Shown here: in pieces, positions 1 through 64,000 of the stretch
Layout: every line of letters starts with the position of its first letter
How positions within the stretch are numbered: position 1 is the stretch's first letter
Source of the DNA: a virus
Virus record (IMG/VR): IMGVR_UViG_3300038722_000002
Span: 19,540-83,539 of that record
Direction: 5' to 3' (one strand)
DNA: 64,000 nucleotides
Notes under the pieces: model-generated
Database searches by the model: none
What the model was told of the DNA's origin: nothing
The model's input: the letters and a program-made list of their open reading frames with translations, nothing else
Program-made: the position numbers and the translations under genes

Positions 1-502
1 CTGATGCCTCCCCGAACACCATAGAGCCGCCTTGATCGTCTACAGCTAGTAATCCCCTCACCCCTACGGGGTTAAGTAGTTCTACTGTGGTTGCGGTTGT
101 GTTATCAACAACACCTCCTGTTAAGGTGATCGACATAGCAGGCTGATGTTCCCATAGCTTTACTGCGTCATATCCTGAGATAACTGATACTGCGCTCATA
201 ACACCATCAGGTGTACCGTCACAGGAATCTATGACAGATCTGGCTAATATCGCAGCCCTATACTTATCATCATCTCTCCCTTCTCTCAGCTCCCCTACAA
301 GACGACCTAAGATGTCAAGTTGCTCGCCTACGGCTTCATATATGCCACGTTCGGTTAGGAGTTGCCACCGTTGGTCTTCCGATACCTGAATTGTCTCCAA
401 TATCGATTGTATGACACCTATTACTTTCTCTTTATCCTTCCATTGGTATAAGAGGTTTGCTAATCCTTGAGCAATTAAATCTTTCTTTAAAGGCTCGGAC
501 AT
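1..502 (-). CDS. Baseplate protein (DUF2612-like), partial; runs off the window edge
   Basis: Manual translation from ATG 502: MSEPLKKDLIAQGLANLLYQWKDK...AVGEQLDILGRLVG...DDDKYRAAILAR. Lies directly downstream of baseplate J. Confidence 0.8.
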   Translation of the reverse strand, partial: MSEPLKKDLIAQGLANLLYQWKDKEKVIGVIQSILETIQVSEDQRWQLLTERGIYEAVGEQLDILGRLVGELREGRDDDKYRAAILARSVIDSCDGTPDGVMSAVSVISGYDAVKLWEHQPAMSITLTGGVVDNTTATTVELLNPVGVRGLLAVDDQGGSMVFGEAS

Positions 503-503
503 A

Positions 504-1952
504 TTACGGCCCCACTGGATAAACGTCTTGGGTTGACCCTGAAGCTATCTCTGTAGAGCTAATCTCTATGACATCCCCTGACCACATTCCTCCGTCAGGA
601 GCATCACCTGAATTAGCCAAGGTTTGCATCTCTATGATAATATCCTCTAGCCCCGCTACATTACTGTAAATAGGGCCAATCATACGTTTAGGGATAACAT
701 CTACACCTACACCTAACGAGTTCAAATGATCAGCAACAACTTGTTTGATAGTTACCTCTCCACCACTTAGGTCGAAGCTCTCTTCGTCGTAGTATGTGTA
801 TGTGACCTGTACCGCTACATTGACACTCGTTGGACGTGTGAAGTAGACTGTCCGTTGCTGCCCATTGGGACGAGTTATGATGACCATAGTGTTACCTACA
901 ATCTTGATACCCGTTGGTTTGGTTTCCCATAGAACCGTAGCAATCTCTGTGTTGTCACCACCTGATACGATAGGCTCATAGGACTTAGGAGGACGACCAT
1001 CCACTTCAACACTCTCATCGTTCTCTACAAGGAAGGAGTCTGTGACACCTGCTATAGCTGATAAAGCTGCTTCAATAGACTCAACGGTAGCTGTACCCGA
1101 CAATGCGCGTGTGTTGATGATGCGGTTACGGAAGACTTCATCTGACTCTGTAAGATTGCCTGTGGTGAGAACTAATGGGTTAGTCACAGCAACTACAGTA
1201 GAAGGGACACCGACAACGATTTGTGTAATCGTATTAGCAGGTGCTAGTATGACACCAGCCTCTTCTGCCTCTATGTATATCTCCGCATCTACACTATCTA
1301 CGCCAATGTATGTGATACTTGACACAGCTATTGTATTTACGGTAGAGGTTTCGATAACTAATTCAATGTCGTCTACAATAGTTGCCGTATAAGGAACACC
1401 ACTGTCAGCATCTATCTCCGCCTTCAAACCTGTGATGATTTCTAACGCTGTAGCATCTACATCAGAGGTATACTCATATACCGTCCCGTTGACATCGATA
1501 GTGTACAGCTCAGAGTTATACAGGTTCTTAACTGTCATTACAGCTTTAAGACACGTTAAGGATGAGAGTGTGTTATTGGTAACACTAAGATACCGATCAG
1601 AAGTGATAGGGTTAGCGAATATAGCCCCCGATGGAACTACAACACCGTTGCCTGCTGTAACACGTAAAAACCCCTGTGTCTTTCTTTCTTCAATCCTACG
1701 GTAGCCTAGTAGCGCACCTAAGTCATCTAGGTTCTTACCTTCTGCTTTCAGTAGGTTGAAAGCATCGTATACTGCCTGATCTAATTCTTCTCCGTCAGCA
1801 ATAGCTTCTGCTATGATCTGAATAAACTGACCAAGGAGTGTATCATCAGATGTGTCAATCGAAGCGTCTACGTTAGCTTTTAAGTTGTTAATTAAGTCTT
1901 CAAGTATTTCTGGGTAGCGTCTAATGACCAACCCGTCAGCCGTTAAAGCCAT
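504..1952 (-). CDS. Baseplate J-like wedge protein
   Basis: 482 aa with AEGKNLDDLG, ESDEVFRNRI and IWETKPTGI-like motifs typical of baseplate J/gp47; position in the baseplate cluster. Confidence 0.9.
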   Translation of the reverse strand: MALTADGLVIRRYPEILEDLINNLKANVDASIDTSDDTLLGQFIQIIAEAIADGEELDQAVYDAFNLLKAEGKNLDDLGALLGYRRIEERKTQGFLRVTAGNGVVVPSGAIFANPITSDRYLSVTNNTLSSLTCLKAVMTVKNLYNSELYTIDVNGTVYEYTSDVDATALEIITGLKAEIDADSGVPYTATIVDDIELVIETSTVNTIAVSSITYIGVDSVDAEIYIEAEEAGVILAPANTITQIVVGVPSTVVAVTNPLVLTTGNLTESDEVFRNRIINTRALSGTATVESIEAALSAIAGVTDSFLVENDESVEVDGRPPKSYEPIVSGGDNTEIATVLWETKPTGIKIVGNTMVIITRPNGQQRTVYFTRPTSVNVAVQVTYTYYDEESFDLSGGEVTIKQVVADHLNSLGVGVDVIPKRMIGPIYSNVAGLEDIIIEMQTLANSGDAPDGGMWSGDVIEISSTEIASGSTQDVYPVGP

Positions 1953-1963
1953 GCTCTCTCCTG

Positions 1964-2359
1964 TTAAAATTCAATAGGTAGGTCTTGGAAGGGGATAATC
2001 TCACCACTCTCTGTACTCGCTGTAAACGAGATTGAGAGCTGACGTGTGTTCATATCTAAGGTTGAGGTGTAATCTAAGAGTTTGACAATATGCTCTCTGC
2101 CGACTATCACACTCTTTATCTCAGCATCTACGATACGCTTATCAACTTTACCTAGTATCTGAAGACCGTTATTATCATTCTTCAAGTAAGGTGTTCCGAA
2201 CAGGATATTAAACTTCCATTCGCCCCTGAAAGCCCGTAGAGCTATCTCTACTTGTTGCCTACATAACTCTTCTATTGATTGTGTCTTTCGTATAATATTG
2301 TTAGTTAAATCTAAATCCCCTGTTTTGGGATCTATATAAAAGTCCAAGGACATATTCAC
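1964..2359 (-). CDS. Baseplate wedge / sheath initiator (gp25-like)
   Basis: LRAFRGEWKFNILFGTPY motif; lies upstream of baseplate J. Confidence 0.75.
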   Translation of the reverse strand: MNMSLDFYIDPKTGDLDLTNNIIRKTQSIEELCRQQVEIALRAFRGEWKFNILFGTPYLKNDNNGLQILGKVDKRIVDAEIKSVIVGREHIVKLLDYTSTLDMNTRQLSISFTASTESGEIIPFQDLPIEF

Positions 2360-2451
2360 CTAATGCCTCTGAGGGCGTCTGTATGCCCCGTAGAGGGCGT
2401 TTAAGAGTTGAGTAGTACAATGACCTTAGTTTACAATAGGAGCGCTTGTAG

Positions 2452-2724
2452 CTACCCTGACGTGGCGTTAGAGCTACCTGATGATATACTATGTCCACAA
2501 GAGGTAGCGTCACCTTGTCTAGCCACTGCTATGCCGCCTGCAAAGACTGTAGAGGACGCTCCTGTAATCTTTGAGGATGCGTGAGGGCCAGAACCGTGTG
2601 CGGCTATGCTATCCCCCTTAACCGCTACATTGGAACCATTACACTTGACAGTGGATTGTCCTGCGCCTGTGATTACACCACCACCTGCTTTATCCACTCC
2701 AACTCTAGCCAGTGCATTTCCCAT
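2452..2724 (-). CDS. PAAR spike-tip protein
   Basis: Three PAAR-like repeats (ALARVGVD, VAVKGD, VARQGD) with Zn-binding His/Cys residues (HGSGPH, SCGH). Confidence 0.92.
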   Translation of the reverse strand: MGNALARVGVDKAGGGVITGAGQSTVKCNGSNVAVKGDSIAAHGSGPHASSKITGASSTVFAGGIAVARQGDATSCGHSISSGSSNATSG

Positions 2725-2733
2725 ACAACACCT

Positions 2734-3363
2734 CTAGTTTAAGTTGACTGTGGAGCCTGTAATGTTAACAGCACCTACCGCAGCTATATTAATATCACCA
2801 GCAGAGTTTAGATTGAGGTTGCCGTTAGAATTGATAGTGGTTGTGCCCGTAACCGTTAAGTTGGCATCACCAGCTACCTGTCCCTCGATGTCCCCGTTAT
2901 TTTTAAATTGATAACTAGACCCTGCGAATTTAAGTTCTACGTGATCTGGGTTAGGTGTTGCGTTGTTTTTATCTGTCCCAAACCCTGTTATGACAAAGGC
3001 ATCAGTAATATTATGTGAGCGTGAAGTATTAGGTATGTTGCTCGTTTTACCGTCACTAGAAGCCCACTTATCTATATCCCGTTGTGAGAAAATGGCTAAC
3101 ACCACATCATCCTTTGCTACAGGCATTGTGAGCCATGCACCACCACCACCTAACATGTGAACTGGGACTTCGAATACGCTTTGTGCAGGAAGGGATTTAC
3201 CATCCTCGTACAACCTGTCAATTGTCACAGATATATCCACCACCTGTCTTGTCTCATAATTCTCCGTAGATGTTATGACTGCTGGGAGGGCGGTGTAGAT
3301 TGAGTCCCTTGCGAATGCTTTAGCAATCCGTTGAACACTCTCTTGGAAATTAAAATCAAGCAT
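2734..3363 (-). CDS. Baseplate central spike (Gp138/GpV-like)
   Basis: N-terminal OB-fold signature (TALPAVI, VPV, GGG..LTMPVAKDD.VL, RSHNITDA) and a beta-helical C-terminus; adjacent to PAAR. Confidence 0.85.
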   Translation of the reverse strand: MLDFNFQESVQRIAKAFARDSIYTALPAVITSTENYETRQVVDISVTIDRLYEDGKSLPAQSVFEVPVHMLGGGGAWLTMPVAKDDVVLAIFSQRDIDKWASSDGKTSNIPNTSRSHNITDAFVITGFGTDKNNATPNPDHVELKFAGSSYQFKNNGDIEGQVAGDANLTVTGTTTINSNGNLNLNSAGDINIAAVGAVNITGSTVNLN

Positions 3364-4312
3364 TGAGGTTATGTCTCCTGAGAGAGATCTCAGTGTCCCA
3401 AGTATCTCCTTCCGTATCTAATCTATGTGTTATACCGAAGGGCTGGTATGTGCCGTTGTAATCTATTCTATCCACCACTTCGATGAACCTGTCCAGATTG
3501 ATACGTCCGTCTAGGAACGTAACCAATGTAACACCCTCTGTAGCTGCCGTATCTTGATCAGGAGTGCTGTTATTGTCACTAACTGGTTGCAACTGGCCTT
3601 TTATATTATCTGGGCCTATGCGTACCACACTGGCAAACGAAGGTGCTTCTTTAGGTTCTATGTGTATCGTACCTAAACTGAGGTAAACTCTGTAATCTAC
3701 TGCTACAGCAACTTCAGATAGTTTAGGTAAGAGAAACCCTTCGTATGTATGTCCTTTAGGGAGTTGTTGTTGAAGCCTTTTAGCCCCCTCTAAGGATGTA
3801 TCTATAGGCTTGACAGGGATCTTAAACTCTTTCGCGGTATCAATAATCTGATTAAATACTTGCAGGTATGTGCTCTTAGGAGGAAGAGAACCCCCTATCC
3901 TTAAATTAATAGTCGAATGAGCTGAGTCTGCACAAACTATCTCAGTTATCAGGTCAGCCCCATCTCTGCGGGTAAAGGTATTCCCTACTTGTCCCGTGAA
4001 GATTAAACTCAAGCTTTCCTGTGTGGCATACCCTGCGTACAAGAAGACACTAAACCCTTGTTGTATCTTAGCCTTAGTGTCTTTAGATAGATTATATAAA
4101 GATATCGTACAAGGACTTGAGGCACCACTTCCATTCTCCTTAGAGGAAGTAATGGTTGCTGCCATTCGCACACTATTTATCTTAATTGCAGACTGTGTAA
4201 CCTCACTAGGGTTGGCTACAAGAGGGTTGGTTGTGTTGTAGACTTTCGTCTCTAAAGGTTCTCTTGAGTCCCCTATCAGGAGTTCATACTTTCTACCGAA
4301 TAGTGTTGTCAA
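3356..4312 (-). CDS. Baseplate hub protein
   Basis: ISLYNLS, LYAGY...LIFTGQV and DTEGDTWDTEI motifs; position between the Dit-like gene and the spike. Confidence 0.8.
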   Translation of the reverse strand: MTTLFGRKYELLIGDSREPLETKVYNTTNPLVANPSEVTQSAIKINSVRMAATITSSKENGSGASSPCTISLYNLSKDTKAKIQQGFSVFLYAGYATQESLSLIFTGQVGNTFTRRDGADLITEIVCADSAHSTINLRIGGSLPPKSTYLQVFNQIIDTAKEFKIPVKPIDTSLEGAKRLQQQLPKGHTYEGFLLPKLSEVAVAVDYRVYLSLGTIHIEPKEAPSFASVVRIGPDNIKGQLQPVSDNNSTPDQDTAATEGVTLVTFLDGRINLDRFIEVVDRIDYNGTYQPFGITHRLDTEGDTWDTEISLRRHNLNA

Positions 4313-4662
4313 GTCACACCTCTTTCCTCAAGCTCCTGTTTACTCCAATAGAGTAAGGAATAATCTTTGTCTATACCGAAGTTATCGAACCCCAAAGGTC
4401 TATTACTGTTATTGTTACGGACAACTTCTAATTCACCCTCAAAGCCATCCAAGATGTAACCCTCTAGCAACCTCTGCGGTTCAAATATCTTGATACCACC
4501 TATAATCAATACTCCGAAAGCATTGTACAGGGAGATACGCCACCGTCCTTCACCTGCGTTATCCCTTTGGTTATAGGAGTAGTCTATCTTGTAAGGCGTC
4601 TGGGCTAATGGCACAGAGTCTAGCTGGCTCGCTACCAAAGGGATGTTTAATTGAACTGGCAT
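4309..4662 (-). CDS. Small baseplate/virion structural protein
   Basis: 117 aa, YNQR...WRISLY...GIKI pattern; overlaps the next gene within the operon. Confidence 0.65.
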   Translation of the reverse strand: MPVQLNIPLVASQLDSVPLAQTPYKIDYSYNQRDNAGEGRWRISLYNAFGVLIIGGIKIFEPQRLLEGYILDGFEGELEVVRNNNSNRPLGFDNFGIDKDYSLLYWSKQELEERGVT

Positions 4663-4672
4663 TTCTATTCGC

Positions 4673-5383
4673 CTATGTGAGAGGTACTTGACTACTAATA
4701 CTACTAGATATTGAATCCCTATCTATGACAGGGAACTTCCTATCTATGGGAGTATACCCGCCTTGCGAATCAGGGGGCGCTGGTTGAGACGAGCGACTAA
4801 GCGTAGTGTTTTCACGTTCTTGTTTTTCCTGAGCCGTCTTCTTGAAAGTAGCACCAGCAACCTTGACAGTTGCCTCTGTAGCCTCCGTACCGAACCTAAC
4901 TTGCTTGGCTTGGAAAGAAACCTTGTAGGCTTTAACTGTCCTATCTCTAGCAGTCATAACACCGTGTGTGCTGTCCTGTGTGACAGAGAATCTTTCAAAT
5001 AAGCAATTCTCCATTACATTGAACGAACCTAACGCACCGCTATCATCTACACCTACATCACCTGTGATTAATGTTATAGGTTGTCCGACTTCCCACAACT
5101 TCTGAAGAATGTATAAGTATTCTCCTGTCGTTTTAATGGAACCAGACCCCGCACCTACATCTGTGATTACACCATCAAAGGTGGCTGTCTGGTTTCCTGT
5201 GAAGTAATGATCAGCTAGTGACTTATTATTAACACTAGAACCTTCAACTATATTATCAGTTATGGTTGCTGGTGCTGTGCGGGTAATATTCCTTGTAGCG
5301 TTCATTACGAGGGTTTCTCTTGGCGCGCCCTCGCTCGTCTCCCTAAAAGGGTCTGTATACGATATAAAAAATAAATTAGCCAT
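4673..5383 (-). CDS. Dit-like / tail tube initiator baseplate protein
   Basis: ITDNIVEG...LADH...FDGVITD pattern, directly after the tape measure gene. Confidence 0.7.
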   Translation of the reverse strand: MANLFFISYTDPFRETSEGAPRETLVMNATRNITRTAPATITDNIVEGSSVNNKSLADHYFTGNQTATFDGVITDVGAGSGSIKTTGEYLYILQKLWEVGQPITLITGDVGVDDSGALGSFNVMENCLFERFSVTQDSTHGVMTARDRTVKAYKVSFQAKQVRFGTEATEATVKVAGATFKKTAQEKQERENTTLSRSSQPAPPDSQGGYTPIDRKFPVIDRDSISSSISSQVPLT

Positions 5384-5394
5384 AAAGATCCATA

Positions 5395-7107
5395 TTAAGA
5401 AGAAGGTATGAACTGTGCCTGCGACGATAGATAACCTCCAACAGCCTGAGCAGCTTCTTGTGAGTTACTTGCCTTAACAGTGATGGGAGCTTGTATATTG
5501 TTGATCACAGTTGTCTTATTGCTCGTTGTAGAGGCATTGTTAGATTGTTGAGTGGCTTTATTAGCACCACCACTTGATGACAACCCTATCGCTGCTGAAC
5601 CTGCAACACCTACAGCCGCCAAAGCCCAACCTAACGGGCCTGCTGCTGCGAGGAAAGACAACATTGCCACCCTAGCTGCGAGGAACGCAGAACGTAACCC
5701 TGTCACCATTGTAGTAGCGAAGCCTGCTTTGGCTCCTATTCCCATCAACCCTGTAACTACAGACAATTGAGCAGCGGCAAATTTACCTAACCATAGAGTT
5801 GCGAGTAACGTGGTTATTAACCCCAACCCTCCTCCTGTAAACCCTAGTTTTTCTAATACAGGGTCAAGTATACCAACAAGTGTGAGGAACGCTTTGACTA
5901 TCGCTCCGATAGTACCTACAACTAAAATCAACGGAGGAAGTAGTCCTTGGATTATCTGAGACAAGGCGTTAAATAAATCTGTAACTACTGTATTACCACC
6001 TAACTTCTTAAAGAGAATAGCGATGTCCAAGAAGGAGTTCTGGAACCTAGACTGTTCGGCTCCGAGAGTTTTCATACCCTCTTCAAGTGCTCCACCAGCT
6101 CTCGCTGCTATCTTAAGTTGCTTGGCGAATTTAGGTAAGAAGTCCTTAGAACCAACCTCACCTTTCTTCAACATTTTACCTAATTCATCAGTGGTGACAC
6201 CCATAGCTTCGGCTGCGTTTACGAATGCACCGTAGAGTCTATCACCTAACTGACCACGTAATTCTTCAGCCTGTACTGAACCTTTAGACGCTATCTGACT
6301 AAATGCTCGCATAACACCATCTGTGTCTTCCACAGATAGACCAAACGCAGTAGATGCCTCCATAGCAGCACTAAAGACTTCTTTGATTTCATTAGCCTCA
6401 AATCCTGCTGCGCGCATCGACGTACCTATTTGTTGGAAACCTTTAGCTGACGCTAGAGCATTCCTACCTAATTCATCCGACATATCCCTAACATACTGGA
6501 AATCTATCGCAGCTTGTTCAGCACTACCTGATGCAGCCAACATCGAAGCGTTAACACTATCTAACTTCTTAGACATGTTAAAGAACGAACGTCCAGCTTC
6601 AATGACAGCGAACACTGAGACATAACTTCTGGCTAGATTGTTAATCGAAGATGAGAGTCCTTTAGCAACCAACCCTTGTTCTTTAAACTTCTTAGTGAGT
6701 TGTGAAGTACTCTCCCTTGCTCTTACCATACCTCTTCGTAATTCTGCGAAGTGGTGGGGAGATGTCGCCTTCTCCACTGCCGATTTAAGCTGATTAACTT
6801 TTGCAATTTGTGCCTGATATTCAGCAGTTGTCTTAGGGAGAGACGATTCAATCTTGCGTTGAATAACACCTATGTTTGTTAGTGTATTGTATCGCTTGGT
6901 CTCTAAAGTAGCTAGTTTCCTAACTTGTTGTTCTTCTTTACTTCCCCCTGTAGATTTAGGGCCAACAGGAGAGTTACCTCCTGCCCCCATTCCCATCCCA
7001 TATTTCCCTAGTTTCTTCAGCCTACGTTCTATCTTATTGATAGCCTTTTCAGCTTTAGATGTATCTAGTCCGAGGTCTAACGTAAAGTCATTACTATTCT
7101 CAGCCAT
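5395..7107 (-). CDS. Tape measure protein (short, 570 aa)
   Basis: Tape-measure domain motif AFSQIASKGSVQAEELRGQLGDRL; Ala/Gly-rich and hydrophobic C-terminal half. Confidence 0.92.
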   Translation of the reverse strand: MAENSNDFTLDLGLDTSKAEKAINKIERRLKKLGKYGMGMGAGGNSPVGPKSTGGSKEEQQVRKLATLETKRYNTLTNIGVIQRKIESSLPKTTAEYQAQIAKVNQLKSAVEKATSPHHFAELRRGMVRARESTSQLTKKFKEQGLVAKGLSSSINNLARSYVSVFAVIEAGRSFFNMSKKLDSVNASMLAASGSAEQAAIDFQYVRDMSDELGRNALASAKGFQQIGTSMRAAGFEANEIKEVFSAAMEASTAFGLSVEDTDGVMRAFSQIASKGSVQAEELRGQLGDRLYGAFVNAAEAMGVTTDELGKMLKKGEVGSKDFLPKFAKQLKIAARAGGALEEGMKTLGAEQSRFQNSFLDIAILFKKLGGNTVVTDLFNALSQIIQGLLPPLILVVGTIGAIVKAFLTLVGILDPVLEKLGFTGGGLGLITTLLATLWLGKFAAAQLSVVTGLMGIGAKAGFATTMVTGLRSAFLAARVAMLSFLAAAGPLGWALAAVGVAGSAAIGLSSSGGANKATQQSNNASTTSNKTTVINNIQAPITVKASNSQEAAQAVGGYLSSQAQFIPSS

Positions 7108-7108
7108 T

Positions 7109-7417
7109 CTATGCCCCAGATGTAAGCTGTTTTAATTTATCATCCATATTACGTGCAACATCTATAGCTTCTAATGCGTCTACGTAAGACTTAATTGCCA
7201 TAACTCCTTCAAAGGAGTAATCGTACATTAATGCTTGCATATTCTTCTCAGGACAATGAGGAGAGGATATTAAGTTTAAGAAGAACCAATCAAAACTACC
7301 TAGAGGACATTTCTGTTCTATTAAGCTTTTTGTTCTAAGGACGTGGTGTCCTGTGTCTCCGTCTCCATAGTCGAGTGACCCAGAGTACGGAGATTCAAAC
7401 CCTTGTCCTTGAGCCAC
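7109..7417 (-). CDS. Tail assembly chaperone C-terminal extension (gpT-like, probably expressed by -1 frameshift)
   Basis: Overlaps the 3' end of 7321..7863 in the -1 frame and abuts the tape measure start. Candidate slippery site G-GGT-TTG at 7402-7396. Confidence 0.65.
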   Translation of the reverse strand: MAQGQGFESPYSGSLDYGDGDTGHHVLRTKSLIEQKCPLGSFDWFFLNLISSPHCPEKNMQALMYDYSFEGVMAIKSYVDALEAIDVARNMDDKLKQLTSGA

Positions 7418-7863
7418 TTCGTAAAAGACTTCTGGTATGTCTCTTGAAGGACAAACACCAACACCTCAATAAACTCATCAAACTCACGAAAATCTTCTGT
7501 TAAGTTTACAGGCTCACCATCTAATGTAGCTGTCTCGAATAACGAATTGATGATCTCAGGTAAGTCTTCTTCTTTAATTCGATTACACAAAAGTACAACT
7601 GCTTCTGTGATAACCATTTTATCTTCAAAGCTGGTTTCTGGGTCATTATCAAACACAGATGCGATAGTTGGCCCCACAATTGAGATCAACTTAGAGAAGG
7701 ACATTAACGTAGGTAACGCTCCCATTTTACGGAACTTAAACTCTACCTCTTTTCCTTCTTCACCGATATACATTTTACGATAACCACGGCGGTATTCTAC
7801 TGCTTCTTCTTTACTCAAAATCTTGTCTCCTGAAACAAAAATGGAGGACAGGTCATAGCCCAT
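7321..7863 (-). CDS. Tail assembly chaperone (gpG-like)
   Basis: Located between tube and tape measure genes; acidic and helical; SD GAGAGG upstream. Confidence 0.8.
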   Translation of the reverse strand: MGYDLSSIFVSGDKILSKEEAVEYRRGYRKMYIGEEGKEVEFKFRKMGALPTLMSFSKLISIVGPTIASVFDNDPETSFEDKMVITEAVVLLCNRIKEEDLPEIINSLFETATLDGEPVNLTEDFREFDEFIEVLVFVLQETYQKSFTKWLKDKGLNLRTLGHSTMETETQDTTSLEQKA

Positions 7864-7882
7864 CCTCTCAATTATATTTTAA

Positions 7883-8401
7883 TTAAAAGCTAGGTAAGCC
7901 TATCTGATCTAAGATCGTTGATACGGCAGAACTAACCTGTGCTAGAGCTGTAGCATCCTCGCTACTGAACTCATCAACACCAAGGAACGGCATATAATCA
8001 ACGTGGAAAACCCATACTCGTGTACTACCAGTGGCAGAGCTACCCAAGCCTTGTTCTGGTGTTACTTTAATTGAACACTTCTTAGCGAGACACACAATAG
8101 AACCTGAAGGGTCTGCCACAGCCATAGAGAACTCAGCTAAGATGCCTGATGCGTCCTGTGCCTGTAGAATTGCAGATAACACTTTATGTGTCTGTGAGTT
8201 CTGTTGCAACGAGAGTGTCGCCAAACCTGTTTTATCAGGGATGATAGACTTAGCAATGTCGCTTGTGTGTGCGCCAACTTCAACGTCCAACACATCTGAG
8301 TTACGTTGCAGAGTAATGAAGTTATCAGGAGCTAATCCTGTTACATTCTGTCCAGCAATCGCAATCGAAACATTATTGGAGCTATATGTACTTAAAGCCA
8401 T
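7883..8401 (-). CDS. Tail tube protein (DUF3277-like)
   Basis: TYSSNNVSIAIAG..VTGLAPDNFI...GLATLSLQQNS motif; follows the sheath gene. Confidence 0.85.
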   Translation of the reverse strand: MALSTYSSNNVSIAIAGQNVTGLAPDNFITLQRNSDVLDVEVGAHTSDIAKSIIPDKTGLATLSLQQNSQTHKVLSAILQAQDASGILAEFSMAVADPSGSIVCLAKKCSIKVTPEQGLGSSATGSTRVWVFHVDYMPFLGVDEFSSEDATALAQVSSAVSTILDQIGLPSF

Positions 8402-8432
8402 TTTATTTATATACCTTTATATTGTGTTACGA

Positions 8433-9791
8433 TTAAGCGTCTGGAGCGTCAAGAGTTAGACGACCACTTGTAACAACCGATTCGATTGCACCAGCAAGAT
8501 AACCTGTGAACTCGATGTACAGAATACGAGATGCTTTAGTAGCAAACGCAATCTCATTTGAGTCAGGAGCTTTGATAATGTAAGGCTTATCAGCTTGTAG
8601 AATATTAGGAGAACCTTCCACTGTTACATACTGATCTAATGTGTTCTGCAACACGCTAACCATCTCATTGATACCTACGCGGTCGTAGGAAACTTTCAAA
8701 GAATTGATTAGTTTATTCTGATACGCTTCGGTGATACGAGCTTCTAGGAAATCCTTAGAGCGAATCACATCAATGTATTCACCGCCAGCAGTCTTACATA
8801 CACGAGTGATGGTCATACCACCAACATCTTCAGTGTAAGTTGCGTTACGGTCAGCTACATAACCTTTCTGCGTAGTACTCAGGCTCTTACCTGTTGCAGG
8901 ATCTTTAGCGTCTGTGAAACCAACAACACGTTGGTTAGCCCAAGTGATTGTACCTGCCTGATATGGAGCACCTTTGGCAACAAAACCACACTCAAACAAT
9001 GCATCGTTGTCGTGATAGAATGCACCAGCCGTTTGAATATAACCAAGGTCTTGTAGTTTAGCTAGAGTGTCTGTCGCTTCAATAGGGTCTGAGATTGCTG
9101 TAAGAGCATCGGCTTCTTGTACGGCAACAAAGTATAACTTCTTACGGGCTTCAACATCAGCCGCCATGTCAAGAATGAACTCTTGAGTTTTGTCGTGTGC
9201 TGTAACCAAATAGAAGTCGTTGTTCTCTTCTGTGATCTCTTGCATTACGGTGGCGGCATTCTCTGTCGCAGTAACAACAACAGGAATATTCTCACTTACA
9301 TTACTAACAACATAGTCATCTGTAGCTGTAGCAGGAGCCACTGAGAAGCTACCTGTGTCGTCAGAGATCAATACACCAGTAACACTGCCTAATGCGGCTA
9401 CAAGAGCCGTAGCAAGCTCTGCTGACGTTTCTGTACCAGTTGCAGTGATAACTTCAGCATCTACTTTAACGAGGTCTGTGCCTGTGATAGAGATGGTGTA
9501 GGTTTGTCCGATTGCTGTAGCAGCATCAGGAGTATATGAAGCGGTATCAACCTTGCGGCGACCAATCATTACTGTTGCAGGTTGTGGGTTCTGTCCGAAC
9601 ATCGCTTCGACAGCGGTACGTTCTGGACTACCTACAGGTAGATCGCCTTGTGCGCCTTCTAAGTCCACATACGAACGTACACGTTCAGGGAAATGACGGT
9701 GAGCGCCGATGAAAATAGGGATACCAAAACCAGCTTGTTTTACAGCTTGGGTTTGGAGAGTAATTGTTGTTCGTGCTAGAGGGGTATACAT
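8433..9791 (-). CDS. Tail sheath protein (DUF3383-like)
   Basis: GFGIPIFIG, FGQNPQP, GEYIDVIRSKDFLEARI and YLAGAIESV motifs. Confidence 0.9.
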   Translation of the reverse strand: MYTPLARTTITLQTQAVKQAGFGIPIFIGAHRHFPERVRSYVDLEGAQGDLPVGSPERTAVEAMFGQNPQPATVMIGRRKVDTASYTPDAATAIGQTYTISITGTDLVKVDAEVITATGTETSAELATALVAALGSVTGVLISDDTGSFSVAPATATDDYVVSNVSENIPVVVTATENAATVMQEITEENNDFYLVTAHDKTQEFILDMAADVEARKKLYFVAVQEADALTAISDPIEATDTLAKLQDLGYIQTAGAFYHDNDALFECGFVAKGAPYQAGTITWANQRVVGFTDAKDPATGKSLSTTQKGYVADRNATYTEDVGGMTITRVCKTAGGEYIDVIRSKDFLEARITEAYQNKLINSLKVSYDRVGINEMVSVLQNTLDQYVTVEGSPNILQADKPYIIKAPDSNEIAFATKASRILYIEFTGYLAGAIESVVTSGRLTLDAPDA

Positions 9792-9808
9792 TTCTGGTGT
9801 ATTCTCCG

Positions 9809-10768
9809 TTAGTTAAATAGCATATTGATAAATAAATTTAAATCTTCTTCTTTGAATGTTTCCGTAAACCCATCTGGAAACACCTCCTTGCTCACGTAAG
9901 AACCTATCCGTTTCTTAATGTAAGACTCTTTAGTGCTGCACTCAGATCCTCTTGGAAAATACAAAGTCATAAGTAATTCACTATTTCCAGAAAAACTCTT
10001 CAGTTGATGTTCAATCCTGTCCTTAGGTTGATTATTGGTGATTCCATACTTATAAAATACATCACCTTCATTCGGGGATAATCTATGAAGGTAGAGATGT
10101 GCGGGTTCTTCTGGTCTAAACCCTCTTTTACTGCAAGATGAACATCTTTGTTTTTCTTTATTTCTAAGATGATGTAACAATTCGGTGGTTATCTCACCAC
10201 AGTGTTCGTGCTTAGATTCCACGACCACGCGGTTAGTATCATTGCGCCAATAAGATATGAGAGTCCTGTCTTTGCTTTCCAACACCTCAATGATTTGCGA
10301 CTCAGTGTAAGTCCCTATATATCCCGAGCATTCCGTACATCCAGAGGAACCACTAAGTATGTTACCTACGTTAGCTGATATTCGATGTCCTTGTGGACAC
10401 CTTAAACGCCACTTACTAGAAGTCGGTGTCGTCTTAGGTGCCTCTATAACCTGAAACCCTTTCTGTGCTAACCTGTCAGTTAATTGTTTTGTTTTGAATT
10501 TTGCACAACCACAAGACTTAGTATTACCTGAAGTTAACGATCTACTCATTACTACAAAATAATTTCCAGCACACAATCCCTGACATCTAACTAGAACGTA
10601 ATTACGCTTATCACGTCTTGATCTTCCTTCAGAAGATATGACATCCAGTGTCCCGTATCGCAAACCCTGTACATCATTTTGCTTCTTGGATATATCTAGA
10701 TTGTAATAGGATGAGTAATAATTCCTCGCCTCTTCCTCCGTAGAAAAGCATTCTCTTCTAGCCTTCAT
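9809..10768 (-). CDS. Free-standing homing endonuclease (Zn-ribbon repeats plus GIY-YIG-like C-terminus)
   Basis: LTSGNTKSCGC, CPQGH, GCTEC and CSSC motifs; C-terminal HLYL...FYKYGIT...R...DGFTETF; inserted between neck and sheath genes. Confidence 0.8.
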   Translation of the reverse strand: MKARRECFSTEEEARNYYSSYYNLDISKKQNDVQGLRYGTLDVISSEGRSRRDKRNYVLVRCQGLCAGNYFVVMSRSLTSGNTKSCGCAKFKTKQLTDRLAQKGFQVIEAPKTTPTSSKWRLRCPQGHRISANVGNILSGSSGCTECSGYIGTYTESQIIEVLESKDRTLISYWRNDTNRVVVESKHEHCGEITTELLHHLRNKEKQRCSSCSKRGFRPEEPAHLYLHRLSPNEGDVFYKYGITNNQPKDRIEHQLKSFSGNSELLMTLYFPRGSECSTKESYIKKRIGSYVSKEVFPDGFTETFKEEDLNLFINMLFN

Positions 10769-10782
10769 GCTTTTATTATCCT

Positions 10783-11361
10783 CTAAGGAGTTGTTACAAC
10801 TATATCAATGGGAATAGGATTAGGGTCATCCTCCCCTTCTTTCAATTCACCATCTATATCTACGGTATCAATGAAGCCATCTGACTCCACATCCACGTAA
10901 CGGTCATTTACATTAACCACTAAGCTGAATGAACTTGATTCTACCCATTTATCAGCCAACTTCTGAGGGAGGCTGATAACAGGGTTTGTATTAACTATTA
11001 AAACTTCTACTTCTGTTTCAATAGAATTTCTTACACGTTCTAATCTGAAATACGTTTCTAAGTCGTGTGCTATCTTTACAGCATCGTTGTATCCATACAC
11101 AGTATAATTAAGCAGAAGCTCATAATGTGTTTCGTACATCTTGTTGCCGTTTAGGTCTATTCCTTCATTGAACAACCAACCTGCTTCCTGACGTGTCTGT
11201 AATAAATCTAAGACCACGTAAGGGTAATCTGGTTTAGCAGGTTTCTGCCTTGCTCGTATGACCGAAGGATGTGTCCCATCGATGAGAGATAGTTGATCTC
11301 CTACCCCGTCTGCTGCCACACGAATAAACTTACCAAGGATTGCATCGTAATCTATTGCCAC
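10783..11361 (-). CDS. Tail terminator / neck protein
   Basis: KPDYPYVVL motif; last neck gene before the sheath region. Confidence 0.7.
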   Translation of the reverse strand: MAIDYDAILGKFIRVAADGVGDQLSLIDGTHPSVIRARQKPAKPDYPYVVLDLLQTRQEAGWLFNEGIDLNGNKMYETHYELLLNYTVYGYNDAVKIAHDLETYFRLERVRNSIETEVEVLIVNTNPVISLPQKLADKWVESSSFSLVVNVNDRYVDVESDGFIDTVDIDGELKEGEDDPNPIPIDIVVTTP

Positions 11362-11747
11362 TACACAACCTCCTGATCTCGTCTAATGAAGATGGCTTTG
11401 ACGTTATCCGTAATTAGTCCATATCCACCCCAATACTCAACGTAAAAACACTCATAGACTCTTCCACGGTACTCTGTGGTATCAGCCCTTCCCTTACCGA
11501 ACTGATCGGCAGTCTGTAGGATGTTAGCCTCATCTGTGTATATAACGATTGTATCGTTGGACGTTACACCTTCAGGAAGTTCTATCTGATTCTTACCGTT
11601 CCTAAAAGGTTGAACACTACATTTAATATCAAAGGTCGTTCCCACAACTTCAACTGAATACTGACCAGTATTAGGGTCGTACTGTGAGTCACTTGAATCG
11701 TATCGTGTGATAGTCTGTGTGTGTGTTTGCATTAACAATAATGACAT
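11361..11747 (-). CDS. Head closure (head-tail stopper) protein
   Basis: CSVQP...LPEG...IVIYT...AD...YRGRVYE pattern typical of head-closure proteins. Confidence 0.75.
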   Translation of the reverse strand: MSLLLMQTHTQTITRYDSSDSQYDPNTGQYSVEVVGTTFDIKCSVQPFRNGKNQIELPEGVTSNDTIVIYTDEANILQTADQFGKGRADTTEYRGRVYECFYVEYWGGYGLITDNVKAIFIRRDQEVV

Positions 11748-12241
11748 TAAGGTTTCACCACATTATCTACACTTGTTTTATATGCGTAAGCTGCTTTCAA
11801 TGCACCTGTATCTTCAAGAGGAGCATCAAACCCCTTCTCTTTGATTGTACTTCTGGCGTTAGGAGTTAAGGCTGAACTATTACCGAACAACTCTTTACCA
11901 CTATCTCTCACTGCCTGCCCTATCTTATCCAAGAACATTCCCATAGCTCCCACACGTTGTTGACTCTGTTTCCAGTTGACCAACTCTTTACGTACATCCA
12001 ATGTATTGATTGAACGCTTGGCGTTGTGAGCAACGATGGTATTAACTGGACGGGGTGGAATGTTTCTTTCAGGGTTTCCGAAGTGGTGATAAGCTAATAA
12101 TTCAGGGAAGCTCATACCACTGTAGTGTGTACCTTGTGACGCAAAACAGCCTACTTCTACTTTCTGTTCATCTAACTGCTTAAGATCGTTAAGAAGTTGC
12201 TGTAACTTCTGACTTCTCTTTTTTAGGCTTACTTTTAACAT
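11747..12241 (-). CDS. Neck / tail completion protein (HK97 gp10-like)
   Basis: HHFG...IPPRP and PNARSTIKEKGFDAPLEDTGAL motifs. Confidence 0.8.
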   Translation of the reverse strand: MLKVSLKKRSQKLQQLLNDLKQLDEQKVEVGCFASQGTHYSGMSFPELLAYHHFGNPERNIPPRPVNTIVAHNAKRSINTLDVRKELVNWKQSQQRVGAMGMFLDKIGQAVRDSGKELFGNSSALTPNARSTIKEKGFDAPLEDTGALKAAYAYKTSVDNVVKP

Positions 12242-12323
12242 TACGTTTAGCCTTTGGTTTTACTTTACTTTCTTCTTGCTCCAAGACAACTCCGTCTTTG
12301 GATACTTTACGTTTGATAATCAA
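12189..12323 (-). CDS. Small Lys-rich hypothetical protein (44 aa, TTG start)
   Basis: Manual translation MIIKRKVSKDGVVLEQEESKVKPKAKRNVKSKPKKEKSEVTATS; GGAG SD upstream; fills the gap between adaptor and neck genes. Confidence 0.5.
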   Translation of the reverse strand: MIIKRKVSKDGVVLEQEESKVKPKAKRNVKSKPKKEKSEVTATS

Positions 12324-12733
12324 TATTCATCTCCGCAGCAAGGGTTAATATCAGGAGGACAAGAAGTTGTAATCTTAATACCACCTTTAGCCTTCAATCC
12401 GTAATATCCAAAGATAGGACAAATATCACGTAATGAATCTATGTAGTCATCCCACCCTTGTTTAGCTGAACTACCATCGAAGTACGATACTTCAACTTCA
12501 TCGGTGCGTTGTTTTTGGATACCACCTGTTGCTGCGCCTACATTAGCAGCATTTACACCAGCAAGACTTCGTAATGATTTACAAAGCACTTCTGCGTAAT
12601 TAGAGTCATCGTCACCTACGTCAGCAATAATGTACTCATTAATATTTAACATCTGTGCGTCGGATAAACTATTACTTGGCGGGAGCCAGAGTTTATCGTC
12701 AGCTAATAGTTTATCTCTATCTATTGCTGCCAT
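12320..12733 (-). CDS. Head-tail adaptor / virion structural protein
   Basis: First gene after the capsid; QKQRTDEVEVSY beta-hairpin typical of adaptors. Confidence 0.65.
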   Translation of the reverse strand: MAAIDRDKLLADDKLWLPPSNSLSDAQMLNINEYIIADVGDDDSNYAEVLCKSLRSLAGVNAANVGAATGGIQKQRTDEVEVSYFDGSSAKQGWDDYIDSLRDICPIFGYYGLKAKGGIKITTSCPPDINPCCGDEY

Positions 12734-12792
12734 TTATGTTTTACCTAATGTTATCCTTTATTATTAACGTCTAAGTTATCCACCTAAAAGTT

Positions 12793-12822
12793 AATAATAA
12801 AGGAGCTGCGTTAACAGCTCCT
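12793..12822 (-). terminator. Intrinsic terminator after the major capsid gene
   Basis: AGGAGCTG/CAGCTCCT stem (12801-12822), followed on the minus strand by TTTATTATT. Confidence 0.75.
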
Positions 12823-12834
12823 AAACAACTAATA

Positions 12835-13938
12835 TTAGTCTGAGGTAGTCAGAGCAATAATTAGTTTAGGGTTGATGTTCATAAAGAGCTTATTAGACTC
12901 TTGTGCAACATGAACACCAGTACGGTTAGAGACTTTACTCTGAGTGTACATAGGCAATGCAGTGGTGTTTACATTCTCACGGTCTTGAGCAGGAGCAAAA
13001 GCACGTTTAAACAATACATCACAACCTACAGGTACAACGTAAGCATCTGCGTCTGCAATCAACTTAGTGCCTTTGATTGAGGCGGTGTAACGGATGTAAC
13101 GGAAACCGTCATGTGAATCGAAGTATTGATACTGGAAGATACCAGAACCGCTACCGAAGTTGTCACGCGGAACTTCCATAGATGCTAGATCCAATGGGCC
13201 ACGAATGTCACGTGCCAAGCCTTCTTGCTTCTCAATATCGAAACGAGAATTATAGAAGTCTTTACCACACAAGATAACAGGACGGGTCATAGAACCACCT
13301 ACGTTATCCAACTCTTCGTGTAGCTGGTCGTAGATTGCCGCGAACTCACTAATGTGATCGTTAGCTGAACCCAAAGTCATATCGATCTTAGCGGGACGAG
13401 TTGTACCGTAGATGTCATTGTAGTAGTCGTAAGTTGCGTTAGGGCCACCAGCTTCATAGTTAGTGTCACCAGTAAGCAAACTAGCGAAACCTAGCTCGTC
13501 ATCCAAGTCCCAAGCCTTACGAGATTTCTTCAACATCTGAGCAATTACATACTCTTCTGTCATCAATTCGTTTGTGCCAGCCTGACGCTTGTTTGCGTAA
13601 TCTTTAGGAGCTACATTGTAGCTAAGACCACGTGAACCTACGGTGTAGATCAACTGGCGACCTTTGTCTTTACTTAGACGATCACCATAGGCTTCAAAAG
13701 TTTTACCGTTAGGAAGCTGTAGAGTTTCCTGTAGGTCATCATACTTGATGGTGTTGGTTTCTAGGTAAACGTCATCAGTTGAGTTACCGAACAAGGCAGT
13801 CAACAGCATAGGTTTAGATTCGAAACGCTCAACTACACTTAGTTCAACATTCTCCATCTCGAAAGCATTATCAAGAGAAGCCGACAGTGCTTTGTTCATA
13901 CCAGCTAGGGATTGTTCTTCATTAATCTTAATAGTCAT
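12835..13938 (-). CDS. Major capsid protein (phage capsid E-like)
   Basis: 367 aa after the decoration gene and followed by a terminator; FAPAQD...VNT...ESNKLFMNINPKLII C-terminus of the capsid-E type. Confidence 0.88.
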   Translation of the reverse strand: MTIKINEEQSLAGMNKALSASLDNAFEMENVELSVVERFESKPMLLTALFGNSTDDVYLETNTIKYDDLQETLQLPNGKTFEAYGDRLSKDKGRQLIYTVGSRGLSYNVAPKDYANKRQAGTNELMTEEYVIAQMLKKSRKAWDLDDELGFASLLTGDTNYEAGGPNATYDYYNDIYGTTRPAKIDMTLGSANDHISEFAAIYDQLHEELDNVGGSMTRPVILCGKDFYNSRFDIEKQEGLARDIRGPLDLASMEVPRDNFGSGSGIFQYQYFDSHDGFRYIRYTASIKGTKLIADADAYVVPVGCDVLFKRAFAPAQDRENVNTTALPMYTQSKVSNRTGVHVAQESNKLFMNINPKLIIALTTSD

Positions 13939-13957
13939 TTTATTATTAAATCCTTAT

Positions 13958-14440
13958 TTACAGGTAAGAGGCTTCAGCAGCTACGGCATCAGCGGTAGTG
14001 GTGATACGTTGTTCTTCAAGCTGAGTCAAGAACAGAGCTTGTGCAGGTGCAGCGGCGCTACCCCAAACCATACCCTCATTTTTAATGATTGCATCACCAC
14101 GATATAGAACAGTCATGGTTACGTCACCAGCAGAAAGATCAGTATCGGCTTTATTGAAACCTAGACCATTGGCTGTACCAACTACGATAGCGATAGCAGC
14201 ATCACCTTTCAGTGGTGAAGTACCAGTAGCCATAGCAGCACCGATATCTTGTGCAACGTAAACCTCGAAACGAGAGTTCGCATTAGACCAGATAACAGGA
14301 ACACCGATTGCTGGGATAGTTGCACTACCACCTACTGTTACAGATGCGTAGTTGAAATTAGTTTTAGTGTCTTCTTCAAAAGACATCACGCCAGCAATTA
14401 GGTCTGACAAGTAAGCGCGTTCAGTAGCGTTAACAGGCAT
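13958..14440 (-). CDS. Head decoration/stabilisation protein
   Basis: 160 aa, Ala-rich, VLYRGDAII motif; lies between scaffold and capsid genes. Confidence 0.75.
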   Translation of the reverse strand: MPVNATERAYLSDLIAGVMSFEEDTKTNFNYASVTVGGSATIPAIGVPVIWSNANSRFEVYVAQDIGAAMATGTSPLKGDAAIAIVVGTANGLGFNKADTDLSAGDVTMTVLYRGDAIIKNEGMVWGSAAAPAQALFLTQLEEQRITTTADAVAAEASYL

Positions 14441-14455
14441 TATGTATAACTCCGA

Positions 14456-15157
14456 TTATTTAGATTGTGGGGCGAAGGCAGCAATGCGATCACTTAGAGA
14501 TTTCTCAATCTCCACTTCTGCTTCTACTGATTCACCAGCTTCTTCAGATAATTCTTTAACTAGGGGATTCTCAGGAGATACACTCTTCTGTGCTTTCTCT
14601 AGTTCAGCAGCAGCAACTTCACCAGCTTCAGCTAGGGCTACTTCGCCTTGTGCGATCAAAGCATCAAAGGCTTTTAGTAGAACGTCTTGTCCTTCTTCAA
14701 CAGAAGCTAGAACAACACTAAGCTCAGTCTCAAGTTCTTTCTCAAAAGAATACGCTGAAAGAGTTGCAGCAGCGTTAGCGGTTTTTAGTTGCTTCTCAAG
14801 GGCAACAATACGAGCCTCTTGTGCAGCCATGATTTCATCAGACATGTTTTTGTCATTTCCTTTAGTAATAGTAGGGGTTTCTACCTCAGCAGCCTCGTCA
14901 GTATTAACATCTGAGGTAGAGGATTTAGTACATTCTTCCATAGATTTATCTACTTCAGAAATATCGTAACCAACGCTCTCTAACAGGGAACGCTGTTTTA
15001 ATGAAAGAGTTTTACCTTCCTCTAACGACTTCAGGAGGATAGGGTTATTCATAAGCGAACATGCCCCACCTGCACTAACGTCTGTCAAAGCTAAATGCGC
15101 TTTGTCGAAGTCAAAACTAATCTTTGTTAGCTTTCTTTTCACTGTCTTACTCATCAA
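14456..15157 (-). CDS. Capsid scaffolding protein
   Basis: Acidic Ala/Glu-rich coiled-coil; lies between protease and decoration genes. Confidence 0.7.
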   Translation of the reverse strand: MMSKTVKRKLTKISFDFDKAHLALTDVSAGGACSLMNNPILLKSLEEGKTLSLKQRSLLESVGYDISEVDKSMEECTKSSTSDVNTDEAAEVETPTITKGNDKNMSDEIMAAQEARIVALEKQLKTANAAATLSAYSFEKELETELSVVLASVEEGQDVLLKAFDALIAQGEVALAEAGEVAAAELEKAQKSVSPENPLVKELSEEAGESVEAEVEIEKSLSDRIAAFAPQSK

Positions 15158-15854
15158 CTTCTTCCCAAGTAGCTACAGCACCAATTGATACACCCATAAA
15201 TTCTCCTTGCTTACGGAGATCCCATGCGTCTTTATTAACGTATTGAACTTCTACCAAAGGCATACCTTTCTTGACTTCAGTTTCTCCTATCATGCAATCA
15301 CACTCGTTAACCCAAGCGCGAACAGGAGTAAAATCTTCCGTCATTACCTTATGGAAATAATTACCTGACATGGTGCCTTCTTCACAAGCCTTGTTGAAGC
15401 TCTTAACCATGTCATAACACACTTCAGGAGACGCATACGTATCTCCAACCCCATCTACATCACCTATTGCAATGTATAGAGGTTCAATGGCAATCATTTT
15501 CTCATCTTCAAACTGCTTAACGATAGGCATCAAAGCCTCGCCTTTCTCACTGTCACCGAACTTAGATACGATTGATTCCAGAGCTTTAACTAATGTAGAA
15601 GTAGTTTGATACTCAGTGGTCGATACTACAACCTCAGCTTCATCACCTAGCTCTACATCTACACCATTCATTGTGTAAGACGTTCGGAACATTTCATAAT
15701 GCCCGTCTCCTACACTACCATCCCAGTAGACATAACTTTCATCGTAATCTGTTAGGTAGGGGTATCCGTGAGAGTTACTAAACTTCTTAGAGATTGCACG
15801 ATTGAGTAATCGGTGCTTATCCTTCTCAGTAGCCTTGTTCAAAATTGCTGTCAT
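15147..15854 (-). CDS. Prohead protease (XkdF-like serine protease)
   Basis: DVDGVGD, NYFH and WDLRKQGEFMGVSIGA motifs. Confidence 0.8.
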   Translation of the reverse strand: MTAILNKATEKDKHRLLNRAISKKFSNSHGYPYLTDYDESYVYWDGSVGDGHYEMFRTSYTMNGVDVELGDEAEVVVSTTEYQTTSTLVKALESIVSKFGDSEKGEALMPIVKQFEDEKMIAIEPLYIAIGDVDGVGDTYASPEVCYDMVKSFNKACEEGTMSGNYFHKVMTEDFTPVRAWVNECDCMIGETEVKKGMPLVEVQYVNKDAWDLRKQGEFMGVSIGAVATWEEVDE

Positions 15855-15863
15855 ATAACCTTC

Positions 15864-17468
15864 TTATAAGTTCTTCTTAATAAACATTGGAGCACCTGTT
15901 GTTGTATTAACCACTACAAGCTCATCTTCGGTTTCATAATCCACCTCGAATGACTCCATTGATTTATTCTCAGAGTTTGTACTTGAGGCTGCACCACCTG
16001 ACTGTGTATCACCTGTACCACTAGAGCCTTTGGATTCCCCAGCGCGTGACTGAATATTCATCTCTTTACGTTCAACTAGGTGTTCTTCTAAACCGTCTAA
16101 AGACCATCCAGCCGATGTGTACAGATCAGCTATTGCGGCATCCGTAAGCAATTCCACAGAACCACCACGTTGCAATACCTTAGATAATGTATCGTGGTCT
16201 GGTTTACTAGGGTCATCTGGAACAAATACTGGCATCTGATCGTAAGGGAGGTAAATATCATTGGCAGCTAAGAGACGAGGAATGAGTTGTGTGTTAATCA
16301 CATCAACTTTCCAGTCGATACAGCGTCTAATGAAGTAATCATGTGTGGTCATCTGACTACCAGCTAAGGCGTTAGACCCATGACCATTCTGTCCGAGCAG
16401 CAAGAACCCTGTACCAAAAACATTGTAAATAGATTTACGTTTCTGGTTAATAATATCCTCTGTACGATACTGTGTACCGCCACCTTGAATACCTTTTAGT
16501 TCCAAGTCGTATAAATACTTCTTACTATATTCATCTACATCTGAAGTTAGAACTATGTGAGTTGACTTACCTGCCTGCAATCGACTTGCATCTGACTGTA
16601 GAGCGGCATACTCTTTAGCTTCTTCAGGATAACGTGTTGGATCGTTAGCTCGTTCTATCAGCTCCGAAGGAACCCTAACAACAACTAAACCACCGAAATC
16701 TTTACTGACACCAACCACTTCATAATGCTCAACCAACTTCTTCTCTGTCAATGCGTCATAACACATGTTCAACGGAGAGTTACCTTGAGGGTTATTAAAT
16801 GTTGGGTTGTGCCTGAAATGCAACATCTGTTGTGTACTAATAAAAGGATACTTATTATTATCTAAATAAGATGAACCCGATATATCAGTCAGCGGTATGT
16901 TGCTGCTGAAATCTGAGTACCCTTTTTCTCTTGCTTGTACAAGATTAGGTTTCTGTACGAAGCCCTTCAGGTCACGATTATGTTTATCCCACACCCAACC
17001 GTATAATGATTTAGGATCACGTGGAGCCAGTTTCTTGAGAGTGTAAGCACCTTTATATTCACCGTACTTAGCTTTCTCTAAAACTATATTCTCTATGGCA
17101 AACCCATAAGTCAAATCAGTGGCAGCGTTATTCATCGCCTCCATCCAAGTGCCGTAGCCCATGTTCCTAATACAATAGTTTAAGAACTTAGCCATTTGCT
17201 TACTTAGATTGGAATCTTTAGCAACTACCTGTCCTCCGTTCAACGCTGCTACCACTTGAATATTGGTAGTATCAACACTGTTACCAACAGCATCGTCTAA
17301 CATCATATTCTCATACGTGCAGAAGCGTCGAGGGAGCTTTAAGTCATCCTTTTTTAAATCTTGGATGAACCTAGAAGAAGTTACGATACCTGATTGACCT
17401 TTCTCGTTTGTTAGAGGCCGTGTCACCGTCTTAGGTGTACTTTCAGCCTTATCTAAACTTTCGGTCAT
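15864..17468 (-). CDS. Portal protein
   Basis: 534 aa after terminase; YGFAIENIV, NPQGNSPL and GFLLLG...GSNAL motifs (DUF935-like portal). Confidence 0.9.
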   Translation of the reverse strand: MTESLDKAESTPKTVTRPLTNEKGQSGIVTSSRFIQDLKKDDLKLPRRFCTYENMMLDDAVGNSVDTTNIQVVAALNGGQVVAKDSNLSKQMAKFLNYCIRNMGYGTWMEAMNNAATDLTYGFAIENIVLEKAKYGEYKGAYTLKKLAPRDPKSLYGWVWDKHNRDLKGFVQKPNLVQAREKGYSDFSSNIPLTDISGSSYLDNNKYPFISTQQMLHFRHNPTFNNPQGNSPLNMCYDALTEKKLVEHYEVVGVSKDFGGLVVVRVPSELIERANDPTRYPEEAKEYAALQSDASRLQAGKSTHIVLTSDVDEYSKKYLYDLELKGIQGGGTQYRTEDIINQKRKSIYNVFGTGFLLLGQNGHGSNALAGSQMTTHDYFIRRCIDWKVDVINTQLIPRLLAANDIYLPYDQMPVFVPDDPSKPDHDTLSKVLQRGGSVELLTDAAIADLYTSAGWSLDGLEEHLVERKEMNIQSRAGESKGSSGTGDTQSGGAASSTNSENKSMESFEVDYETEDELVVVNTTTGAPMFIKKNL

Positions 17469-17476
17469 GTATCACC

Positions 17477-17800
17477 TTATTTCTTTGTGGTGGTCTTCTT
17501 AGAGGACTTAGGTTTATCTTTCTTCTTAGGAGTCTCTTTAACTTCCACCTCTTCAGTAGGAACAGGAGCCTCTTTCTCTTTAACAAACGTCAGGGTGTCT
17601 TCTAGCTCTCGGTACAATACTGCACGACCAGAATTACCTTTGAAGTTACGCATAGACGCATCAGCACGTTTGTTGTTATCAGCTATACGCCAACCATCAA
17701 CAATAGCCTCTTGTAAGCGTAGGAAGAACTCTTTCTCCCACTTCATACCTGTACCTTTGGTGTTGATCACCTTACGTTCTAGTTCTTTTTCTACGGTCAC
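17477..17800 (-). CDS. Hypothetical protein with Lys-rich tail
   Basis: ORF abutting terL and portal within the operon. Confidence 0.7.
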   Translation of the reverse strand: MTVEKELERKVINTKGTGMKWEKEFFLRLQEAIVDGWRIADNNKRADASMRNFKGNSGRAVLYRELEDTLTFVKEKEAPVPTEEVEVKETPKKKDKPKSSKKTTTKK

Positions 17801-19423
17801 TTAGGACTCCTTGTATTTAGGTGTTTCTTGTAAGGTGGCTGTGTAACTGTCTATGACGTTAGCCGCTCTTGATTCGTTTTGTTGTTGATTTCTTGTTACT
17901 ATGTTTACTGTCCTACCTGAACACGCTGCGGCAAACGCCATACTCATAGCATCCACCCAATCATCTTTACGTGCGCTATTACTTTTCTTTTCAGGGTCAA
18001 AGGCTTCAAGTTCAGAATACAGGGCGTTCAGGGTAGGTTTATCAAACGTACTTTCAACTATGTGTACTAAACCTAATGAACACGCCTGACAGAAGGGTTG
18101 GAATGCAACCAACTTCTTATTAGGTGTATTATGTGCAGACTTATCTTCCTTAACCTTCAGTCCTTCCTCTTGGAAACGACCTAACGTATAGTAATGATCT
18201 GTCGCAGCACCACCTGTATCTTTTGTAAATACCCAAGTGGTGTCGTCGCCGTCATGGTGGGCTTGTCGGATAAGCATGGAGTCTCTAGCCCCTGCTAATT
18301 TCCGCATCCTCCCATGAACCCTTTCCTTAGCATCTAATTTAAGCTGCTGAACGTCTGTATAGTCGTCTAGGTAGTCACCTATTAACCAATACTCTCCATT
18401 CCTATCCTTAGCTATCTTAGGGGATGTGGCTGTGAAGTCTGGTTGGGCGTAAACCTCACTAGGTTCACTATACCCCTTATCCGTTCCTCTGTACCACTTG
18501 AGATCAGGAGGTATATCTGCCAAGGAGCTAACCTTCTCTCCTGCTTCTCCTCTTAACCAATGTCGTTGCCATAACGACTGACTACGTGGACGAGAGTACC
18601 AGTTACCCCACAATTGAGTATCACGTTCATGGTCTGGTAGGTTATTCAACTCCGATAGGTACACAGGGTTCGCTTTCAAACCTAATGGGTTATCGAATAT
18701 ATTAAAGAAGAAGTATGTGAACTTCTTCGGACGTATGTAAATCGTTTCATCCGAGTTAGGTATATCAACCCACAAACACTCAGGGTAGTTCTCTTGAAAC
18801 CACTCTTCCGATGGGCCGAAGATGAACTCACCTTCTTTTACTATGAACCACCTAATGTCCCCTCGTTTGTCGGGGTCTGGTGAACCATCCTCTTTCAAGT
18901 AGTATTCTACTAGAGGTAGGCACCAGCTATCAGGGTTAGGGTTGAGTGTCCCGACACAAAAGGAGTTCATATCTGCCTCTGAACGCAGACATGTCATCAA
19001 GAAGGTTACTTGGCTCTTAGAGAACTGATCGATTTCATCGAATCCTATAAGTGAGTAGCCTTTACCTCGGTGTGAACTCTTGTCGTCCTCGTAGAACATG
19101 TGACGATAGAATTGCTTTGCTCCCGAAGGCCACACCCAAGCCTTATCTGAAATCTTAGGTTGTGCGCCGAAGAGGGGATATTGGTTTTCACCTTTCTCCC
19201 ACAGGCCGTTAGCACCCATAATTTCATCGTATTGTCTTCGGAAGAATATCCCCCTGAAACTCTTATCCTCTGCAAAGCAGCAGGGGATCATACTAAGTAT
19301 TTCTGACTTGCCACCGAATCGTGCGCCACCCCATAACATGAAGTCCACATCACCGATCATACTGAAAGCTAACTCTTGATTACCTTCTTGGGGGCGTACA
19401 TCTTGCCACGTCTCATATCCCAT
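17801..19423 (-). CDS. terL: Terminase large subunit
   Basis: Walker A GGARFGGKS, Walker B IGFDEIDQF, coupling motif TLNP, nuclease-domain KDDWVDA. Confidence 0.95.
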   Translation of the reverse strand: MGYETWQDVRPQEGNQELAFSMIGDVDFMLWGGARFGGKSEILSMIPCCFAEDKSFRGIFFRRQYDEIMGANGLWEKGENQYPLFGAQPKISDKAWVWPSGAKQFYRHMFYEDDKSSHRGKGYSLIGFDEIDQFSKSQVTFLMTCLRSEADMNSFCVGTLNPNPDSWCLPLVEYYLKEDGSPDPDKRGDIRWFIVKEGEFIFGPSEEWFQENYPECLWVDIPNSDETIYIRPKKFTYFFFNIFDNPLGLKANPVYLSELNNLPDHERDTQLWGNWYSRPRSQSLWQRHWLRGEAGEKVSSLADIPPDLKWYRGTDKGYSEPSEVYAQPDFTATSPKIAKDRNGEYWLIGDYLDDYTDVQQLKLDAKERVHGRMRKLAGARDSMLIRQAHHDGDDTTWVFTKDTGGAATDHYYTLGRFQEEGLKVKEDKSAHNTPNKKLVAFQPFCQACSLGLVHIVESTFDKPTLNALYSELEAFDPEKKSNSARKDDWVDAMSMAFAAACSGRTVNIVTRNQQQNESRAANVIDSYTATLQETPKYKES

Positions 19424-19440
19424 GCTTTAAACCAACAGGA

Positions 19441-19800
19441 CAATAACCTCTCACAGTACTGTCTATCTCAAAATGTTAATAGATATAGGACACTGCTTAG
19501 GTGAGAGATAGGCCATACAATATGACAACTAAACAGTGTTACAGCAGAAGATGATGAACTCATCTCCACCACCATTCCAAGCTAAGGAGTGTGGATGATC
19601 AAGACCACGGTTACTTAGAACGCCTATAAGGAGGTTGTTACACATGATGTATAACGAATTTGTGTCAACGCTGCCACTTCGCCTGCACGTTGAAATCTCT
19701 GTCTCTCATCACTGTACACCACCTTGCTAGGAGAGGGAGCAGGGGGTGGTGTAGGGAGTAGTTTAGACAGCCTCGTCTCTGAACTGAGGGTGTTTAGTCC
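19441..19800 (+). ncRNA. Putative structured RNA between terS and terL (G-U pairs favour the + strand)
   Basis: Multiple helices, e.g. TACACCACC 19715-23 with GGTGGTGTA 19745-53, and AATAACCTC 19442-50 with GAGGTTGTT 19631-39; no ORF called. Confidence 0.45.
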
Positions 19801-19801
19801 T

Positions 19802-20389
19802 CTACTTCACGTCTGCCTTGGCTTTAGCCTTGGAAGCAGATTTGAAATCTAAGTTCTTATGTAATTGTTTATCTGTAAGAGGAGCTTTAGGCTTCATCTT
19901 CTTACCAGCAAAACTAGCTAGGCTCAACACGGGAGCTGATTGAGTATCACTGGTCTTCTTATTTTCCAACTCCTTCTCTTTCTGGTCTATCTTAGCCAGT
20001 GTGTTAGAGTTGAAGAATCTGACTACTTCGAGTTTTGAAGTCTCTTTAACTTCTTTACTGTTGAGGAACCAGACCAGTGTATCAAGCGCCTCTGCCGAGT
20101 GGCGTAGAATCTTCGCTTTATACGCATCAGGAGCCTCCACCTTGCCCTCTAGGATCTTTCTATGTGTCTCTAGTAGTTGTATAGCTATTTTACGCTTAGC
20201 TGACTCTGAGCCTTTCCTGAGCAACGTCACCATGACATCAGCAGCCTTTAGGCTATACTTGTCCGTCACAGCGTCCCAGTTGTTAATAGCCCTACTCTTG
20301 TTCTTTGAACCTTTCTTACGTCCCGCTGAGATACGGGGGTCTCCTTTTACAAAGCGTCCATTGTTAGGAGCTTTCTTCTTAGTCATCAT
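19802..20389 (-). CDS. Putative terminase small subunit
   Basis: N-terminal GRFVKGDPRISAGRKKGSKNK motif typical of TerS-like proteins; upstream of terL. Confidence 0.65.
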   Translation of the reverse strand: MMTKKKAPNNGRFVKGDPRISAGRKKGSKNKSRAINNWDAVTDKYSLKAADVMVTLLRKGSESAKRKIAIQLLETHRKILEGKVEAPDAYKAKILRHSAEALDTLVWFLNSKEVKETSKLEVVRFFNSNTLAKIDQKEKELENKKTSDTQSAPVLSLASFAGKKMKPKAPLTDKQLHKNLDFKSASKAKAKADVK

Positions 20390-20404
20390 TGCTCCTATTA
20401 GGAT

Positions 20405-20560
20405 CTACTCTTCTGAATCTAAGTTAATATCATCAGGAAATTCTTCTGCACCCAAGACAGCGATATGACATTCTTCACAAACTTCGTCGTCTATCTGGAC
20501 AACTTGCTTAAATGGTAATCTAATATCCAAGGAGCATTCACGACAATGTTTGTGTGACAT
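20405..20560 (-). CDS. Small CxxC...CxxC acidic protein (51 aa)
   Basis: Manual translation MSHKHCRECSLDIRLPFKQVVQIDDEVCEECHIAVLGAEEFPDDINLDSEE; SD GAGGT; first gene of the virion operon. Confidence 0.65.
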   Translation of the reverse strand: MSHKHCRECSLDIRLPFKQVVQIDDEVCEECHIAVLGAEEFPDDINLDSEE

Positions 20561-20665
20561 TATCACCTCTGTGAGTGTTAGTTGTTATTTAGGGGTTGAC
20601 ACGTCCGAAAGGACATGAGATACTTCTGTTTACTGGGGAGTTTATTTCCTCCCTCTATAATATGT

Positions 20666-20695
20666 ATTCTGCTACTAACTTTTGCCATTTGTCAA
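20666..20695 (-). promoter_or_regulatory. Promoter of the virion operon (TTGACA-N18-CAGAAT class)
   Basis: Minus strand reads CTTGACAAATGGCAAAAGTTAGTAGCAGAATA, a near copy of the promoter at 21034-21063. Confidence 0.65.
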
Positions 20696-20732
20696 GTAAT
20701 TTTTAACATTTTTTACAAAAAAAGGGAAATTA

Positions 20733-21044
20733 ATGAAAAATATGAAGAATTTACCTCCTATTCCACATGAATCTGAGGTCAAACAGGCGTTTTATGGACA
20801 CATCCAAGAGACTCTATCCAGTGGGTCGTTGAATATTCCTGATGTTGGACTGCAAGAAATCACATCATTTAGCGGAGGACACATCGGTTATAACAGCCCT
20901 ATTAGCATCCTAAAGAGTGAAAATACAGACCTTCTCCTCTATTCTGTCGGGGGTATCGGCACACTAGATGTCTATAATAACTACTCTGAAAGGCAAGAAA
21001 TGAATGTATTTGTCCGTAAAGCTAAGAAAGTGCTTGACAAATAG
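20733..21044 (+). CDS. Hypothetical protein
   Basis: 103-aa ORF between two divergent promoters; upstream TTGACA-N17-GATACT at about 20596-20624. Confidence 0.6.
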   Translation: MKNMKNLPPIPHESEVKQAFYGHIQETLSSGSLNIPDVGLQEITSFSGGHIGYNSPISILKSENTDLLLYSVGGIGTLDVYNNYSERQEMNVFVRKAKKVLDK

Positions 21045-21063
21045 ATTAAATTAGTAGCAGAAT
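21034..21063 (+). promoter_or_regulatory. Promoter (TTGACA-N18-CAGAAT class) upstream of structured RNA 1
   Basis: CTTGACAAATAGATTAAATTAGTAGCAGAATAG. Confidence 0.65.
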
Positions 21064-21069
21064 AGGAAT

Positions 21070-21630
21070 TAGAGTAATACAGAAGGTGTGGTTGTAAGAC
21101 TACACCTGTACAAAATACATCACAATATACATTCCACCTGAGTGTGTATTCTAATGTATTTATACATAGAGGCGTTTCGGCAAGGTTTCCCTCGCGTGGT
21201 AGCAAAAGCAAAACCCGACATATTGGTATATATGGAGCTGTAATGGATGACAGCGTTGAAGTGTAGTATCAAGAGTATACAATAACAAATCCTAGCTCTG
21301 ACGTCCTCTGTCAACTGGGTAGGTGGAAATGGAACAAGGCCCGATCACTAAACATACCGAATACCCTAAGATAGTCGTAGGTATGTTTACTCACTAGGGT
21401 TAAGTAGTGGGAGAATGCGTGTACCAAGGGGCAGGTCACGATAACGCAGAACCGATGACGTTATAGAGTAAACTCTTTATTTGGAATAAGTAATAATGAA
21501 AGTGACCAGTTAGGTCATATTACTTATATTGTACTTTACTAGGTACAATGGTTATATCTTTCAAGCAGTTATATATTATTAGAATATAATTGTTAGGATA
21601 GACCACCGAATAGAGAGGGCCTAGTTGCAT
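21070..21630 (+). ncRNA. Large structured non-coding RNA 1 (~550 nt, unclassified)
   Basis: More than 10 hairpins with G-U pairs and a GNRA loop; long-range helices 21168-75/21301-09 and 21312-18/21621-27; possible pseudoknot 21132-39/21321-28; has its own promoter. Confidence 0.7.
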
Positions 21631-21654
21631 CTGAAACTTGAGAATGGAGAGAAT

Positions 21655-22458
21655 ATGGGTGATTTACTACTGAAATTTAATGTACTAAAAGAGATAGAAG
21701 GGAGTGATGAAAACTCCTTCCAGCAGTTCGCTAATGATATGGCTTTGAAATACGGTATATTAGGAACTACTAATACAGTGATAGATTCGCTGTGGACTAA
21801 GAAGCGGCTGAACGTGAAAGACTACTTGCCTCCTAAGAAGAAGAAACGTAAGAAGCAGGAGAGACGTGGCTACCACTACAGTCCTAACGCAGACCTAGAG
21901 TGGTTATCCTTGAGACGTGATGTGATTAAGGTATTAGGAACTCGGTGTCTTTGCTGTAGAAAGAAACCAAAGAAGACTAAAGACCTACACGTTGACCACG
22001 TTCTACCAAGGAGTAGACATCCACACCTAACGTATGACATAATGAACCTTCAAGTGTTGTGTAAGACGTGTAACTACGATAAGTCAGATATACACGCAAC
22101 GGATTACAGGACAGACGAACAACGAGAGAGGTTATTGATTATGAAGGGTGTTAGAGGTAATTGTGTTGTGAGTGAGGATATGGTAGATGATGTGTATGAT
22201 GTACTAGGGGATATCCCCACTGAATACCTACAGGAGCTACACAGCTTACTTGAGAAGACGAAGAACAGTAAAGTAATGCTAGAGGTAGAGAATGATAAAC
22301 TATGCTCTGTAGTGTACCTGATAAGCTCTAAGGGCAGACATGTCGCCCACTGTAGTAAGAATAAGATAGTTGTCCGTGAGTATCGCAACTGGAGCAACGA
22401 CAACCGAGAGTTTAAGAATATAACCAAGGAGTTGTTGATTAAATGCAGGAAAGATTAG
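21655..22458 (+). CDS. HNH endonuclease with a Lys/Arg-rich segment and an extra C-terminal domain
   Basis: CLCC...LHVDHVLPRS...NLQVLCKTCNYDK HNH/Zn motif. Start moved from TTG 21625 to ATG 21655, which follows a GGAGAG SD. Confidence 0.85.
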   Translation: MGDLLLKFNVLKEIEGSDENSFQQFANDMALKYGILGTTNTVIDSLWTKKRLNVKDYLPPKKKKRKKQERRGYHYSPNADLEWLSLRRDVIKVLGTRCLCCRKKPKKTKDLHVDHVLPRSRHPHLTYDIMNLQVLCKTCNYDKSDIHATDYRTDEQRERLLIMKGVRGNCVVSEDMVDDVYDVLGDIPTEYLQELHSLLEKTKNSKVMLEVENDKLCSVVYLISSKGRHVAHCSKNKIVVREYRNWSNDNREFKNITKELLIKCRKD

Positions 22459-22661
22459 AAGAGTTTATAAATAAGTTAAAAGAAAGGTTGACGGCAGAAT
22501 GGGGAGACACTATAATCGTCACCAAGATACAGGCAAGAGGATATGGCCCTACAATGAATGTGATACAAATTAAGAATAAAGGACTTGCAGAAACATACGG
22601 AGTGTGGGAGACTAGAACAACTGGAGGGGGTAGCTTAGTGCAGTGGTGCTACTTCACATAA
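22443..22661 (+). CDS. Hypothetical protein
   Basis: 72-aa ORF overlapping the HNH stop; also contains a sigma70-like promoter, so its coding status is uncertain. Confidence 0.4.
   Translation: MQERLEEFINKLKERLTAEWGDTIIVTKIQARGYGPTMNVIQIKNKGLAETYGVWETRTTGGGSLVQWCYFT
22488..22516 (+). promoter_or_regulatory. Sigma70-type promoter upstream of the tRNA-like RNA cluster
   Basis: TTGACG-N17-TATAAT. Confidence 0.7.
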
Positions 22662-22668
22662 GATTAAC

Positions 22669-22708
22669 GGGTAGCTAGGAATTTGGAGGTTAAAATCCTC
22701 CCTGCCCT
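22669..22708 (+). ncRNA. tRNA top-half mimic (acceptor stem plus T arm only)
   Basis: GGGTAG/CTGCCC acceptor-like stem stacked on a GGAGG-TTAAAAT-CCTCC T arm; a 10-nt linker replaces the D and anticodon arms. Confidence 0.5.
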
Positions 22709-22911
22709 AACCTACGAGCTGTGTGACTACAGCTAGTACAGCCCTGTACGATGAGAAGTAAGTTGTGGTGACTTGCATGGGAGGCCGCGTAAGGTGGGCT
22801 GAAAACACCTCAGTCTTGTACAATGACTTAAAACTTAGGGGTGGAGCTTCGGTGTAGAAATCTTTGAGAGGTGTATCCAGTTGCTAGTCTGGTTAAAATT
22901 AGCACGAATTA

Positions 22912-23032
22912 CGGGGTGTAGCTTAAAAGGTAGAGCAGTTGGGCCAGCCGCCGCTAACTAGTATCGCGCAAAGGCGTTGACTAGTATCGGAAAGGGCGCT
23001 AATCAGTACGGTCTCGATAACCGTCACCCCGT
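22912..23032 (+). ncRNA. tRNA-like RNA with the anticodon loop replaced by a 56-nt extension
   Basis: Acceptor CGGGGTG/CACCCCG, TA at positions 8-9, D arm GCTT-AAAAGGTA-GAGC, stem GTTGG/CTAAT, T arm ACGGT-CTCGATA-ACCGT. Confidence 0.75.
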
Positions 23033-23051
23033 CTTAGTTAAGGAGAGATGT

Positions 23052-23327
23052 GTGTATTTTAAAAAGAAACCAGACAGGCGTGTAGGGGATCTGTATTGGG
23101 AACAGTTATCTATGTGGGATAGATCACCTACTGATGCAGTTGACATGTACAGCGAAGATGGGTTTCACTTCGAGCTTAGGTTAATTACAGAGGTGAGGAG
23201 TGCTACGGGTTGGAGTAATAGGTTTGTGATGTGGGATGAGTTAACATCTGAGCAGATAGAGGGGCTTGTACCTCAAGAAGGACACAACTGGTCACGGATA
23301 ATGGGGAACGTAGAGGACTTTAGTTAA
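23052..23327 (+). CDS. Hypothetical protein
   Basis: Track ORF 22977..23327; start moved to GTG 23052 (AAGGAG SD) because the upstream part lies in the tRNA-like RNA. Confidence 0.65.
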   Translation: MYFKKKPDRRVGDLYWEQLSMWDRSPTDAVDMYSEDGFHFELRLITEVRSATGWSNRFVMWDELTSEQIEGLVPQEGHNWSRIMGNVEDFS

Positions 23328-23552
23328 ATGACAAAACTGATAAAACCACACGAGGCGTGGAAAGAGGTTGTCCACACCGCTAGGGATAATATCGATAACC
23401 TTAACGACTTCAAGGAAGATACAGCAATCGTATGGGCTGACAAGGAGTTGCAGAACTATAAGAGGGCTATGATGGCCTTGGCTACAAGGAGTAACTCACA
23501 GGATGATCTATCCTTGATAGACACAATGGTAAGACGGGCGGAGGCACAATGA
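23328..23552 (+). CDS. Hypothetical protein
   Basis: ORF with GAGG SD, abutting its neighbours. Confidence 0.7.
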   Translation: MTKLIKPHEAWKEVVHTARDNIDNLNDFKEDTAIVWADKELQNYKRAMMALATRSNSQDDLSLIDTMVRRAEAQ

Positions 23553-23725
23553 GCGCACTAAGAACTAAAGAAGTAGTCCCCCTAGTAGAAGAAGCTCACA
23601 ACCGAGGACTATCACTATCAAGGTCTAATGACCTAGATACACATTCCTACTTACTAATTGGACTCTTTGAAATAATCTCTGAGATGAGGGATGAGATCGA
23701 TTTACTACAGGAGAAATCAAAATGA
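23549..23725 (+). CDS. Hypothetical protein (58 aa)
   Basis: Manual translation MSALRTKEVVPLVEEAHNRGL...; ATGA overlaps at both ends; GGAGG SD. Confidence 0.6.
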   Translation: MSALRTKEVVPLVEEAHNRGLSLSRSNDLDTHSYLLIGLFEIISEMRDEIDLLQEKSK

Positions 23726-23916
23726 CATATTTCACAATGAGCACATTCAGATCGAAGGAAGACCTGTACAAAGCCAAGGCAGAGTACCTAGAGAGCGCCC
23801 TCAAGCAGATCGTTGATGCACACCAGCTTGATGACTCCGTGTGGAAGGAGGATGATTTGTGGTGTACTGATCAATCGGAAGGGGAGTATCCCTTAGTGTG
23901 GGGTGAGTTGAAATGA
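23722..23916 (+). CDS. Hypothetical protein
   Basis: ORF with AGGAG SD. Confidence 0.65.
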   Translation: MTYFTMSTFRSKEDLYKAKAEYLESALKQIVDAHQLDDSVWKEDDLWCTDQSEGEYPLVWGELK

Positions 23917-24059
23917 GTAGTGACAATACACATAAGGTGCTTGCAAGAGAGACACCAACTATGTATAATGACCCCTTGGGTTGTTTAACTAAATGACGGC
24001 AAAGTAAAAAGTTTCCGAGGCTTCCCTCTTTGCCAGAAGACTACACATAAGGAGAACAA

Positions 24060-24215
24060 ATGATATCAGAAGTAACAATCTCAACTGAGAAACTAGAATA
24101 TTTATATCAACGAGATCAATTACTATCAGCACTAGAAGCAGCAGGTGTAGATAATTGGGAAGGATATGACTGTGTAATAGAATCACTACTACAACAATGG
24201 AGAGAAGAAGTTTGA
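24060..24215 (+). CDS. Small phage protein (ALEAAGVDNWEGY motif)
   Basis: Manual translation MISEVTISTEKLEYLYQRDQLLSALEAAGVDNWEGYDCVIESLLQQWREEV; TAAGGAG SD. Confidence 0.7.
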   Translation: MISEVTISTEKLEYLYQRDQLLSALEAAGVDNWEGYDCVIESLLQQWREEV

Positions 24216-24487
24216 TTGAAGAACAACAAGATATGTTTAAGAAAGAAGTAACAGTGTTCACAAGTGGTTGGTGTACTAACTGTAAGCCCGTCAAGCACTA
24301 TCTAAGCCTCTTAGAACAAGAAGGGGTGGTAAGTGTAGAGTATGCCGATGTAGACGCTCTAACGGCCTCTCAGCAGTCTCTAAAAGAACAACACAATATA
24401 CTGAGTATTCCAGTAGTCGTCTATGGAGATAAGACACTGATTGGAAGTAAGACTAAGCAAGAGATTATGACTTTTCTGGAGGTTTAA
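24197..24487 (+). CDS. Thioredoxin/glutaredoxin (NrdH-like)
   Basis: WCTNC redox motif and SIPVV cis-Pro loop; directly upstream of nrdA. Confidence 0.88.
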   Translation: MERRSLIEEQQDMFKKEVTVFTSGWCTNCKPVKHYLSLLEQEGVVSVEYADVDALTASQQSLKEQHNILSIPVVVYGDKTLIGSKTKQEIMTFLEV

Positions 24488-26280
24488 TGACTATAGAAGA
24501 ATATAACGGTATCACTATTGATTATTCAAGAGATGCCGACCTTCCCGAACAAGGCAAGGTGATGTTGACAAAGAAAGGGTTTTACAAGAAAGACTATGAG
24601 GACTCCCCACAACAGGGATTCGCCAGAGCAGCTAACTGTTTCAGCTTCGGGGATAAAGCATTTGCACAACGAATGTACGATTACATGAGTAAGTTGTGGT
24701 TTACCAACGCTAGTCCCGTACTATCTAACGCAATAGACTTCACATGGCCTGAGAATCTAAGCTTTGACGAGGCTGCTGAGTGGTTGGAAGGTAATATTAC
24801 ACCTGATGGACTACCTATCTCCTGCTTCCTTCCAGATATTCCTGACACTAAGGAGGGGCTTGTATCGACGGCAGCGGAGGTTAAGTGGTTATCTATGATG
24901 GGTGGTGGTGTAGGTGTGTATGCAGGAATGCGCTCACCTGACGAGAAGTCCACTGGTGTAATGGCACACATGAAAGAATATGATGCTATCGCCTTAGCCT
25001 ATAAGCAGACTGAATCACGGCGGGGGAGTATCGCAGCATATTTAGATATAGATCATCCTGAGATCATATCCTTCCTAGAGATGCGTAATCCTGTAGGAGG
25101 GGAGATTAATAAGAAATGCTTCAACCTTAACAATGGTGTCAATATTCCAGACTCCTTCATGGAAGCCGTAATAGCAGGAGATACTTACCCACTTATTGAT
25201 CCTAAACATGGGGACACAGGTCGTGAGTTAGATGCGCGTGAAGTATGGGAGAAGCTGCTGGAGCTGCGTAAGGAGACAGGTGAGCCGTATATCATGTGGA
25301 AGGATACAGTTAACCGTATGCTACCTGAGTGGATCACACGTCCTTTGTATAAGGTTAAGCAAAGTAATTTATGTAGTGAAATAACCTTAATGACATCTAA
25401 GAAGCGAACAGCGGTATGTTGCCTTAGTTCTCTGAATCTTGAGAAATATGAAGAGTGGAAAGACACAACTATCGTGGAAGACTTGATTCGTTACTTAGAT
25501 AATGTTTTAGAGTATTTTATCCGCTTGGCACCACCTGAACTACATAGGGCTGTGAACTCAGCTAAGAAAGAGAGAGCTATAGGACTAGGTACACTAGGGT
25601 TTCATGCTTATTTACAAAGCAAGATGATCTCGTATCAGTCGGGTGGATTGAACAGTGCATCGCATGAGAATCACAGGTTATTTAACCTTATCAAGACGCG
25701 AGCAATTGCAGGGTCTAGGCAGTTAGCCAAGGAACGCGGAGAGGCAAGGGACGTAGAGGGTTCAGGTATGCGTAATAGTCATCTATTAGCCGTAGCACCT
25801 AACGCAAGCTCTAGTAGTATTGCAGGGACAAGTCCGAGTATCGAGCTATGGTCAGCCAACGCATTTAATGCTCAAGGACGTGCGGGTAGTTTCCTGATCA
25901 AGAATAAGTATCTTGAAAAATACCTAGAAGGTGTAGGTAAGAACACCAAGGAGGTATGGAGTAGCATTATCGCCAATGAAGGAAGTGTGTACCACTTAGA
26001 TTTCATCCCAGATGATGTTAAAGAAGTGTTTGCTACGTCCAAAGAAGTTGATCCTATGTGGGTTATCGAACACGCAGGTATACGGGCACCATTAGTATGC
26101 CAAGCTGTTAGTAATAATTTAACGGTGCCTTCTAATATCACCAAACAACGGATGTCGGACATCCATATGAAGGCTTGGCGTAAAGGGGTTAAGACGTTAT
26201 ATTATTGCCGTAGTGAAGAAGCAATGAAGGCTTCCGTAGGTAGTAGTTATGAAAGTGAATGTTTAAGTTGTGAAGGGTAA
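24487..26280 (+). CDS. nrdA: Ribonucleotide reductase class Ia alpha subunit (no ATP cone)
   Basis: PISCF, SNLCSEI, AVAPNASSS and KTLYY motifs; C-terminal CLSCEG. Confidence 0.96.
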   Translation: MTIEEYNGITIDYSRDADLPEQGKVMLTKKGFYKKDYEDSPQQGFARAANCFSFGDKAFAQRMYDYMSKLWFTNASPVLSNAIDFTWPENLSFDEAAEWLEGNITPDGLPISCFLPDIPDTKEGLVSTAAEVKWLSMMGGGVGVYAGMRSPDEKSTGVMAHMKEYDAIALAYKQTESRRGSIAAYLDIDHPEIISFLEMRNPVGGEINKKCFNLNNGVNIPDSFMEAVIAGDTYPLIDPKHGDTGRELDAREVWEKLLELRKETGEPYIMWKDTVNRMLPEWITRPLYKVKQSNLCSEITLMTSKKRTAVCCLSSLNLEKYEEWKDTTIVEDLIRYLDNVLEYFIRLAPPELHRAVNSAKKERAIGLGTLGFHAYLQSKMISYQSGGLNSASHENHRLFNLIKTRAIAGSRQLAKERGEARDVEGSGMRNSHLLAVAPNASSSSIAGTSPSIELWSANAFNAQGRAGSFLIKNKYLEKYLEGVGKNTKEVWSSIIANEGSVYHLDFIPDDVKEVFATSKEVDPMWVIEHAGIRAPLVCQAVSNNLTVPSNITKQRMSDIHMKAWRKGVKTLYYCRSEEAMKASVGSSYESECLSCEG

Positions 26281-26290
26281 GGAGAATTAA

Positions 26291-27301
26291 TTGTCAGTAT
26301 TTGAAAGATCGAAGGCGTATAAGCCTTTTAAATTCCCTAAGTTGGTTGAAGAGGAGAAGAAGCATAGGATTGATATGTATTGGCATGAGAATCAGACAGA
26401 CTTATCTGATGATTTACGTCAATATCACAGCAAAGAGGGTTTGAAGACGGAGAATGTCAGCCATGAGCGACACAAACTCCTACTAGAAAAACTACTCCCC
26501 TTGTTTACAGCATCCGATACAAGCGTCTCGGAGGGGTATGCAAAACTACTACCTCACGCAAATAATAATGAGATACGTGGGTTACTATTCACGCAAGGCG
26601 CAAGAGAGGTGACACATTATCGTGGGTACGCTCTAGCTAATGAGACTTTCGGGTTTCCTGAGTCTAGCTGGGAAGAGTTCCATGAGTACAAGGAGATGCA
26701 AGATAAAGTGGATCTCATGTTAGCCGACGTGGGGGATTTATCTAACAAGCTTAACTGGTGTAAGCAATTGGCGGTTGTATTACTAGGTGAAGGTATATCA
26801 CTGTTTGGTAGCTTCTGTCCTCTCTTGAACCTGAAACGATCAGGGCTATGTGTAGGTTTTAATGATATTAACCAGTGGAGCCTCATAGATGAAGCTCACC
26901 ACATCAGTAATAATATCTACATTCTACGACAAGCATGGTTGGAGTTATCTAACGAGGAAAGAGATGAACTATGTACTTTCATTCTTGAATGTTCTCAAAG
27001 GTATGTTGATGCAGAACACCGTTTCATTGAGTTGATCTTTGAAGATGGGCCACTGGAAGACTTAACTGAGGCGCAACTGAAAGGGTACATTACGTATTTA
27101 GGTAAGCATTGGTTACGTGAGCTAGGGTTGATCGGATCGTTGGATGTCCCTGAGAATACGATTGAATGGATGGACTGGATGCTATCAGGTGTTAAGCATG
27201 ATAACTTCTTTGAGAAGAAGGTTACATCCTACTCTCATAATGGACTACAAGGCGATGTCGATTATACAAAGTATCTAGGAGATGAACTAAATGACTATTA
27301 A
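26291..27301 (+). CDS. nrdB: Ribonucleotide reductase class Ia beta subunit
   Basis: Di-metal ligands and radical Tyr: FTASD, REVTHYRGY, GEGISLFGSF, DEAHH; NFFEKKVTSY. Confidence 0.95.
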   Translation: MSVFERSKAYKPFKFPKLVEEEKKHRIDMYWHENQTDLSDDLRQYHSKEGLKTENVSHERHKLLLEKLLPLFTASDTSVSEGYAKLLPHANNNEIRGLLFTQGAREVTHYRGYALANETFGFPESSWEEFHEYKEMQDKVDLMLADVGDLSNKLNWCKQLAVVLLGEGISLFGSFCPLLNLKRSGLCVGFNDINQWSLIDEAHHISNNIYILRQAWLELSNEERDELCTFILECSQRYVDAEHRFIELIFEDGPLEDLTEAQLKGYITYLGKHWLRELGLIGSLDVPENTIEWMDWMLSGVKHDNFFEKKVTSYSHNGLQGDVDYTKYLGDELNDY

Positions 27302-27536
27302 GATTACACAGAAAGGCTCTACTGTTTCCTTATCAGGAGACATTAAAGTTATGAAACAAGTGATAGCTGCTTCAAGTCACATTCAAGGTGATGTATTTAA
27401 CGGGTGTGAGCTGCATTATGACGATCCACTACACCCTGATAATTGTTGCGGAACATTGGAGCAAATAATCTCAGATGTAGATGTGTCAGATAACAAAGTG
27501 GTTGTACATTGCGACTTTAAACCTACAGGGGAGTAA
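27291..27536 (+). CDS. Hypothetical protein
   Basis: ORF with AGGAG SD overlapping the nrdB end. Confidence 0.65.
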   Translation: MTIKITQKGSTVSLSGDIKVMKQVIAASSHIQGDVFNGCELHYDDPLHPDNCCGTLEQIISDVDVSDNKVVVHCDFKPTGE

Positions 27537-27545
27537 CGAACAAGG

Positions 27546-28022
27546 ATGACATATAAGTGCTTTAACTTTGAGATCGAAGAATTAGTAAGTCAAGCAACTT
27601 ACAATTCATTTATTGACATGTTTGGTGTTGATATAGGGGAAGAGTTCATGTGGAGGTTGTTTGATGACAACTTCCTTGAAGCACTCGACGCCTTACGGGA
27701 TAAATATGGCCCTATTACAATCAACGATTGGTGTTGGGGAGGAAGTTATGACCAATCAGGACTAAGGACAACTTTCTCGCAGTATTACAGCAAAGGGAGT
27801 ATGCACAGTTGGGCATGTGCTGTGGATATGAAGTTTGGTAATTTCACAGCACCAGACATACAAAAACTATTAGAGGAGTTGACGGTAGACGATGAATATG
27901 GCGATATTATCCTTGAAGGTATTACAAGGGTGGAACGTGGCACACCTACATGGACTCATGTTGACAATAAAGATGTGTCTAAGGATACATTAGAAGAAGG
28001 TTTGTATTTCTTTAATCCATAA
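27546..28022 (+). CDS. Peptidase M15-family endolysin
   Basis: SGLR...SMHSWACAVD...WTHVD Zn-peptidase motif. Confidence 0.85.
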   Translation: MTYKCFNFEIEELVSQATYNSFIDMFGVDIGEEFMWRLFDDNFLEALDALRDKYGPITINDWCWGGSYDQSGLRTTFSQYYSKGSMHSWACAVDMKFGNFTAPDIQKLLEELTVDDEYGDIILEGITRVERGTPTWTHVDNKDVSKDTLEEGLYFFNP

Positions 28023-28033
28023 GGAGAAGTAGT

Positions 28034-28789
28034 TTGGGAAAGCAAGATAAGCATTGTAATCAACGATCTAATAAACGTAAAGATAAACAGCGCAAAGGTG
28101 AACGTGAGATACGCGAGAAGTTTGTAGAGGAGAGGGTACATCGTGCGCCACCAATATTGGCGAAGACACAGAACCAACGTAAGTATATGCAGGTACTTCG
28201 TACAGAGAAGTTAATTGTATGTCGTGGAAGTGCGGGTGTGGGCAAGAGCTTTCTAAGTAGTGCTTTAGCAGGGGACGCCCTATTGCGCGGCGACATTAGT
28301 AAAGTGATTGTTTGCCGTCCCAATGTAGCTATGGGGGAGAGTATTGGGTATAGAAAGGGTTCTGACGAAGACAAATTATTTCCTTTTGTCCGCCCAATGC
28401 TAGATACGCTCAAGAAACGTATGGGTTCGGGTAGTTATGAAGTCGCTATAGCTAGTAAGCAGATCGAGATCCAAGCACTAGACGCCATACGAGGGATGTC
28501 TTTTGATGGTAACGTGGTAATACTGTGTGATGAGATGTCTAACTCAACACCTGCGGAAATCCGTAGTGTAGTAACTCGCCTCGGTGAGCAAGCCCAGATG
28601 GTCATTATGGGCGACCCCACACAGACAGATATACGAGGAGAGAATGGACTGGACTATATCTGTGGTCTAATAGAGAAATACGACATCCCCGATTCAGCTA
28701 TTGTAGAGTTCACTTCTGCAGATATTGTACGTTCAGGTATTGCTAAGGCGTTTGTTACAGCCTTCGAGAAGGAGGGTGTTAATGGCTAA
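28034..28789 (+). CDS. phoH: PhoH-like ATPase
   Basis: GSAGVGKS, RGMSF, DEMSN, TRLGE, GDPTQTD and DIVRS motifs. Confidence 0.95.
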   Translation: MGKQDKHCNQRSNKRKDKQRKGEREIREKFVEERVHRAPPILAKTQNQRKYMQVLRTEKLIVCRGSAGVGKSFLSSALAGDALLRGDISKVIVCRPNVAMGESIGYRKGSDEDKLFPFVRPMLDTLKKRMGSGSYEVAIASKQIEIQALDAIRGMSFDGNVVILCDEMSNSTPAEIRSVVTRLGEQAQMVIMGDPTQTDIRGENGLDYICGLIEKYDIPDSAIVEFTSADIVRSGIAKAFVTAFEKEGVNG

Positions 28790-29546
28790 GAAACTAGACA
28801 TACGTTCTGGGGATGTATTTGGGGATTATACCGTAGTCACTGAAGTACCCAAAACCCAACAGAACCAGAGGAGGTTTCTACTTCGTTGTGTTTGCGGTAC
28901 AGAGAAAGAATTGGATCTCCCCTCTTTTAAGTACAATAATAGTGGGTGTGGGTGCCGTAGCACAGATAAGATGGTAGCGTCAAAACTGAAGAGGGAGGAT
29001 TTTCATGGTATGACAGGAAGCCCCGAATACAGGTCTTGGGCACGAATCAAGAGTCGGTGCTTCAATCCTAATAGTGCTGATTTTCCTGACTACGGGGGCA
29101 GGGGTATCACTATGTCCCAAGAGTGGCGGGATAGTTTCCCCAAGTTCTACGAACACATCGGCCCCAAGCCTTCCGATGGTAAGAGATACAGTGTAGACAG
29201 GGTAGACAACACCAAAGGATATGTACCTGATAATGTCAGGTGGGCTACGGACGCACAGCAGGCACGAAACCAGAACGGGAGGTCGAAAGCAAACACTACA
29301 GGGGTTACAGGTGTTTACTGGGACACTAAAGTACACCCGACTGGCAGGGATTCTACTCGGTACGCCGTAGCGCAATGGGTATCTCTGGAGGGAGTCCGTA
29401 AGAAGAAATGCTTCTCGGTCAAAAAACTCGGAGAAGAACTAGCCTTCTTAGCAGCCTGCGAATGCCGAGATAAGCAAATGACCTTGCTAAACTTACAAGG
29501 GGCAGGTTATACTGACCAGCACCTTAACAATAGGAGTTATACATGA
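28782..29546 (+). CDS. HNH homing endonuclease with AP2-like C-terminal domain
   Basis: HGMTGSPEYRSW, YGGRGI, SVDRVDNTKGYVPDNVRWAT and NTTGVTGV...FSVKKLG motifs. Likely start ATG 28782 (GGAGG SD). Confidence 0.9.
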   Translation: MAKKLDIRSGDVFGDYTVVTEVPKTQQNQRRFLLRCVCGTEKELDLPSFKYNNSGCGCRSTDKMVASKLKREDFHGMTGSPEYRSWARIKSRCFNPNSADFPDYGGRGITMSQEWRDSFPKFYEHIGPKPSDGKRYSVDRVDNTKGYVPDNVRWATDAQQARNQNGRSKANTTGVTGVYWDTKVHPTGRDSTRYAVAQWVSLEGVRKKKCFSVKKLGEELAFLAACECRDKQMTLLNLQGAGYTDQHLNNRSYT

Positions 29547-29830
29547 CAGGTGAAGTTGTAGGATTGAACGGTAAGACTTTCTCCCCAGAGGAGCAAATTA
29601 AACCTAACGAAAACTTAATCAATGTGTTAGAGTCCTACCTAGAAGATGCTAAATCGGGTAAACTACAAGGATTCATAGGTGTAGGGAGGTGGCCTGATTC
29701 ACAAAGCTACCCTCTCATCTTAGCAGGAGCGTTTGACGGAAACTCTCCGTACATCCTACTGGAAGCACTTAACGACCTAAAAGAACAAGTTAGGTTTCAG
29801 ATGCTATACCCAGAGGAGATAGGTGAATGA
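29543..29830 (+). CDS. Hypothetical protein
   Basis: ORF with AGGAG SD. Confidence 0.7.
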   Translation: MTGEVVGLNGKTFSPEEQIKPNENLINVLESYLEDAKSGKLQGFIGVGRWPDSQSYPLILAGAFDGNSPYILLEALNDLKEQVRFQMLYPEEIGE

Positions 29831-29864
29831 GTTGTTTATTGAAATGTGAGGAGTAATTAAATAA

Positions 29865-30176
29865 ATGCAGTATGTAAGGGGTCAGAAGGTGAGAGTCTTA
29901 TCTGACGGGAAGATTACACTAGGAGAGATAGCATATCATCAACCCACTTGTCTCACATATAAAGTGAACATTGATGGTATGCTCGTCTCAGTCAACTACG
30001 AGGACATAATGAACGATCAGGATGAATCTGTAGCACTAGGTGTCTTGTGGGCACAAGCAAGGGACGAAGGGTGGCAAGGAATGATGTGTGATGCACAATT
30101 AGCTAAATTATTCCTAGACAAATGCGAAAAGGCTGGTATCATCACGCACACATCAAACAAAGGAGAAGAGAATTGA
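29865..30176 (+). CDS. Hypothetical protein (SH3-like N-terminus)
   Basis: YVRGQKVRV...YKV pattern; GAGGAG SD. Confidence 0.65.
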   Translation: MQYVRGQKVRVLSDGKITLGEIAYHQPTCLTYKVNIDGMLVSVNYEDIMNDQDESVALGVLWAQARDEGWQGMMCDAQLAKLFLDKCEKAGIITHTSNKGEEN

Positions 30177-30379
30177 TCTACATGTTACTAGGAGCTATAT
30201 ACTTCATCTTCAACATCATCTCATTATGTACATTCTACAAAGGTATATGTCAAGGAGATAATAAACTCAAGGTCTTAATCTTAACATTCGGTAGTGTGTT
30301 CTACGGTGTAGATAAACTCGTATTGGCATATTATGGGATTTCAGATTTCATTAAGAAAAAGCTTGCAAAGTCAGATTAG
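30173..30379 (+). CDS. Small membrane protein
   Basis: Two hydrophobic segments; probable TTG start at 30173 after AAGGAG. Confidence 0.55.
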   Translation: MIYMLLGAIYFIFNIISLCTFYKGICQGDNKLKVLILTFGSVFYGVDKLVLAYYGISDFIKKKLAKSD

Positions 30380-30432
30380 TCTATATATAATCCCCGCATT
30401 GATTGTCGAAAGGCAGTTGTGCGGGGATTTTT
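30363..30432 (+). terminator. Intrinsic terminator overlapping a sigma70 promoter
   Basis: AATCCCCGCA...TGCGGGGATT followed by a T-run; TTGCAA-N17-TATAAT at 30363-30391. Confidence 0.75.
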
Positions 30433-30459
30433 ATTGTCTGTAATATGAGGAGAGAATGA

Positions 30460-30801
30460 ATGGAATATAAGAATACACAACATCTACAAGAGATGGATTT
30501 AAAGTGCTTTATGTTGAAATTGGGATATAAGCTATACTATTTCAGAAAATCATTTGAGAATGTACATGTGTCACATTCTATGGCACCAGCGTTATCCTAT
30601 AATACAGCAGTGATGTTATATAATACATGTACTTCGTGGTTGTTCGATGATACACTGCAAGTCAAATACCCGTTCACCAAGGAGGTGTTTGCAGAAGCTA
30701 GGTACGAGCGTGTATTCTCCCGTATTTACTTGCAAGGTTGTAAAAACGGTGAGATCAAATGCACTAAACACCAACTGAGGTTCAACTATGATCAAGTATG
30801 A
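30460..30801 (+). CDS. Hypothetical protein
   Basis: ORF with GAGGAG SD. Confidence 0.7.
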   Translation: MEYKNTQHLQEMDLKCFMLKLGYKLYYFRKSFENVHVSHSMAPALSYNTAVMLYNTCTSWLFDDTLQVKYPFTKEVFAEARYERVFSRIYLQGCKNGEIKCTKHQLRFNYDQV

Positions 30802-30982
30802 CCCTGTAGGCATAGAAACAGTCCGTCAATGTGCGGTGGACAGTTTAAATGAGTTCCACATGTACCGAGAAAACTACACAGAAGATACCATGTGTTCTGA
30901 ATCGTGGTTGGACTTGGGTGGTAAGTTTGTAGCCGATGGTTACTTCTATTTATTTATGAAACAGGATGCTACTTATGAATAA
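30788..30982 (+). CDS. Hypothetical protein
   Basis: Overlapping ORF in the operon; GAGG SD. Confidence 0.6.
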   Translation: MIKYDPVGIETVRQCAVDSLNEFHMYRENYTEDTMCSESWLDLGGKFVADGYFYLFMKQDATYE

Positions 30983-31157
30983 GAAACAATATGTACTATA
31001 CCTTATCGACAACGCAGTAACGGATTTATTGTATTATGACCGCGAAGAGGATGCTCAGTTGGGTGTAGGGGAGATTGAACGTATGGTGAAAGAAGGTGAG
31101 ATTACTTTAGACGAGATGTACAACGCATTTATTCGCTCACTAGGAGAACAAGTATGA
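30975..31157 (+). CDS. Hypothetical protein
   Basis: DLLYYDREED motif; tightly packed in the operon. Confidence 0.65.
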   Translation: MNKKQYVLYLIDNAVTDLLYYDREEDAQLGVGEIERMVKEGEITLDEMYNAFIRSLGEQV

Positions 31158-32302
31158 CAGGTGAAACACCAATTCTATTCGGGCGTGACTCGAAAGGTAA
31201 ACTCAAGCAATGGTTGATCTATACCGAAGGAGCTGATGTCATCATCCTACACGGTCAAGTAGGTGGTAAGCAAGCTGAGTCTCGTACCACGAGTGTCGGT
31301 AAAAACATTGGACGTTCAAATGAAACATCCCCTGAACAACAAGCAGAGCTAGAAGCAAAGGCTAAGTGGAATAAACAACTCAAGAAGGACTATGCCCTAT
31401 CTATAGAGGAAATCCCTGAGTCTACCCTCCCACACCTTGCTACCAAACTACAGGATAAGGCCCATACGCTGAATTACGATGCTGGTGTTGATGTTCTCTG
31501 TAAGAAGGATGGTGTACGCATGTCTGCCTTCCTAAAGGATGGTGTAGTATTCTTCCAGAGTCGAGGTGGTGAGGAATATCCGATCATACGTGAAATAGTT
31601 GATGAATTGTGGAGAGTATATTTCAGTAAGAATGCAAACTATGTGGTCGATGGTGAAATCTATTGCCACGGTATGCACCTAGAGGATATTACCTCTGCTG
31701 TCAAGAAGCACAATGAGAACACACATAAGCTAGAGTTCCACGTGTTCGATCTTATTGATAAAACTAAGCCAGAGCAGCCTTGGTGTGAACGGTATGAACA
31801 ATACATAAGTCTATGGTTGGAAGCCCGACCTTATATATCACGGATAGCTGTCATCGCAGCACACCCAGTACGTAACTCGGATGATGTTTACACACTACAC
31901 GATGAGTTTGTAGATGATGGATATGAAGGCATTGTTCTACGTCCTCATAATGGTGTAAACTCTTTCGGGAACCGTACAGCAGACTTCATCAAGTATAAGA
32001 AGCGTAAGGATGCTGAGTTCCGTGTGGTTAAATTCACAGTCGATAAGAAGAATCGTGCTATCCCTCACTGTGAAGTTGATACAGAGGTTGGTGTCAAGAC
32101 CTTCAAAGCCCCTATGATCGGCTCAGACGAACGTATACAAGCTCTATGGCAGGAATACTTAGATAACAACTCAACACTTCCAGAACACCGTCAATGGTTG
32201 ACTTGTGAGTTTGAGAACTACTCTAAATACGGAGTCCCTGTTAAAGTTAAAGGTGCTAGTTTCCGTGACTGTGACAAAGAGACAGGTGAACCACTTGAGT
32301 AA
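31154..32302 (+). CDS. ATP-dependent DNA ligase (N-terminal WGR-like domain)
   Basis: Motif I KKDGVR, III DGEIY, IIIa FHVFD, IV EGIVLR, V KYK. Confidence 0.92.
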   Translation: MTGETPILFGRDSKGKLKQWLIYTEGADVIILHGQVGGKQAESRTTSVGKNIGRSNETSPEQQAELEAKAKWNKQLKKDYALSIEEIPESTLPHLATKLQDKAHTLNYDAGVDVLCKKDGVRMSAFLKDGVVFFQSRGGEEYPIIREIVDELWRVYFSKNANYVVDGEIYCHGMHLEDITSAVKKHNENTHKLEFHVFDLIDKTKPEQPWCERYEQYISLWLEARPYISRIAVIAAHPVRNSDDVYTLHDEFVDDGYEGIVLRPHNGVNSFGNRTADFIKYKKRKDAEFRVVKFTVDKKNRAIPHCEVDTEVGVKTFKAPMIGSDERIQALWQEYLDNNSTLPEHRQWLTCEFENYSKYGVPVKVKGASFRDCDKETGEPLE

Positions 32303-32474
32303 CCTAATAGAAGTCAAAGGAAGGGGTTGTTATTGTCGTATATGTGACTACATTATCCCAATAGGAACAGTAGCTCTTATGGTGGAAGGACGTAAAGAAT
32401 GTTTGCGTGTATGTAAGGAGTGTGTTACTTTAGCGGCTATTGAAATTTCAAACAACGAGGAGACGGATGAATGA
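32295..32474 (+). CDS. Small Zn-finger-like protein
   Basis: CRIC...CKEC motifs; likely TTG start near the ligase stop (track ORF begins at 32205). Confidence 0.5.
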   Translation: MSNLIEVKGRGCYCRICDYIIPIGTVALMVEGRKECLRVCKECVTLAAIEISNNEETDE

Positions 32475-33028
32475 ATAAAACAAAACCACCCAAGGATAGA
32501 GAGTTTCTAGGATTAGTTAATCACAACAGTCCGTATTGGGATATATTCTTTTACGGCAGGAAGGAGGATGGTGTGCCTAAAGCTGAGTTTGTAGATAGGG
32601 GGGGTTATTCTCTATGCCCAAGCTTATCGGGTGGGAAGAGTTGCCTGTTATGGAGGATGTCTGAGGTGATTAAACTAATCATAGCAGGTGGTAGAGATTT
32701 CAATCGTGTCTTAACCCTCAAACGTGAAATGTTAAACTACGACACAACATCATTGGAAGTTGTCTGTGGTGGTGCCAAGGGAGCAGACACCTACGGTGAA
32801 CGCTGGGCTAAGAAAAATAATGTCCCTATCAAGTACTTCCTTGCAGAATGGGATAAATATGACAACGCTGCTGGGTATATCCGTAATCGACAGATGGCTG
32901 AATATGGAACACACTTACTAGCCTTCTGGGACGGAGAGAGTAGAGGAACTAAGAATATGATTGACACAGCTACAGAATTAGGTTTAAATGTGCAAATCGT
33001 AATGTATAACAACAGGAGTTTAGTATGA
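32471..33028 (+). CDS. SLOG-superfamily protein (DUF2493/YspA-like) with N-terminal extension
   Basis: IIAGGRDF, GGAKGAD, AGYIRNRQM and FWDGESRGT motifs; probable internal GTG start at 32666. Confidence 0.85.
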   Translation: MNKTKPPKDREFLGLVNHNSPYWDIFFYGRKEDGVPKAEFVDRGGYSLCPSLSGGKSCLLWRMSEVIKLIIAGGRDFNRVLTLKREMLNYDTTSLEVVCGGAKGADTYGERWAKKNNVPIKYFLAEWDKYDNAAGYIRNRQMAEYGTHLLAFWDGESRGTKNMIDTATELGLNVQIVMYNNRSLV

Positions 33029-33486
33029 GACACACAGGACGTAAAGGGTGGCAAGCGTCATATAAAGACACATGGAGTTTAGATGCTACACTATCTCCTA
33101 TCATCCTTGCGGGTTTGATTAAGTTTAAGCAGGTTATTACCAGTGATGAGAAAAAGCACTATATTGGTGTTCCCAGTGAGCATGTTACATGGGAACCCGA
33201 CACATATTCAGAAGAGATATGGTATGAAGCATTATCTACGTGGTTAGCCGATATCGACAAGATGATATACGCATTCAGGAATATAGAGCCTGAGTATGTT
33301 GGAGGATGGAAGGATGGATCAGAACACGAGGATGATGACCTAGAAACAGGATACCGTCTGTGGCATAGGATACCATGTGATGAAGAAGCACATGCTGCAT
33401 ATCTGAAAGCAAAGACTGAACATGTAGATATGGTAAAAGAAGGACGTGAACTCTTCGCTAAACATTATGATTCCCTATGGTGGTGA
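33025..33486 (+). CDS. Hypothetical phage protein
   Basis: DTWSLD...IDKMIYAF...GRELFAKHYDSLWW. Confidence 0.75.
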   Translation: MRHTGRKGWQASYKDTWSLDATLSPIILAGLIKFKQVITSDEKKHYIGVPSEHVTWEPDTYSEEIWYEALSTWLADIDKMIYAFRNIEPEYVGGWKDGSEHEDDDLETGYRLWHRIPCDEEAHAAYLKAKTEHVDMVKEGRELFAKHYDSLWW

Positions 33487-33487
33487 T

Positions 33488-33697
33488 ATGACACCTGAAT
33501 GGTACGATAGCATCAAACTAACTATACAAGAAGGCCCTCCCACACAGGAGAAGGTGGTGTACAAGGATGTAGATAACCCCACATATGAGGAACTGCTTGA
33601 GGAGCTAGAAAGGGCTTGTACCCTAGAGGCGTATGAGCTATTATCTACACATAAGAAGATTAAGTGGGATGGGAATATATTACAGGAGCGAGATTGA
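33488..33697 (+). CDS. Hypothetical protein
   Basis: Track ORF 33446..33697; likely start at MTPEW. Confidence 0.55.
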   Translation: MTPEWYDSIKLTIQEGPPTQEKVVYKDVDNPTYEELLEELERACTLEAYELLSTHKKIKWDGNILQERD

Positions 33698-34038
33698 TGA
33701 TTGATACAATAGCTAGGCCCAACTATACTAAAATCCGAGAAGAAGCTTTATCTCATACGCCACCAGACAGGGAGGCTATCCGTAAATATAGCGGAATCCC
33801 CGCAGGCTGGGACAGTTTGATTCCTGAGATACAAGCCTTATGGGGTGATGATCTAATGCAAGCTAAAGAGAAGTTTGGTCAACTACGAATATCCCCATCT
33901 TTAGATGCGTGTCCTGTTACGACTGAACTACAAAACAGAGCTAGGTTTATGTGCATGGAGTGTGGTAGCCATGCAGAGTACTTCCAACAAACAGGGTGGG
34001 TTGGGCCTATATGCAAGAGGTGTATAATCAATGGATGA
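33697..34038 (+). CDS. Hypothetical protein (QAKEKFGQLR motif plus Zn ribbon)
   Basis: GW...QAKEKFGQLR...CMECG...GW...C pattern, recalled as common in phage proteins. Confidence 0.7.
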   Translation: MIDTIARPNYTKIREEALSHTPPDREAIRKYSGIPAGWDSLIPEIQALWGDDLMQAKEKFGQLRISPSLDACPVTTELQNRARFMCMECGSHAEYFQQTGWVGPICKRCIING

Positions 34039-34218
34039 ATTAATTATAACACGGTTCCTGAGAGAGAACCTAGTTGTCCGTATAAGCAAGGAATATGGGA
34101 GTTACAGTGTGCCAGATGCGTTACATATTAACATCTCGATAGGAGATGAAATAATAACAGAAGATTATATTGACATAGAGGACATAACAACTAGCTATGA
34201 TTAGACGGGAGACTGCAC

Positions 34219-34899
34219 ATGTTTAATTGGGGTAAAACACAGAAGAATGTATCGGAGCCTGTGGCTGAAATCATACGTCTACTAGAGGAGGAGATATCTA
34301 CACTTCATGATGTGGGGCCGTCTATCCTACGAAGATGGAACGTCTCTTATGTTGACGAGAGAAAGAGAGAGTTCTCCGTGGCAGATATTACCAAAGGGTT
34401 GTACTATACAAACCACACATCATGGTTAACCTCTCAGGAGGTTGAACAACTATTCTGTGTCTGTCATAAGTACCATGTGCTAGAACAACTACAACAAGAC
34501 ATCATCAAACGACATGATGAACTCGTAGTACAAGAGACTCTTGAGATACCTGAGATCGAAGCAGTATTAATCCGTGACATGGAACAGGCTGTGGAGTCAC
34601 AAAAGGAGAGTGATCTTTATGATTATAGGGAATATCACATTTACCTTCCCTATATAATGAAAAAGGGCTTTGCTTTTAAGCTGCACCCCGACATCACAAC
34701 CCACTCACGACACGGTATACCACTGACTCCGTACACCATAGTACATCTCAGCCTAGAGGCTAGTGGCCGTCTCCTAGAATTGACAAAACGTATGTCACAA
34801 AAGGAAGAACGAGCGTATGTTGTAAGACGACAGAAGAGAGCACAAGATGAAAGGCAGTGTATTATGGAACGATATTTTGAGGAGATAGAGAATGACTAA
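34219..34899 (+). CDS. Hypothetical protein
   Basis: 226-aa ORF with GGGAG SD. Confidence 0.7.
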   Translation: MFNWGKTQKNVSEPVAEIIRLLEEEISTLHDVGPSILRRWNVSYVDERKREFSVADITKGLYYTNHTSWLTSQEVEQLFCVCHKYHVLEQLQQDIIKRHDELVVQETLEIPEIEAVLIRDMEQAVESQKESDLYDYREYHIYLPYIMKKGFAFKLHPDITTHSRHGIPLTPYTIVHLSLEASGRLLELTKRMSQKEERAYVVRRQKRAQDERQCIMERYFEEIEND

Positions 34900-35218
34900 A
34901 GACGAACAAATATACGACATCATCAACAACTTTGACTTTGACAAAGTACATAAGGTTATGGTATTCTTAGATTGGAAGTGGTTACAAATGAGGGGACTAG
35001 AAACACCGTCTATCCCTCAACTCAAAGATAAGGCTTACGAGTTGCTATCAAGAGTATATGACAACACAGACTCCCTAACACCCTATAGCCTACGAACAGG
35101 AGGACTATGTGCTAGTGGAGTATACTACGAAGACACAAACGAACTAAGCTTAGAACTCATATTTGAACTAACAGGGTGGATGCATAGTGTGATACACGTA
35201 CCTACCAAAGCCCCATAG
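34892..35218 (+). CDS. Hypothetical phage protein
   Basis: NFDFDKVHKVM..LDWKW...TGG pattern; GAGGAG SD; last gene of the + strand block. Confidence 0.75.
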   Translation: MTKDEQIYDIINNFDFDKVHKVMVFLDWKWLQMRGLETPSIPQLKDKAYELLSRVYDNTDSLTPYSLRTGGLCASGVYYEDTNELSLELIFELTGWMHSVIHVPTKAP

Positions 35219-36585
35219 CTTAGCAGCCCCTACAAGCCGTTTTAAGGCACATTTCACACCACCCTATACAATCACACTAGCAAACCCCTAAACGCTCCCT
35301 ATGGACGTTCTAGGGCTGCTGTGAGGCATCCTAATATACTCTACTCTCATATATAGTACAGGAACACCTCCTCCACCTAAAGGGATAACCCCCTTATTCC
35401 CTCCCAAATATCCTCACACACAACCTCTTCCCCAATAATAGCAACACATTCCCTGTAAGGACACGCCGACACAAACCCCCTCAATATACCCCAAATATCC
35501 ACATATCTACCACTAAATTATATGTAGCACATTAATTCCCCACCAAAAATCTAATATTCCCTCCTAAAATATCCTTGACACCTACCATCACATATATGAA
35601 AATATCAAATAGCTGAGAGTAGTCTCAGGAGACAACCACACCCCCTGCCTCAAATAAAAATATCAACAACAACACAATGAGGGCATCCTCCGTTCGCCCG
35701 TTCAGGAATATCATGTTATCAATGATAGAGATAATAAGGACATGTCAGCGGCTAACCTCCCCAACATACTCCCCCAACTACCTCCTCCCCGCATATATGT
35801 GATTGTAAGATGGTAGGAGAATGGCGAAGCATTCTCATAGGTGGGACACAGGGGTAGGGTTGTACCCCTGTATACAGTATAAGGAGATAATACTCTAGGG
35901 GAGCGTATAGGCAGGCAGAATGCGGTGTGTAGACGTGTTGTGTGGTGATATTCCTAGTGCTCATTTCTAATAATAGATTCAATATTTAGCTGTTTAACAC
36001 CCTACCACACCTCCTATAGAAAGTCATTATAATTCTAAAATATCCTTAGAACCATTAGCTATATCCCCCGACAATATTCCCCCATATACCTTATATACCC
36101 CTTTTATGTTCCCCCTTATAACCTTTTGTTATACAGTTCGCATAACATAGATTATGTTAAATAGCCTATAACGATATTATTTGATGAACCATATGTTGGT
36201 ACATATAAACCATAATATGGTACATAGATATAACTAATAGTTATAACAACTTCAAGGCGCTACTACCATTGTATCATAAGAGGATATTTGAGGTAAAGTG
36301 GAGTTTTATACCTATTTGTTATATAAAATGAGGTGTTAAGTGGGAAATGGTATAAGAAAAAGGGCGATTATTGTTGACTTTGTGGGGTTTGTGGTGTTAA
36401 ACATATAGGGGGATATAATATTGTTAGGATATTATCAACATATTGGGTATAATATTATCAACATATAGTGTACATATTGGATAGAATATATATACATATC
36501 ACATAGAATATTGATAACATATACGCACTAGAATATATACCCCCAGCATATGCACCCCTGTATATTATCCCCATTACTATTATAT

Positions 36586-36714
36586 GCGTCTATATAGACG
36601 CCTACCCTCTATACACCTTTTAAGGTGTAACACAACTCACACCCCAGCACTCGCTCCCCCTAACATTGCTCCCCCTATATGGCAATACCACTATATAAGC
36701 GTCTATATAGACGC
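36586..36714. repeat. Twin perfect 16-bp palindromes GCGTCTATATAGACGC
   Basis: Copies at 36586-36601 and 36699-36714. Confidence 0.9.
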
Positions 36715-36946
36715 ATAGTAGGGCAGGCGGCAAGGTTAGCCGCTATCATACCTCTAAACGCCTATATCTACCTATCATACCTCTCTCACTAACACAACGC
36801 CCCTAGAACGTCCTCTATTGCGTTCTAAGGGCGTTGTAAGGTTGGGCTTTACGTTAGTATTAGATTGTCCCTAAACGCTCTGAATAGCTATAGGTTATAA
36901 GCGTGAGGGTTGTTAGAACTAAATGTTATATTAAATTGTAGGTGTT

Positions 36947-36970
36947 AAAAAGCCGCTTAATAGCGGCTTG
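36947..36970 (-). terminator. Intrinsic terminator at the end of the early gene cluster
   Basis: AAGCCGCT-TAAT-AGCGGCTT hairpin with a short T-run on the minus strand. Confidence 0.7.
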
Positions 36971-36983
36971 TGTGTGGGGGGTG

Positions 36984-37217
36984 TCATTTTGTTTTCTTGG
37001 CTTCTCTATAGTCTTCTCGCATGTCTTTAATAGTGTGTCCGATAGGGGCGATCATTGTAGCAGTGTAATAATCATAATTATCCTCTATACAAATCATGTA
37101 ATACCCCCAGTCATAAAGTGATGCTAGCACGTTGTTTACTGCCGCATTTTCCGACTGCTTAAAATCTAAGTAGAAGCAACCGCTTGAGTCCAGTGTACTG
37201 CTATATCTTGCTTTCAT
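36984..37217 (-). CDS. Hypothetical early protein
   Basis: ORF with its own promoter (TTGTGT-N16-TACAAT at about 37288-37257). Confidence 0.7.
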   Translation of the reverse strand: MKARYSSTLDSSGCFYLDFKQSENAAVNNVLASLYDWGYYMICIEDNYDYYTATMIAPIGHTIKDMREDYREAKKTK

Positions 37218-37500
37218 AATCTTTAGTCCGTTTGGTTTGTTGCTTAACTGGTACCCATTGTACAGGAACCAACTAAGGACACAACACCTCTCTTAGAATA
37301 AAAAGGAATAGTAACCCTCTCGTTTATAACAAGAGGGTATATAGAGCGTTTAGCCTTAAAGTAATACCATCGTAAGGGGTAGCTCTAAACTCGCTTAAAA
37401 CGGCTTACAGGGCGTTCTAAGACTATTGGACGCATAGGTTTATAACAGCCCCTAACAATATTAACGGTACAATGTAGTTGATCATAAAAACACCCCCTCT

Positions 37501-37740
37501 TTATGCCGCTTGTAACAACTTGCGAACCATGCGCGAATCTAAGACGCGCCCTTGTGCGTTTCTATACTCAAAGCCGCCCACTATGTCGGGACGGTGGCGC
37601 ACTGCTAAGCATGGAACACCTTTAGCGTTTACCACGTGGGCTACAGTATGCTTTAGAATGGCGGTTTTACGTAGCGCGCCCCCTAGACGACAGCGAAAAT
37701 TAGGTGACGATAGAGCGGCTTTTAATGCTGTATAATTCAT
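37501..37740 (-). CDS. Hypothetical early protein (basic)
   Basis: ORF with AGGA SD, translationally coupled to the upstream small ORF. Confidence 0.7.
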   Translation of the reverse strand: MNYTALKAALSSPNFRCRLGGALRKTAILKHTVAHVVNAKGVPCLAVRHRPDIVGGFEYRNAQGRVLDSRMVRKLLQAA

Positions 37741-37877
37741 TATTTAGTTCCTACGTTGATAGATTGTTCTAATTGAGCGGCGCGTCCTTCTAGTACGTTT
37801 ACGGCGCTTGTGGAAGCTTCAAAAGCGCCAAAAAATTGTGCTGATGCAAGTGCGATAACAGCGAGAATTGTTTTCAT
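37740..37877 (-). CDS. Small signal-peptide-bearing early protein (45 aa)
   Basis: Manual translation MKTILAVIALASAQFFGAFEASTSAVNVLEGRAAQLEQSINVGTK; promoter TTGTAT-N16-TATAAT upstream. Confidence 0.65.
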   Translation of the reverse strand: MKTILAVIALASAQFFGAFEASTSAVNVLEGRAAQLEQSINVGTK

Positions 37878-37961
37878 AATGTTGGCCTTTAAAGTTTGTT
37901 TGTTAGGCGTTATTGCCTTCAGTGGTTTCTATTATACATGAGCCGCATCATCATACAAGGG

Positions 37962-38276
37962 TTATTTTGATAAATAACCTACATAATCAGAATTACACAC
38001 CCACACGCGCCCCACTTCAAGCATACCACTTGCGCCTTCTTCTTTATAAGTAGCAACTTGAACCTTATCCTTCTTATCAGGCCATTTAATAACCACACCC
38101 TTAGTTTTCCAACCAAACTGTTGATTAATGGTTATATGGCGGTCTAGGCAATATTGGGCTACTGCTTTATATATCTTGCTTTCGAGTTTACGCGTAAAAT
38201 TGCCCTTATAAGGCGTATAAATACGATTTTCGCCTACTATACTAACATATGCTTTATCTATAACTTGATTGTACAT
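37962..38276 (-). CDS. Hypothetical early protein
   Basis: ORF preceded by TTTACA-N17-TATTAT embedded in the hairpin at 38336-38363. Confidence 0.7.
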   Translation of the reverse strand: MYNQVIDKAYVSIVGENRIYTPYKGNFTRKLESKIYKAVAQYCLDRHITINQQFGWKTKGVVIKWPDKKDKVQVATYKEEGASGMLEVGRVWVCNSDYVGYLSK

Positions 38277-38374
38277 AATAACACTCTATTGTTGGCTTGT
38301 GCGTCTTTGCTAAGCCGATGAATAGATAATATAGAAGGGCTTTACTATTGTAAAGCCCTTTTTGTAATTATTTA

Positions 38375-38944
38375 TCAATAATCTTCTAACAGCTCGCTGA
38401 TAGTGTCTAGTTGCTGTCGTGTGAACACCTTATTTAGTTTGCTGGCATTGTCACAACAAGCCTGATACAGTCTAAAGTCTTTCATGCTGTCGTTATCATA
38501 ACCAAAATTATCACACCAATCGTTGAAGCTCTCGCTTGCTGCTTGCGAATCTAACACTAGACAATAAAGTACACTCGCAGGTGTGGGAGTTACGGCGTGA
38601 ACTGATTTGGAAAAGCCGCCGCCTTTTGGGTAATAACTCTCCCCTGTTGAGTGTAAAAGTTTCCCCGCGATGCCTGTTTTAATATAAGCCTTTGCAAGGC
38701 TTCGCGAGGCATTGACCACTCTATTCCCTATGCCTGTTTTATATTCAAATTGTGAACACTCTCCAGCTTTACTAATAAAGCCAATAGACCATTTATCGCA
38801 CTCCCAGTCTGTTTTCACTTGTGGCTTGTGAATTTGGGTGTGTTTAAGGGTGAAATATTGAACGCCGATAGACGCTAGAAAAGCACCTACTTCTATATCT
38901 TGCGGGTATGGTTTGGCTAGTGCTTTAACAGTTTGGTTTAACAT
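38375..38944 (-). CDS. Early phage protein, hypothetical
   Basis: YKTGIG...PTPASVLYCLVLD...FNDWCDNFGYDNDS; promoter TTGACA-N16-TAAAAT at 39005-38978. Confidence 0.8.
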   Translation of the reverse strand: MLNQTVKALAKPYPQDIEVGAFLASIGVQYFTLKHTQIHKPQVKTDWECDKWSIGFISKAGECSQFEYKTGIGNRVVNASRSLAKAYIKTGIAGKLLHSTGESYYPKGGGFSKSVHAVTPTPASVLYCLVLDSQAASESFNDWCDNFGYDNDSMKDFRLYQACCDNASKLNKVFTRQQLDTISELLEDY

Positions 38945-39012
38945 GGCTTTTTACCTTATTTGTTTAGTGTGTGGGCTATTTTACAGTGTTCTGGTTTAGT
39001 GTCAAAGGTTAT

Positions 39013-39291
39013 TTAGACTATTTCACCAATAATACGCGCATAGGAGTGAATGCAGAAATAGGCACTACTAGCAAGGCTATGCTTTACAGGTTTACGGCGT
39101 TGTAGTTCGTAACACTCGACAATAGTACCACAAGAACGGCGAACACGGACAGATGCCGCCGGAACGTAGTAATTCGCCATAGTGTCCCCAAAGAACTTCA
39201 TGCTTTTACGATCAAAAAAGAAACTGTCGGCGTTACATGCTTCATGGCGGGATTTTAAAACAGATGCGGTGATACGTTCAACTTTTGGCAT
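39013..39291 (-). CDS. Early phage protein, hypothetical
   Basis: FFDRKSMKFFGD motif, recalled from small phage early proteins. Confidence 0.75.
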   Translation of the reverse strand: MPKVERITASVLKSRHEACNADSFFFDRKSMKFFGDTMANYYVPAASVRVRRSCGTIVECYELQRRKPVKHSLASSAYFCIHSYARIIGEIV

Positions 39292-39367
39292 GGTCTTTGC
39301 TCTTTAATTATAAGGCCGCATTATTGCCGCCTTTCAATAGTTGCTATATTACAGGGTTTAGAAGTTA

Positions 39368-39592
39368 TTACAAGGCTTTTTTCCACTTTGCGCCAACTTT
39401 CTTGGCTAATTCTTGTACATGATACCCGCAATTATAGCGAATACTTACATTATCCAAACCGTTTCGCGTCGCGTAGTTCTTGGCACCTCGCTCTGTTTTG
39501 CTTGTGTCGTAGTGTGTGCCGTTGATAATTGAGCCGTAAGCGTGGTGAGTCATAATTTTATTACTCTTTGAAGTTTTAGTAGGTTTAAACAC
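39368..39592 (-). CDS. Hypothetical early protein
   Basis: DTSKTERGAKNYATRNG motif. Confidence 0.65.
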   Translation of the reverse strand: MFKPTKTSKSNKIMTHHAYGSIINGTHYDTSKTERGAKNYATRNGLDNVSIRYNCGYHVQELAKKVGAKWKKAL

Positions 39593-39658
39593 TATAATCG
39601 AAAACTTTTATATGATCAATACTAAATTGTTATATAAAAGTTTTCTGTTATAACTATT

Positions 39659-39919
39659 TTATAAGGTGCTTTCAAGGTAGCTTTCAAAAGCCATATACTT
39701 CTCAGCTAGTCGAGCATGGTGGTAATAGGCGGCTGTGTCGTGGCTTTGTTCCAGCGCCTCTGCTTTACATTCCTCGCTAGTACGTAGCGCCCACAGTAGA
39801 GATGCCTCAAAAGCTGCACCGCCTATATGTAGCAACTTCTTTTGGTCGCTAGTATAGCCTGCGCGTATCTCTTCAAGATCTTTAAAGAAGGTTTCATTGT
39901 CTACCTGTGAATAACTCAT
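39659..39919 (-). CDS. Hypothetical early protein
   Basis: Track ORF 39659..39937; likely start MSYSQ coupled to the upstream stop. Confidence 0.65.
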   Translation of the reverse strand: MSYSQVDNETFFKDLEEIRAGYTSDQKKLLHIGGAAFEASLLWALRTSEECKAEALEQSHDTAAYYHHARLAEKYMAFESYLESTL

Positions 39920-40026
39920 TATGCCACCGCTTGCCACTGTTTACCGCGTCCGTTTTTGCGATTGTTACGCGCTTGCTTTGCTTGTTTGCGTTGTGCTTTG
40001 TCTAGTCGTTTATTATTGCTTGACAT
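39919..40026 (-). CDS. Small Arg/Lys-rich peptide (35 aa)
   Basis: Manual translation MSSNNKRLDKAQRKQAKQARNNRKNGRGKQWQAVA; AAGGA SD. Confidence 0.6.
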   Translation of the reverse strand: MSSNNKRLDKAQRKQAKQARNNRKNGRGKQWQAVA

Positions 40027-40029
40027 AGT

Positions 40030-40347
40030 TTAAAATTCCTTTTCTGTTAGTTTTTTAGTTAGTTCAATATTACCGTTGTGCAATGTTAGCGTGTATTGTC
40101 CACCAATGTCAACACTTGACACACCCTCTTGTGTCATTTCATGCTTTATTAGGTTTAGTTTGCTAATAATACACGCCGCTTCGACTGGCTCAATACCTAG
40201 TGCCTCAAAATCAGCCTTCAAGGTTAAAGAGGTTATCTCACTAGGCTGGGCTAGTTGCGGTGTTTTCGTTTTGTTGAATAAACCAAACATTTTGTTGTTT
40301 CCTGTTATTTCCATAAGGTGCCCCATTGTAAAAGCAGGGATAATCAA
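40030..40347 (-). CDS. Hypothetical early protein
   Basis: Track ORF; true start probably MFGLFNK (40290). Confidence 0.65.
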   Translation of the reverse strand: MIIPAFTMGHLMEITGNNKMFGLFNKTKTPQLAQPSEITSLTLKADFEALGIEPVEAACIISKLNLIKHEMTQEGVSSVDIGGQYTLTLHNGNIELTKKLTEKEF

Positions 40348-40525
40348 GAGTCAAGAGTTACTTTCAAATAATGTAAATTAATTGTCGTATGTCTTGTTTC
40401 CTTTATATGCTAATAAATATTCAAATAAATGTAAATAACGCTTGCGTTGGTCGGTGGTTGCTGTAAAATACTTAATAGCTGGCGGAAACGACAGGAGACA
40501 ATCACCGCCCCTGCGTGAAATTTAA

Positions 40526-40770
40526 TATAACCATTTGGAATAAGGCATATAACCAAAGTGAATAAGGTTATATCCATTTGGAATATGAGAATCAGCTTCT
40601 CTACAGAAAAATCGAGTTTGAAAATGAAAAAGTGCTCAAGACCAGAAATTTAATTCGAGTTGAGATATGAGATTTCGCTCAAGACCCCCGATTATGATAG
40701 AAAAATCGAGTTTGAAAATGAAAATCGTCGCAAGACCTCGGAATAATCGAGTGGGAATATGAGAATGTTG
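40526..40770 (+). repeat. Composite direct-repeat array
   Basis: Three 21-22-bp units (TATAACCATTTGGAATA-like), then three full and one partial TCGAGT-N19-CAAGACC units. Confidence 0.85.
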
Positions 40771-40921
40771 TCTGGATTTTGGGAAAGGTAGTAGGCTCTC
40801 CACAGGAATGCCTCTGAGACAGCCTGTAAGCAACGAAGGAGAGCTTTTAAGAATGAGGGAGTATGTTAGGGTAGGGTTGCTCTAAACTCCCTTAAAACGG
40901 CTTACAGGGGGGGTTGTTAAG

Positions 40922-41419
40922 CTATGGAGCTTCAGCAGGGAACGTATCAATTGTATTTAATAACCACTCTTTATGTTGCTCCCATAACTCAGCAGCTTTT
41001 TTCCCACCCCTCCATAAGACTCGTTCGAGAGTAATAGTTCTCCAATCTTCTATAGAATGATTCGCACAACCTATTTGGAGATGTGTGTGAGTGTAGGTTA
41101 TATTATATTCTGATGTTATAGATAGGTTTTTGACTTGACGTAAATTACCTACTGTTCCCTCTAAATCACACTTACTCAAGTTACACTCGCTCAAGTTAGA
41201 CCCTCTCAAGTCAGACTTACTTAAATCAGACTCACTTAAATCAGACTTACTGAAGTTACACCCTATCAAGGTAGACTCACTCAAGTTAGACTCGCTCAAA
41301 TCAAGCTCACTCAAATCGTACCCGATTAAAAATAACAGCTCTCCTTCGGGATCACCTTCTAAGTATAGCTTGTGTAATTCTAGTTTCTCTTGTAACTCTT
41401 GTTTAGTGATGGTTTTCAT
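40922..41419 (-). CDS. Pentapeptide-repeat protein
   Basis: SDLSE/SNLSE/CNLSK repeats and a LQIGC..H.IEDW C-terminal domain; probable start MKTITKQ at 41419. Confidence 0.88.
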   Translation of the reverse strand: MKTITKQELQEKLELHKLYLEGDPEGELLFLIGYDLSELDLSESNLSESTLIGCNFSKSDLSESDLSKSDLRGSNLSECNLSKCDLEGTVGNLRQVKNLSITSEYNITYTHTHLQIGCANHSIEDWRTITLERVLWRGGKKAAELWEQHKEWLLNTIDTFPAEAP

Positions 41420-41502
41420 TATCTTAACTATAACCCCTTGTTGTGTGTTATTGTATTGAGTGGTTCCATTATAAGGATATGAAGATAAAGTACAACCTTT
41501 AA

Positions 41503-41691
41503 TCAACGAATACAATGTTCGTGGTGTATGTCTATTAACCTATCAGCGGCTTGACCTCTGGGCCATACATTATACACCTTTCTGGACAAGTTTTTATTCT
41601 GCACTTGTACATTTAACCACCAACGACACTGTTGGTTATACTTCCGCTGTATTCCTAGTGCGTTTTCTCCACACCTTTCAGCCCACTCCAT
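41503..41691 (-). CDS. Hypothetical protein
   Basis: 62-aa ORF with AGGAG SD. Confidence 0.5.
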   Translation of the reverse strand: MEWAERCGENALGIQRKYNQQCRWWLNVQVQNKNLSRKVYNVWPRGQAADRLIDIHHEHCIR

Positions 41692-41815
41692 ATTATCTCC
41701 TACCTATTGATTAATTTGTGTCAGATTATTATATAACCTCACGTTAGTAATATTAGTTCCCGTTAGTTGATTTAATCAAGAGGCCCATTATTTCAGAGCC
41801 TCCCTGTTAAGTCAA

Positions 41816-43993
41816 CTAGATTTGTGAAGCAATCTTAGCTCGAATGTCTCGGAGGGTGGTTTTATTGTACAACTTACCATCCTTGAACACTGTACGAAGC
41901 AAACCTTGCCCTTCTTGCTCAGGTGTCTGCTCCTGATATAGAGTAATAACACCTTCCTCATTATGGTCTACACGCAACAAACCTTTAGCTGACTTCTTAC
42001 CTTGATCAGTCTTAGGGTCTTTACCGAAGTCAATCTGCTCACCTTTGTCGTTCCATGCACAGGTAGCCTTGATAGCTGACCCGTGAGTGTCACGGGTGAC
42101 ATATTGGTAACTGTAGGAGCCGATGCCAAGCACTACGCTAGGAGCAAACCCCTTAGCCATCAAACGGGTGTGGATCTCTTTTTGACGCTCTAGGGTGATA
42201 CTGTCACCGTAGATAGCACCGATATGGGAGTCTAGTAGTTTGTATCCCTCTGAGGTGGTTGTGCCACCGAAGATGTCCCAGAGGGATTCTACTAGACCTT
42301 TGGCTTCTGTAGAGCTAACTTCCTCGTACTCGTTATCATACATAGTATCATAGGTGCCCCCTGAAGACACGTAGTAGAATTTATCATCAGCTTTGTTCAG
42401 GTACAGCCTTTTTCTGCCTCGTATTGTTAAGGTCTGTATGTTATCCACTGTCTCATACTCCAATCCACACAGCACGCTAACAGGGTCTCCAGAATCTGGA
42501 CGAATGACCGTGGTACCGTCACGAGCCATGATATCATCTTTCAATAGTGGTAAACCTTCCTCAACAAACTTCCAGAAGTCATAGCTGTCTGATACATGAG
42601 AAACAATCCCACTTGGAACCTCTGTGAACAACTTCTCCCGTACAAAAGCAACCTCAGCATCAAACTTACTGATGCCCCGCTCCTTCTCTAGTACCGCAAT
42701 GTAGCTTGTTGCGATTGCATGTTCTGTAGCTGGTACACTGCAACCTACCAACTCAGTCTCGCAGTCAGCACCGTAGTATATCTCAGCCAAATCAATAGCT
42801 GGAACAGTATCAGTGCCAGCAAAACCTGCTGCTAGATGACCAAAACCTGACATTGCAGCTGCTTGTGGGCCAAAACAACCTCGCATGGAGAAATCGTGAC
42901 ACATAAACGGGACAGTTGCCTCGTCTAAGCCTGTCTTACGGAAGCTCTCTACAGTTTGCTTCATGTAAGCTGTAGCTGTAGTGGCTGAAGTCTGCATAGG
43001 CCATACATACGTGCTGATGATAGTCTCTAGGAAGCCTACGAGCCAAGGGTATCCGTCTACTGTGTTGGTTACAGTAAAGCACGGTACACCGTAGGGGCAA
43101 AAAGTACCCTCTTCCATAGACTTAATCTCAATTGGAAGATAACCTAAGTCATGTAGCTCCTCAAAATGTTTCACATCGAAGTCACTGCCGAAATAGTTAT
43201 CTAATCGGCGCTTCAAGCTACGGACAGCACCTTCCTTACTCAGGTTAAAGAATGTATTATTCCACTCATTTACCATGTAGTGCATCATCATATACTGCAA
43301 ACCTACGTGGACAACACCGAAGTCCTCTGGGATGTAGGATAGTCGTCCACTCCTAGCAGTGTAATTTTCATATAGGCGCACAATATTGGTGTGCAGGAAC
43401 TTCTTGTGTGCAAATTTGTAACCGTCTGCTTTAGTGATAGCTGACATACTATTCTCCTCATTGGTTTTATCGTATATTCTATTAATATGCCTCAGGAAAC
43501 CTCCCTTGGTCATATCTCTCTTCATGTGGTTACAGGCACCACAGCAAGGTAGACAATTACTATAGGTATACCCTAAGTTGTTGTCAACCCGATCTACTCC
43601 GTTCATCTCTACTTTGAAAATACCCCTAGCTTTCGGTTGGCTTCCACAGTAGTTACAAGAATCTGTTATTAGTGAGATGAACTCTTCATCAGTTAATTGG
43701 TACTCGTACCCCCTACTTTTAGCGGCTTGCTTATAGCTGTTGATCTCTTTATTGTACGCTCGGAGATTTTTGGGTATTCTAGGTACACTCCTTGTGCACT
43801 TGTTGCAACACTTCTTAGGCCGCTGTCTCCGCCTGAGTTGTGAAGTAGTAATATAGCAGGTAACCCCACAACTACACAGGCACTTCCACTTTGGTGTACC
43901 ACCAATTAACTCCCTGTCACTGATCACCTTTAGTTTACCAAACATCTTCCCTGTCAAGGCATCATCCGCTAGGTGTGTTGACCCATTCTTCAT
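41816..43993 (-). CDS. nadV: Nicotinamide phosphoribosyltransferase-like enzyme (Nampt/Namat) with an in-frame N-terminal HNH endonuclease
   Basis: Residues 183-725 carry DGYK.AH, HDFSMRG, SVPATEH, VSDSYD, VIRPDSGDP, IYGDSIT and KSAKG. Residues 1-182 carry CNYCG...GVDRVDNNLGY...NCLPCCGACNHMK. Internal SD plus ATG at 43447. Confidence 0.92.
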   Translation of the reverse strand: MKNGSTHLADDALTGKMFGKLKVISDRELIGGTPKWKCLCSCGVTCYITTSQLRRRQRPKKCCNKCTRSVPRIPKNLRAYNKEINSYKQAAKSRGYEYQLTDEEFISLITDSCNYCGSQPKARGIFKVEMNGVDRVDNNLGYTYSNCLPCCGACNHMKRDMTKGGFLRHINRIYDKTNEENSMSAITKADGYKFAHKKFLHTNIVRLYENYTARSGRLSYIPEDFGVVHVGLQYMMMHYMVNEWNNTFFNLSKEGAVRSLKRRLDNYFGSDFDVKHFEELHDLGYLPIEIKSMEEGTFCPYGVPCFTVTNTVDGYPWLVGFLETIISTYVWPMQTSATTATAYMKQTVESFRKTGLDEATVPFMCHDFSMRGCFGPQAAAMSGFGHLAAGFAGTDTVPAIDLAEIYYGADCETELVGCSVPATEHAIATSYIAVLEKERGISKFDAEVAFVREKLFTEVPSGIVSHVSDSYDFWKFVEEGLPLLKDDIMARDGTTVIRPDSGDPVSVLCGLEYETVDNIQTLTIRGRKRLYLNKADDKFYYVSSGGTYDTMYDNEYEEVSSTEAKGLVESLWDIFGGTTTSEGYKLLDSHIGAIYGDSITLERQKEIHTRLMAKGFAPSVVLGIGSYSYQYVTRDTHGSAIKATCAWNDKGEQIDFGKDPKTDQGKKSAKGLLRVDHNEEGVITLYQEQTPEQEGQGLLRTVFKDGKLYNKTTLRDIRAKIASQI

Positions 43994-44844
43994 AATTCAA
44001 TTATGTTTAGTTGCTTATCCAACTCTTCATCTCGGATTCGAGAGTCAGTAGTGTATATACGTGTGATACCTGCGTCAAGTAGTTCTTTCAGGCCATTTGA
44101 GAAGATGCCGTGTGTGACGTACAGGGTGATCATGCCAGCACCCTTATTCTTTAAGGCTTTAGCTAGTTCAATAAACGTACGCCCTCCAATACAAAGGTCA
44201 TCTGTAATAACACAGTGAGCGCCATTAAGCTCCTCACAGTACACAACAGTCTCTAGGATGGCCCCAGTTGCCGTACAGCGAATCTTATCAGCTCGGATGA
44301 CCTCTGATACCCCAAACTCTTTAGCGAGCTTATACGTGGTCTTAAGTGCCCCTGCGTCTGGTGAGACTAGGGTACATTCAGTGTTACGTAATGTAGTAGC
44401 TAACTCACTGTCCTGTAAGATCATGTGTCGTGGTATATTACTACAGCGGTCGATCAAAGCAGGGAGTACATCACTGTGGCAATCTGCGGTGAACACAACC
44501 GAGTAATCAAGTGAGTTGATCATCTGAGCAAACACCTTACACGCTAAAGTCTCATCAGCCTCACAGATGCGGTCTTGTTGTGCGTAGGGTGCGTAATAAA
44601 TATATAGTTCACTAACTGCGTTGGGCCATTCCTCTTTCAGCCGATGACTAACCTGCATCAACTCCATGATGTCTTCTGCATTGTGCAGTTTTGCGCATAC
44701 TTGATAGTGCTCTGGGAAATCATCAGCAAGCTCTGCGAAGGCGCTGTCTTCCCAACCCCTTATCTTGGCTTGTACCTCACCACCTGCGAAGGTGAAGTAT
44801 TTGGTGAAGAAGGTGTCCCCACGGCTTGTGTTAATCTGTATCAT
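43990..44844 (-). CDS. prs: Ribose-phosphate pyrophosphokinase-like enzyme (Prs/Adps)
   Basis: FAGGE, PYAQQDR, DCHS, VSPDAGA, DDLCIGGRTF and LYVTHGIFS motifs. Confidence 0.92.
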   Translation of the reverse strand: MIQINTSRGDTFFTKYFTFAGGEVQAKIRGWEDSAFAELADDFPEHYQVCAKLHNAEDIMELMQVSHRLKEEWPNAVSELYIYYAPYAQQDRICEADETLACKVFAQMINSLDYSVVFTADCHSDVLPALIDRCSNIPRHMILQDSELATTLRNTECTLVSPDAGALKTTYKLAKEFGVSEVIRADKIRCTATGAILETVVYCEELNGAHCVITDDLCIGGRTFIELAKALKNKGAGMITLYVTHGIFSNGLKELLDAGITRIYTTDSRIRDEELDKQLNIIEL

Positions 44845-44876
44845 CTTTCTTTCCTCTCATTGTATATGCCATCATT

Positions 44877-45167
44877 TCAGTAATACCCACCGAACATCAA
44901 ACTACTATAAGCTTTCATAGTTTCGGGTTTACTAATACAACCTGACTGTAAATAACACCTAAGTTTGTGTATATCTTCTGGTTTCTTACGCCCGTAGTAG
45001 TTTACAAGACTGGAAGCCTTCATACCGCAAGGTTCACATACATAGTGTACACCAAACTTCTTCCACGCACGACTGATCTCTAGTAGTTCTCCCATCCACA
45101 CATACCCTTCATGCCTATTGTCCGCTCCACACCGTTGACAACATGAAGGGATATGTTTAGGAGACAT
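44877..45167 (-). CDS. Hypothetical Zn-binding protein
   Basis: CQRC...CEPC motifs. Confidence 0.6.
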   Translation of the reverse strand: MSPKHIPSCCQRCGADNRHEGYVWMGELLEISRAWKKFGVHYVCEPCGMKASSLVNYYGRKKPEDIHKLRCYLQSGCISKPETMKAYSSLMFGGYY

Positions 45168-45534
45168 CTGGGAATGTGCTCAGTACATCAGGAGATAGCT
45201 TGTTTCTTTCGGCTAATCGTAGTAATTCCCCCTTCCATTCCTCGACCTCAGTAGTGTCGTGGATAATTTGTAACTGAGCCACCAACGTCTCGTGTGTATC
45301 AGGCTGCCCATATCCAGTTACTACTTCTGGATAGGTGCTGTTCTCCATGTCAGAGGTATAATTCTTAATAAAGGGAGCGGCAGCACAACACACACTTCCT
45401 CCGTCATATTGACAATTAAAAGAGTCGTCTTTACTCCGCTCTCCCTGCTCTAGTAAGTGTGTCGCCGCAACATCAAATACTTCCTGTGCTGTCATAGTTT
45501 CTATCTTATCACCATATTCGCCTAGTTTAGCCAT
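45157..45534 (-). CDS. Hypothetical phage protein
   Basis: QEVFD....HLLEQG...CQY...LQIIHD pattern. Confidence 0.7.
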   Translation of the reverse strand: MAKLGEYGDKIETMTAQEVFDVAATHLLEQGERSKDDSFNCQYDGGSVCCAAAPFIKNYTSDMENSTYPEVVTGYGQPDTHETLVAQLQIIHDTTEVEEWKGELLRLAERNKLSPDVLSTFPDVS

Positions 45535-45769
45535 TATTATAACTCTCCTCTATTGATTCCACAGCTTCTATAACACAAGCTCTAACTTTGTCCTGTGTCG
45601 CAATGTCGAGGTCATCATACTCTAATTTAACTGAGTTACGCAACCCCTCCACCCACACATCGAGAATTTTAATATGATCATCTTCCCACAACCATACGAT
45701 GAAGGCTGTGTGTAGTGTCTCACCTATACGTATTAAGTCATCTACATGTAATCCTTGCAAGTCTAACAT
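45527..45769 (-). CDS. Hypothetical protein
   Basis: ORF with GGGAG SD. Confidence 0.65.
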   Translation of the reverse strand: MLDLQGLHVDDLIRIGETLHTAFIVWLWEDDHIKILDVWVEGLRNSVKLEYDDLDIATQDKVRACVIEAVESIEESYNNG

Positions 45770-46027
45770 CTTAGTCTCCCCAGTAACTATAACATTGCCT
45801 ATAATGTGTTACAACCCCTTCACATTGTGTGGTTTGGGCGTAATCAAATATGAACAGGGATATGAAAATACCCGCTAGAACATAAAGTTTCAATTTAGTG
45901 CATTTATCCTTGGACATTAGATAATCCCCACCATAAGAACATTCCCCCTCCGACTAACAATACAAGGAGGATAGCACTGACACATCCGAGGATACTCTCT
46001 AATTCTTCATCTGTTAAGTGAGCCATT

Positions 46028-46330
46028 CTAGGTTCCTGCATGTTCTTCTCCTGATTTAAAGATACCAAGTGATTCTATATCATCAATCAACTCTTTACAA
46101 CCTTTTATTTCACGAGCTACATCTTCCTGCATACGTTTATTCTCGTATAGAAGGATGTCAACTTTATAACAAGCTTTTAATGTCTCAAGTTCTAGTTTGA
46201 CAGCTTCAAGTTCCTTAGTCACTAGCGACTCTATTTTCTTATTGACCTGCTCTAGCTCTGCGCTCAATTTTAAGCATTCATGCCTAAGCGCGTGATTATC
46301 CCAGTTCCTGTAATCAGTCATTCTTTTCAA
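46028..46330 (-). CDS. Hypothetical coiled-coil protein
   Basis: Track ORF with a heptad pattern. Confidence 0.65.
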   Translation of the reverse strand: MKRMTDYRNWDNHALRHECLKLSAELEQVNKKIESLVTKELEAVKLELETLKACYKVDILLYENKRMQEDVAREIKGCKELIDDIESLGIFKSGEEHAGT

Positions 46331-46703
46331 ACCCCAAAGCTATAGCCCGTAATTCGAGCGGAGAAAATTTTCCCTCAACCATCCACTCATCACCATCAAT
46401 CCATTCGCAACTGTTATGGTCGCGAATTTCTGCAATGCTCAACCCGCCTCCCTCTAGCTCTTTGATCCGCTTATTAGCCTTTTCTAGCTGCTCCTTAACT
46501 TCCTCGCACTCAAACCAAGCATTGTTAGACTGATTAACCAGTTCCTGCTGAACTTCAAGTAACTCTGCTATTCTTGCGGCTTGCTTGGTTATGGTATCGT
46601 CCCTGCCCTCCAACACCCTTATCAGACCGCAATATTCATTAGTAGCCTTACACTCTGAGCCGCCATTATTTAACACTAAATTCAAAAGCGATAAATCACT
46701 CAC
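46314..46703 (-). CDS. Hypothetical coiled-coil protein
   Basis: QAARIAELLE...ANKRIKELE; AAGGAG SD. Confidence 0.7.
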   Translation of the reverse strand: MSDLSLLNLVLNNGGSECKATNEYCGLIRVLEGRDDTITKQAARIAELLEVQQELVNQSNNAWFECEEVKEQLEKANKRIKELEGGGLSIAEIRDHNSCEWIDGDEWMVEGKFSPLELRAIALGFEKND

Positions 46704-46936
46704 ACTTTAACTCCTTCATATATCGACCAATCTTTATTGAAATTCTCACAGGTGCGATACTGCCAAAACTCATCCCCTGAAACACCATCCAATACCCACC
46801 TAAATAGACCGTGGTAGTACACACCAGTAACGATATTACTTAAGGAGGTGCATTTGACCAACACCTCCTCGCTAGGCCGTAAGAGTCTGTGGAATGGGTC
46901 ATTATCTGTGTTAACTCTTATCTGCGGTAGGTTCAT
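46700..46936 (-). CDS. Hypothetical protein
   Basis: ATGA-coupled ORF with TAAGGAG SD. Confidence 0.65.
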   Translation of the reverse strand: MNLPQIRVNTDNDPFHRLLRPSEEVLVKCTSLSNIVTGVYYHGLFRWVLDGVSGDEFWQYRTCENFNKDWSIYEGVKV

Positions 46937-47307
46937 GCCTTAAACTCCTTAGTTATTAACGAACTCTTGGTGACATCATAAGTATTCTTCTGCATGATGT
47001 CAACTATTTTATTCTCCTGTCCCTTACAGAACTCCCCTATAGCCTCCTCCACCATACCACGCTCTGCTTCTAACTCCGCGATCTTCTTATTGATGTCGTA
47101 TAACTTAGATGTTTTAAGCTCTCTAGCCATCTGCATAGGATGAGTGTTGAGTTGATAGTGTACACCTTGCTGAATGCCCGTGAAAGGCTCCTCTCCGTCT
47201 TCTAAGTTAGAGGTGGCATACCGTACTTCATACCCTGTTAGTACGCCTCTAGGGGTCTTGTTGGGGCGTAGGAGGATGATTCCTAGTTGGTGTTGTTGGT
47301 CTTGCAT
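46933..47307 (-). CDS. Hypothetical protein
   Basis: ORF with AAGGAG SD. Confidence 0.7.
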   Translation of the reverse strand: MQDQQHQLGIILLRPNKTPRGVLTGYEVRYATSNLEDGEEPFTGIQQGVHYQLNTHPMQMARELKTSKLYDINKKIAELEAERGMVEEAIGEFCKGQENKIVDIMQKNTYDVTKSSLITKEFKA

Positions 47308-47318
47308 GTTATCTCTCC

Positions 47319-47723
47319 TTAATAACCCACACTCTGTAGGTCGGCGTATAGTAACTTAACAGTCTCTTTAAGGGAAGCCACTTCTTCAACCAAGTCTTGG
47401 TTGAGATCCTTAATAATCTCCTCCTTATTGTTATCATAGATAGCTTGGCGTAGCTCTTTGAAGTCATGTTGGTGGGTAGATGCCCCTGCCCTGTACCCCT
47501 TGAAGCCGTTCATTAACTCATTACGGTAGTTTGTCCAATGATCACTGGCTACATGGTAGCTTACATCGGAGTACAAGTCACCTAGTAGTTCATCCACCAT
47601 AGCGGTGATTCTAGGCTTGAAGCTATCCATAATACGTTGTGCTTCTGATTCACCTTCTTCTGTTAGGGTAGGATACAGTGGGTATTTCTTTGGTTTCAGG
47701 TCATTCATGTTGTGGTGACTCAT
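47319..47723 (-). CDS. Hypothetical protein
   Basis: Translationally coupled ORF, 134 aa. Confidence 0.7.
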   Translation of the reverse strand: MSHHNMNDLKPKKYPLYPTLTEEGESEAQRIMDSFKPRITAMVDELLGDLYSDVSYHVASDHWTNYRNELMNGFKGYRAGASTHQHDFKELRQAIYDNNKEEIIKDLNQDLVEEVASLKETVKLLYADLQSVGY

Positions 47724-47995
47724 TATTTAATATCCAATAAGCTTTTAATATTATCTCTCATGTCTGCCTTGCCGTTTTCGTACCCTTTAACTAAGACCTG
47801 TTGGCAGATGCTATACATGATATTCTCTGGCTTGAATACATCTACCGCCGATAAATCTACGATGATCTCTTCTTTCCCCATACTAGGGATAGCTACTCTA
47901 TGGTCTAGGTGGTGACACTCCAAGCCCATAGCCTCTATAGCTTGTATGCGTAGCTGCATCCGATTGTGTGTAAGTGGTGCGTACTTCATCTTCAT
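47723..47995 (-). CDS. Hypothetical protein
   Basis: Translationally coupled ORF with AAGGAG SD. Confidence 0.7.
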   Translation of the reverse strand: MKMKYAPLTHNRMQLRIQAIEAMGLECHHLDHRVAIPSMGKEEIIVDLSAVDVFKPENIMYSICQQVLVKGYENGKADMRDNIKSLLDIK

Positions 47996-48576
47996 AATCT
48001 CTCTCCTTCCTCAAAGTAACAATGTTCCCCTACTTGGGTTCTGAACACCATATTATCATCCCATGTGGTCTTGTCAACCCAATCACACCTAACAAAATGA
48101 TCAGATTTATGTGTTATCCTTAAATGTCCATAGAAGCCCGACAGTAGCCTCTCAGCCACTTTAAAGGCTAAGTCTGATGAAGGTACATCTAACATCCTTA
48201 AATCCCCTGACGTGGCACACAGGGCCGAGAAAGCACATGCCTGTGGTCTATCTTCATCTTTAGATGGTTCCCATACAACCTCTGTGATCGTATTAGGCCA
48301 ATTCCGACTCTCCACTCTAGCCAACACCACCTCCCCGACAGCCCTCATTGCCTCTTCTGGGACTTCCTCTCCTCTCACCTCTGTATACATAACCAAGGCT
48401 AATGAATTGACATCATCGTAGGGGGAAGTATAAGGCGATTCCGGGGGCGTATAGACATACCCTGTACGTTCACCTTCCTGAGAGGATAGAATCGCTTGGT
48501 GGGTCGCATATGGAGTCTCAGAGGCTATTGCGTATATGACTGGTGACAGGAACATCAAATATAGCAATCTTACCAC
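47992..48576 (-). CDS. Cell wall hydrolase (SleB/Hydrolase_2 family) with N-terminal hydrophobic segment
   Basis: LALVMYTEVRGE...AVGEVVLARV...WPNTITEVV...FS...VGEHCYF. Confidence 0.88.
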   Translation of the reverse strand: MVRLLYLMFLSPVIYAIASETPYATHQAILSSQEGERTGYVYTPPESPYTSPYDDVNSLALVMYTEVRGEEVPEEAMRAVGEVVLARVESRNWPNTITEVVWEPSKDEDRPQACAFSALCATSGDLRMLDVPSSDLAFKVAERLLSGFYGHLRITHKSDHFVRCDWVDKTTWDDNMVFRTQVGEHCYFEEGERL

Positions 48577-48749
48577 CTAACCTCCTTGTCTGTGCAATAG
48601 GTCATAGTATGTGATGTTCTGTTCTTCGCAGACGATAGTACCTGCGTTTAGTGTGGGTTCTGTGCTACTAACCCCTCTATGTTCACAGCCAAATAACATG
48701 GCAACTACTGCGATAACGAATATAATTTTCATAATCTTCCCCTCTTGGG

Positions 48750-48974
48750 TTATTTAGGCAGGAAACTATCCTCTTCTACACAATGTACCGTAAGGATTGT
48801 GGAGTTTAATGCTTGTGTAGCATTAGAGTGTACCACACCACCTCTCTCCTCACACTCTACTATGAATGCTTGAAATGTTGTAGAGTTCCCTGTTTCTACT
48901 CTAGGCTCCTTGCAGGCTATCACACTACCTGCAAGTAACATAGGAATGATTAATAAGTGAGCTTTCATAGTCAT
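48750..48974 (-). CDS. Putative lipoprotein
   Basis: Signal-like N-terminus ending VIAC. Confidence 0.6.
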   Translation of the reverse strand: MTMKAHLLIIPMLLAGSVIACKEPRVETGNSTTFQAFIVECEERGGVVHSNATQALNSTILTVHCVEEDSFLPK

Positions 48975-49089
48975 CTCCTATAAGATGTATTCGTACCCTA
49001 GCCATATTACTAAGGCTACACCTATTAAGTCAACGATATTGTATACAACAACACCTATTATTACATTCCTATATGTGAGCTTCATGTTG

Positions 49090-49611
49090 TTACTCCTCTA
49101 CTTCTTCTAGTCCAGATAACGCTTTCTCAAGCACTTCCTTATCATACATCTTACCGTTCAACTCTATACGCTCTTTCTTCTCTACGGGGGAAACATCAGT
49201 GATCGTATACTCAGTTTCTATCTCGTAGGAGAGGGTGTGTTCTTGAAGGTCGCTGGTAGGGTTAGGGGTGACATATGAATAAGTCAGACCACCTTTATCG
49301 TGGGTGACGATGAAATTGAAATGCGCATTCATAAATGTGCCCTTACTACAAGAAGGCCACTTATACCCCTGCTCAAATAACCAACTCTGAATAGCTCGGC
49401 TATGTTCAGGTGACTCCACTTTGAAGTACATGTTTTTGAAGGTGGACGGTGCTAATGTAAACGCCTGATCTACTAACCAACCGTCATACCCTTCCACCTG
49501 CACCCAGCCATTTTTGTTAGTTTCGGCAATAATGTACTCTTTACCCACCACTAAGATATGGTGCTCATCTTGGCGTACAACCCGATCACCTACCTTAAAT
49601 TTATTACTCAT
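49090..49611 (-). CDS. Hypothetical protein (SH3-like FKVGDRV N-terminus)
   Basis: KFKVGDRVV and IQSWLFEQGYKW motifs; own promoter at about 49677-49645. Confidence 0.75.
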   Translation of the reverse strand: MSNKFKVGDRVVRQDEHHILVVGKEYIIAETNKNGWVQVEGYDGWLVDQAFTLAPSTFKNMYFKVESPEHSRAIQSWLFEQGYKWPSCSKGTFMNAHFNFIVTHDKGGLTYSYVTPNPTSDLQEHTLSYEIETEYTITDVSPVEKKERIELNGKMYDKEVLEKALSGLEEVEE

Positions 49612-49989
49612 AGTTTTCTCCTCTTCGTTAATATCTATGTGTGTACATTACATAAGTATTCTGCTGAAAGCAAGGGTTTGTTTGGTTTATTTATAAAACT
49701 CTAAAGTTAACATAGAAGTACCTATCTCAGTCTCTACATAACCCTCAATATACCCCATCTAACTCTCCTCCATGCGCATGCCATAACTAATCAGCTCACT
49801 GACCACGCCCGAAAGGTGTTCTGCTAATTGCAAAACTTCCTCCTTGCTATGGAGTGTCTCCGACATGGTTGCGTTATCTAGGGTAGTGGCTACATCCACC
49901 CACTTCTACTTATATCCTCTTAAGTCAATATCCATCTATCTCTCCTTTCTAATTTGATGTGTGTATATTACAGCGGGATTCTTGGTGTG

Positions 49990-50964
49990 TCAACCTTTAT
50001 AACAACTTAATAAAAAATCATCCCAGAACTTACTATCAACCTTTTCAGGGAAGTCACTCCTATCCGCCAACACCTCAACTTCATCGATAAGTTCTTCCAG
50101 TACAGGTTGAACTTCAGTCAAGAAGTCTAAAGTACCTTGTTTCACAGCTAATAGGAAGTCTTTATTTTTGAGTGGATATGTAATTGTACCCTCCTCGTAG
50201 ATCTCCTTTAATTGATACCCCGCACGTAGGGCATGTGAAACAGCCTTCCAGTCCACTCCTTTGTTTTCCTTTGCTGCTTTGGCGCGTTCGCCGTAGGAGT
50301 TCCACTTCTCTTTGATTGATGTAAGGAACAAAGGTAACGGCATGGTTTTTTGATACTTGGAACCTAGAACAACATAGAACTCCTGTTCCGTACCGTTCTT
50401 CATCTTAGTTGTTTCATAATAACAGTGGTCATTCTCTGGCAACTTGCCCCACACATATTCAGATATTTTATCACACTTATCCCAACTATCATATTTAAGG
50501 TAGTAGTCATTACGTTGGAGTTGATTAAATACTTCCTCTAATGCTGCCATACGACTACCTTTGATACCATACTTACTAGCCTGCTTACGAGCATAACCTA
50601 GAAAAGCCTTCATATTCTTGGTGGAGAACCTCCATCGGTTCATCTGGATAAACTCCCACTCTGGACTTGCGCTTATTTGCCCTTGCATAGGACTGGCATG
50701 GAGCATGTCTAAAGCGATCATCTCCCCTTGAGTACACAATCGGATGAACTCAGGAAGAGAGTACCAATCACTATCCACATCTTCACTGGTATTCTTACTT
50801 TGGTCATTCCCCGTTGACTCACTGATTTGTTTAGGGGATATACCTAACAGCAGCTCATCTGTGCTGGGCATAAACACACCCTTATAGTCGATGTCTGATT
50901 CTGGTGTGTTCAGACCATAAAGGTGTGAGCCGTGTACGCACTGAAACAACTTCTTATATTTCAT
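49990..50964 (-). CDS. Nucleotidyltransferase (Pol-beta superfamily)
   Basis: HGSHLYGLNTPESDIDYKGVF signature; DWKAVSHALR. Confidence 0.88.
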   Translation of the reverse strand: MKYKKLFQCVHGSHLYGLNTPESDIDYKGVFMPSTDELLLGISPKQISESTGNDQSKNTSEDVDSDWYSLPEFIRLCTQGEMIALDMLHASPMQGQISASPEWEFIQMNRWRFSTKNMKAFLGYARKQASKYGIKGSRMAALEEVFNQLQRNDYYLKYDSWDKCDKISEYVWGKLPENDHCYYETTKMKNGTEQEFYVVLGSKYQKTMPLPLFLTSIKEKWNSYGERAKAAKENKGVDWKAVSHALRAGYQLKEIYEEGTITYPLKNKDFLLAVKQGTLDFLTEVQPVLEELIDEVEVLADRSDFPEKVDSKFWDDFLLSCYKG

Positions 50965-51116
50965 TATTACTCCTTAGTATAATTGAAGGGACTACAATAT
51001 GTGTATATCCCCTCTCAGGCTCCGTGTACGCCACGACACGGCATTTTAAATAGAAACCTATACAAACACCCTAATGGGGAGTATAAGCCCTTGTAGAAAC
51101 TTCATCTTGTTGTCTT

Positions 51117-51488
51117 TCATAATGTAGGTTCCTCGAACAGCTGGTTGAAATACTCTGCCGTGAAACACTCTTTAACTTCCTCCTTATATTCAGGAGTCTG
51201 ATAATAGTCACTATAGAACTCATTAGTCTCTCGGTGGCGATAGTCTGCTTGCTTCCGCTTATTATTGTGTTTATAACTCTTCTTATCTCGCTCCCACCAA
51301 GGGATAAACAAGGTGAACCACTCTTGTACCAAGCAGGAGTTATCCGTCTCGTAGTCGTACTTTAGAAACTCTATGAGAACTCGTTTCTTACCTCTCTTAA
51401 TAAGAGTAGCTCGACTACCTCTCATTCCTTTCCCGTCCTGAAATATAACTATATTTTTCACAAAAACTTCTCCCGTTGCCCCAAACAC
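51117..51488 (-). CDS. Hypothetical protein
   Basis: ORF downstream of the promoter TTGACA-N17-TAAGGT (51564-51536). Confidence 0.65.
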   Translation of the reverse strand: MFGATGEVFVKNIVIFQDGKGMRGSRATLIKRGKKRVLIEFLKYDYETDNSCLVQEWFTLFIPWWERDKKSYKHNNKRKQADYRHRETNEFYSDYYQTPEYKEEVKECFTAEYFNQLFEEPTL

Positions 51489-51602
51489 ATGAAAGCCTTA
51501 TGATGTACCTCGGCTCTACCTAATTTAATGTGTGTACCTTACAGCTATGTTCTTGGCGTGTCAACCTATTTGACCAACTATTCCATTAACATACGAAAAG
51601 AC

Positions 51603-51632
51603 TTGACTTTTTATCAAAATTACTGGCAGAAT
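51603..51632 (+). promoter_or_regulatory. Promoter (TTGACT-N18-CAGAAT class) upstream of structured RNA 2
   Basis: CTTGACTTTTTATCAAAATTACTGGCAGAATAG. Confidence 0.6.
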
Positions 51633-51637
51633 AGAAG

Positions 51638-52195
51638 GTAGGATAGTGTGTTAAATATTACATCATCCTGAGAATTAGAAATAAATGAGAATATTCTGGT
51701 GTTTGTGGTGGTTGGAAACAATCATTAACGGGACGAGAGGAGTTCCAAGGTTGTCCTTCTGTATAGCTACAGTATAGGCATGTGGTAACAGTAATGTCCA
51801 CACTCTTCTCTCATACGTCTGACGTAGCGACACCTGCTTAGTCCGAACCTATCAAGACTGGGCGTAAAACGAGTTAAGCGTGACGTGTTCAATTAGGTAT
51901 GATTAGTTTATAGCTATTGCTTATTATACCACTTGAACTGTATGCAGGTCTTACACTGCTTTAAAAGTGTGAGCTATCACAGGGTCATTCCCTATATCAA
52001 TGCTCGATAATTAGAATATGTGGTTAGATATGTTTGATTAATATCTTAGATTAGCAATATCGGCTAATCTACCTCTTGTCAATAGGTTATATTATAACAC
52101 TCCAAAGTAGATTGGTTAATTAGAATAGTAATTCTATCACCCAAGGCTACTTTGTCTTGTCGTGCCTGTAAGAAAGGTAATGAATATAATAGTAA
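51638..52195 (+). ncRNA. Large structured non-coding RNA 2 (~550 nt, unclassified)
   Basis: Many hairpins with G-U pairs and GAAA/GTAA loops; helix 51735-43/51802-10; possible pseudoknot 51846-52/52082-88; no ORF called. Confidence 0.68.
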
Positions 52196-52261
52196 ATAAA
52201 ATGTTGACATGGAGATGTCAGACCATTATAGTGACATCAACTTAAACAAGAGGAGAGGAAT

Positions 52262-52960
52262 ATGAGCAAGCGTAATAGTACAAGTAACATCAACCCTCAA
52301 GTAGAAATCAGTGAGGGGTGTATAGGTGGTGAGCAATATTCTCACCCTAGTTATGGGTTGATTAGGGTAAATCGGTGTCAAGGGTCACAGCAACACTTTG
52401 GGAGCGATGTAGATGCGAGTACCAGCATGAGACTAACCATCTCAGAGGCAAATGTAACCCATAACCTAGGACGTAGTTGGTATCACGACAACAAGATGGT
52501 TACTGAGGTTAATATGACGGCTGTACAATATGCTGAAATGATTTCATCCCCTAATACACAAGGGGTTCCTTGTACAATCACATACCGTAATGATATAGGA
52601 CATATTACATACCGTCCTCCTACAGATCAGATAGACATGATTGAAGCGGAGGTTAAGCAATGCTTCGATAAAGCCAAACAGAAGAATGCTGCTGTACAGG
52701 ATGAGGTGAAGGAATTATTCCAGAAGAAAAGCTTGAATAAGAATGACAAGGAGGTTATCTTGAACCTGATACGTGGACTGTCGAATGATATCACAAACAG
52801 CCTCCCTTTCTATTTAGATTCAGCCGATGAGATACTAGAGCGCAAGGTTATGGAGGCTAAGACGGAAGCGGAAGCTTATATGGAACACTTGCGTGTGCAG
52901 GTAGGGGAGTATGTTCTGAATAATCCAGATGTCTTGAAGCTTACACAGGAGAAGGTATAA
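52262..52960 (+). CDS. Hypothetical phage protein
   Basis: HPSYG...FGSDV...QYAEMISSPN.QGVPCTI; promoter TTGACA-N17-TATAGT at 52204; strong SD. Confidence 0.8.
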   Translation: MSKRNSTSNINPQVEISEGCIGGEQYSHPSYGLIRVNRCQGSQQHFGSDVDASTSMRLTISEANVTHNLGRSWYHDNKMVTEVNMTAVQYAEMISSPNTQGVPCTITYRNDIGHITYRPPTDQIDMIEAEVKQCFDKAKQKNAAVQDEVKELFQKKSLNKNDKEVILNLIRGLSNDITNSLPFYLDSADEILERKVMEAKTEAEAYMEHLRVQVGEYVLNNPDVLKLTQEKV

Positions 52961-53175
52961 TGTGGGACTGGGTGACGGGATTATGGATGGGAGTGCTTGT
53001 CACAGTACTGATAGGACTACATTTAAATGTAACACCTCACGAGGCTCCCATGCAAGAGCACTGTGCAATCTACTCGTCAGACCTACAAAGTTATAATGTT
53101 TATAGCTTCGAGTGTACTAATGGGGCAGAGTTCAGTAGGAAACTAATTAAGGAAAAGGGTGAGAATGTTAAGTAA
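52960..53175 (+). CDS. Small membrane-anchored protein
   Basis: N-terminal hydrophobic helix and two Cys residues. Confidence 0.6.
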   Translation: MWDWVTGLWMGVLVTVLIGLHLNVTPHEAPMQEHCAIYSSDLQSYNVYSFECTNGAEFSRKLIKEKGENVK

Positions 53176-54424
53176 ACAACAACAACACTCTGTAGATTTA
53201 CAGAAACAAGGCAAGAGTATTTCATTAATCGGTGGAGCAGGTTGTGGTAAGACACACACAATCAAACAGGTCACAACACGTAACACTGTTGTTGTGGCTC
53301 CTAGTGCAGCCGCAGCTCTGAATGTAGATGGTGTGACGGTACACTCTGCCTTTAGTTTGTCACATGGTATTCAGACAGAGAAAGACTTGAAACGTATCAC
53401 ATCAGAGATGAAGATGTTGTTTGGTGTTAATAGCCCCATTGATCGTATTGTATTCGATGAAGCATTCACCTTACCAGCTAATTTATTAGACGATGTGAGC
53501 ACGAAGCTACAGTTATTAAGGGGTAACAACCTCCCCTTCGGTGGAATCCCTGTGACGCTATCAGGTGACCCTCTACAGTGTGCTCCTTTTTGGTCATACG
53601 AAGAAGGGAAGATATTAAATAAGAAATACTTAACACCCTACATCTTCAACTCTAAGGTGTGGAAGAAACTGAAACCCGAAGTTGTTGTATTAACGGAGAT
53701 ATTCCGTAATAAGAACTATGAACAACAACAATGGTTGAACTCTATTCGGAGTAAAGACGGAGACTGGAATGAGGCTATTGATCACATCAATGAAGTGGCC
53801 TCCCATAGGGACTACAACCCTAACTCAGACTTACATCTGTGCTCACATAGAGAAAGCGCACGTAAGATGAACGCTTATTACTACGATAAGATTAAAAGTC
53901 AAGAGTATACTTATACGGCAACTATTGAAGGTAAGTATAAAGAGAGTGAATATCCAGTAGAGAAACTATTGAAGTTGAAAGTGGGTTGTCGTATAATCTT
54001 CACGGTCAATAACTATGACGAGGGTTACACCAACGGACTACAAGGGACGGTAGTTAAGTTATCTAACTCTTCTGTTGTAGTAGACGCTGATAACGGTGAA
54101 ACCTACTATGTAGTAGAGGAAGAATGGAAGAATGAGAAGCTGAGTTCTATCGGGAAGGGAGACTTCTCTAAGATCCAAGTGGGAACATTCTCTCAGTACC
54201 CTCTCCGTCTAGGTTGGGCTACCACGATACATTCGTCACAGGGCTTGACATTGGATAATCTTACTGTAGACTTCGGCATAGATGCTTTTGCTGACGGTAT
54301 GGTTTACGTGGCATTGAGTCGGTTAACATCACTGGACGGGTTGACATTAGTACGTCCCGTCCAGCATGGTGATGTGAAAGTGAGTCGTAAGGCTTTGCAA
54401 TTTATCAATAAACATTGTAAATAG
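53159..54424 (+). CDS. SF1B DNA helicase (Pif1/RecD-like)
   Basis: GGAGCGKT, FDEA, PFGG, GDPLQ, WATTIHSSQGLT and YVALSR motifs. Confidence 0.93.
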   Translation: MRMLSKQQQHSVDLQKQGKSISLIGGAGCGKTHTIKQVTTRNTVVVAPSAAAALNVDGVTVHSAFSLSHGIQTEKDLKRITSEMKMLFGVNSPIDRIVFDEAFTLPANLLDDVSTKLQLLRGNNLPFGGIPVTLSGDPLQCAPFWSYEEGKILNKKYLTPYIFNSKVWKKLKPEVVVLTEIFRNKNYEQQQWLNSIRSKDGDWNEAIDHINEVASHRDYNPNSDLHLCSHRESARKMNAYYYDKIKSQEYTYTATIEGKYKESEYPVEKLLKLKVGCRIIFTVNNYDEGYTNGLQGTVVKLSNSSVVVDADNGETYYVVEEEWKNEKLSSIGKGDFSKIQVGTFSQYPLRLGWATTIHSSQGLTLDNLTVDFGIDAFADGMVYVALSRLTSLDGLTLVRPVQHGDVKVSRKALQFINKHCK

Positions 54425-54436
54425 GAGAACAACTAA

Positions 54437-54955
54437 ATGAATCTATCTGATTTAGGGTTAGAAGGAAAAGACTTGAATGATAAACGTGGCTTCCACTATG
54501 TAGATCCTCGTGTAGAAGATTACGATAGTGGTGATATCCACTGTAAACTTATCGAGAGTCTTCTCACAGAGGATGAATTAGCGGAAACATTCCCTAATGA
54601 ACGTGCCTGTAAAGATACACGTTATGTATACCTTGGTCATAATGACAACATTAAGGGTATCGAGTCCTTTAGTGCTGAGATGATAGAGAAGGTGCGGGAA
54701 CAGGGTTTACTAGGCTACGATTATAAAGCTGTCCGTACAGTCGTATCCGATGGTGGTGATTCGGAGTACGAAGAGTTGACCGAATGTTATGATACCGTAG
54801 TTGAGTTAGAGTTTGTAGCACGAGATTATAAAACCATGACTGCTGTAGCATATTATCAACGAGTATGGACAGAACAGCTACGTCAACGGGAATGTGACTT
54901 GAAGAACTATGAAACATACTTGGAGTGTGTTAAGATGTTCGGGATCGGAGAATAA
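54437..54955 (+). CDS. Hypothetical protein
   Basis: 172-aa acidic ORF with AGGAG SD. Confidence 0.7.
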   Translation: MNLSDLGLEGKDLNDKRGFHYVDPRVEDYDSGDIHCKLIESLLTEDELAETFPNERACKDTRYVYLGHNDNIKGIESFSAEMIEKVREQGLLGYDYKAVRTVVSDGGDSEYEELTECYDTVVELEFVARDYKTMTAVAYYQRVWTEQLRQRECDLKNYETYLECVKMFGIGE

Positions 54956-55118
54956 GTAGATGAAAGATGCACTTGACGATATTATAACATGGCTGCTTTG
55001 CACAAGCCTTCTAATGCAAGTCTTTATTTATGCCCAACACAAAGAGAAGATCTCGCACCTAAAGGAAGAGATTATTGTATTAGAATCCAAATTACTCAAA
55101 ACAACGGAGAAGTAAACA

Positions 55119-56924
55119 TTGTCAGAGATCGGTAAGTTTGCGTGTATAGATTGTGATTCATCAGATGCCTTATCAGTATATGAACAAGAAGACGGAACCT
55201 ATGATGCTACTTGCTGGTCTATCTGTCAGTCTGATAAGAAAAAAGGATATAAATCTCATAACCAATTATGTAAGAGCTATCTAAAAGAGGAGCTAGGTAT
55301 TGAGGAAATCAAGCGAGGTAAGAAGTTGGTAGTTAAATCAAAACTTAAAAGTAAACTCAAGAAGAAGGACGAGAGTACTAAAGTCATAACATCAGATAAA
55401 CTCGCATGGATTCGAGATAACTCTAGTGCCAAAGGTAATAAGTTTCGAGGTATTAAAGACGAAACATTGAAGCTATTTAATATCCGTACAGCATACGATG
55501 ACGATGGAACCCCATCAGAGCGCTTCTACCCTATCTACAAGAGCGTTGACGGTAAGGTGACTATGGTTGGTTGTCATAAGCGTATCGTCGCTGGAAAGGA
55601 CTTCAGAGCCGTAGGATTGAATAGTAAGAATTGTATGCTATTCGGACAGAAAGAGGCTAAAGGGAGTAAACGTGTTGTCCTTGTTGGTGGGCAAGAGGAT
55701 GTCGCAGCAGCAACACAGATGTTCCGTGAATGGAGTAAGAATAAGGATAATGTAGCCCCTGTTGACTTTGTTAGCTCCACGGTAGGAGAGACAAGTTGTG
55801 CTGAACAGTGCCGTGCTAATTATGACTTCCTAGACTCCTACGATGAAATCCTCGTAGACATGGATAATGACGAAGCAGGGGAACGCGCTAAGGAAGCTTT
55901 ATTGGAAGTGTTGCCTGTACAGAAGACTAAGGTGATGTCCTATAACGCTAAAGATGCTAATAAGGCATTGAATGATAAGATGAAGGATGATTATATTCGT
56001 GCTATTTATAACGCGAAGAAACCTCCTGTGGTTGGTGTCCTGTCGGGTTCAGAGATATTTGATAGAATGGTCGAATCACTATCCATGCCTTTGATTCCAT
56101 TACCTCCTGAGCTGAAACCACTACAAGATAAGTTGTGCGGAGGATTACCTGTAGGGGAAATTATTAACATCCTAGCAGCATCGGGTATAGGTAAGACTTG
56201 CATTACTAATATGTTGATTAAATTCTGGATATTTAATTCACCATATAAGGTTGGGATACTTAGCCTTGAAGCAGGGGCAGGTAAATTCTTCTCACGTTTA
56301 GTGTCAGGCTATCTAAAACGTAATATTGCACAGTTTGAGACGCCTGAAGATAAAGTAGAGTTTGTTATGGAAAACAAGGAGGAGATATTTGAACTGCTTG
56401 TTAACAAAGAAGGCGACGAACGGTTTAGTTTGATTGATGATAACGGTGATTTAGATAACCTAACTGAGGCCAAAAGAACGATAGAGCGTCTTATACGTCA
56501 AGCAGGGTGTGAGGTTATTGTCATCGATCCTATACAAGACCTACTTGACTCCTTAACCACAGAAGAACAGGCTGCTTTCATAGGGTGGCAGAAGAAGCTC
56601 AAGGCAAGAGACGGTGTATCTTTCATTAACATCAACCACACACGTAAGTCAGGCGGGGGTAAGAAGTCAGGTAGTCAAGGAGGAGAACTGGTAGAAGAGG
56701 ACATGCAAGGTACGTCAGCGATATATAAATCAGGTGCCGTTAATATTATAATCAGTCGAGATAAGACAGCAGAAGATGTCGATGTCCGTAACACGACTAA
56801 TATTATGTTAGGTAAGAGTCGGGATGTAGGTGACACAGGGCCAGCAGGTCAGTTATTCTATGAGATCAAAACAGCACAGTTGCATAACAAGGAAGATTAT
56901 GACAGAGACAACAGTTCCTTTTGA
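55119..56924 (+). CDS. Primase-helicase (T7 gp4-like)
   Basis: N-terminal Zn finger CIDC...CWSIC; TOPRIM DNDEAG...KDAN; DnaB-type ASGIGKT, IDP, INHTRK and KSR motifs. Confidence 0.93.
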   Translation: MSEIGKFACIDCDSSDALSVYEQEDGTYDATCWSICQSDKKKGYKSHNQLCKSYLKEELGIEEIKRGKKLVVKSKLKSKLKKKDESTKVITSDKLAWIRDNSSAKGNKFRGIKDETLKLFNIRTAYDDDGTPSERFYPIYKSVDGKVTMVGCHKRIVAGKDFRAVGLNSKNCMLFGQKEAKGSKRVVLVGGQEDVAAATQMFREWSKNKDNVAPVDFVSSTVGETSCAEQCRANYDFLDSYDEILVDMDNDEAGERAKEALLEVLPVQKTKVMSYNAKDANKALNDKMKDDYIRAIYNAKKPPVVGVLSGSEIFDRMVESLSMPLIPLPPELKPLQDKLCGGLPVGEIINILAASGIGKTCITNMLIKFWIFNSPYKVGILSLEAGAGKFFSRLVSGYLKRNIAQFETPEDKVEFVMENKEEIFELLVNKEGDERFSLIDDNGDLDNLTEAKRTIERLIRQAGCEVIVIDPIQDLLDSLTTEEQAAFIGWQKKLKARDGVSFININHTRKSGGGKKSGSQGGELVEEDMQGTSAIYKSGAVNIIISRDKTAEDVDVRNTTNIMLGKSRDVGDTGPAGQLFYEIKTAQLHNKEDYDRDNSSF

Positions 56925-57027
56925 TTACAGTAAACTGAAATACGAATTAAGATGGTTGACGGGAGACTCAGAGTAAGGTAGCATGCGTCCCGCGTAACTA
57001 ACATAGATAGGAGAGGAACTGAAGACA

Positions 57028-58716
57028 ATGGCTAAACGAAAAGAATGGATTTACGATCTCGAAACATTTCCTAACTGCTTCACATTCTGTGCTGTGTTCA
57101 GTGATGGTGGTCACATTCAGTTGTTTGAGATCAGTGATCGTAAAAATGACATAGAGGACTTGTTATCCTTTCTGCGTAAAGTGGTTGAACATGGGCACAA
57201 AATGGTGGGGTATAATAACAACGGGTTTGACTATCCTGTATTACATTACATTATAAATAAGGCTAAGCTTGCTAAGCAACGAGACTTACCTGTCAAGGTT
57301 ACAGCCAAACAGATTTACAACAAGGCTATGGAGTTCATCAACTCCCAGTCTTTTGGTGGAGGGTTCGGTAGTGCGGTTAAACCAAGTGAAGTGATTGTTC
57401 CACAGATTGATCTATTCAAGATTCATCACTTCGACAATGCAGCGCGTATGACATCTCTGAAGATGTTGGAATTTAACATGCGCTCTGACAACATCGAAGA
57501 CTTACCTTTCGATGTGGGTGTTAAGTTGAACAGTGAAGAGATAGATGTATTAATTGAATATAACAAACATGATGTTTTACAGACATATAAGTTTTATAAG
57601 CACAGTATAGGCGTGATAGAGTTCCGAGAGGATCTAACTGAGAAGTATGGCTTTGACTGCACCAACTTTAACGACACCAAGATAGGGGCTGAGTATTTCA
57701 TCAACCAACTAGAAAAAGCTGTACCTAATTGTTGTTATAGTTTCGTAAACGGTAGACGTAAAACGAACCAGACCAAGCGTGATGTGATCCACGTAAAGGA
57801 TGTGATATTTCCATATATTAAGTTTAAGCGACCAGAGTTTAATGCCATACTTGAGTGGTTTAAGAACCAAACGTTAACTGAGACAAAAGGAGTGTTCAGT
57901 GACGTATTAGAGAGCGACTTAGGTGATGTAGCACAGTACGCGAAGATGAGGAAGAAACGACAGAAGTTTAAATCCAAACCTACCGAGAGGATGATTGAAG
58001 ATTTACGTAAAGATAAACCTGCTGTGTGGGTTGAAGAAATAGAATTGAAAAGTGGAGGGGTAAGTTATTGGTGGAACTGGAACATTGTAGACGCAATGAA
58101 TGTGGTGATAGATGATTTGGAAATCGTCTTCGGTACAGGAGGTGTACATGCCGCACGACAAGGTAGATTCAAAGAAGAAGGTTCTACTGTAATTGAGTCT
58201 GTGGATGTTGCCAGTATGTATCCTAACATTGCCATTGCGAATAGAATCTACCCTGAACATCTAGGTGAAACCTTCTGTGACATCTACCAGAGCCTCTATC
58301 AGGAACGTGTAGAGATTAAATCACAAATGAAACAGTTAGATAAGAGCACTGATGAATATAAGAATTTAGATAATATCCAAGGTGCAATCAAACTTGCTCT
58401 GAATGGTACGTATGGCAACTCGAATAATAAATATAGCCCATTCTACGATCCACAGTATACAATGGCTGTGACAATCAACGGACAGTTGTCATTGTGTATG
58501 TTGGCAGATATGCTATATGAGATCGAGGGTATGAAACTCGTTATGATGAACACAGATGGTTTGGAGTTCACTGTCGATGAAAAACATGTGCCTCGTTGTA
58601 AAGAAATATACAAAGAGTGGGAAGAGATTACAGGGTTGGTGTTGGAGCGTGACACATACAATAAACTGTACATCCGAGATGTGAATAATTACATAGGAGT
58701 GTTTAATGAAGGTTAA
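57028..58716 (+). CDS. DNA polymerase (family B-like), N-terminal part: 3'-5' exonuclease plus palm
   Basis: ExoI YDLET, ExoII YNNNGFD, ExoIII YNKHD; DVASMYP, KLALNGTYG and NTDG motifs. Confidence 0.92.
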   Translation: MAKRKEWIYDLETFPNCFTFCAVFSDGGHIQLFEISDRKNDIEDLLSFLRKVVEHGHKMVGYNNNGFDYPVLHYIINKAKLAKQRDLPVKVTAKQIYNKAMEFINSQSFGGGFGSAVKPSEVIVPQIDLFKIHHFDNAARMTSLKMLEFNMRSDNIEDLPFDVGVKLNSEEIDVLIEYNKHDVLQTYKFYKHSIGVIEFREDLTEKYGFDCTNFNDTKIGAEYFINQLEKAVPNCCYSFVNGRRKTNQTKRDVIHVKDVIFPYIKFKRPEFNAILEWFKNQTLTETKGVFSDVLESDLGDVAQYAKMRKKRQKFKSKPTERMIEDLRKDKPAVWVEEIELKSGGVSYWWNWNIVDAMNVVIDDLEIVFGTGGVHAARQGRFKEEGSTVIESVDVASMYPNIAIANRIYPEHLGETFCDIYQSLYQERVEIKSQMKQLDKSTDEYKNLDNIQGAIKLALNGTYGNSNNKYSPFYDPQYTMAVTINGQLSLCMLADMLYEIEGMKLVMMNTDGLEFTVDEKHVPRCKEIYKEWEEITGLVLERDTYNKLYIRDVNNYIGVFNEG

Positions 58717-59302
58717 GCGTAAAGGGGCGTATGAATATGACAGTCTAGGTTGGCATCAAAACCATTCCTCACTGGTGATAGCAATGGCTGCTGAACATGA
58801 AATACTAGAACGTGGATCATGTGAAGACTTTATCAGAGCACATGATAACAAATGGGATTTCATGTTAAGAACTAAAGTTCCTCGTTCGTCACGCTTGGTA
58901 ATGGTCATGGAAGATGGGTCTGAGGTGTTGCAACAAAACATATGTAGGTATTATCCCTCTAAAGAGGGTGGTAGGTTGATCAAGATAATGCCTCCCCTAG
59001 AGAAAAAGAACACTAAATATTGGATGAATGATGAATTAGACGCTCTTGTAACCAATACAGCTACAGAACACAATAAAGCAATCAAGAAGGGTTTTGAGGA
59101 GAAGAAGATTGAGTTCCATGAAGCAATATGCAACCCACTGTTTCTACCTCTCATGGAGCGTAGGTTGTCAATAGATTCCGAATGGAATGTTAAAACTTGC
59201 AATGATATAAATGAGTTTGAATGGGACATCGACTATGACTATTACATTCAGGGAGCTAGGAAATTAATCAATGAATTAGATGATAAACACTTGACCACAT
59301 AA
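58706..59302 (+). CDS. DNA polymerase C-terminal (thumb) part, separate ORF
   Basis: Begins KVKRKGAY (the KxKG thumb motif) and ends DIDYDYYI; has its own AGGAG SD at 58695. Confidence 0.85.
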   Translation: MKVKRKGAYEYDSLGWHQNHSSLVIAMAAEHEILERGSCEDFIRAHDNKWDFMLRTKVPRSSRLVMVMEDGSEVLQQNICRYYPSKEGGRLIKIMPPLEKKNTKYWMNDELDALVTNTATEHNKAIKKGFEEKKIEFHEAICNPLFLPLMERRLSIDSEWNVKTCNDINEFEWDIDYDYYIQGARKLINELDDKHLTT

Positions 59303-59318
59303 TCAATACCTGTATAAT
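59291..59318 (+). promoter_or_regulatory. Sigma70-like promoter
   Basis: TTGACC-N16-TATAAT. Confidence 0.65.
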
Positions 59319-59347
59319 ACTTAAATCGAATAGCGGAGGAGAGAAGA

Positions 59348-59587
59348 TTGGAAAATAAAGTAGAAGAAACACTTGCAACGGTCAAACTAATCGACTATAA
59401 TGACGCAGATGTCATAGGAGGACAAAGGTTGGCTTTACCTCTAACCGATCTGGCGAGGCAATTGCAGGAAGAGGAAGATCGAGGGTTGTCAGGGTTAGTT
59501 CTATCGGACATTTCACTAACAAAGGAAGATATTATTTTTAAGTTTATAACCAAGAAGGAGAGTAAGAATGCAACCCATGAGTTGTAA
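59348..59587 (+). CDS. Hypothetical protein
   Basis: TTG start after GGAGGAG. Confidence 0.65.
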   Translation: MENKVEETLATVKLIDYNDADVIGGQRLALPLTDLARQLQEEEDRGLSGLVLSDISLTKEDIIFKFITKKESKNATHEL

Positions 59588-59780
59588 TATTAAGAGCCAA
59601 CTAGAACGTATCGTTGGTAGCACTACAGATGAGACTATGACATTACGTGTAGCTTACATGCAAGCGTATGATAAACGTGAGACATTCCTTGAGAAGTGTC
59701 GTAACGACGGTCTCAAAGGTAAGGCGTATAGTTCGCTAGTAGCGGCTTACGATGCACAAAACATGAAAGTTTTTAACTAA
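59568..59780 (+). CDS. Hypothetical protein
   Basis: ORF with AAGGAG SD. Confidence 0.65.
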   Translation: MQPMSCNIKSQLERIVGSTTDETMTLRVAYMQAYDKRETFLEKCRNDGLKGKAYSSLVAAYDAQNMKVFN

Positions 59781-59794
59781 GGAGATATACAATA

Positions 59795-60976
59795 ATGAGT
59801 AGCTTTAAACCAACAAACGGTAAGAAACAAGGTTCAGGTAACGGCCCTAAACTAGATTATGATTACATTGCAGGACAAGTTGAAGATGGTCTATCACAGG
59901 CGATTTGTTCTAACATCATCGATCTAGGTGAACACAAGCAGCCTATCCAAGTGACAAATAAGACGGGTTTCATGCTTGTCGAGGATGAAGAGGCAGCAGC
60001 GGAGATTCTAGGTATTATTCGTGACGCTTACGGAGACAAGAAGATTGACGAAGACAACCTCGATGATATTGAAGAATTGGAAGAAGGTTTTGTTCTGCAA
60101 TTTAAAGTTGTCAAGAATAAGTGGGTGTTCTCTAACTCAGAAGACGATTACACCTACTTCGAGACATTAGAAGAAGCAGAAGAAGCACTGGAAGCCGCTA
60201 AACAAATTGATAACTTCAAGTTTGTTGAGAAAGACGGAAAGGACGAGATTATTAAAATGGAAGACTGCGTTAAGCTTCCGTTCCGTACCTTCATTCCTGA
60301 TAATGCGCGTGAAGTTACATACACCTTCGATTTAGTTGAGAATGATGTAGAGTACATTAAAGGTTCAGGAGAGACAGCTCAGTACCGTCTGTACGCTTCT
60401 TCAGAGTTCAAAGGTGCAGTACGTGGTATTGTAACCCCTGATGATGGTCGTACATACTCACCAAACTCAGTGACAGCTAAGATTGCAGCGGCCTGTGGTG
60501 TCCCTGAGATTGTAGACACTGAGAGTGATGATTGTAACGATATTGGCCTCCTACTAGGACAGCCTTGTTACATTGATGTTAAGAAGAAGGATAGCTTCAT
60601 CAAGGTTGGAGCATACTCTAAACCTAAAGCTAAAGCGTTGGCAAACTTTGAAGAACTACAAGTGGAACCAGCAATCCTAACCTTCGATAATGCAACACCT
60701 GAACTATTGGATCTAGTTAAACCTAAGTATGTTTATGTAAATAAGATCAAGGCTGCTATCAATTACGAAGGTAGTCCTATGCAGGAAGCTATGGAGGCGT
60801 GGGAGGCAGGTAAGACAACCCCTACTGTTGATACTAAGACAGAGGAAGAAGCCGAGGAAGACGCTCCTGTGGACGTAGAAGAGGCTCCTAAGCCTAAGAC
60901 ACCTAAGAAGAAAGCTACAGCCAAGAAGAAGGTGGTCGAGGAAGAAGAAGAGTCTGACGACCCTTGGGGTGAATAG
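59795..60976 (+). CDS. Putative ssDNA-binding / recombination protein
   Basis: IIDLGEH...LLGQPC pattern; acidic tail ending DDPWGE; strong SD and a downstream terminator. Confidence 0.65.
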   Translation: MSSFKPTNGKKQGSGNGPKLDYDYIAGQVEDGLSQAICSNIIDLGEHKQPIQVTNKTGFMLVEDEEAAAEILGIIRDAYGDKKIDEDNLDDIEELEEGFVLQFKVVKNKWVFSNSEDDYTYFETLEEAEEALEAAKQIDNFKFVEKDGKDEIIKMEDCVKLPFRTFIPDNAREVTYTFDLVENDVEYIKGSGETAQYRLYASSEFKGAVRGIVTPDDGRTYSPNSVTAKIAAACGVPEIVDTESDDCNDIGLLLGQPCYIDVKKKDSFIKVGAYSKPKAKALANFEELQVEPAILTFDNATPELLDLVKPKYVYVNKIKAAINYEGSPMQEAMEAWEAGKTTPTVDTKTEEEAEEDAPVDVEEAPKPKTPKKKATAKKKVVEEEEESDDPWGE

Positions 60977-60997
60977 CAATAAGTAAGATGTGAAATA

Positions 60998-61029
60998 CAC
61001 CTCGTCCTTTCGGGGGCGGGGTTTTGTTA
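60998..61029 (+). terminator. Intrinsic terminator
   Basis: CCTCGTCCT-TTCG-GGGGCGGGG followed by TTTTGTT. Confidence 0.8.
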
Positions 61030-61049
61030 TATAGGAGAGTTGAAACAGT

Positions 61050-62153
61050 ATGGCTAGTTTTAAACCAACAAATAAACCAGAATATGAAGATAAGTCTTTC
61101 AAGACACTCGTTAGTCAAATCAAAGAAACACACCCTGAACGTACCGCTATTGTAGACTTCGACTTAGTTACATTTAAAGCTGCGTCTGCGGCTGAGAAAC
61201 GTACAGTGTTAATTCATTGTGATGACTGGGAAGAACCTAAACCGTTTAAGAATAAGACAGAGTTTTACGGACGTGGTAAAAAGATAGGTGGATGGTTAGA
61301 ACAACACAATGAAGGTCGTAGGTTAAAAGGTTTACCACCGTACACACGTGATGATTTCACCATTGAAGATGTACAAGAGGCTCAAGATGTAGCTTCTGCG
61401 TTACATACAACTAAGATGATGGCTGTCTCCATCCTCGAAGCATTAGGTACACGTAAACACCAGTTATATATAGGTCGTGGTAATAGTTGGCGACAAGAAC
61501 GTAGCACCTTAATGAAATACAAAGGTAATCGTGATAACTCAATCAAACCTATACACTTGAGGGCAGTAGAGGAATATGCTATTGAACAACTTGGAGCCAT
61601 CGTTGTCGATAAGGAGTACCAAGGAGGGGTGTATGAGACAGATGACTGGGTTGTTATGGTTGCGAGAGGTAAACCAAACCACATTGTCGTCTCCTCAGAT
61701 AAAGATAGTCTAGGGACGGGTGTATTAACATACAACCACGATAAGCCTGAGATGGGGATCGTTGATGGAGATTGTTTAGGGGAGCTATGGTTAGACTCTA
61801 AGAAGAAGGTGAGAGGGTATGGTCGTAAGTTCCTAGCATTCCAATGTATCTGTATGGATAAAGCGGATAACTATGCAGCACACGAACATAGCGACGTTAG
61901 ATGGGGCGAAGTCACAGCCTATAATTGGTTGAAAGATTGCACCACAGATAAAGAGATATGGGAGGCTAAAGTAGCAGCATACAAACACCTATACCCTGAA
62001 CCAAAAGAGATTACAACTTGGAAAGGAGATGTGATAACTATTGATTGGTTATATGTGTTCAAAGAGATGTTTGCTATGGCGCACATGCTACGTTTTGAAG
62101 GAGATGACATAGACGTAGAACGTGTTCTTAAACATATGAAGATAGATTATTAA
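61050..62153 (+). CDS. 5'-3' exonuclease (T7 gp6/FEN-like)
   Basis: VDFD, YKGNR, ETDD, SSDKD and DKADN motifs. Confidence 0.88.
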   Translation: MASFKPTNKPEYEDKSFKTLVSQIKETHPERTAIVDFDLVTFKAASAAEKRTVLIHCDDWEEPKPFKNKTEFYGRGKKIGGWLEQHNEGRRLKGLPPYTRDDFTIEDVQEAQDVASALHTTKMMAVSILEALGTRKHQLYIGRGNSWRQERSTLMKYKGNRDNSIKPIHLRAVEEYAIEQLGAIVVDKEYQGGVYETDDWVVMVARGKPNHIVVSSDKDSLGTGVLTYNHDKPEMGIVDGDCLGELWLDSKKKVRGYGRKFLAFQCICMDKADNYAAHEHSDVRWGEVTAYNWLKDCTTDKEIWEAKVAAYKHLYPEPKEITTWKGDVITIDWLYVFKEMFAMAHMLRFEGDDIDVERVLKHMKIDY

Positions 62154-62168
62154 TAGCAGTGGTGGTTT

Positions 62169-62744
62169 ATGAGTAGAAAAGAAGTATGGAAGACTTACCC
62201 TCAAATATGGAAAACTAAAGCACAATATTTCACATGGCTTCGTGGAGGTTTGCGTAAACTATGGAGCGACTACCCTGCCCGAAAGGAGTGGAAGCGGGGA
62301 CAACTCAGGAAAGTAACTCCAGAGGAACGAGCAACTAGAGTGTTTCATCCTAGTACCAAAAACGTAGGGCAGTGTGTTTTCTGTAAGGAGTGGATGGCAG
62401 GAAGTAAATTAGAATGCGATCACCTACATAGCTCACAAGGTTGTTATGATTTTGAAACAGCACAAGAGTTCTTATGGTACTGCACAAACCTAGAAGGAAA
62501 TGATTTCCAACTAGCCTGTAAGCCCTGTCATAAGATTGAATCGTACAGGGAGAAGATGGGAATATCTTTTGAAGAAGCGCGTGTAACAAAACAAGCTATA
62601 ACATGGCAGAAGGAGAGAAATCCAGAAGGGGAGATAGAGGAACTTATGGAATACGGTTACACGAAAGAGGAATGTTCTAATGGCCCTAAACGTAGAGCTT
62701 TGTACATCCAACATTTACTAAAAGAGGAAAAGAATGATTCTTAA
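62169..62744 (+). CDS. HNH-type endonuclease
   Basis: WLRGGLRKLW; CVFC...ECDH...QLACKPCH. Confidence 0.8.
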   Translation: MSRKEVWKTYPQIWKTKAQYFTWLRGGLRKLWSDYPARKEWKRGQLRKVTPEERATRVFHPSTKNVGQCVFCKEWMAGSKLECDHLHSSQGCYDFETAQEFLWYCTNLEGNDFQLACKPCHKIESYREKMGISFEEARVTKQAITWQKERNPEGEIEELMEYGYTKEECSNGPKRRALYIQHLLKEEKNDS

Positions 62745-62955
62745 TATATTTCTAGCAATGTGGGTTGCTTGTGGTGTTTATCATACAATAAAAAAGATTG
62801 GTACTTTTAGCATGACGGAAATGAGGGAGGAACACTCTGATACCTCTATCTCAGTTGTGGTTGCAGGGGTGGTGCTAAGTGTCTTGTTAGGTCTAATGGT
62901 TAATATTCTCATAGGGCCGTTCTGCTTCTTATATAAACATACACCTGATGAATAA
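62734..62955 (+). CDS. Small membrane protein
   Basis: Two hydrophobic segments. Confidence 0.6.
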   Translation: MILNIFLAMWVACGVYHTIKKIGTFSMTEMREEHSDTSISVVVAGVVLSVLLGLMVNILIGPFCFLYKHTPDE

Positions 62956-63166
62956 GTGTCGTCAATGCGGACTAACTAACTCCGTCTGGGAGAAACCTCA
63001 ACATAAAATGGACTGTTCATACGGCTATGAAATGACTAGCGCGTGGACAAGGTTTCAATTATGTGAGGAGTTGGAGTCAAAAGGAGAGTTGGACTATCTA
63101 TCCTACTCTAATGCTGGGGCTAATTTGATAAAAGAGTTTAATAAGTATAATAAGGAGAGTGTATGA
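62948..63166 (+). CDS. Hypothetical protein
   Basis: CRQC...HKMDC motif. Confidence 0.6.
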   Translation: MNKCRQCGLTNSVWEKPQHKMDCSYGYEMTSAWTRFQLCEELESKGELDYLSYSNAGANLIKEFNKYNKESV

Positions 63167-64000
63167 GTGTGTTACGTGATGTGAAGGTACGTGAGGAAGT
63201 TATTTTATTGGATAGTCAGGGCATGTCTTCGCGAGATATTGCTGCGATGGTAGGTTCAAGTAAGAGTAGCATAGGCGACATGCTTCGCGGTGAAACCTAT
63301 GGTGCTTGGTTGGCGGATTATAAACGGGGTATGGGGAGTGTCGAGGGTGTGACTGAAGAGGAGGAGTGTTTTGATACGGTGCCGAAAGGCTTAGATGCAA
63401 AACGTACCTTGCGGATTGATGTTGAACCAGTGCGTATTGTGACAAGTAAGAAGGTTGCTCCTAATTGTACCCATGCGTTTATTGGTGATCTCCAAGTCAA
63501 ACCAAATATTAATATGAGTTACTTGTCATGGATTGGCTCTTATCTAGCAGCGAAGAAGCCTGAGGTCATTATTAATATAGGCGACCACTTCGACTTACCT
63601 AGCCTAAGCTCGTATGATAAAGGTACGAAAGGTGCTGAGGGTAAGCGCCTAAGTGAGGATATTGAGGCAGGTATTGTCGGCATGAATCTCCTCCTACGAC
63701 CTATTGCTGATGTACAGGCTCAGGAGTTGGAGGAGTTCGGTGAAGTACGTTATAAACCTAAGATGGTTTTTACAGTGGGCAATCACGAGGAGCGTCTTAT
63801 GCGCCACATCAACTTCAACCCAGAACTGGCTGGCTTAGTTAGCTACGACGATTTTAAACTCAAGGAGAATGGCTGGGAGGTATATGACTTCTTGGAGCCT
63901 GCTATGGTGCATGGTGTGACATATATCCACTATCAACCTAACCCAATGACAGGCAAACCTTATGGAGGTAGTGCAGCTAATATTCTCGGTAAGGTTGGTG
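63163..64000 (+). CDS. HTH-fused calcineurin-like metallophosphoesterase, partial; runs off the window edge
   Basis: Manual translation from ATG 63163: GMSSRDIAAMVGSSKSSIGD (HTH), IGDLQ, IGDHFD and GNHEER motifs. Confidence 0.88.
   Translation, partial: MSVLRDVKVREEVILLDSQGMSSRDIAAMVGSSKSSIGDMLRGETYGAWLADYKRGMGSVEGVTEEEECFDTVPKGLDAKRTLRIDVEPVRIVTSKKVAPNCTHAFIGDLQVKPNINMSYLSWIGSYLAAKKPEVIINIGDHFDLPSLSSYDKGTKGAEGKRLSEDIEAGIVGMNLLLRPIADVQAQELEEFGEVRYKPKMVFTVGNHEERLMRHINFNPELAGLVSYDDFKLKENGWEVYDFLEPAMVHGVTYIHYQPNPMTGKPYGGSAANILGKVG

What the first reader, a model, noticed from the sequence alone, without database searches (positions are those of the whole stretch)
21034..21630. Large, densely folded, probably pseudoknotted ncRNA (~550 nt) with its own promoter
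Seen: almost the whole interval pairs. Hairpins include AGGTGTGGTT-GTAA-GACTACACCT (21084-21107; two G-U pairs and a GNRA loop, which point to a + strand RNA), TAAACATACC/GGTATGTTTA, CTCACTA/TAGTGGG, ATAACG/CGTTAT, ATAAGTAATA/TATTACTTAT, ATTGTAC/GTACAAT and GCAGTTATAT/ATATAATTGT. AGAGGCGT 21168-75 with ACGTCCTCT 21301-09 closes a multibranch domain. CAACTGG 21312-18 with CTAGTTG 21621-27, plus GCCC 21339-42 with GGGC 21617-20, close the 3' half. TTCCACCT (21132-39, spanning a hairpin loop) is complementary to AGGTGGAA (21321-28), suggesting a pseudoknot. It starts right after a TTGACA-N18-CAGAAT promoter. Inference: a large RNA comparable in size to GOLLD/ROOL/HEARO-type RNAs; I do not recognise it as any of them, or as tmRNA, RNase P or an intron.
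Basis: partly seen in the sequence, partly recalled or inferred. Interest (0 to 1): 0.88.

Follow-up and report, generated by a model that had tools for sequence, protein, structure and literature searches.

The report
Orphan structured noncoding stretch in phage
A 600-base stretch of a marine phage genome that codes for no protein, sits behind a phage-specific promoter and folds unusually well is probably a large noncoding RNA, but it has no known relatives, so this cannot yet be proven.

Summary
The sequence features are real. Window 21034-21655 has stops in all six frames and every quoted helix is at its stated place. A 31-nt promoter-like motif occurs only 3 times in the 83.5-kb contig. 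The + strand folds at -178.1 kcal/mol, z -4.73. Its excess over shuffles (-31.0 kcal) beats 102 of 102 same-size background strand-windows. No Rfam family matches.

The support stops there. I found no homologue by blastn, nhmmer, covariance models, promoter-pattern scans or relatives fetched through the terminase. No covariation test was therefore possible, and no RNA run is on record.

- Strand choice by folding energy is not significant.
- The pseudoknot 8-mer is within chance.
- Local 240-nt windows are unremarkable.

The downstream HNH protein looks like an ordinary phage homing-type nuclease, not IscB-like.

A second, sequence-unrelated 600-nt ORF-free stretch (51603-52261) has the same promoter motif and similar folding. 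It is followed by a separate sigma70 promoter, which favours deliberate noncoding transcription units.

Verdict: a plausible new large phage ncRNA, unproven. The scan had already noted this stretch and its sibling on this same genome.

The parts
21034..21064 (+). Promoter-like 31-nt motif (TTGACA-N18-CAGAAT plus conserved spacer bases). The predicted start of RNA1 is about 21070 (inferred).
   Evidence: one of exactly 3 copies in the 83.5-kb contig.
21070..21630 (+). RNA1: an ORF-free, densely hairpinned stretch, the candidate large ncRNA or structured leader.
21655..22458 (+). HNH endonuclease ORF (267 aa, HNH at residues 98-144). GGAGAG lies 5 nt before the ATG and there is no terminator between RNA1 and the ORF.
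20665..20695 (-). Second copy of the promoter motif, heading the terminase/virion operon. It forms a 57-nt imperfect inverted repeat with the RNA1 copy around ORF 20733-21044.
   Evidence: I1, 74% complementary.
51603..51633 (+). Third copy of the promoter motif, heading RNA2.
51639..52200 (+). RNA2: a sibling ORF-free structured stretch with no sequence similarity to RNA1. It is followed by a separate TTGACA-N17-TATAGT promoter at 52204-52232.
22488..22516 (+). Near-consensus sigma70-type promoter (TTGACG-N17-TATAAT, 11 of 12) after the HNH gene. This suggests that the RNA1-HNH unit is separate from the tRNA-like and nrd genes downstream.
22637..22709 (+). Degenerate tRNA-like element downstream (22.2 bits, below the 29-bit threshold).
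   Evidence: ARAGORN calls nothing here.

Best explanation
RNA1 is a phage-encoded, roughly 560-nt, highly structured non-coding transcript read from the + strand. It starts about 7 nt after a phage-specific promoter motif that it shares with the virion (terminase) operon and with a second ORF-free stretch, RNA2. I think it acts as an RNA in its own right: a stable, possibly processed, large structured RNA of the same general kind as ROOL, GOLLD or the ICP1 long ncRNA. It lies in a phage, next to tRNA-type genes, and would be made together with virion genes. I do not think it guides the HNH nuclease.

Shown: absence of coding capacity, the repeated promoter motif, thermodynamic stability and well-definedness above the genome background, and absence from Rfam.

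Inferred: that the motif is a promoter, that the + strand is the transcribed one, that the RNA is stable, and any function.
For: - The stretch is ORF-free under any single stop reassignment, and its residual ORF pieces have no Pfam family.
- The 31-nt motif occurs 3 times in 83.5 kb and nowhere else. Each copy stands at the head of a transcription direction at a strand switch.
- The whole-length fold excess of -31.0 kcal is lower than 102 of 102 background windows. Ensemble diversity equals the lowest of 64 background values.
- RNA2 has the same motif and similar statistics: z -4.08, excess -23.1 kcal, diversity 0.149.
- RNA2 contains no ORF and is followed by its own near-consensus sigma70 promoter for the next gene. 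A leader role cannot explain it.
- Terminase relatives carry a demonstrably structured, conserved roughly 400-nt non-coding RNA in the equivalent place, divergent from the virion operon and next to tRNAs. It has 7 of 82 pairs with compensatory changes between only 2 sequences. This phage group therefore does keep large RNAs there.
- Precedents from passages I read: ROOL and GOLLD are encoded in phages, often near tRNA islands (PMC12286853). Vibrio phage ICP1's most abundant transcript is a roughly 800-nt RNA from an ORF-less 1-kb gap (PMC7567579).
Against: - No homologue was found anywhere, so there is no covariation.
  - blastn against 50,697 phage records found nothing.
  - nhmmer against 85 loci found nothing.
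  - BLAST against the whole records of 10 terminase relatives gave only 14-31-nt chance matches.
  - The promoter-pattern scan of IMG/VR gave 2 unrelated coding matches.
- Models of the relatives' RNA do not find RNA1 at a significant level. R1's best hit is 15.9 bits, E 2.1; R2 finds nothing in the window.
- RNA1 and RNA2 share no sequence beyond the promoter: 114 of 300 and 257 of 300 shuffles scored at least as high.
- Strand asymmetry is within background noise, and hairpins are equally well defined on the - strand. A DNA-level element is therefore not excluded.
- Local 240-nt windows are not outliers.
- There is no terminator at the 3' end.
Confidence: 0.4

Rival explanations
1. Cis-acting leader. 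The stretch is only the long structured 5' untranslated region of the HNH homing-endonuclease mRNA. It sets the timing, stability or translation of a potentially harmful nuclease and has no function as a separate RNA.
For: - There is no terminator between RNA1 and the HNH ORF, and an RBS-like GGAGAG lies 5 nt before the ATG.
- The phage carries several HNH genes: 28725-29543, and an HNH domain fused to NAMPT at 41816-43990. These are typical free-standing homing genes that need tight control (established knowledge of T4-type homing endonucleases, recalled).
Against: - RNA2 has the same promoter motif and size but no ORF behind it before a fresh promoter.
- In the minimum-energy fold the last 17 nt, including the RBS, are unpaired, so no obvious occlusion is seen.
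- 585 nt is far longer than known homing-gene leaders (recalled).
Confidence: 0.2
2. DNA-level or primer element. The stretch is a control or replication-origin region at a divergent gene-cluster boundary. The promoter would make a structured pre-primer or R-loop RNA running into the AT-rich 3' half, as in ColE1 RNA II or T4 oriF/oriG. Alternatively the hairpins act as DNA.
For: - RNA1 and RNA2 both sit exactly at the two minima of cumulative GC skew and at -/+ strand switches.
- Hairpin definition is symmetric on the two strands, and the strand asymmetry is not significant.
- Inverted 8-mers are enriched.
- RNA2 directly precedes the replication module of helicase, primase-helicase, DNA polymerase and exonuclease.
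- The comparison with ColE1 RNA II (about 555 nt) and with T4 origins is recalled, not tested.
Against: - There are no iterons or direct-repeat families in either stretch; only two-copy 10-19-nt chance-size repeats occur.
- GC skew here follows gene orientation, so it is not independent evidence.
- A better iteron-bearing candidate exists elsewhere: repeated ATTATCAACATAT-type units at about 36390-36530, in a 1.8-kb ORF-free tract.
Confidence: 0.15
3. No function. The stretch is spacer or decayed sequence (a dead gene, a dead mobile element, or co-converted flank of the HNH homing gene) that happens to be hairpin-rich, and the promoter merely serves the HNH gene.
For: - It is an orphan with no relatives in any collection searched.
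- Neighbouring tRNA-like elements look degenerate (22.2 bits against the 29-bit threshold; ARAGORN finds 0), so RNA genes do decay in this region.
- Three of 102 background windows came within 4 kcal of its fold excess.
Against: - Phage genomes are tightly packed.
- Two separate 600-nt ORF-free stretches share a rare 31-nt motif.
- Both rank at or near the extreme of fold excess and well-definedness.
- The residual ORF pieces match no family.
Confidence: 0.2
4. Known catalytic or guide RNA missed by Rfam. The stretch would be a group I or II intron carrying the HNH gene, or an IscB/HEARO-like guide RNA for the HNH protein.
For: - The arrangement RNA-then-HNH-ORF resembles HEARO/IscB and intron-encoded HNH genes.
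- Short R/S-like complementary motifs (GACTA at about 21099 and TAGTC at about 21374) were noticed by eye.
Against: - No intron or HEARO match appears even at E<=10. The same Rfam group I model found 4 introns at 69-95 bits in the relatives.
- The flanking ORFs (103 aa and 72 aa) match no family that could be a split gene.
- The HNH protein has 267 aa with a single HNH domain and no RuvC. Its nearest clusters are small viral HNH proteins.
Confidence: 0.04

Closest known systems
ROOL RNA (Rfam family)
   Same: It is phage-encoded, about 580 nt, multi-hairpin, often near tRNA islands and of unknown function (PMC12286853, passages read). RNA1 is about 560 nt, lies in a phage, and sits 1 kb upstream of tRNA-like elements.
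   Different: There is no covariance-model match at gathering score or at E<=10. The host range differs: a marine gammaproteobacterial-type phage by terminase, against Firmicutes and rumen for ROOL. No covariation-supported structure is available to compare.
GOLLD RNA (Rfam family)
   Same: It is a large phage RNA near tRNAs. Marine metagenomic members exist, and expression rises in lytic growth (PMC12286853; PMC7567579).
   Different: GOLLD has a universally conserved 3' region that the Rfam model should find, and there is no match. RNA1 is shorter than the typical 800 nt.
ICP1 long ncRNA (about 800 nt, between gp139 and gp140)
   Same: It is an ORF-less gap in a large lytic phage of a marine gammaproteobacterium that gives the most abundant phage transcript. 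It belongs to no known family and has no known function (PMC7567579, passages read).
   Different: There is no sequence similarity: blastn of RNA1 against the phage collection found nothing. ICP1 has no tRNAs. Expression of RNA1 is untested.
HEARO / IscB omega-RNA
   Same: A structured RNA lies immediately 5' of an ORF with an HNH domain, in the same orientation.
   Different: There is no HEARO match. The protein has only an HNH domain and 267 aa, with no RuvC or PLMP parts. The IscB architecture is recalled from knowledge.
Conserved roughly 400-nt RNA of terminase relatives (L009:102-507, L011:1599-1995, partly L008)
   Same: It has the same relative place and orientation: divergent from the virion operon, by tRNA genes, ending about 30 nt before the next RBS. 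It is structured, with 7 of 82 pairs compensatory. A 15-nt 3' motif is shared with the RNA1 3' closing strand. I derived that motif after seeing the hit, so it is a weak lead only.
   Different: There is no significant sequence or model match (best E 5; E 2.1; none). The internal hairpin layout differs.
ColE1 RNA II / T4 oriF-type primer transcripts
   Same: A promoter is followed by a structured RNA of about 550 nt that ends in an AT-rich tract at a strand-switch or skew minimum.
   Different: There is no origin evidence and no iterons. The comparison is recalled, not tested.

Membership tests
ROOL (Rfam) | Match to the family covariance model at gathering score | tested here: not met
   (whole window, 0 matches). 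(E<=10 on 20600-22600, no ROOL row).
GOLLD (Rfam) | Conserved 3' domain matching the family covariance model | tested here: not met
   no GOLLD row.
ROOL/GOLLD kind | Phage-encoded and close to tRNA genes | tested here: inconclusive
   It is a phage contig. Only sub-threshold tRNA-like elements lie 1.0-1.4 kb downstream, and ARAGORN finds 0.
ROOL/GOLLD kind | Conserved secondary structure supported by covariation | not testable with these tools
   No homologue was found.
HEARO / IscB omega-RNA | Match to the HEARO covariance model | tested here: not met
HEARO / IscB omega-RNA | Adjacent IscB-type protein (split RuvC with inserted HNH, about 400-500 aa) | tested here: not met
   The protein has 267 aa, and Pfam finds only HNH and HNH_5 at residues 98-144. 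Relatives cover 27-46% of the query, the HNH domain only. The nearest atlas clusters are small viral HNH proteins.
Group I intron | Match to Intron_gpI model (P3-P9 core) | tested here: not met
   There is no match at E<=10. The same model scores 69-95 bits on 4 introns in relatives L007, L013 and L015.
Group I or II intron | Interrupts a recognisable gene whose exons join in frame | tested here: inconclusive
   The flanking ORFs of 103 aa and 72 aa match no Pfam or PHROG family, so no split gene can be recognised.
Group II intron | Domain V/VI and D1-D4 model matches | tested here: not met
   no group II rows at E<=10.
tRNA / tmRNA / RNase P / 6S | Model or ARAGORN match | tested here: not met
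Replication origin | Iterons or direct-repeat arrays plus an AT-rich unwinding element | tested here: not met
   There are no repeat families beyond two-copy 10-19-mers. The 3' half is AT-rich by eye.

The most novel reading that the evidence does not exclude
RNA1 and RNA2 are two unrelated members of a so-far undescribed set of large (about 560-600 nt) ornate RNAs of marine Pseudoalteromonas-phage-like viruses. They would be transcribed from the same phage-specific promoter class as the virion operon. Each phage lineage would keep its own fast-evolving large RNA next to its tRNA-type genes; the covariation-supported roughly 400-nt RNA of relatives L009 and L011 would be another example. That would make ROOL/GOLLD-like RNAs a general, repeatedly re-invented feature of large lytic phages rather than two isolated families.
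Probability: 0.25. Interest if true: 0.7.

Novelty: new variant of a known kind. Interest (0 to 1): 0.47.

Why it matters
Large structured phage RNAs such as ROOL, GOLLD and the ICP1 ncRNA are abundant, conserved within their families and still without a function. If RNA1 and RNA2 are real, they add a marine, gammaproteobacterial-phage case with two features that make function testable. First, they share a rare promoter motif with the virion operon, which points to timing. Second, there are two dissimilar RNAs in one genome. Together with the covariation-supported RNA in terminase relatives, this would suggest that large RNAs near tRNA genes are a recurrent phage invention. If they are not real RNAs, the finding is just two hairpin-rich control regions and is ordinary.

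Tried and rejected
**Homologue hunts that found nothing**
- blastn of 20950-21700 against 50,697 phage records.
- The search for related loci with the HNH protein and with the 103-aa ORF in viral contigs.
- The terminase as a single query in viral contigs and metagenome contigs gave only 37%-identical relatives.
- nhmmer of RNA1 and RNA2 against 85 loci.
- blastn of the window regions against L007-L015.
- The phrog_6452 neighbour protein in 5 relatives' records: 0 of 5.
- The promoter pattern in viral contigs gave 2 loci holding one identical, unrelated coding sequence.
- The terminase alignment in genome contigs gave a best match of 46%.
- BLAST of RNA1 against the whole records of 10 relatives gave matches of 14-31 nt, best E 0.018.
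- The search of earlier findings under 'relatives' found 0 windows.

**Paralogy of RNA1 and RNA2**
- The MAFFT alignment is not meaningful.
- The Smith-Waterman score of 31.0 was reached by 114 of 300 shuffles. Without the promoters, 26.5 was reached by 257 of 300.
- A short AGAGG-helix resemblance seen by eye is therefore dropped.
- RNA1-RNA2 duplex energy was reached by 11 of 100 shuffles, and whole-length duplexfold is a poor test anyway.

**Link to the relatives' RNA**
- The profile nhmmer best hit has E 5 and lies elsewhere in the window.
- Model R2 has no window hit.
- Model R1's top hit does fall on the RNA1 3' end (21542-21639, +), but at 15.9 bits, E 2.1, with 98 model positions deleted.
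- The 15-nt motif that I then wrote to fit RNA1, L009 and L011 is unique in the window, against 0.02 expected. It was made after the fact, and its only extra match in the loci lies in antisense coding sequence. I rejected it as evidence and keep it as a lead.

**Sequencing runs**
- No RNA holder is listed. There are 7 DNA runs from 4 studies, all marine.
- Read laying on 4 of these 7 runs gave Logan contigs only.
- No differences are listed between 20880 and 22582 in run X4, but cover of 20937-21377 is thin and its pieces are not shown. This says nothing about constraint.

**Other checks**
- The per-hairpin strand comparison is biased, because the hairpins were chosen from the + fold, and I do not use it.
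- The group I R/S-like motifs seen by eye are rejected.
- The third RNA model, structure prediction, complex prediction, the search of protein representatives and the listing of cluster members were not used.
- I did not ask for supplementary files of papers. Sequence tables in the supplements of PMC12286853 might list marine GOLLD or ROOL variants that I could not compare.
Full report
**Context.** The window is bases 19540-83539 of an 83,539-base IMG/VR virus record rated 54% complete. It was assembled from marine metagenomes: 7 DNA runs in 4 studies hold parts of it. By large terminase its nearest named relative is Pseudoalteromonas phage H101, at 50.7% amino-acid identity. The virion genes lie on the - strand up to about 20.7 kb (terminase 17801-19423). 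From 20733 the genes run on the + strand:
- a 103-aa ORF with no family;
- the finding's interval;
- an HNH ORF (21655-22458);
- tRNA-like elements;
- glutaredoxin, NrdA and NrdB.

A second -/+ switch lies at about 51.5-52.3 kb, ahead of the helicase, primase-helicase and DNA-polymerase genes.

- The interval has 14, 22 and 11 stops in the + frames and 9, 10 and 14 in the - frames. All three stop codons occur in each + frame, so no recoding opens it. Four residual ORF pieces match no Pfam family.
- The + strand folds at -178.1 kcal/mol, z -4.73, with 0 of 20 shuffles as good. The - strand folds at -149.5, z -2.72.
- Shuffles are a lenient null, so I also compared with real sequence of this genome.
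  - In 51 evenly spaced 622-nt windows, both strands, the native-minus-shuffle excess averages -5.4 kcal (sd 8.0, lowest -28.7). RNA1 gives -31.0 on + and -23.6 on -.
  - Its ensemble diversity (0.129 per nt on +, 0.125 on -) equals the lowest of 64 background values, whose mean is 0.244, sd 0.058.
  - As a whole, the stretch is therefore the best-folding and best-defined 622-mer sampled.

**Three points are weaker than claimed.**
- A 240-nt sliding scan of all 532 windows does not single the stretch out. Its z+ values are -2.51, -0.56, -0.07, -2.52 and -3.04, and the best 720-nt sum ranks 26th of 528. Several other places are stronger.
- The strand difference (-7.3 kcal) lies within one background sd of 8.6. 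G-U pairs are more frequent on + (24 of 189 against 11 of 170), but that is suggestive only.
- Perfect 8-mer complements number 12 against 3.8 +/- 2.6 expected. Inverted repeats are enriched, but one specific 8-mer 'pseudoknot' means nothing.

**The promoter motif.** TTGAC-N19-CAGAATA occurs three times in the window against 0.47 expected; 1 of 100 shuffles reached 3. The whole contig also holds exactly three copies:
- at 20695-20665 on the - strand, heading the terminase operon;
- at 21034, heading RNA1;
- at 51603, heading a second ORF-free stretch.

The copies share more than the two hexamers. The first two form a 57-nt imperfect inverted repeat around the 103-aa ORF. That this motif is a promoter is an inference.

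**RNA2.**
- It folds at -178.7 kcal/mol, z -4.08 on +, against z -1.70 on -.
- Its excess is -23.1 kcal on + and -12.6 on -, and its diversity is 0.149.
- No Rfam match beyond junk appears at E<=10.
- It has no significant similarity to RNA1.
- It is followed at 52204-52232 by a near-consensus TTGACA-N17-TATAGT promoter for the next gene. It is therefore not needed as a leader.
- Likewise a TTGACG-N17-TATAAT site follows the HNH gene.

This pattern is a private motif, then about 570 nt of structured non-coding sequence, then a fresh sigma70-type promoter. It is my main reason for preferring deliberate non-coding transcription units.

**What it is not.**
- Rfam gives 0 matches at gathering score over the whole window. 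At E<=10 there are only four miRNA/snoRNA matches of 15.5-19.9 bits.
- The group I model that is silent here finds four introns at 69-95 bits in terminase relatives, so the silence is informative.
- ARAGORN finds no tRNA or tmRNA.
- The HNH protein has one HNH domain (residues 98-144).
- Among 24 relatives in 5.8 billion proteins, all but the protein itself cover only 27-46% of it.
- Its nearest atlas clusters are small viral HNH proteins.
- The phage carries at least two more HNH genes.

I see an ordinary free-standing homing-type nuclease and no support for an RNA-guided enzyme.

**The search for relatives failed.** Covariation was the decisive test, and I could not run it.
- Direct nucleotide and profile searches found nothing.
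- The neighbour proteins have no close relatives.
- Through a terminase alignment I obtained 80 IMG/VR loci, the best at 63% identity. None aligns with RNA1 at the nucleotide level.

**What the relatives do show.**
- Their divergent regions hold tRNA genes.
- L009 and L011 (and partly L008) hold a conserved non-coding element of about 400 nt. It is 75% identical over 427 nt, as conserved as their coding DNA.
- That element folds with 82 consensus pairs, of which 7 show compensatory double changes between just two sequences. It matches no Rfam family.
- It sits in the same relative position and orientation as RNA1.
- Covariance models of its two halves do not find RNA1 significantly. R2 finds nothing in the window. 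R1's top hit out of 347 kb of searched strands falls on the RNA1 3' end, but only at E 2.1.
- I record this as a lead, not as evidence.

**Mechanism.** My best reading (0.40) is a stable large structured RNA made from the + strand under the same promoter class as the virion operon. It would act as an RNA of the ROOL, GOLLD or ICP1-ncRNA kind. Passages of PMC12286853 and PMC7567579 document such RNAs in phages. They are often near tRNA islands, accumulate in lytic growth, and have no known function.

The rivals are:
- a pure cis leader for the HNH mRNA (0.20);
- a DNA-level control region or primer-RNA origin (0.15). This is favoured by the skew minima and the strand symmetry. It is weakened by the absence of iterons and by a better iteron-bearing tract near 36.4 kb;
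- functionless spacer (0.20);
- a missed intron or guide RNA (0.04).

**Verdict.** The stretch is a genuine, unusual ORF-free structured region and a reasonable candidate for a new large phage RNA. It is an orphan, with no covariation and no expression data.

Noticed in passing
window 51603-52261: There is a second 600-nt ORF-free stretch (RNA2) with the same 31-nt promoter motif. It gives z -4.08 on + and -1.70 on -, has no Rfam match and no similarity to RNA1, and is followed by its own TTGACA-N17-TATAGT promoter at 52204-52232.
   Followed up: yes
L009:102-507 (-), L011:1599-1995 (-), L008:3196-3274 (-): Terminase relatives carry a conserved non-coding RNA of about 400 nt directly downstream of a tRNA. 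It is 75% identical between L009 and L011, and 7 of 82 consensus pairs show compensatory changes in two sequences. It has no Rfam family and was found in only these 3 IMG/VR contigs. It looks like an undescribed structured phage RNA in its own right.
   Followed up: partly
window 35219-36983: This is a 1.8-kb ORF-free tract at the convergent +/- switch, strongly pyrimidine/C-rich on the + strand. Repeated ATTATCAACATAT-type units, direct and inverted, lie at about 36390-36530. It holds the strongest local fold signals of the window (36481-36720, z+ -7.67). It is a candidate origin, a genome-end region or a further RNA.
   Followed up: no
window 12241-13200: This is the strongest fold excess on both strands in the 240-nt scan (12721-12960: z+ -5.65, z- -9.19). 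It lies among - strand virion genes and is unexplained.
   Followed up: no
window 22637-22709 and 22912-23032: Two tRNA-like elements are not called by ARAGORN. The first scores 22.2 bits on the Rfam tRNA model, below the 29-bit threshold. A strong sigma70-type promoter (22488-22516) lies just upstream, inside the doubtful 72-aa ORF 22443-22661.
   Followed up: partly
L009:701-817 (-): Rfam calls a tRNA here (42.7 bits) that spans 117 nt, which implies a roughly 40-nt insert. This recalls the insert-bearing tRNA-like element of the window.
   Followed up: no
L007:10335-10624 and 10883-11208; L013:9350-9635; L015:1819-2031: Four group I introns (69-95 bits) lie in or beside the terminase/portal region of terminase relatives. 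None is found in the window.
   Followed up: no
window 20655-20711 and 21018-21074: A 57-nt imperfect inverted repeat (74% complementary) is made of the two divergent promoter-motif copies. It brackets the orphan 103-aa ORF 20733-21044.
   Followed up: partly
window 41816-43990 (-) and 28725-29543 (+): An HNH/endonuclease VII-like domain (residues about 11-213) is fused to the N-terminus of a nicotinamide phosphoribosyltransferase. A further free-standing HNH gene follows phoH. The genome is rich in homing-type nucleases.
   Followed up: no
window 20880-22582: In run X4, a strain variant from the same study, no differences are listed across RNA1 plus the HNH gene, while SNP clusters flank it (5 at 20699-20879, 6 at 22583-22863). 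This may be a co-conversion tract of a homing gene, but cover of 20937-21377 is thin.
   Followed up: no
L007:740-1460: The closest IMG/VR relative (terminase 63% identical) has about 2 kb of AT-rich (29-30% GC) ORF-free sequence at its strand switch. It contains a twice-repeated promoter-like roughly 60-nt unit and shows a strong fold excess on both strands (-23 to -28 kcal).
   Followed up: partly

What the first reader, a model, noticed from the sequence alone, without database searches (positions are those of the whole stretch)
21070..22458. Structured RNA abutting an HNH nuclease with a basic arm: candidate RNA-associated or RNA-guided nuclease unit
Seen: the closing helix of RNA 1 ends at 21627, under 30 nt before the ATG (21655) of an HNH protein, with no evident terminator between them. 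The protein has a very basic stretch (PPKKKKRKKQERR) just before the HNH/Zn core and about 110 extra C-terminal residues. Established: HEARO/omegaRNA-IscB loci pair a large upstream RNA with an HNH-containing ORF. However, I see no PLMP or RuvC motifs here, so this is not IscB. Inference: either a new RNA plus HNH ribonucleoprotein, or a homing endonuclease that has parked behind a conserved RNA.
Basis: inference. Interest (0 to 1): 0.75.

Follow-up and report, generated by a model that had tools for sequence, protein, structure and literature searches.

The report
Orphan phage HNH endonuclease, long leader
A marine phage carries an ordinary-looking, probably mobile HNH DNA-cutting gene behind a 590-base gene-free stretch that forms hairpins at both ends, and nothing found here indicates that the enzyme is guided by that RNA.

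Summary
The stretch is real. Window 21045-21654 has no open frame under any code and overall folds better than shuffles on the + strand (z -5.66). It runs without a convincing terminator into an intact HNH gene, 21655-22458.

The excess folding comes from two hairpin clusters, 21064-21165 and 21463-21600. The central 297 nt fold like shuffled sequence (z +0.39).

The protein is a typical phage HNH:
- The "basic arm" is shared by its relatives.
- It has no RuvC, PLMP or HEARO match. The IscB model scores 30 bits against a cut-off of 175.
- None of 80 loci with HNH relatives has RNA1-like DNA, and their neighbours are heterogeneous.

RNA1, the full-length HNH and both flanking ORFs have no relatives in any collection searched, so covariation and co-occurrence could not be tested.

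Strain contigs show the block 20319-22672 almost identical where the flank differs by 2%. That fits a recently spread cassette.

Best reading: a free-standing homing-type HNH gene with a long hairpin-rich leader. An RNA-guided unit is not supported.

The scan had noted this same stretch once before in an overlapping window (e1-6115880), and not on other DNA.

The parts
21034..21063 (+). Promoter-like site TTGACA-N18-CAGAAT. It is one of three copies of TTGAC-N19-CAGAATA in the window, and it forms the right arm of a 57-nt inverted repeat around ORF p103.
   Evidence: 3 matches against 0.47 expected, and 1 of 100 shuffles reaches 3; arms 20655-20711 and 21018-21074, 74% complementary.
21064..21165 (+). 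5' hairpin pair of the leader: a 10-bp hairpin at 21084-21107 and a long A/U-rich hairpin at 21113-21161.
   Evidence: -30.6 kcal/mol, z -4.04, 0 of 200 shuffles fold as well. The - strand gives z -2.25.
21166..21462 (+). Central ORF-free segment with coding-like G+C (0.42-0.44) and no folding beyond chance. Nature unknown.
   Evidence: z +0.39, 126 of 200 shuffles fold as well; stops in all frames; no tblastx similarity to any fetched locus.
21463..21600 (+). A/T-rich cluster of four hairpins upstream of the HNH ribosome-binding site.
   Evidence: z -3.45, 1 of 200 shuffles. The - strand gives z -2.95. G+C is 0.32-0.33.
21646..21657 (+). Shine-Dalgarno GGAGAG and the ATG of the HNH gene. It is not sequestered in a significant local structure.
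   Evidence: sequence; local folds give z +0.67 and +0.14.
21655..22458 (+). HNH endonuclease ORF of 267 aa. It has an orphan N-terminal 58 aa, a basic linker at residues 59-71, a CxxC...CxxC HNH core at 98-144, a short post-HNH segment shared with a few relatives, and an orphan last ~80 aa.
22443..22661 (+). ORFan p72. Its ATG overlaps the HNH 3' end by 16 nt. It is the last part of the block that is near-identical among strains.

Best explanation
The locus is a transcription unit of a marine tailed phage. A phage-type promoter at 21034-21063 would start a transcript with a ~590-nt untranslated leader. The leader carries stable hairpins at its 5' end and just upstream of the ribosome-binding site. 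The transcript then encodes a free-standing HNH endonuclease of the 'mob'-like, homing type and a small overlapping ORFan.

The HNH protein acts on DNA by itself. Its ββα-Me/zinc core would cut, and its lineage-specific N- and C-terminal regions would choose the site. It spreads with its flanks by double-strand-break repair between co-infecting phages.

The leader is part of the cassette. At most it tunes stability or timing of the endonuclease mRNA. It is not a guide.

Shown here: the ORF-free stretch, the hairpin clusters, the HNH domain, the scattered contexts of HNH relatives, and the near-identity of the block among strains.

Inferred: promoter use, transcription, nuclease activity, homing, and any regulatory role of the leader.
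For: HNH identity:
- Pfam HNH at 5.6e-9.
- 24 PHROG families match, nearly all annotated as HNH endonuclease.
- The best solved relative is a phage HNH, 5h0m.

Family behaviour:
- Relatives share the basic linker and the core but not the ends.
- 363 relatives were confirmed in IMG/VR. Of the best 80, the upstream ORF-free gap has median 0 and is at least 300 nt in 5 of 71 evaluable loci.
- 120 downstream ORFs match 53 different Pfam families, none in more than 3 members. This is the scattered distribution of a selfish gene.

Patchiness:
- The HNH and both flanking ORFs are absent from all 8 loci of phages with related terminases.
- The full-length HNH, p103 and p72 have no relatives among 5.8 billion proteins.

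Strain data (statistics):
- In run X2 the flank 19400-20318 has 19 differences in 919 nt, and 12 of the 13 inside ORF p195 are synonymous.
- 20319-22672 has at most 5 differences in 2272 covered nt (Poisson P = 8e-15).
- There are none in the 804-nt HNH ORF, even at synonymous sites.
- In X4 the DNA just after 22664 is replaced by 329 unrelated nt.
- A recently shared block next to an indel is what co-conversion around a homing endonuclease gives.

Literature (PMC2988022, passages read):
- T4 'mob' genes are an HNH domain fused to a distinct C-terminal region and lie in intergenic regions.
- Endonuclease genes are often preceded by regulatory RNA hairpins, including one case with a very stable hairpin just upstream of a free RBS.
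Against: - A 590-nt untranslated leader is far longer than the hairpins described for T4-type endonuclease genes.
- The RBS here is not sequestered, so the known regulatory mechanism does not apply.
- No contig lacking the HNH was seen, so presence/absence polymorphism, the hallmark of homing, is not shown.
- The flanking genes are ORFans, so 'inserted between conserved genes' cannot be verified.
- Low diversity of the block could equally come from any recent recombination.
- An ORF-free 600 nt in a densely coding phage, with + strand folding asymmetry and a promoter twin in front of a second ORF-free 630 nt (RNA2, 51633-52261), hints at a function of the RNA itself.
Confidence: 0.6

Rival explanations
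1. RNA1 is a discrete, functional large non-coding RNA of the phage. RNA2 at 51633-52261 may be a sister transcribed from the same private promoter type. The HNH gene merely sits downstream of RNA1 or was inserted beside it.
For: - The stretch is ORF-free in a dense genome.
- Overall z is -5.66 on +, against -3.55 on -.
- It ranks 5th of 398 composition-corrected folds, and RNA2(+) ranks about 8th with stronger strand asymmetry.
- The promoter motif is shared.
- Sub-threshold tRNA-like elements lie nearby, and related phages have tRNA clusters in the corresponding region.
- From recall, known large phage RNAs (GOLLD, ROOL) often lie near tRNAs.
Against: - The central 297 nt fold like shuffles.
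- No Rfam family matches at gathering score in the window, or at E<=10 in 20000-24000.
- There is no terminator before the HNH ATG.
- There is no sequence similarity between RNA1 and RNA2 beyond the promoter.
- No homologue was found in phage records, in 8 related phage loci, in 5 whole related records with a covariance model, or through 17-mer scans of IMG/VR.
- The strain invariance also covers synonymous sites of the HNH ORF, so it does not show selection on RNA structure.
Confidence: 0.2
2. The ORF-free stretch acts as DNA, as a packaging (pac/cos) or replication-origin region beside the terminase genes. The HNH is the accessory nuclease of the packaging machine, as in HK97-type phages.
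For: - The stretch lies 0.7 kb from the small-terminase-like ORF p195 and 1.6 kb from TerL.
- It has A/T-rich hairpin clusters that also fold on the - strand (z -2.25 and -2.95).
- The best solved relative is a phage HNH.
- Many phages encode an HNH next to cos and terminase genes (PMC3592412, start of abstract seen in the listing).
Against: - The HNH is transcribed divergently from the terminase operon.
- TerL is the T4-like type with its own RNase H-like nuclease domain (Terminase_6N/6C). From recall, that is not the HK97 type that needs an HNH.
- Terminase-type families appear among only a handful of the 120 ORFs downstream of HNH relatives.
- No iterons or direct repeats were found.
- The + strand folds better than the - strand through G-U pairs.
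Confidence: 0.1
3. RNA1 and the HNH protein form a ribonucleoprotein in which the RNA scaffolds or guides the nuclease. This would be a new OMEGA-like system without RuvC.
For: - The RNA abuts the ORF in the same orientation with no terminator.
- A basic stretch precedes the HNH core.
- The HNH core resembles that of IscB at 30 bits.
Against: - None of the IscB-defining features is present.
- The basic stretch is common to relatives that lack any upstream RNA.
- No variable guide-like 5' segment was seen. In run X2, record 1 (19400-21281) has at most one unplaced difference, so 21065-21084 is unchanged or nearly so. In X4 this cannot be told, because 10 of its 12 differences in 20739-22664 were not printed.
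- 21065-21084 has no second match in the window with up to 3 mismatches.
- The unit occurs once and has no family.
Confidence: 0.03

Closest known systems
Free-standing HNH homing endonucleases of T4-type phages (mobA-mobE)
   Same: - An HNH core fused to lineage-specific flanking regions.
- An intergenic position in a phage near nucleotide-metabolism and tRNA-type regions.
- RNA hairpins upstream.
- Scattered, patchy distribution of relatives.
- A near-identical block among strains, as expected from co-conversion (PMC2988022 passages).
   Different: - The leader is ~590 nt, and the RBS is not sequestered.
- No HNH-less allele was seen.
- There is no sequence relation to a named mob gene. The full-length protein is an orphan.
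IscB-ωRNA (OMEGA; HEARO RNA)
   Same: A non-coding stretch directly upstream of, and co-oriented with, an ORF that has an HNH domain.
   Different: - IscB has PLMP, split RuvC, bridge helix, WED and TI domains and about 400 residues, with a 200-400-nt ωRNA (PMC9640706 passages).
- Here the protein has 267 residues with HNH only.
- The IscB model scores 30 against a cut-off of 175.
- There is no HEARO match and no IS200/605 transposase.
- The leader is 590 nt and its centre is unstructured.
Packaging-associated phage HNH endonucleases (HK97 gp74 and GVE2 type)
   Same: - The best solved relative is a phage HNH, 5h0m (E 8e-4).
- The gene lies within 2.3 kb of the terminase genes.
   Different: - Divergent orientation.
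- About twice the size (267 aa against 130 for 5h0m).
- TerL is the T4-like type with its own nuclease domain.
- Relatives are mostly not beside terminases.
Large ornate phage-associated RNAs (GOLLD, ROOL)
   Same: About 600 nt, in a phage, near tRNA-like elements. The properties of these families are recalled, not taken from a call.
   Different: - No Rfam match at any threshold used.
- The centre is not structured beyond chance.
- There are no homologues, so no covariation.

Membership tests
IscB / OMEGA RNA-guided nuclease | Split RuvC domain with bridge helix | tested here: not met
   Pfam at E<=0.1 gives only HNH and HNH_5. The guided_IscB match covers model positions 164-246 of 314 only.
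IscB / OMEGA RNA-guided nuclease | N-terminal PLMP domain, and whole-protein score over the NCBIfam cut-off | tested here: not met
   30.4 bits against a cut-off of 175. The same model rings below cut-off in 9 of 14 control genomes, so the match is generic HNH likeness.
IscB / OMEGA RNA-guided nuclease | ωRNA of the HEARO type upstream, with a variable 5' guide | tested here: not met
   RF02033 has no match at E<=10 in the contig. In run X2 no listed difference falls in the 5' 20 nt, though one of record 1's 22 differences was not printed. In X4 the positions of 10 of 12 differences in 20739-22664 were not printed, so X4 is not informative. There is no second match of the 5' 20 nt in the window.
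IscB / OMEGA RNA-guided nuclease | IS200/605 context (Y1 transposase, element ends) | tested here: not met
   PF01797 has no match at E<=0.1 in the 83.5-kb contig. Element ends were not searched.
Free-standing HNH homing endonuclease | Intact HNH/ββα-Me core with zinc ligands | tested here: met
   Pfam HNH at 5.6e-9. The invariant columns C98, C101, H112, D114, H115, N131, C136, C139 and N140 are kept.
Free-standing HNH homing endonuclease | Sporadic distribution: present in some and absent from other related genomes, with relatives in unrelated contexts | tested here: met
   Absent from 8 of 8 loci of terminase relatives. Neighbours of 80 HNH relatives are heterogeneous.
Free-standing HNH homing endonuclease | Presence/absence polymorphism at the same site between close strains | tested here: inconclusive
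   Contigs of 4 runs were laid. None skips the HNH. The block is near-identical, and the DNA after 22664 is replaced in X4.
Free-standing HNH homing endonuclease | Site-specific cleavage of the HNH-less allele, and preferential inheritance | not testable with these tools
   Needs expression and co-infection experiments.
Packaging-associated HNH (HK97 type) | Gene adjacent to and co-oriented with terminase genes and cos, with a TerL that lacks a self-sufficient cutting mode | tested here: not met
   Orientation is divergent. TerL is Terminase_6N/6C.
Rfam large RNAs (GOLLD, ROOL, group I/II introns, RNase P, tmRNA) | Match to the family covariance model | tested here: not met
   No family matches at gathering score in 64 kb. 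At E<=10 in 20000-24000 there are only a tRNA-like, a miRNA and a snoRNA chance match. ARAGORN finds no tRNA or tmRNA.

The most novel reading that the evidence does not exclude
RNA1, and perhaps RNA2, belongs to an unrecognised class of ~600-nt phage RNAs made from a private promoter. RNA1 stays bound to the HNH protein translated from its own 3' end and directs or gates its cutting. This would be an HNH-only RNA-dependent nuclease unrelated to IscB.
Probability: 0.04. Interest if true: 0.85.

Novelty: new member of a known kind. Interest (0 to 1): 0.25.

Why it matters
If the ordinary reading holds, this is one more selfish HNH endonuclease cassette in an uncultured marine phage. It is useful mainly as a cautionary case: an HNH gene behind a foldable gap is not an OMEGA-like system.

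Two points keep some interest. First, a dense phage genome keeps two ORF-free stretches of about 600 nt behind the same unusual promoter. Second, the cassette is nearly invariant among strains that differ by 2% next door. Both can be tested once more genomes or transcriptomes of this lineage exist.

Tried and rejected
**Homologues of RNA1**
- blastn 'distant' of 20700-23000 against 50,697 phage records: no match.
- Own contig: self only.
- blastn and nhmmer against 8 terminase-related loci: only chance seeds, best E 0.28.
- A 29-mer and two 17-mers scanned in IMG/VR gave 0, 1 and 14 loci. All matched only over the 17-19-nt seed.
- tblastx against all fetched loci: nothing beyond those seeds.
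- A single-sequence covariance model of 21166-21312 found only itself in 684 kb of loci and nothing in 5 whole related phage records. Such a model is weak, so this blank proves little.

**Closer relatives of the phage**
- The TerL search in metagenome contigs returned the same lineage set, at most 63% identity.

**Neighbours**
- p103 and p72 are ORFans.

**C-terminal domain of the HNH protein**
- Atlas by features: no usable hit. By structure: TM at most 0.44.
- An exhaustive HMMER search of residues 150-267 against 1.84 billion representatives gave itself plus one 1991-aa repeat protein. That protein matched through ten weak repeats of about 25 bits each, which I regard as uninformative.

**Other readings tested**
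- Alternative genetic codes: rejected.
- Retron or reverse-transcriptase-linked element: no RVT_1 match.
- Group I or II intron carrying the HNH: no Rfam match, and the flanks are not a split gene.
- RBS-sequestering hairpin of the T4 type: not present.
- RNA1 and RNA2 as homologues: no similarity beyond the promoter.

**Expression**
- No RNA holder was listed for this stretch.
- Parts without contig cover (22880-23227) were not interpreted.

**Supplementary files**
- No supplementary files of papers were asked for, and none bears on a claim here.

Full report
**Context.** The window is positions 19540-83539 of an 83.5-kb IMG/VR virus contig that CheckV rates 54% complete. Runs that hold the stretch are marine and seawater metagenomes from three studies. 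A virion operon on the - strand includes:
- a Mu-type portal;
- a TerL of the T4-like Terminase_6N/6C type at 17801-19423;
- a small basic ORF, p195, at 19802-20389.

It meets a + strand block at about 20600-20730. On the + strand follow, in order:
- ORFan p103 (20733-21044);
- the ORF-free stretch 21045-21654 ("RNA1");
- the HNH ORF (21655-22458);
- ORFan p72 (22443-22661);
- an ORF-free stretch with a sub-threshold tRNA-like match (22637-22709, 22 bits against 29);
- small ORFs, thioredoxin and ribonucleotide reductase.

**The observation.**
- RNA1 cannot code. Every one of the six frames has 9-21 stops, and all three stop codons occur in each frame.
- The + strand folds to -178.1 kcal/mol, z -5.66 against 20 shuffles. 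The - strand gives z -3.55.
- As a control I folded 199 windows of 610 nt on both strands across positions 1-61000 and regressed MFE on composition. RNA1(+) has the 5th most negative residual of 398 (z -2.6), and RNA1(-) is less extreme (z -1.76). The stretch is therefore in the top 1-2% of this genome, with an asymmetry that favours an RNA read from the + strand.
- Taken apart, the signal is local. 21064-21165 holds two hairpins (z -4.0). 21463-21600 holds four hairpins at G+C 0.32 (z -3.45).
- By contrast, 21166-21312 gives z -1.5, 21313-21462 gives z -0.2, and the whole centre 21166-21462 gives z +0.39. Both hairpin clusters also fold on the - strand (z -2.25 and -2.95).
- A promoter-like TTGACA-N18-CAGAAT sits at 21034-21063. 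The motif TTGAC-N19-CAGAATA occurs three times in the window against 0.47 expected, and 1 of 100 shuffles reaches three. One copy faces the virion operon. One stands before a second ORF-free stretch, 51633-52261, which lies upstream of the helicase and primase genes.
- Between the promoter and the ATG at 21655 the only terminator-like site is weak.
- The ribosome-binding site is not buried in structure.

**The protein.**
- Pfam finds HNH (residues 98-144, 5.6e-9) and nothing else at E<=0.1.
- 24 PHROG families match, nearly all annotated as HNH endonuclease.
- The best solved relative is a 130-residue phage HNH, 5h0m.
- Among 5.8 billion proteins only the protein itself matches over its length. 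The other 23 hits cover 27-46% of it, which is the core.
- Aligned with nine of these hits, a lysine/arginine-rich run before the aromatic-x-S...W..LR...CxxC core is present in several (for example P0002, P0003, P0008 and P0010).
- A short segment after the core is shared with P0004-P0006.
- The last ~80 residues are unique.
- An exhaustive search with residues 150-267 found only the protein itself and one repeat protein through weak repeats.
- The Atlas gave no convincing fold.
- The structure predictor was closed.

**Test of the RNA-nuclease pairing.**
It cannot be run from the RNA side because RNA1 has no detectable relative.
- From the protein side, IMG/VR holds at least 363 relatives of the HNH core, and the best 80 loci were fetched.
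- In 71 loci where the ORF and its upstream side could be judged, the ORF-free gap upstream has median 0 nt. It reaches 300 nt in 5 and 500 nt in 2. ORFs of at least 50 aa in any frame were counted as coding. Five of the 80 loci were dropped because no ORF could be delimited, and four because they lay at a contig edge.
- The same rule gives 310 nt here.
- None of the 80 loci has similarity to RNA1.
- Of the five loci with gaps, one holds a known small RNA (Betaproteobacteria-1) and the others hold no Rfam family.
- The 120 ORFs downstream of these relatives match 53 Pfam families, none in more than three members.
- IscB-defining features fail. There is no RuvC or PLMP. guided_IscB scores 30.4 of 175 bits over the HNH part only, a level also reached in 9 of 14 control genomes. 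There is no HEARO match and no Y1 transposase. No reverse transcriptase is present either.
- The IscB features are taken from passages of PMC9640706.

**Strain evidence.** Contigs of four runs were laid on 19400-24600.
- In X2 the flank 19400-20318 carries 19 differences (2.1%). Thirteen of them lie in p195 and 12 of those are synonymous.
- From 20319 to 22672 there are at most 5 differences in 2272 covered nt (P = 8e-15). One lies in RNA1, at 21648 in the Shine-Dalgarno sequence. None lies in the HNH ORF.
- X4 shows 20 differences in 1189 nt of flank and 12 in 1926 nt of the block. Its contig then replaces 22664-23341 by 329 other nt.
- Because even synonymous sites of the HNH are invariant, the low diversity reflects recent shared ancestry of the whole block and not selection on RNA structure.
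- A recently spread block bounded by an indel is what co-conversion around a homing endonuclease gene produces (PMC2988022 passages). Any recent recombination would look the same, and no HNH-less contig was seen.
- Short contigs from two other studies (X5, X6) match 21393-21902 without differences. This shows only that the same phage occurs elsewhere.

**Relatives of the phage.**
- The nearest phages have TerL at 37-63% identity. There are 8 loci in IMG/VR, and the 7 in metagenomes are the same lineages.
- They lack homologues of p195, p103, the HNH, p72 and the following small ORFs.
- Upstream of TerL they carry tRNA clusters: 20 tRNAs in L009, 2 in L007 and 1 in L004.
- Two of them have group I introns in the portal gene.
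- The region is thus a variable island in this group.

**Verdict.**
- The best-supported reading is a free-standing, homing-type HNH endonuclease gene with an unusually long, hairpin-flanked leader (confidence about 0.6).
- A discrete new ncRNA with a parked endonuclease remains possible (0.2).
- A DNA-level packaging or origin element is less likely, because of the orientation and the terminase type (0.1).
- An RNA-guided or RNA-dependent HNH is not excluded but has nothing in its favour beyond adjacency (0.03-0.04).
- The properties of GOLLD and ROOL, the HK97 gp74 work and the GVE2 HNH-terminase interaction are recalled and come from no call.
- Of PMC3592412 and PMC12967558 I saw only the search listing with the start of the abstract.

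Noticed in passing
window 51633-52261 (+): A second ORF-free stretch of about 630 nt lies behind the same TTGAC-N19-CAGAATA motif (51603-51633), just upstream of an ORFan, a PIF1-like helicase and a primase-helicase. It folds at z -3.36 on the + strand, with strong strand asymmetry in the composition-corrected scan (-2.19 against -0.8). It has no sequence similarity to RNA1 beyond the promoter.
   Followed up: partly
window 20655-20711 / 21018-21074: A 57-nt inverted repeat (74% complementary) brackets ORFan p103. Each arm carries one copy of the promoter-like motif, one facing the virion operon and one facing RNA1.
   Followed up: partly
window 22488-22516 and 22626-23032 (+): A near-consensus sigma-70-like promoter (TTGACG-17-TATAAT, 11 of 12) lies inside ORFan p72. 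Behind it is an ORF-free stretch with a sub-threshold tRNA-like match (22637-22709, 22.2 bits against 29) and a repeated 12-mer at 22626 and 22914. ARAGORN calls no tRNA in the window.
   Followed up: partly
window 22664-23341, 23547-23721, 23862-23983: Strain variants in other samples replace 676 nt by 329 other nt, delete 173 nt, and replace 120 nt by 510 nt. The small-ORF region after the HNH block is therefore a hotspot of indels (table 5).
   Followed up: no
L002:10329-10618 and 10877-11202; L006:2751-3081: Related phages carry group I introns (Rfam Intron_gpI, 69-93 bits) inside their portal genes. This explains the portal matching in three or two pieces there. The window's portal (15864-17468) is uninterrupted.
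   Followed up: no
L009:635-5898; L007:3204-3351: Related phages have tRNA clusters upstream of TerL, 20 tRNAs in L009. The window has none at the corresponding side.
   Followed up: no
window 35219-36941: A long ORF-poor region holds the strongest composition-corrected folding in the window, on both strands alike (window starting at 36296: z -3.2 and -3.1). This suggests DNA-level inverted repeats. The window starting at 12506 behaves similarly.
   Followed up: no
Pfam at E<=0.01 finds only NAPRTase (residues 362-705) in the 724-aa ORF. A PF01844 search of the whole contig rings only at the HNH of this report. The N-terminal 360 residues remain unassigned.
   Followed up: partly
window 19424-19801: A 378-nt ORF-free gap lies between TerL and the small-terminase-like ORF p195.
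   Followed up: no

What the first reader, a model, noticed from the sequence alone, without database searches (positions are those of the whole stretch)
51603..52195. Second ~550-nt structured ncRNA, possibly a paralogue or partner of RNA 1
Seen: the interval has no called ORF and is full of helices. Examples are TGGTGGTTG-GAAA-CAATCATTA (51706-27), GAGAGGAGT 51735-43 with ACTCTTCTC 51802-10 enclosing sub-hairpins (one GTAA loop), GCTTAGTC/GACTGGGC (51836-63), GGTATGAT/ATTATACC, CTTACACT/AGTGTGAG, TAGATTAGC/GCTAATCTA and CAAAGTAG/CTACTTTG. The loop AACCTAT 51846-52 matches ATAGGTT 52082-88 (pseudoknot candidate). G-U pairs indicate the + strand. It shares with RNA 1 its size, promoter class and location at a divergence point. 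It also shares two motifs in the same order and at similar spacing: TCTGACGT (51818 vs 21297) and GCAGGTC (51944 vs 21431), 126 vs 134 nt apart. Inference: two diverged members of one RNA class, forming an undescribed phage ncRNA system.
Basis: partly seen in the sequence, partly recalled or inferred. Interest (0 to 1): 0.85.

Follow-up and report, generated by a model that had tools for sequence, protein, structure and literature searches.

The report
Conserved structured non-coding leader in marine phage
A gene-free stretch of about 650-770 bases at the head of a marine phage's DNA-replication genes is almost unchanged between strains and probably makes a folded RNA, but it is not a relative of the phage's other large non-coding region.

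Summary
The sequence observations hold. 51489-52261 has no ORF of 60 aa or more in any frame. The + strand folds better than shuffles (z -3.49, 0 of 100).

The strongest new evidence comes from metagenome contigs of three studies. They keep 51586-52255 almost unchanged (4/670, 1/432 and 4/516 differences). The replication genes to the right differ by about 4.4% (76/1733, 39/894; Fisher p about 1e-7 and 3e-6). Left of 51559 the sequence is replaced altogether.

In the 5' 373 nt the folding signal is strand-specific (+ z -2.47, - z +0.07). A promoter-like motif, TTGAC-N19-CAGAATA, occurs three times against 0.01 expected. It heads this region, RNA 1 and the packaging operon.

The paralogue claim fails every test I ran: shared k-mers, Smith-Waterman, structure-profile alignment and reciprocal covariance models.

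There is no Rfam family, no terminator, no RNA run and no diverged homologue, so covariation could not be tested.

Best reading (0.4): a conserved + strand structured RNA made from the phage promoter, running into the replication operon as a leader. Rivals are a transcription-primed origin and a DNA-level regulatory spacer kept alike by recombination.

The parts
51559..52255 (+). Conserved non-coding block. It is nearly identical in contigs from three studies. Its left edge is a breakpoint beyond which other strains carry unlike sequence.
   Evidence: X2 record 2 covers 51586-52255 with 4 differences in 670 nt. X5 record 18 covers 51616-52047 with 1 in 432. X6 record 24 covers 51558-52073 with 4 plus 1 gap in 516. 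Loose ends lie 'before' 51558/51559 in X2, X5 and X6. One search gives the Fisher tests against the flanks.
51559..51564 (-). TTGACA read on the - strand. This is a -35-like hexamer facing the leftward 123-aa gene, and it coincides with the left edge of the conserved block.
   Evidence: Read. That it acts as a promoter is inference.
51603..51633 (+). Promoter-like motif P1, TTGACT-N19-CAGAATA (TG before the -10). It belongs to the phage-private class. The predicted start lies near 51639-51641.
   Evidence: 3 matches against 0.01 expected; no more copies in the 83.5 kb; 9 of 12 sigma-70 matches. In X5 this part (51559-51645) differs at 3 and 5 of 87 positions, against 1 of 432 downstream.
51639..51670 (+). 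5'-terminal hairpin of 11 bp with 3 G-U pairs, at the predicted transcript start.
   Evidence: mean pair probability 0.94.
51706..51727 (+). Hairpin TGGTGGTTG-GAAA-CAATCATTA, with a GNRA-type loop and 3 G-U pairs.
   Evidence: probability 0.96. The G-U pairs become A-C mismatches on the - strand.
51735..51810 (+). Domain closed by GAGAGGAGT/ACTCTTCTC, enclosing two small hairpins. In the full leader, 51803-51811 can pair instead with the Shine-Dalgarno stretch 52249-52257.
   Evidence: fold of the 5' domain alone; full-leader fold, probability 0.86. The alternative pairing is not above chance.
51836..51863 (+). Hairpin GCTTAGTC/GACTGGGC. Its loop carries AACCTAT.
   Evidence: probability 0.98. 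for the motif.
51866..52010 (+). Three-way-junction domain made of helices 51870-74/52002-06, 51878-51945, 51947-51975 and 51981-51993.
   Evidence: MFE equals centroid, -41.7 kcal/mol against -29.2 +/- 3.7, z -3.36, 0 of 200 shuffles. Model R1 built from it finds only itself.
52011..52200 (.). AT-rich segment (28-32% GC) with perfect palindromic hairpins (52047-52071; 52103-52154 with 52121-52136) and two copies of TAATTAGAATA. It folds as well on either strand.
   Evidence: + z -1.63, - z -2.66. Most of the strain differences that one search lists inside the block lie here (52045, 52061, 52078).
52204..52232 (+). Second promoter-like site P2, TTGACA-17-TATAGT (11 of 12), directly before the first replication-operon gene.
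52262..52960 (+). First gene of the rightward operon (phrog_6452, function unknown). It is followed by a Dda-like helicase, a primase/helicase, a split DNA polymerase and an exonuclease.
   Evidence: No terminator-like site lies between 51640 and 52262 on the + strand.

Best explanation
The block from about 51640 to 52260 is a functional + strand RNA. RNA polymerase starts at the phage-private promoter P1 (51603-51633) and transcribes about 620 nt without a gene. No terminator intervenes, so it runs on into the replication operon.

The 5' part, about 370 nt, folds into a strand-specific set of helices: a 5'-terminal hairpin, a GNRA hairpin, and a multi-helix domain with a three-way junction. 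It is held nearly invariant between strains.

I read it as a cis-linked structured leader. It gives P1-driven transcripts of the replication genes properties (stability, translation, timing or processing) different from those of the short mRNA made from the adjacent sigma-70-like promoter P2. A 5' fragment may also be released.

Shown: absence of genes, the non-random promoter motif, strand-specific folding above shuffles, and strong conservation limited to the non-coding block.

Inferred: that P1 fires, that the RNA exists, and what the RNA does.
For: 1. No coding capacity.
2. The P1 motif occurs 3 times against 0.01 expected. The other two copies head the packaging operon and RNA 1.
3. The + strand fold has z -3.49, 0 of 100 shuffles. 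In the 5' domain 51638-52010 the + strand gives z -2.47 (3 of 100) and the - strand z +0.07 (49 of 100). High-probability helices there carry 1-3 G-U pairs each. The junction domain has z -3.36, 0 of 200.
4. Conservation:
- X2: 4/670 in the block against 76/1733 in the divergent right-flank records, p 1.8e-7 (9e-7 if the window-like record 5 is included).
- X5: 1/432 against 39/894, p 3.2e-6; and against 8/174 in the promoter part 51559-51645, p 2.8e-4. The invariant part therefore begins near the predicted start.
- Divergence resumes at the fourth codon of the next gene (an insertion after 52271).
5. No terminator-like site on the + strand between 51640 and 52262.
6. Precedent: lytic phages ICP1 and K make abundant RNAs of about 635-1150 nt from ORF-less gaps, with unknown function (PMC7567579 and PMC9241854, passages read).
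Against: - No transcript evidence exists. All six listed runs are DNA.
- No covariation test was possible. The only relatives seen are nearly identical, and no diverged homologue was found.
- The folding signal is moderate. No 200-nt window is in the genome's top 1%, and other regions fold more strongly.
- X3 gives only 2/280 against 19/640 (p 0.05). That disappears if its window-like records are included.
- Contigs drop rare variants, and 57 listed differences were not shown.
- Near-identity next to a breakpoint could also reflect a recently exchanged module rather than selection.
- The 3' 190 nt folds as well or better on the - strand.
- The predicted masking of the ribosome-binding site is not above chance: 9 of 62 shuffled leaders mask it as well.
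- One of the five placed strain differences (52078 G>A) would break a predicted long-range G-C pair.
Confidence: 0.4

Rival explanations
1. Transcription-primed replication origin. P1 fires into the AT-rich, palindrome-bearing segment 52011-52200 next to the helicase, primase and polymerase genes. The transcript forms a persistent hybrid that primes or opens the origin. The structured 5' part would play the role that the folded upstream part of ColE1 RNA II plays. The resemblance to T4/T7 origins and to ColE1 is recalled from general knowledge and comes from no call.
For: - The region sits at the head of the replication module.
- A promoter is followed by one of the lowest-GC 300-nt windows of the record (0.327 at 51912-52012).
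- It has perfect palindromes, repeated TAATTAGAATA and three AACCTAT sites within 530 bp.
- The 3' part folds equally on both strands.
- RNA 1 has the same layout.
Against: - No iteron array was found. The repeats are two-copy and short, and ATTAGAAT and TAATTAGAATA are not enriched window-wide.
- Cumulative GC skew simply follows gene orientation, so it says nothing.
- The most invariant part is the 5' G-U-rich domain, not the AT-rich part, where most of the differences listed inside the block fall.
- A 1-kb ORF-free stretch at 35983-36983 is more AT-rich and more strongly folded. It is at least as good an origin candidate.
Confidence: 0.2
2. A DNA-level divergent control region. It would hold promoters and operator palindromes for the leftward and rightward operons, with spacer between them. 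Its near-identity between strains would come from recent recombinational exchange of the module rather than from RNA-level selection. The predicted folds would be incidental.
For: - There is a sharp breakpoint at 51558/51559, at a -35-like hexamer, with unlike sequence to the left in X2, X5 and X6. Recombination therefore acts here.
- Nine promoter-like sites on both strands against 4.9 +/- 2.1 expected.
- The palindromes in the 3' part could be operators.
- The folding z-scores are only moderate.
Against: - The invariant stretch begins near the predicted start and ends at the next gene's start codon in independent comparisons. That is not expected of arbitrary recombination tracts.
- The block stays alike in runs of three studies (marine, mollusc, coral reef). 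In X5 the promoter part and the right-flank genes differ by 3-7%. X6 has no flank cover.
- 600 nt is far more than promoters and operators need.
- The folding signal in the 5' domain is strand-specific.
Confidence: 0.2
3. One reading: RNA 2 is a diverged paralogue of RNA 1, and the two form one RNA family or system.
For: - The two share a promoter class.
- They are similar in size and in having an AT-rich 3' half.
- Collinear shared 7-mers number 30 against a mean of 10.7, reached by 3.3% of shuffles.
- ATTAGAAT: 4 of the 6 window copies lie in the two regions.
Against: - Shared 7-mers and 8-mers are at chance level, and Smith-Waterman is at chance level.
- The MAFFT alignment has no blocks.
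- The structure-profile alignment is not above natural-sequence controls.
- Reciprocal covariance models find nothing on the other locus's + strand.
- The helix architectures differ.
Confidence: 0.05
4. A small non-autonomous mobile element (MITE-like), or a stand-alone trans-acting large RNA gene of the GOLLD/ROOL/ICP1-lncRNA type, carried as a cassette.
For: - Imperfect terminal inverted repeats TGTCAACCTATT (51559-70) and AAAATGTTGACA (52198-209), 10 of 12 complementary. The left one lies exactly at the breakpoint.
- The block is nearly identical in different left contexts.
- Large phage RNAs of unknown role exist.
Against: - The inverted repeats are just the two outward-facing TTGACA hexamers.
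- There is only one copy in the 83.5-kb record, and no copy in IMG/VR, the phage records or 185,579 species genomes by exact core patterns.
- No target-site duplication was seen.
- There is no terminator to bound a separate RNA gene.
- No Rfam match and no tRNA genes nearby.
Confidence: 0.07

Closest known systems
Abundant long non-coding transcripts from ORF-less gaps of lytic phages (ICP1, about 800 nt between gp139 and gp140; phage K lnc001 and lnc002)
   Same: - A gene-free gap of about 0.6-1 kb in a large lytic phage.
- Its own promoter.
- No known family, and function unknown.
(PMC7567579 and PMC9241854, passages read.)
   Different: - Those RNAs were seen by RNA-seq, whereas no transcript is known here.
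- There is no sequence similarity to any record of the phage collection.
- Here the RNA would run into an operon rather than stand alone.
GOLLD and ROOL large ornate RNAs (Rfam families; the names come)
   Same: Comparable size (hundreds of nt), carried by a phage, multi-helix architecture.
   Different: - No match to any of 4227 Rfam models at gathering score, and no match to these families at E<=10.
- No tRNA genes in the window, whereas those RNAs are often near tRNAs (passage).
- No covariation support.
Transcription-activated origins (T4 oriF/oriG, the T7 primary origin) and the ColE1 RNA II pre-primer. Recalled from general knowledge, from no call.
   Same: - A promoter followed by an AT-rich, easily opened segment beside replication genes.
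- A folded RNA of about 550-600 nt upstream of the putative opening site, as in ColE1 RNA II.
   Different: - No origin activity or RNA-DNA hybrid is known.
- No sequence or model match is possible with these tools.
- The strongest conservation lies in the 5' folded part, not in the AT-rich part.
RNA 1 of the same phage (21070-21630)
   Same: - The same promoter motif.
- Similar length.
- A GC-richer 5' half and an AT-rich 3' half.
- No terminator, and it runs into the next gene.
   Different: - No detectable sequence or structural homology.
- RNA 1 folds more strongly (z -5.85).
- RNA 1 precedes an HNH endonuclease gene.

Membership tests
Any Rfam 15 family (including GOLLD, ROOL, group I/II introns, HEARO, riboswitches, ribozymes) | Covariance-model score at or above the family's gathering score | tested here: not met
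   0 matches in the whole window; the only matches at E<=10 in 51300-52500 score 11-14 bits on the - strand (SAM, Afu_198, EF0820_EF0821), far below their gathering scores.
GOLLD/ROOL-type phage RNAs | Frequent placement next to tRNA genes | tested here: not met
   ARAGORN finds no tRNA or tmRNA in the 64-kb window.
One RNA family with RNA 1 (paralogue claim) | Sequence similarity above shuffled controls | tested here: not met
   Smith-Waterman 23 against 22.2 +/- 2.9. Shared 7-mers 38 against 34.1 +/- 7.9. Shared 8-mers 13 against 9.3 +/- 4.2; no aligned blocks.
One RNA family with RNA 1 (paralogue claim) | Structural similarity: a model of one finds the other | tested here: not met
   R1 (51866-52010) gives only a 20-nt - strand fragment in RNA 1 at E 2.1. 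R2 (21162-21315) gives only a - strand hairpin at 52100-52157 at E 4.9, among 56 noise hits; the profile alignment is not above 55 natural segments. Caveat: these are single-sequence models of one domain each, so power is low.
One RNA family with RNA 1 (paralogue claim) | Shared promoter class | tested here: met
   TTGAC-N19-CAGAATA at 21034, 51603 and, on the - strand, 20695-20665. Three matches against 0.01 expected.
Structured non-coding RNA (general criteria) | Compensatory base changes in helices across homologues | not testable with these tools
   The only relatives seen are nearly identical contigs shown as summaries.
Structured non-coding RNA (general criteria) | A transcript of defined ends | not testable with these tools
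   One search lists DNA runs only. No terminator-like site bounds the region.
Transcription-activated phage origin | A promoter followed by an AT-rich unwinding segment, beside replication genes | tested here: met
   This is only the sequence layout.
Transcription-activated phage origin | Initiation of DNA synthesis at the site | not testable with these tools
   Needs infected cells. GC skew is uninformative because it follows gene orientation.
Iteron-type origin | An array of three or more direct repeats for an initiator | tested here: not met
   only two-copy direct repeats of 11-18 nt.

The most novel reading that the evidence does not exclude
RNA 2 is the founding member of an undescribed class of large (about 400-600 nt) phage RNAs. 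Such RNAs would be produced from a phage-private promoter at the head of DNA-metabolism operons and held almost invariant while the surrounding proteins drift. RNA 2 would act either as an RNA-II-like folded pre-primer that sets where and when the phage genome starts replicating, or as an ornate RNA with its own biochemical role. RNA 1 would be a non-homologous functional counterpart at the second divergence point.
Probability: 0.15. Interest if true: 0.75.

Novelty: new variant of a known kind. Interest (0 to 1): 0.45.

Why it matters
Large lytic phages repeatedly show gene-free gaps of 0.6-1 kb that make abundant RNAs of unknown function. Almost none has a family, a structure or a role.

This block is unusual in two ways. 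It is kept nearly letter-perfect across samples from three studies while the adjacent replication genes diverge by about 4%. It also sits exactly between a phage-private promoter and the replication operon.

If it is an RNA, it offers a tractable case for asking what such phage RNAs do, for example replication priming or operon control. If it is an origin, it marks the start point of replication in an uncultured marine phage lineage. Either way the finding is a lead and not a demonstration.

Tried and rejected
1. Homologue hunting led nowhere.
- blastn (distant mode) of 51400-52400 against 50,697 phage records gave no match.
- Relatives of the downstream gene (best non-self 53% identity) were fetched as 11 viral loci and 45 metagenome loci.
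- 0 of 11 viral loci, and 0 of the 10 metagenome loci that I ORF-mapped (10 of 45), have an ORF-free gap longer than 250 nt directly upstream.
- blastn and nhmmer of both RNAs against all 57 loci gave only matches of 28 nt or less (best E 0.046) and no nhmmer hit.
- L013, a 62%-identical nucleotidyltransferase, is not syntenic.
- Exact core patterns found nothing in IMG/VR or in the species genomes.
- The promoter motif found 4 IMG/VR loci. All look like chance matches: three share one coding-like sequence and one is GC-rich. It has 0 matches in three isolate genomes.
- DNA and model R1 searches of 4 viral records and 3 isolates gave nothing meaningful. L017's record was not held.

2. Expression. 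No RNA holder is listed, so nothing can be said about it.

3. Parts of the 4-kb stretch without contig cover in X3, X5 and X6 are not used as evidence.

4. Masking of the ribosome-binding site by CUCUUCUCU 51803-11 is predicted, but it is not above shuffled leaders: native unpaired probability 0.22 against 0.37 +/- 0.14, and 9 of 62 shuffles are as low. Rejected as evidence.

5. GC skew as an origin marker was rejected because it follows gene orientation.

6. GCAGAATAG alone is not enriched. ATTAGAAT and TAATTAGAATA are not enriched window-wide.

7. Vibrio phage RYC has an unannotated gap of the same length (773 nt) at a divergence point. That gap holds an unannotated small ORF, has no fold signal (z -0.43) and shows no similarity. 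Rejected as a homologue.

8. My regression-based genome scan gives odd values for compositionally skewed windows. I use it only for rough ranks.

9. The placement of strain differences relative to structure (4 of 5 unpaired) rests on too few sites to count.

10. The pseudoknot was not tested.

11. No supplementary files of papers were consulted. The supplements of PMC7567579 and PMC9241854 may hold the coordinates or sequences of the phage lncRNAs.

12. PMC12286853 and PMC5737381 were seen only in search listings.
Full report
**Setting.** The window is bases 19540-83539 of an 83,539-base IMG/VR virus record, estimated 54% complete. The runs that hold it are marine, mollusc and coral-reef metagenomes.

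Gene content marks a large lytic tailed phage: large terminase, ribonucleotide reductase, NAMPT, Dda-like helicase, primase/helicase, DNA polymerase and exonuclease. The nearest isolates by large terminase are Pseudoalteromonas phages H101 and HM1, at 51% and 48% identity. No tRNA gene and no Rfam family at gathering score is present in the window.

**The observation.** The finding lies between a leftward 123-aa ORF (51117-51488) and the rightward gene 52262-52960.

- The 773 nt between them have no ORF of 60 aa or more in any frame. This is one of two such stretches longer than 600 nt in the record.
- The small ORFs inside (52 aa or less) have no PHROG match (0 of 7 at E<=0.1).
Most are predicted with pair probability 0.8-0.99.

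**Is the folding more than chance?** Moderately.

| Segment | + strand | - strand |
|---|---|---|
| 51603-52195 | -160.5 kcal/mol against -139.1 +/- 6.1; z -3.49; 0 of 100 shuffles | z -2.23; 1 of 100 |
| 5' domain 51638-52010 | z -2.47; 3 of 100 | z +0.07; 49 of 100 |
| AT-rich 3' part 52011-52200 | z -1.63 | z -2.66 |
| Junction 51866-52010 (145 nt) | z -3.36; 0 of 200; MFE equals centroid | not run |

- Splitting the region shows where the signal comes from. In the 5' domain the signal is on the + strand only. In the AT-rich 3' part it is on both strands.
- Helices of the 5' domain carry 1-3 G-U pairs each. Those of the 3' part are perfect palindromes.
- In a genome-wide scan of 200-nt windows, the + strand windows over the region rank from the 2.5th to the 53rd percentile. 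None is in the top 1%, and RNA 1 and two other regions score higher.

The region is still not an extreme outlier.

**Promoters and ends.**

- TTGAC-N19-CAGAATA occurs three times in the window against 0.01 expected, and nowhere else in the 83.5 kb.
- One copy is at 51603 (+) before this region and one at 21034 (+) before RNA 1.
- The third, at 20695-20665 (-), precedes a small Zn-ribbon-like ORF, a 195-aa gene and the large terminase.
- A near-consensus sigma-70-like site (TTGACA-17-TATAGT, 11 of 12) lies at 52204-52232, directly before gene 52262.
- No terminator-like site lies on the + strand between 51640 and 52262. A P1 transcript would therefore read into the replication operon.

**Conservation between strains (new evidence).** Contigs of four DNA runs from three studies were laid on 50000-54000 at 80% or more likeness.

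- Divergent strains match the non-coding block almost perfectly. X2 record 2 (51586-52255) has 4 differences in 670 nt. X5 record 18 (51616-52047) has 1 in 432. X6 record 24 (51558-52073) has 4 plus one gap in 516.
- The rightward genes differ much more in the same runs. X2 has 21/480, 8/140, 34/523 (with 12 gap letters), 4/114 and 9/476. X5 has 14/193, 6/155, 13/309, 5/156 and 1/81.
- Fisher tests give p 1.8e-7 for X2 (9e-7 if its window-like record 5 is included) and p 3.2e-6 for X5. X3 gives p 0.05, and no signal at all if its window-like records are included.
- In X5 the promoter part 51559-51645 exists in two versions, with 3 and 5 differences in 87 nt (p 2.8e-4 against the block). The invariant part therefore starts near the predicted transcript start.
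- The next listed difference on the right is an insertion after 52271, in the fourth codon of the gene.
- Left of 51558/51559, contigs of X2, X5 and X6 continue with sequence unlike the window. The block therefore sits in at least two left contexts.
- Most of the differences listed inside the block (52045, 52061, 52078; 52210 lies just beyond) fall in or next to the AT-rich 3' part. 52058 is inferred from a loose end.

Caveats: contigs suppress rare variants, 57 differences were not shown, and depths are low.

**Relation to RNA 1.** None was detectable beyond the promoter and general layout.

- MAFFT gives no aligned blocks.
- Shared 7-mers (38 against 34.1 +/- 7.9), shared 8-mers (13 against 9.3 +/- 4.2) and the Smith-Waterman score (23 against 22.2 +/- 2.9) are at chance level. 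Only the count of collinear 7-mer pairs is raised (30 against 10.7; 3.3% of shuffles reach it), and overlapping AT-rich words inflate it.
- A local alignment of base-pairing profiles plus sequence scores RNA 1 against RNA 2 no higher than RNA 2 against 55 random natural segments of the genome (52, 37 and 4 of 55 at least as high at three settings).
- A covariance model of the RNA 2 junction domain finds only itself in the window (183.8 bits; next best 15.5 bits elsewhere).
- A model of an RNA 1 domain finds nothing on the + strand of RNA 2.

These single-sequence models have low power, but every test points the same way.

**Homologues elsewhere.** None was found (details under Tried and rejected). 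Relatives of the downstream gene at 27-43% identity have no long upstream gap. Earlier notes of this scan hold no look-alike on other DNA.

**Interpretation.**

- The combination of no coding capacity, a non-random phage promoter and strand-specific folding is best explained by a functional + strand RNA. So is invariance that starts near the predicted start and ends at the next start codon. Without a terminator, that RNA is physically the leader of P1-driven replication-operon transcripts (confidence 0.4).
- What it does is inference. Control of stability, translation or timing relative to the short P2 mRNA is the simplest idea. The specific anti-Shine-Dalgarno pairing I noticed is not statistically supported.
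- A transcription-primed origin is a serious rival (0.2), given the AT-rich palindromic 3' part and the neighbouring helicase, primase and polymerase genes. Against it, the strongest conservation lies in the 5' domain, and a better AT-rich candidate exists at 35983-36983.
- A DNA-level control region kept alike by recent recombination (0.2) is supported by the breakpoint. It is weakened by the coincidence of the block's edges with functional landmarks, and by the block staying alike in runs from three studies.
- The paralogue model (0.05) and a mobile-element or stand-alone RNA gene (0.07) are unlikely.

**Comparison with what is known.** The closest described things are the abundant long RNAs from ORF-less gaps of ICP1 and phage K. 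They are of the same kind but share no sequence, and their function is unknown. GOLLD, ROOL and all other Rfam families fail the membership test. The resemblance to T4/T7 origins and to ColE1 RNA II is recalled from general knowledge and is a matter of layout only.

I file this as a new variant of a known kind: an orphan large phage non-coding region or leader. It carries good conservation evidence, moderate structural evidence and no expression evidence.

Noticed in passing
window 35983-36983: A 1-kb stretch with no ORF of 60 aa or more. It holds the lowest-GC 300-nt windows of the record (0.29-0.32) and the strongest local folding outliers (z -5.5 at 36562-36761 on the + strand; both strands score). 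It lies where the two gene blocks converge. It could be an origin or another RNA region.
   Followed up: no
window 19424-19801: A 378-nt ORF-free gap inside the packaging operon, between the 195-aa gene and the large terminase gene.
   Followed up: no
window 41816-43993 (-): A 725-aa protein. Its residues 181-724 match nicotinamide phosphoribosyltransferase, and its first 200 or so residues match HNH/endonuclease VII families. This may be an endonuclease fused to, or inserted at the head of, an auxiliary metabolic gene.
   Followed up: no
window 57028-59302 (+): The DNA polymerase is split into two overlapping ORFs (562 and 198 aa). They match consecutive parts of one PHROG polymerase profile.
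   Followed up: no
window 21148, 21578, 52010, 52119: Four of the six ATTAGAAT copies in the window lie in the two large non-coding regions. The word resembles the -10 element of the private promoter (CAGAATA). It is not enriched window-wide.
   Followed up: partly
window 52163-52186: This stretch of about 20 nt (it reads like a ribosome-binding site followed by ATG) matches unrelated phages at 95-96%: Pseudoalteromonas phage J2-1 at 45233-45255 and an IMG/VR record (L003 at 2906-2925). It looks like a generic gene-junction sequence. A 21-27-aa ORF starts here.
   Followed up: no
window 51528-51558 and the loose ends: The alternative left flank seen in X2, X5 and X6 contains, in inverted orientation, the 11-mer found at 51528-51538 of the window. 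This hints at a small rearrangement at the breakpoint and not only a gene replacement. The word is not otherwise repeated in the window.
   Followed up: partly
L060 1255-2027 (Vibrio phage RYC, AP014858.1): An unannotated 773-nt gap at a divergence point upstream of the operon that holds the homologue of gene 52262. It contains an unannotated small ORF with a strong ribosome-binding site (about 1821-2030). It has no fold signal and no similarity to RNA 2.
   Followed up: partly
window 12612-13011: A strong local fold on both strands (z -3.1 to -4.7) at the 12733-12835 gene junction. It may be a large terminator or palindrome between structural genes.
   Followed up: no
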